DNA from: an uncultured archaeon
Lineage (GTDB): Archaea > Asgardarchaeota > Lokiarchaeia > Sigyniarchaeales > Promethearchaeaceae
Length of the DNA stretch: 5,382 bases
Assembly: GCA_964426185.1 (NCBI GenBank)
Contig: CAYRPF010000064.1
Coordinates: forward strand, 14,584-19,965
Reading direction: 5' to 3'
This document shows positions 1 through 5,382 of this stretch, one piece after another; the first letter of the stretch is position 1, and the number at the start of each line of letters is the position of its first letter. Under the pieces are notes generated by a model. That model saw only the letters and a program-made list of their open reading frames with translations, did no database searches and was not told where the DNA came from. The translations under genes were made by a program, and so were the position numbers.

Positions 1-593
1 GTAATTTCAATTTCTCCGCGTGCAGATGGTTTCAACGATTTTGCAAACTCAACAACCCTCTCATCGTAAAAATATAAACCTGGAATTGCATAATTTGATT
101 TCGGCTGCTTTGGCTTTTCTTCCAGCGAAATAACGTTGTTATTCTCATCAAATTCCACCACACCGAATTCTTGTGGATTATTCACATAATATCCAAATAT
201 TGTTGCACCTTTTTCCAGATTGCGGGCATTAGCAAGAATGTGGCTGAATCCTTGCCCATAAAATACATTATCCCCCAAAATTAACGCCACTTTATCACCC
301 GCAATGAACTCTTCCCCAACAATGAAAGCATCCGCCAATCCACGAGGTTCAGTTTGCACCTTATAAGAAAGTTGAAGACCAATTTGAGAGCCATCTCCAA
401 GCAACTCTTGATAAAAAGGTAGATTGCGAGGATCAGAAATAATCAATATTTCTCGAATATCCGCCAGCATTAATACCGAAAGCGGGTAATAGATCATGGG
501 CTTATCATAAATTGGAAGAAGCTGCTTGCTGACAACTTGCGTGATGGGATAAAGACGGGTGCCCTTACCACCGGCCAAAATGATTCCTTTCAT
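1..593 (-). CDS. rfbA: Glucose-1-phosphate thymidylyltransferase RmlA/RfbA, 3' end truncated by the window edge
   Basis: Hand translation from the ATG at 593 gives [44 protein letters not shown]...[14 protein letters not shown]...[11 protein letters not shown]...FGVVEFD...[21 protein letters not shown]...[12 protein letters not shown]. The frame is open for 197 codons to the edge. It has the LAGGx[23 protein letters not shown] and PSARGE motifs of RmlA. Confidence 0.97.
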
Positions 594-604
594 ATTTTAT
601 TTTT

Positions 605-610
605 CTCCTT
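605..610 (-). promoter_or_regulatory. Shine-Dalgarno-like site for rfbA (AAGGAG)
   Basis: Plus-strand ctcctt at 605-610 reads AAGGAG on the minus strand, 11 nt upstream of the ATG at 593. Confidence 0.6.
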
Positions 611-634
611 TATGATTTAAGAATATTGCTCGAT

Positions 635-642
635 AAAAAAAA
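635..642 (-). terminator. Possible oligo-T (archaeal-style) terminator after rfbD
   Basis: An A8 run on the plus strand is T8 on the minus strand, about 20 nt downstream of the rfbD stop. No GC-rich hairpin precedes it. It could be chance in AT-rich DNA. Confidence 0.25.
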
Positions 643-660
643 CAAATATTATTACAACTA

Positions 661-1620
661 TTATTTCAAGTTTTCCAGAATCAAGCGAGGTATGGCTTCA
701 GAAACTCCCTCGAAATTGGACCCCCACATTTGTTGAATTTTTTCTGTATTTAAAGAAGAATCTGCAGGCCTTATGGCTTTTTGCTTCAGTTCTGTAATTC
801 TCTCAATCGTTCCCAGTTTTAAACTACCTAATCTCCTATTTTTATTTTCTTTCTCACGTTTAGATATTATTGACTTGAGAATCTTCTCTACAAAAAATAA
901 TCGAGATACTGCTTCGGGTCCTGCTGTATGAAAAATCTTTGAATTCACGAAATTCATGGAATTCTCAGAATTCTCGGAATTCTCGAAATCTCGCATCCAA
1001 TAAAGGCACTCCGCTAAATTATCCACCAGAGTAGGTGTGGTTATCTGCCCGTCGATAATTGAAAGTCTTTTTCCCTCCAATAATGCTTTATAGGCCCACG
1101 AGAAGAAATTATCCCGTTGCCCCATATCCGGCCATCCATACAGCACACTCGTACGACATATGCGCGCTTGCACACCTTCTTCCATAATAAAGCGTTCTCC
1201 TTGAAGTTTTGTTTTTCCATAGACAGAAAGGGGATTCGGTTCATCTAATTCGGAATAATTTCCCTGCAACCCATCAAAAATGAAATCGGTAGAGATATGA
1301 ATCAATTTTCCACTAATTTTATTAACAGCGTGAGCCACATACTTTGGTCCGAGAGCGTTGATATCATAGGCACGGTTTGGGTAATCCTCGCAAGCATCTA
1401 CGTTGGTCATAGCTGCGGTTAAAATGGTGAGATCTGGCTTATTATCCGAGATTATTCGGAAAACTTCATCTGAATTGGTGATATCCATTGAAATTTGGGG
1501 ACAATCAAACGAAAAACCACTGAAATTAACATCTGCCCCCAATATATCATCGGTTGGTTGAAATCGGGCAATTAATTTTCGACCAAGAAAGCCGTTTGCA
1601 CCAATAATTAGTACTTTCAC
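661..1620 (-). CDS. rfbD: dTDP-4-dehydrorhamnose reductase RmlD/RfbD (extended SDR family)
   Basis: 319 aa, GTG start. It has the Rossmann GANGFLG, AAMTNVDACE, ISTDFIFDG (consensus STDYVFDG), catalytic YGKTK, PTLVDNLA and RPADSSL motifs. It lies between rfbB and rfbA. Confidence 0.92.
   Translation of the reverse strand: MKVLIIGANGFLGRKLIARFQPTDDILGADVNFSGFSFDCPQISMDITNSDEVFRIISDNKPDLTILTAAMTNVDACEDYPNRAYDINALGPKYVAHAVNKISGKLIHISTDFIFDGLQGNYSELDEPNPLSVYGKTKLQGERFIMEEGVQARICRTSVLYGWPDMGQRDNFFSWAYKALLEGKRLSIIDGQITTPTLVDNLAECLYWMRDFENSENSENSMNFVNSKIFHTAGPEAVSRLFFVEKILKSIISKREKENKNRRLGSLKLGTIERITELKQKAIRPADSSLNTEKIQQMWGSNFEGVSEAIPRLILENLK
941..985. repeat. Imperfect 9-nt tandem repeat, 5 units, in frame within rfbD
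   Basis: Units are GAATTCACG / AAATTCATG / GAATTCTCA / GAATTCTCG / GAATTCTCG, encoding ENSENSENSMNFVNS on the minus strand. Confidence 0.9.
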
Positions 1621-1719
1621 TTTCTATTCTCTCATGATTATTTTTTCTTGATCAAGTTTGATCATATTTAAATTAGCTGTGGAATAGTCCTTTAAATTAT
1701 CCATTCAAAATTTATTCTT

Positions 1720-2775
1720 TTATTTGGTTAATTTAGTTCCATATTGTTTGGAATAATATTCTAAATATTCTCCTGTTATGCAGTGTTCTATCCATTCAGC
1801 ATGTTCAAGATACCATTTGATGGTTTCTTGCATTCCTGTTTCAAAATCATATTGTGGGCGCCATCCTAACTCTTTAGTTGCTTTTTCAAAGTTCATTGCA
1901 TAGCGTAAATCATGTCCAGGCCGATCTCGTACAAAAGTGATTAGATCTTCCCCTTTTCCAAGAGCCTTAAGTAAATATTTTACCATATTTAGATTAGAAA
2001 CTTCTGCATCGCCACCGAAATTGTATACTTCTCCCGCCTTACCCTTTTCCAACGCAGCTAAGATTCCACGACAATGATCCGTAACATGAATCCAATCACG
2101 CACATTCGAGCCATCTCCGTATACTGGTAGGGGTTTATCTGCTTGAATATTACGTATCATCAACGGAATGAGTTTTTCTGGAAACTGGTAGGGCCCATAA
2201 TTATTCGAACAGCGAGTAATCACTACAGGTAGCTGATACGTGTGGAAAAAGGCTTGTACTAACATATCAGCCGAGGCTTTACTGGAAGAATAAGGACTGC
2301 GGGGATGAATTGGCGTTTTTTCGGTAAAAGCAGGATCATTGAATCCAAGATGGCCGTAAACTTCATCAGTGGAGATCTGCACATATTTCTTGACTTGATG
2401 GCGGTATTTTTTAAAAGCGTTAAGCAAAGTGAGGGTCCCTTTCACGTTCGTATCTACAAAAACGTCAGGGTTGGAAATTGAGCGATCGACATGAGATTCA
2501 GCTGCAAAATTAATGATGGCTTCAATATTATATTCTGATAACAAGTAATCAACAAGTTCATAGTTGCAGATAGAACCTTTAACAAAATGATAACATGAGT
2601 GATTCACATAATCATGCAAATTTTCAGGATTTCCAGCATATGTCATTGCATCCAGATTCCAAATTTCAAAATCGGGATATTTTTCCAGAATTAGGCGGAT
2701 AAAATTACTACCGATGAAACCAAGTCCGCCGGTGATGAGTAGGTTCATTTTTTTTAACACATTTTTGGTAGGCAT
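1720..2775 (-). CDS. rfbB: dTDP-glucose 4,6-dehydratase RmlB/RfbB
   Basis: 351 aa with TGGLGFIG, DAMTYAGN, FAAESHVDRS, ISTDEVYG, YSSSK (YxxxK), CSNNYGPYQFPEKLIP, RDWIHVTDH and DRPGHDLRYA motifs. An alternative start is the ATG at 2748 (MNLLITGG). Confidence 0.97.
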   Translation of the reverse strand: MPTKNVLKKMNLLITGGLGFIGSNFIRLILEKYPDFEIWNLDAMTYAGNPENLHDYVNHSCYHFVKGSICNYELVDYLLSEYNIEAIINFAAESHVDRSISNPDVFVDTNVKGTLTLLNAFKKYRHQVKKYVQISTDEVYGHLGFNDPAFTEKTPIHPRSPYSSSKASADMLVQAFFHTYQLPVVITRCSNNYGPYQFPEKLIPLMIRNIQADKPLPVYGDGSNVRDWIHVTDHCRGILAALEKGKAGEVYNFGGDAEVSNLNMVKYLLKALGKGEDLITFVRDRPGHDLRYAMNFEKATKELGWRPQYDFETGMQETIKWYLEHAEWIEHCITGEYLEYYSKQYGTKLTK

Positions 2776-2946
2776 TATCGATGTTTTAAAATAAATGTTG
2801 GTGCTTTTATATAGATTTGCATTAATTTATTTGCTTTTAATAATCAAAATTATTCATGCTTAAAACATTTGATTTCTAAACTTTTAAAAGAATTCTTCAT
2901 TGCTTAAATTATATTAAAAGAAATTCATTAGACTTAGGTTAATTTT
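2776..2946. promoter_or_regulatory. Divergent promoter region between rfbB and cysD
   Basis: Very AT-rich 171-bp gap between head-to-head genes. It contains minus-strand TATATAAAA (2805-2813) about 30 nt upstream of the rfbB ATG and plus-strand TTATATTAAA (2909-2918) about 30 nt upstream of the cysD ATG. The individual elements are tentative. Confidence 0.6.
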
Positions 2947-3828
2947 ATGGAACATCTTGATAAACTCGAAAATAAAAGCGTGCATATCCTTCGGGAAGCA
3001 TATGCGCAATTTAAAAATCTCGGCATGCTATGGTCTATTGGAAAAGATTCAACCGTACTTCTATGGCTTACACGAAAAGCTTTTTTCGGTCACGTGCCAT
3101 TTCCACTCATTCACATCGATACAGCTTATAAAATTCCAGAAATGATCGAACACAGAGATCGTTTGGCAATAGAATGGAATTTGGATATGATTTACGGTCA
3201 AAATCAAGAAGCATTGCGTTTAAAACAAACTTTTCCCGATGGAAATGCCACCAGATTAGAGTGTTGTAAAAATCTCAAAACACTCGCCTTGGAAAATACT
3301 TTGAATGGGCATTGGCCTCGATATCGCATGAATCACACCACCGGAAAATACGAGGTGGATAAAAATACTGAACCATTTACCGGAATTATTGTAGGAGTGC
3401 GCGCCGATGAAGAAGGTAGCCGTTCTAAAGAGCGCTATTTCTCCCCACGGGACCGAAACAACGATTGGAATATCGAAGAGCAGCCACCTGAATTTTGGAA
3501 CCAATATAAAACAGATTTTGCACCCGGAACTCATGTTAGAATCCATCCCTTGCTAGATTGGACTGAGTTGGATATATGGGAGTATATCGAGCGCGAAAAT
3601 ATTCCGATAGTTTCATTGTATTTAGACCAAGGAGAAGGTACCCGTTATCGTTCTTTGGGATGCTGGCCGTGTACCAAACCTGTGAAATCTGATGCAAAAA
3701 CGGTGCATGAAATCGTTGTAGAACTCCGAACGGGAAAATATTCAACCATTGCAGAGCGTGACGGCAGAGATCAAGATAAGGAAGATGGGGGCGGTTTGGA
3801 AGCCCTGCGTCGGGATGGATACATGTAA
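2947..3828 (+). CDS. cysD: Sulfate adenylyltransferase (ATP sulfurylase) subunit 2, CysD (PAPS-reductase superfamily PP-loop fold)
   Basis: 293 aa with [13 protein letters not shown]-loop [65 protein letters not shown] and a CysD-type C-terminus ERDGRDQD...LRRDGYM. It is followed after 25 nt by cysN. Confidence 0.95.
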
Positions 3829-3840
3829 AGCAATTTTACT

Positions 3841-3848
3841 GAGAGGGA
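3841..3848 (+). promoter_or_regulatory. Shine-Dalgarno-like site for cysN (GAGAGGGA)
   Basis: Purine-rich tract ending 5 nt before the ATG at 3854, inside the 25-nt cysD-cysN gap. Confidence 0.5.
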
Positions 3849-3853
3849 AAATC

Positions 3854-5382
3854 ATGACAAATAATACGAATAGCCCAGATAACACAAATAAAACATCATT
3901 AAATTCAATATCAAAACATTATCGAGACGAACATATGAATGTTGCGATCGTCGGGCATGTAGATCATGGAAAAAGCACCATTATCGGGCGTTTATTGGCT
4001 GATACCAATTCTCTTCCGGAAGGAAAACTCGAACGTGTCAAAGAAACTTGCCGTAGGAACTCTAAACCTTTTGAATATTCCTTTTTACTCGACGCTTTAA
4101 AAGACGAACAAGCACAGGGGATAACCATCGATGCGGCACGTGTTTTCTTTAAAACCCCCAAACGAAAATATATTATTATAGACACACCCGGACATATTGA
4201 ATTCTTGAAAAACGTGGTCACCGGTGCATCACGCGCCGAAGCTGCACTATTGGTAATCGACGCACATGAAGGTATTCAAGAAAACTCTAAACGTTACTGC
4301 TATATGCTTTCAATGTTGGGAATCAAGCAAATTGCGGTTCTAATCAATAAAATGGATTTGGAAAATTACTCCGAAAGCCGCTACAATCAAATAAAATCAG
4401 ATTACGCAGAATTTCTCAAAAATCTTAATCTCCAACCGACGGCTTATATTCCAGTTTCGGGTAAAGAAGGGGATAATATAGCGGTAAAAACTTCTAAAAT
4501 GCCTTGGTATACTGGTTATACCGTACTGGAACAATTAGATCTGTTTTTGACACAGAAAGATCCTGAAAATCAAGATTTCCGGATGCCGGTGCAAGATGTT
4601 TATAAATTCACAAAAGACGGGGATAACCGCCGAATAATAGCGGGCACAATTATCAGTGGACAAATTTCGGTGGGCGATGAGGTTCTATTTTATCCATCTA
4701 ACAAGAAAAGTCGCATAAAAAGCATCGAAAGTTTTAATACAACTCCAAAATCAACTATTGGTGCGGGTTATGCAACCGGAGTAACTATCACCGACCATCT
4801 CTATTTAAAACGCGGTGAAATGATGATTCGCGCTGATCAACAGAAGCCAGAAGTGACTTCGAGAATCAAAGCAAATATCTTCTGGTTGGGGCGAAATCCT
4901 TTTATCATGGGCAAAAATTACCTGCTTAAAATCGGAGCCCAAAAAATAGAGATGGAACTGGAAAAAGTAGAAACCGTCATTGATGCTTCCAGTTTGGATT
5001 ATCAGAAAAAGGATCAGGTGAATCGACATGAAGTTGCCGAAGTCATCTTAAAGCTGAAATCTCCTATAGTTTTCGATCTCCCTCATGTTAACGTGTTGAC
5101 TTCCCGATTTGTAATTGTAGACGAATACGAAATTTGGGGTGGTGGGATTATTTCGGAGAGTTTATCTGATACTAAGAAAGCCTTTCGAGATAAGTTAATG
5201 ATTCGCAATTATAAATGGGAACGCTCCTTGGTTAACATTGAAGATCGAGCAGAGCATTATAACCAAAAATCTTGCTTGATTCTCATCACGGGAGAAAAGG
5301 CTGTGGGAAAGAAGGCATTTGCCAAATCCTTAGAGAAACGTTTATTCTTAGAAGGCAAACATACTTACTATTTAGGTATCGG
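3854..5382 (+). CDS. cysN: Sulfate adenylyltransferase subunit 1 (CysN GTPase) fused to a C-terminal APS-kinase-like domain (CysNC/NodQ architecture), 3' end truncated by the window edge
   Basis: Hand translation is open for 509 codons to the edge. It has G1 GHVDHGKS (3953-3976), G2 QGITID, G3 DTPGH, G4 [19 protein letters not shown], domain [11 protein letters not shown], domain III ending [17 protein letters not shown], then [44 protein letters not shown], resembling the start of CysC. It lies directly after cysD. An alternative start is the ATG at 3935. Confidence 0.92.
3857..3892 (+). repeat. Degenerate 9-nt periodic repeat at the 5' end of cysN
   Basis: ACAAATAAT / ACGAATAGC / CCAGATAAC / ACAAATAAA, encoding [12 protein letters not shown]. 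Confidence 0.5.

Follow-up and report, generated by a model that had tools for sequence, protein, structure and literature searches.

The window, a stretch of 5,382 nt that forms the end of contig C64 in an Asgard genome of 3.26 Mb and 92% completeness, contains a cysD-cysN pair that diverges from three dTDP-rhamnose genes, rmlB-rmlD-rmlA (Table 1); four glycosyltransferase genes of the GT1/GT4 and GT2 types lie farther upstream on the same contig. The start of cysN, for which 3785, 3815, and 3854 are candidate start codons, falls within 26 nt of the cysD stop, and the gene was recognized by GTP_EFTU (E 4.5e-46) and TIGR02034 (345 bits, cut-off 336). Across 80 related loci, a cysN homologue was found in 79, and the order cysD-then-cysN was seen in most.

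Table 1. Features of the window, with positions counted from its first letter.
Feature	Position	Strand	Description
rmlA	3-593	-	Pfam NTP_transferase; dTDP-rhamnose gene; truncated at window edge
rmlD	661-1620	-	Pfam RmlD_sub_bind; dTDP-rhamnose gene
rmlB	1720-2775	-	Pfam GDP_Man_Dehyd/Epimerase; dTDP-rhamnose gene
rmlB/cysD divergent intergenic region	2776-2946	.	171 bp, AT-rich; GC 0.29-0.31 around
cysD	2947-3828	+	293 aa; predicted adenylyl-transferring catalytic subunit of CysDN ATP sulfurylase, short four-Cys form
PP-loop SIGKDST, residues 30-36	3034-3054	+	ATP pyrophosphatase-type nucleotide-binding motif; inside PF01507 match
Cys106-Cys107 tandem pair (TGT TGT)	3262-3264 and 3265-3267	+	Candidate cluster ligands 1 and 2
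Lys111	3277-3279	+	Four residues past the CC pair; invariant alignment column
R233-Y-R-S-L-G-C239-W-P-C242	3643-3672	+	CxxC pair; Tyr and Ser context common to APS reductases
ERxGR loop, E270-R-D-G-R274	3754-3768	+	Common to sulfonucleotide reductases; aligned by hhalign onto CysH ERAGRW
cysN	3854-5380	+	GTPase subunit and start of degenerate APS-kinase-like tail; truncated at contig end

The cysD product has a single Pfam domain, PAPS_reduct (PF01507, E 4.5e-37), and scored 349.1 bits against the NCBIfam CysD model NF003587 (cut-off 195). It fell under the narrower, proteobacteria-centred models TIGR02039 (240.6 vs. 396.6 bits) and NF009214 (239 vs. 413 bits), and the APS/PAPS-reductase models were all well under their cut-offs (TIGR02055, 48.4 vs. 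235.3; NF002537, 64.7 vs. 154). By sequence, the nearest solved structure was Pseudomonas syringae CysD (1zun_A; phmmer E 2e-52), and the same chain was the top fold match (Foldseek E 8e-18; VIA Z 24.9) of an AlphaFold2 model built from a 38-sequence alignment (pLDDT 89.4), superposing with an rmsd of 1.3 Å over 192 residues at 47% identity; the next fold matches were sulfonucleotide reductases, specifically 4bwv (Z 21.4), 2oq2 (20.2), 2goy (19.8), and 7lhr (18.2). Because the family scores, the fold match, and the adjoining cysN agree, the gene is identified as a genuine CysD, the predicted sulfate-activating catalytic subunit of the GTP-coupled enzyme. Consistent with the initial annotation, which had described a CysD-like tail without the C-terminal ECG(L/I)H of reductases, the protein ends in ..LRRDGYM, and its translation has no catalytic Cys of that motif and no Cys at all past residue 242; the two CysH outgroup sequences carry ECGLH and ECGIH.

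Translation of the gene gave just four Cys, C106, C107, C239 (codon 3661-3663), and C242 (codon 3670-3672), with 131 residues between the CC and CxxC pairs; the residue numbers, nucleotide coordinates, total, and spacing given in the initial annotation were all exact. The chance of four Cys landing at random on four named positions of 293 is ∼1 in 3×10^8. Lys111 is invariant across all CysD forms and CysH and pairs with the K of the CysH CCxxRK, and E270 and R271 are almost invariant in the CysD alignment.

Several comparisons placed these Cys on the cluster ligands of assimilatory APS reductases, as had been claimed. Against the Mycobacterium tuberculosis APS reductase 7lhr, phmmer aligned the query CC onto phECCrlrkv and the CxxC onto ypsigCapCt; hhalign matched the CysD profile to a Gemmatimonadaceae CysH (with ECGLH) at 99.3% probability, pairing CC with CC, LGCwPC with LGCwPC, and ERxGR with ERaGRw; and the fold alignments to 2goy and 7lhr (Z 18-20) covered the CxxC segment. 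The local context Y-x-S-x-G-C-x-x-C, together with a Lys four residues after CC, was common to four-Cys CysD and CysH, and at positions 234 and 236 the four-Cys CysD had the Y and S of CysH, whereas classical long CysD had F and T. In APS reductases, CC...CxxC marks the presence of the 4Fe-4S cluster, iron content falls when Cys of the tandem pair are changed to Ser, and the sulfate of APS has been proposed to interact with the cluster; Pseudomonas, Mycobacterium, and plants have cluster-bearing enzymes of this kind (Carroll et al., 2005; PMC1175818). Judged by these alignments and the structural model, the four Cys of the window CysD coincide with those that ligate [4Fe-4S] in assimilatory APS reductases, and the four thiols would be expected to converge. 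Compared with the [4Fe-4S] CysH/APR enzymes of Pseudomonas aeruginosa (2GOY) and M. tuberculosis (7LHR), the window CysD thus shares CC...CxxC in homologous alignment columns, the Lys/Tyr/Ser context, the ERxGR loop, and the PP-loop fold (Z 19.8 and 18.2); it differs in having no ECG(L/I)H Cys and scores far under the cut-offs of the reductase models, its tail is specific to CysD, its partner is CysN, and its predicted chemistry is adenylyl transfer, whereas the reductase reduces.

The initial annotation had suggested that the motif might be shared across a wider clade, and it proved to be the rule in a very large one. Among the best 120 database matches (78-100% identity), from sources including Ca. 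Harpocratesius, Promethearchaeota, Lokiarchaeum ossiferum, Clostridium spp., Peptoclostridium, Desulfitobacterium, and Spirochaetes, GCxPC was kept in 120/120, and CC was recovered in 111 by a strict pattern search and in all by later alignment. Both motifs were also kept in 80 of 80 loci from named species genomes, among them Clostridia, Halanaerobiales, Ilyobacter, Thermodesulfobacteriota, Omnitrophota, Elusimicrobiota, Acidobacteriota, Bacteroidales, Woesearchaeota, and Gemmatimonadaceae. A pooled set of 207 distinct close homologues (71-100% identity), which included Clostridia, Fusobacteria, Spirochaetes, Gemmatimonadota, Omnitrophota, and Asgard archaea, had the four Cys together in all 207 and no fifth conserved Cys column, in line with co-conservation of the four Cys, which the annotation had named as a check; however, 106 of the 293 columns were ≥99% invariant in this set, so the Cys invariance there is weak evidence by itself. 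More divergent sequences came from searching the representatives of 50%-identity clusters exhaustively, with 327 clusters found at E up to 1e-30; within the best 150 of these, C-C-C-C was present in 24 of 60 near-full-length representatives, and the 23 that were clean, nearly full-length four-Cys sequences had a mean pairwise identity of 43%. On the sequence evidence, keeping all four Cys is the norm in a CysD branch that is large, widespread, and apparently unstudied, and the window gene is an ordinary member of it. No account of a cluster-binding CysD was found in searches of the freely available full-text literature.

The rest of the near-full-length representatives fell into distinct subtypes or were frameshifted fragments. 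The subtypes were the classical long form, with (H/Y)T...GCxPL and a 35-residue segment where the window CysD has 7; VT...GCWPI; a Cys-free RA/RS...GE/GD..I; and an actinobacterial-looking SR...GDxxC. Lineages without CC usually also had no C242 (HT/YT..C..L, VT..C..I, RA..E..I, PS..C..T), a co-loss that is descriptive, comprising four independent contrasts only, one of them on starred branches. Because representative P0178 reads FF...CxxC, and because the long classical-type CysDs of two sampled gammaproteobacterial genomes (L121 and L124) have CxxC...CxxC, the site tolerates other arrangements. These two proteins have a 34-residue insert and a GYF tail, and their Cys set reads S-C-S-L-C-A..KT and GCQRC; it may form an independent metal site in the equivalent position.

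The initial annotation had described E. coli-type CysD as having no CC pair and a single Cys in GCWPLT, and the sequences agree: the 25 long forms in the tree, mostly from sampled Gammaproteobacteria, had (H/Y)T at 106/107 and GC(Y/W)PL at 239-242, and P. syringae CysD aligned with ..HTDIM..KT and LGCYPLT. The window CysD and this long form (1ZUN chain A) have in common the NF003587 assignment, the fold, the PP-loop, the Lys of ..KT, the RxRxLGC motif, the ERxGR loop, a GY(M/F) C-terminus, and a cysN partner gene. They differ in that, in the 1ZUN type, (H/Y)T replaces CC, Leu replaces the second Cys of CxxC, F and T stand at Y234 and S236, and a ∼28-residue insert (35 vs. 7) lies just ahead of RFRTLGC; unlike the classical form, the window CysD also falls under the TIGR02039 cut-off (241 against 397 bits).

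A quick maximum-likelihood tree, inferred from 84 rows with two CysH as the root, nested the long classical clade (support 100) in a grade of four-Cys forms. A single clade of four-Cys CysD was, however, not rejected by an AU test (p 0.725), and the tree constrained to four-Cys monophyly was better by 20 lnL; a polarity of the four-Cys state drawn from tree topology was therefore dropped. Because CysH and short CysD share the four columns in like context, the four-Cys state is nevertheless probably ancestral, a retained feature shared with CysH, and independent gain of the four-column arrangement appears much less likely than loss. The evolutionary link between ATP sulfurylase and APS reductase proposed in the initial annotation is more aptly described as retention of a shared feature.

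What the four Cys hold can be argued from their context. That a metal is bound, that the metal is [4Fe-4S], and what role the cluster plays are all points that we infer from sequence, and two other fates of the site deserve weighing. One is that no metal is bound and the inherited Cys serve as a thiol/disulfide redox switch or in packing only, which would accord with the cluster-free CysD and PAPS reductases that function well on the same fold, and with the second-best fold match, Physcomitrella APR-B (4bwv), a cluster-free APS reductase. The four Cys are, however, kept across a clade of ∼43% mean pairwise identity (50%-cluster representatives) and are usually lost together, not singly, and an ordinary disulfide is difficult for a tandem CC; we consider this reading rather unlikely. 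The other is that the four Cys coordinate Zn2+, or some other lone metal ion, in a structural role, bracing the RYRSLGC loop. Sites of four Cys that include a CxxC typically bind Zn, Zn fingers accompany Fe-S sites in some of the PP-loop proteins matched by fold (TtuA, for one), and the CxxC...CxxC variant of the long form (L121 and L124) is more like a Zn knuckle; yet the window CysD reproduces the positions and context (CC, Lys at +4, Y-x-S-x-G-C-x-x-C) of the proven APS-reductase [4Fe-4S] site, and a tandem CC is an unusual geometry for tetrahedral Zn, which leaves a Zn site improbable in our estimation.

The reading that we favour, and hold to be reasonably probable, is of a functional CysD that works with CysN, carries a Cys-held, non-redox [4Fe-4S] cluster at its sulfate/APS pocket, and in this genome provides PAPS for sulfation. 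The complex of CysD with the CysN GTPase would make APS from sulfate and ATP. In CysD, C106, C107, C239, and C242 would ligate a [4Fe-4S]2+ cluster lying, with Lys111 and the ERDGR loop, next to the pocket in which the sulfate moiety of APS binds. There the cluster would organize or polarize the pocket, a structural and substrate-positioning role of the kind proposed for APS reductase, without redox turnover. E. coli-type CysD would have lost three of the four Cys and acquired the ∼28-residue insert just ahead of the motif in the cluster's stead; since that form works cluster-free, the cluster cannot be chemically essential to adenylyl transfer. The APS made by the window CysD would then pass to PAPS and to surface glycan sulfation in the Lokiarchaeia genome.

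To assess the distribution of the short and classical types, genomes were sampled with the window protein as query, and the short type was called by ≥61% full-length identity, not by per-sequence reading. By this measure, 23 of the 27 CysD-bearing genomes among 250 sampled Clostridia had the short type, as did 3 of at least 35 among 250 Gammaproteobacteria and 19 of 36 among 151 Gemmatimonadota. Two unpublished genomes, G862 with the short type and G902 with the classical one, enter the last tally; when they are left out, the short type stands at 18/34 and the classical at 8/34. The short type is thus enriched in anaerobes and not limited to them. The initial annotation had raised a possibly O2-sensitive form; read as restriction to strict anaerobes, this was rejected, since the short type is the commonest CysD in the sampled Gemmatimonadota. 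Pseudomonas, Mycobacterium, and plants, whose APS reductases carry the corresponding cluster, are aerobes. Within Asgard archaea CysD was patchy, occurring in 5 of 301 sampled genomes and in 3 of 3 of the window's own genus. Because of this patchiness, the place of the window CysD within a well-supported bacterial clade, and its 83% identity to Clostridium, inter-domain transfer of the cysDN pair is suggested.

The genome offers some indication of what the enzyme is for. No NIR_SIR sulfite reductase was found in the 92%-complete assembly, nor was a CysH-type reductase; the two other PAPS_reduct matches, an 880-aa PUA-PAPS_reduct-ferredoxin protein and TtuA, are neither of them CysH. One Sulfotransfer_3 gene is present. 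Because no CysH or sulfite reductase was found, and because a Sulfotransfer_3 gene, a CysQ-CysC fusion, and the rml/glycosyltransferase locus are all present, the window CysD most likely supplies PAPS for surface-glycan sulfation, not cysteine synthesis. This organization resembles NodP/NodQ-type sulfate activation in that cysD-cysN(C) lies in a glycan locus with the sulfotransferase elsewhere and no reductive pathway was found in the genome; unlike the NodP/NodQ type, CysN here has a degenerate kinase-like tail, and the genuine APS kinase is part of a CysQ fusion encoded on another contig.

The intact APS kinase forms the C-terminal half of a 472-aa CysQ (Inositol_P)-CysC fusion (G000:C80, L099:72-1487, minus strand), encoded on a different contig from cysD; a fusion of the opposite order, the 456-aa CysC-CysQ, adjoins cysD in Clostridiales loci such as L033. 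The P-loop of the CysN tail (window positions 5288-5314 and 5369-5380) reads TGEKAVGKK against TGLSGSGKS in the genome's real CysC, and YLGIG stands where the kinase has RLDGD; the counterpart domain of Clostridium carboxidivorans CysN scored only 36 bits to PF01583. From its sequence, the APS-kinase-like domain at the CysN C-terminus appears catalytically inactive. The 880-aa protein (G000:C13, L082:517-3159, minus strand), with PUA, PAPS_reduct, and a C-terminal 4Fe-4S ferredoxin domain, groups with archaeal ‘hypothetical’ PRK13795-like proteins. Upstream on C64, within the glycan locus, are three large open reading frames (L098:606-3335, 3380-8149, and 11798-13312) of 910, 1589, and 505 aa, which are candidates for parts of the surface-glycan machinery; the 910-aa and 505-aa frames had no Pfam match.

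Other carriers of the short-form CysD present a different picture, and on gene content it serves assimilation there. Clostridium loci are ordered ABC transporter, AprA-like flavoprotein, ferredoxin, cysQ, cysD, and cysN, and related loci of Peptoclostridium, Vallitaleaceae, and Ilyobacter add a NIR_SIR sulfite reductase; the short form was also found in sulfotransferase operons (ASST, Sulfotransfer_3). The AprA-like flavoprotein (∼560 aa) and a small 2x[4Fe-4S] ferredoxin are encoded directly upstream of (cysQ-)cysD-cysN in Clostridium, Peptoclostridium, and Ilyobacter loci (L002-L006, L009, L011, L026, L030, and L038). Because of these upstream genes, and because CysH was absent from 4 of 5 other genomes examined with short-form CysD, an AprAB-like assimilatory route of APS reduction is suggested in such carriers. 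The same absence of CysH, from the window genome and from those 4 of 5, could be read together with the reductase-type cluster motif as the mark of a hybrid enzyme that also reduces APS to sulfite and stands in for the missing reductase. This reading is highly improbable: the motif uses all four Cys and the catalytic ECG(L/I)H Cys is missing, the TIGR02055 APS_reductase score is 48 bits against a cut-off of 235, the clostridial loci have their own AprA-like flavoprotein, ferredoxin, and sulfite reductase, and no sulfite reductase was found in the window genome to use the sulfite. Hidden reductase activity was thus rejected, there being no fifth, catalytic Cys.

Favouring, as above, a [4Fe-4S] cluster at the sulfate/APS pocket, we also advance a broader proposition, more tentatively and at close to, though not quite, an even chance: that the short-form CysD, the usual form in Clostridia, Gemmatimonadota, and many further phyla, is at large an Fe-S enzyme that needs its cluster to bind sulfate/APS, that the ancestor of CysD and CysH bore a cluster, and that the cofactor-free E. 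coli form is a derived exception. Textbook accounts of bacterial sulfate activation centre on CysDN, for which the model structures and kinetics were obtained with cofactor-free proteobacterial forms. Should the short-form clade bind [4Fe-4S], sulfate assimilation and PAPS-dependent sulfation would require Fe-S assembly at their first step in many phyla, gut Clostridia, soil Gemmatimonadota, and Asgard archaea among them, and that step could be oxidant-sensitive; across much of the microbial world, sulfate activation would be tied to Fe-S supply and vulnerable to oxidants. Such an enzyme would also provide a second, non-redox system for examining the debated part played by the APS-reductase cluster, and would favour a cluster in the ancestor of the CysD/CysH superfamily. 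The interest attaches to the clade, within which the window gene is unexceptional.

The short-form CysD is, finally, unusually conserved over phyla and domains, and more so than its CysN partner. Across 74 related loci, CysD had a median identity of 77% to the window protein, and the partner CysN from the same loci 62%.
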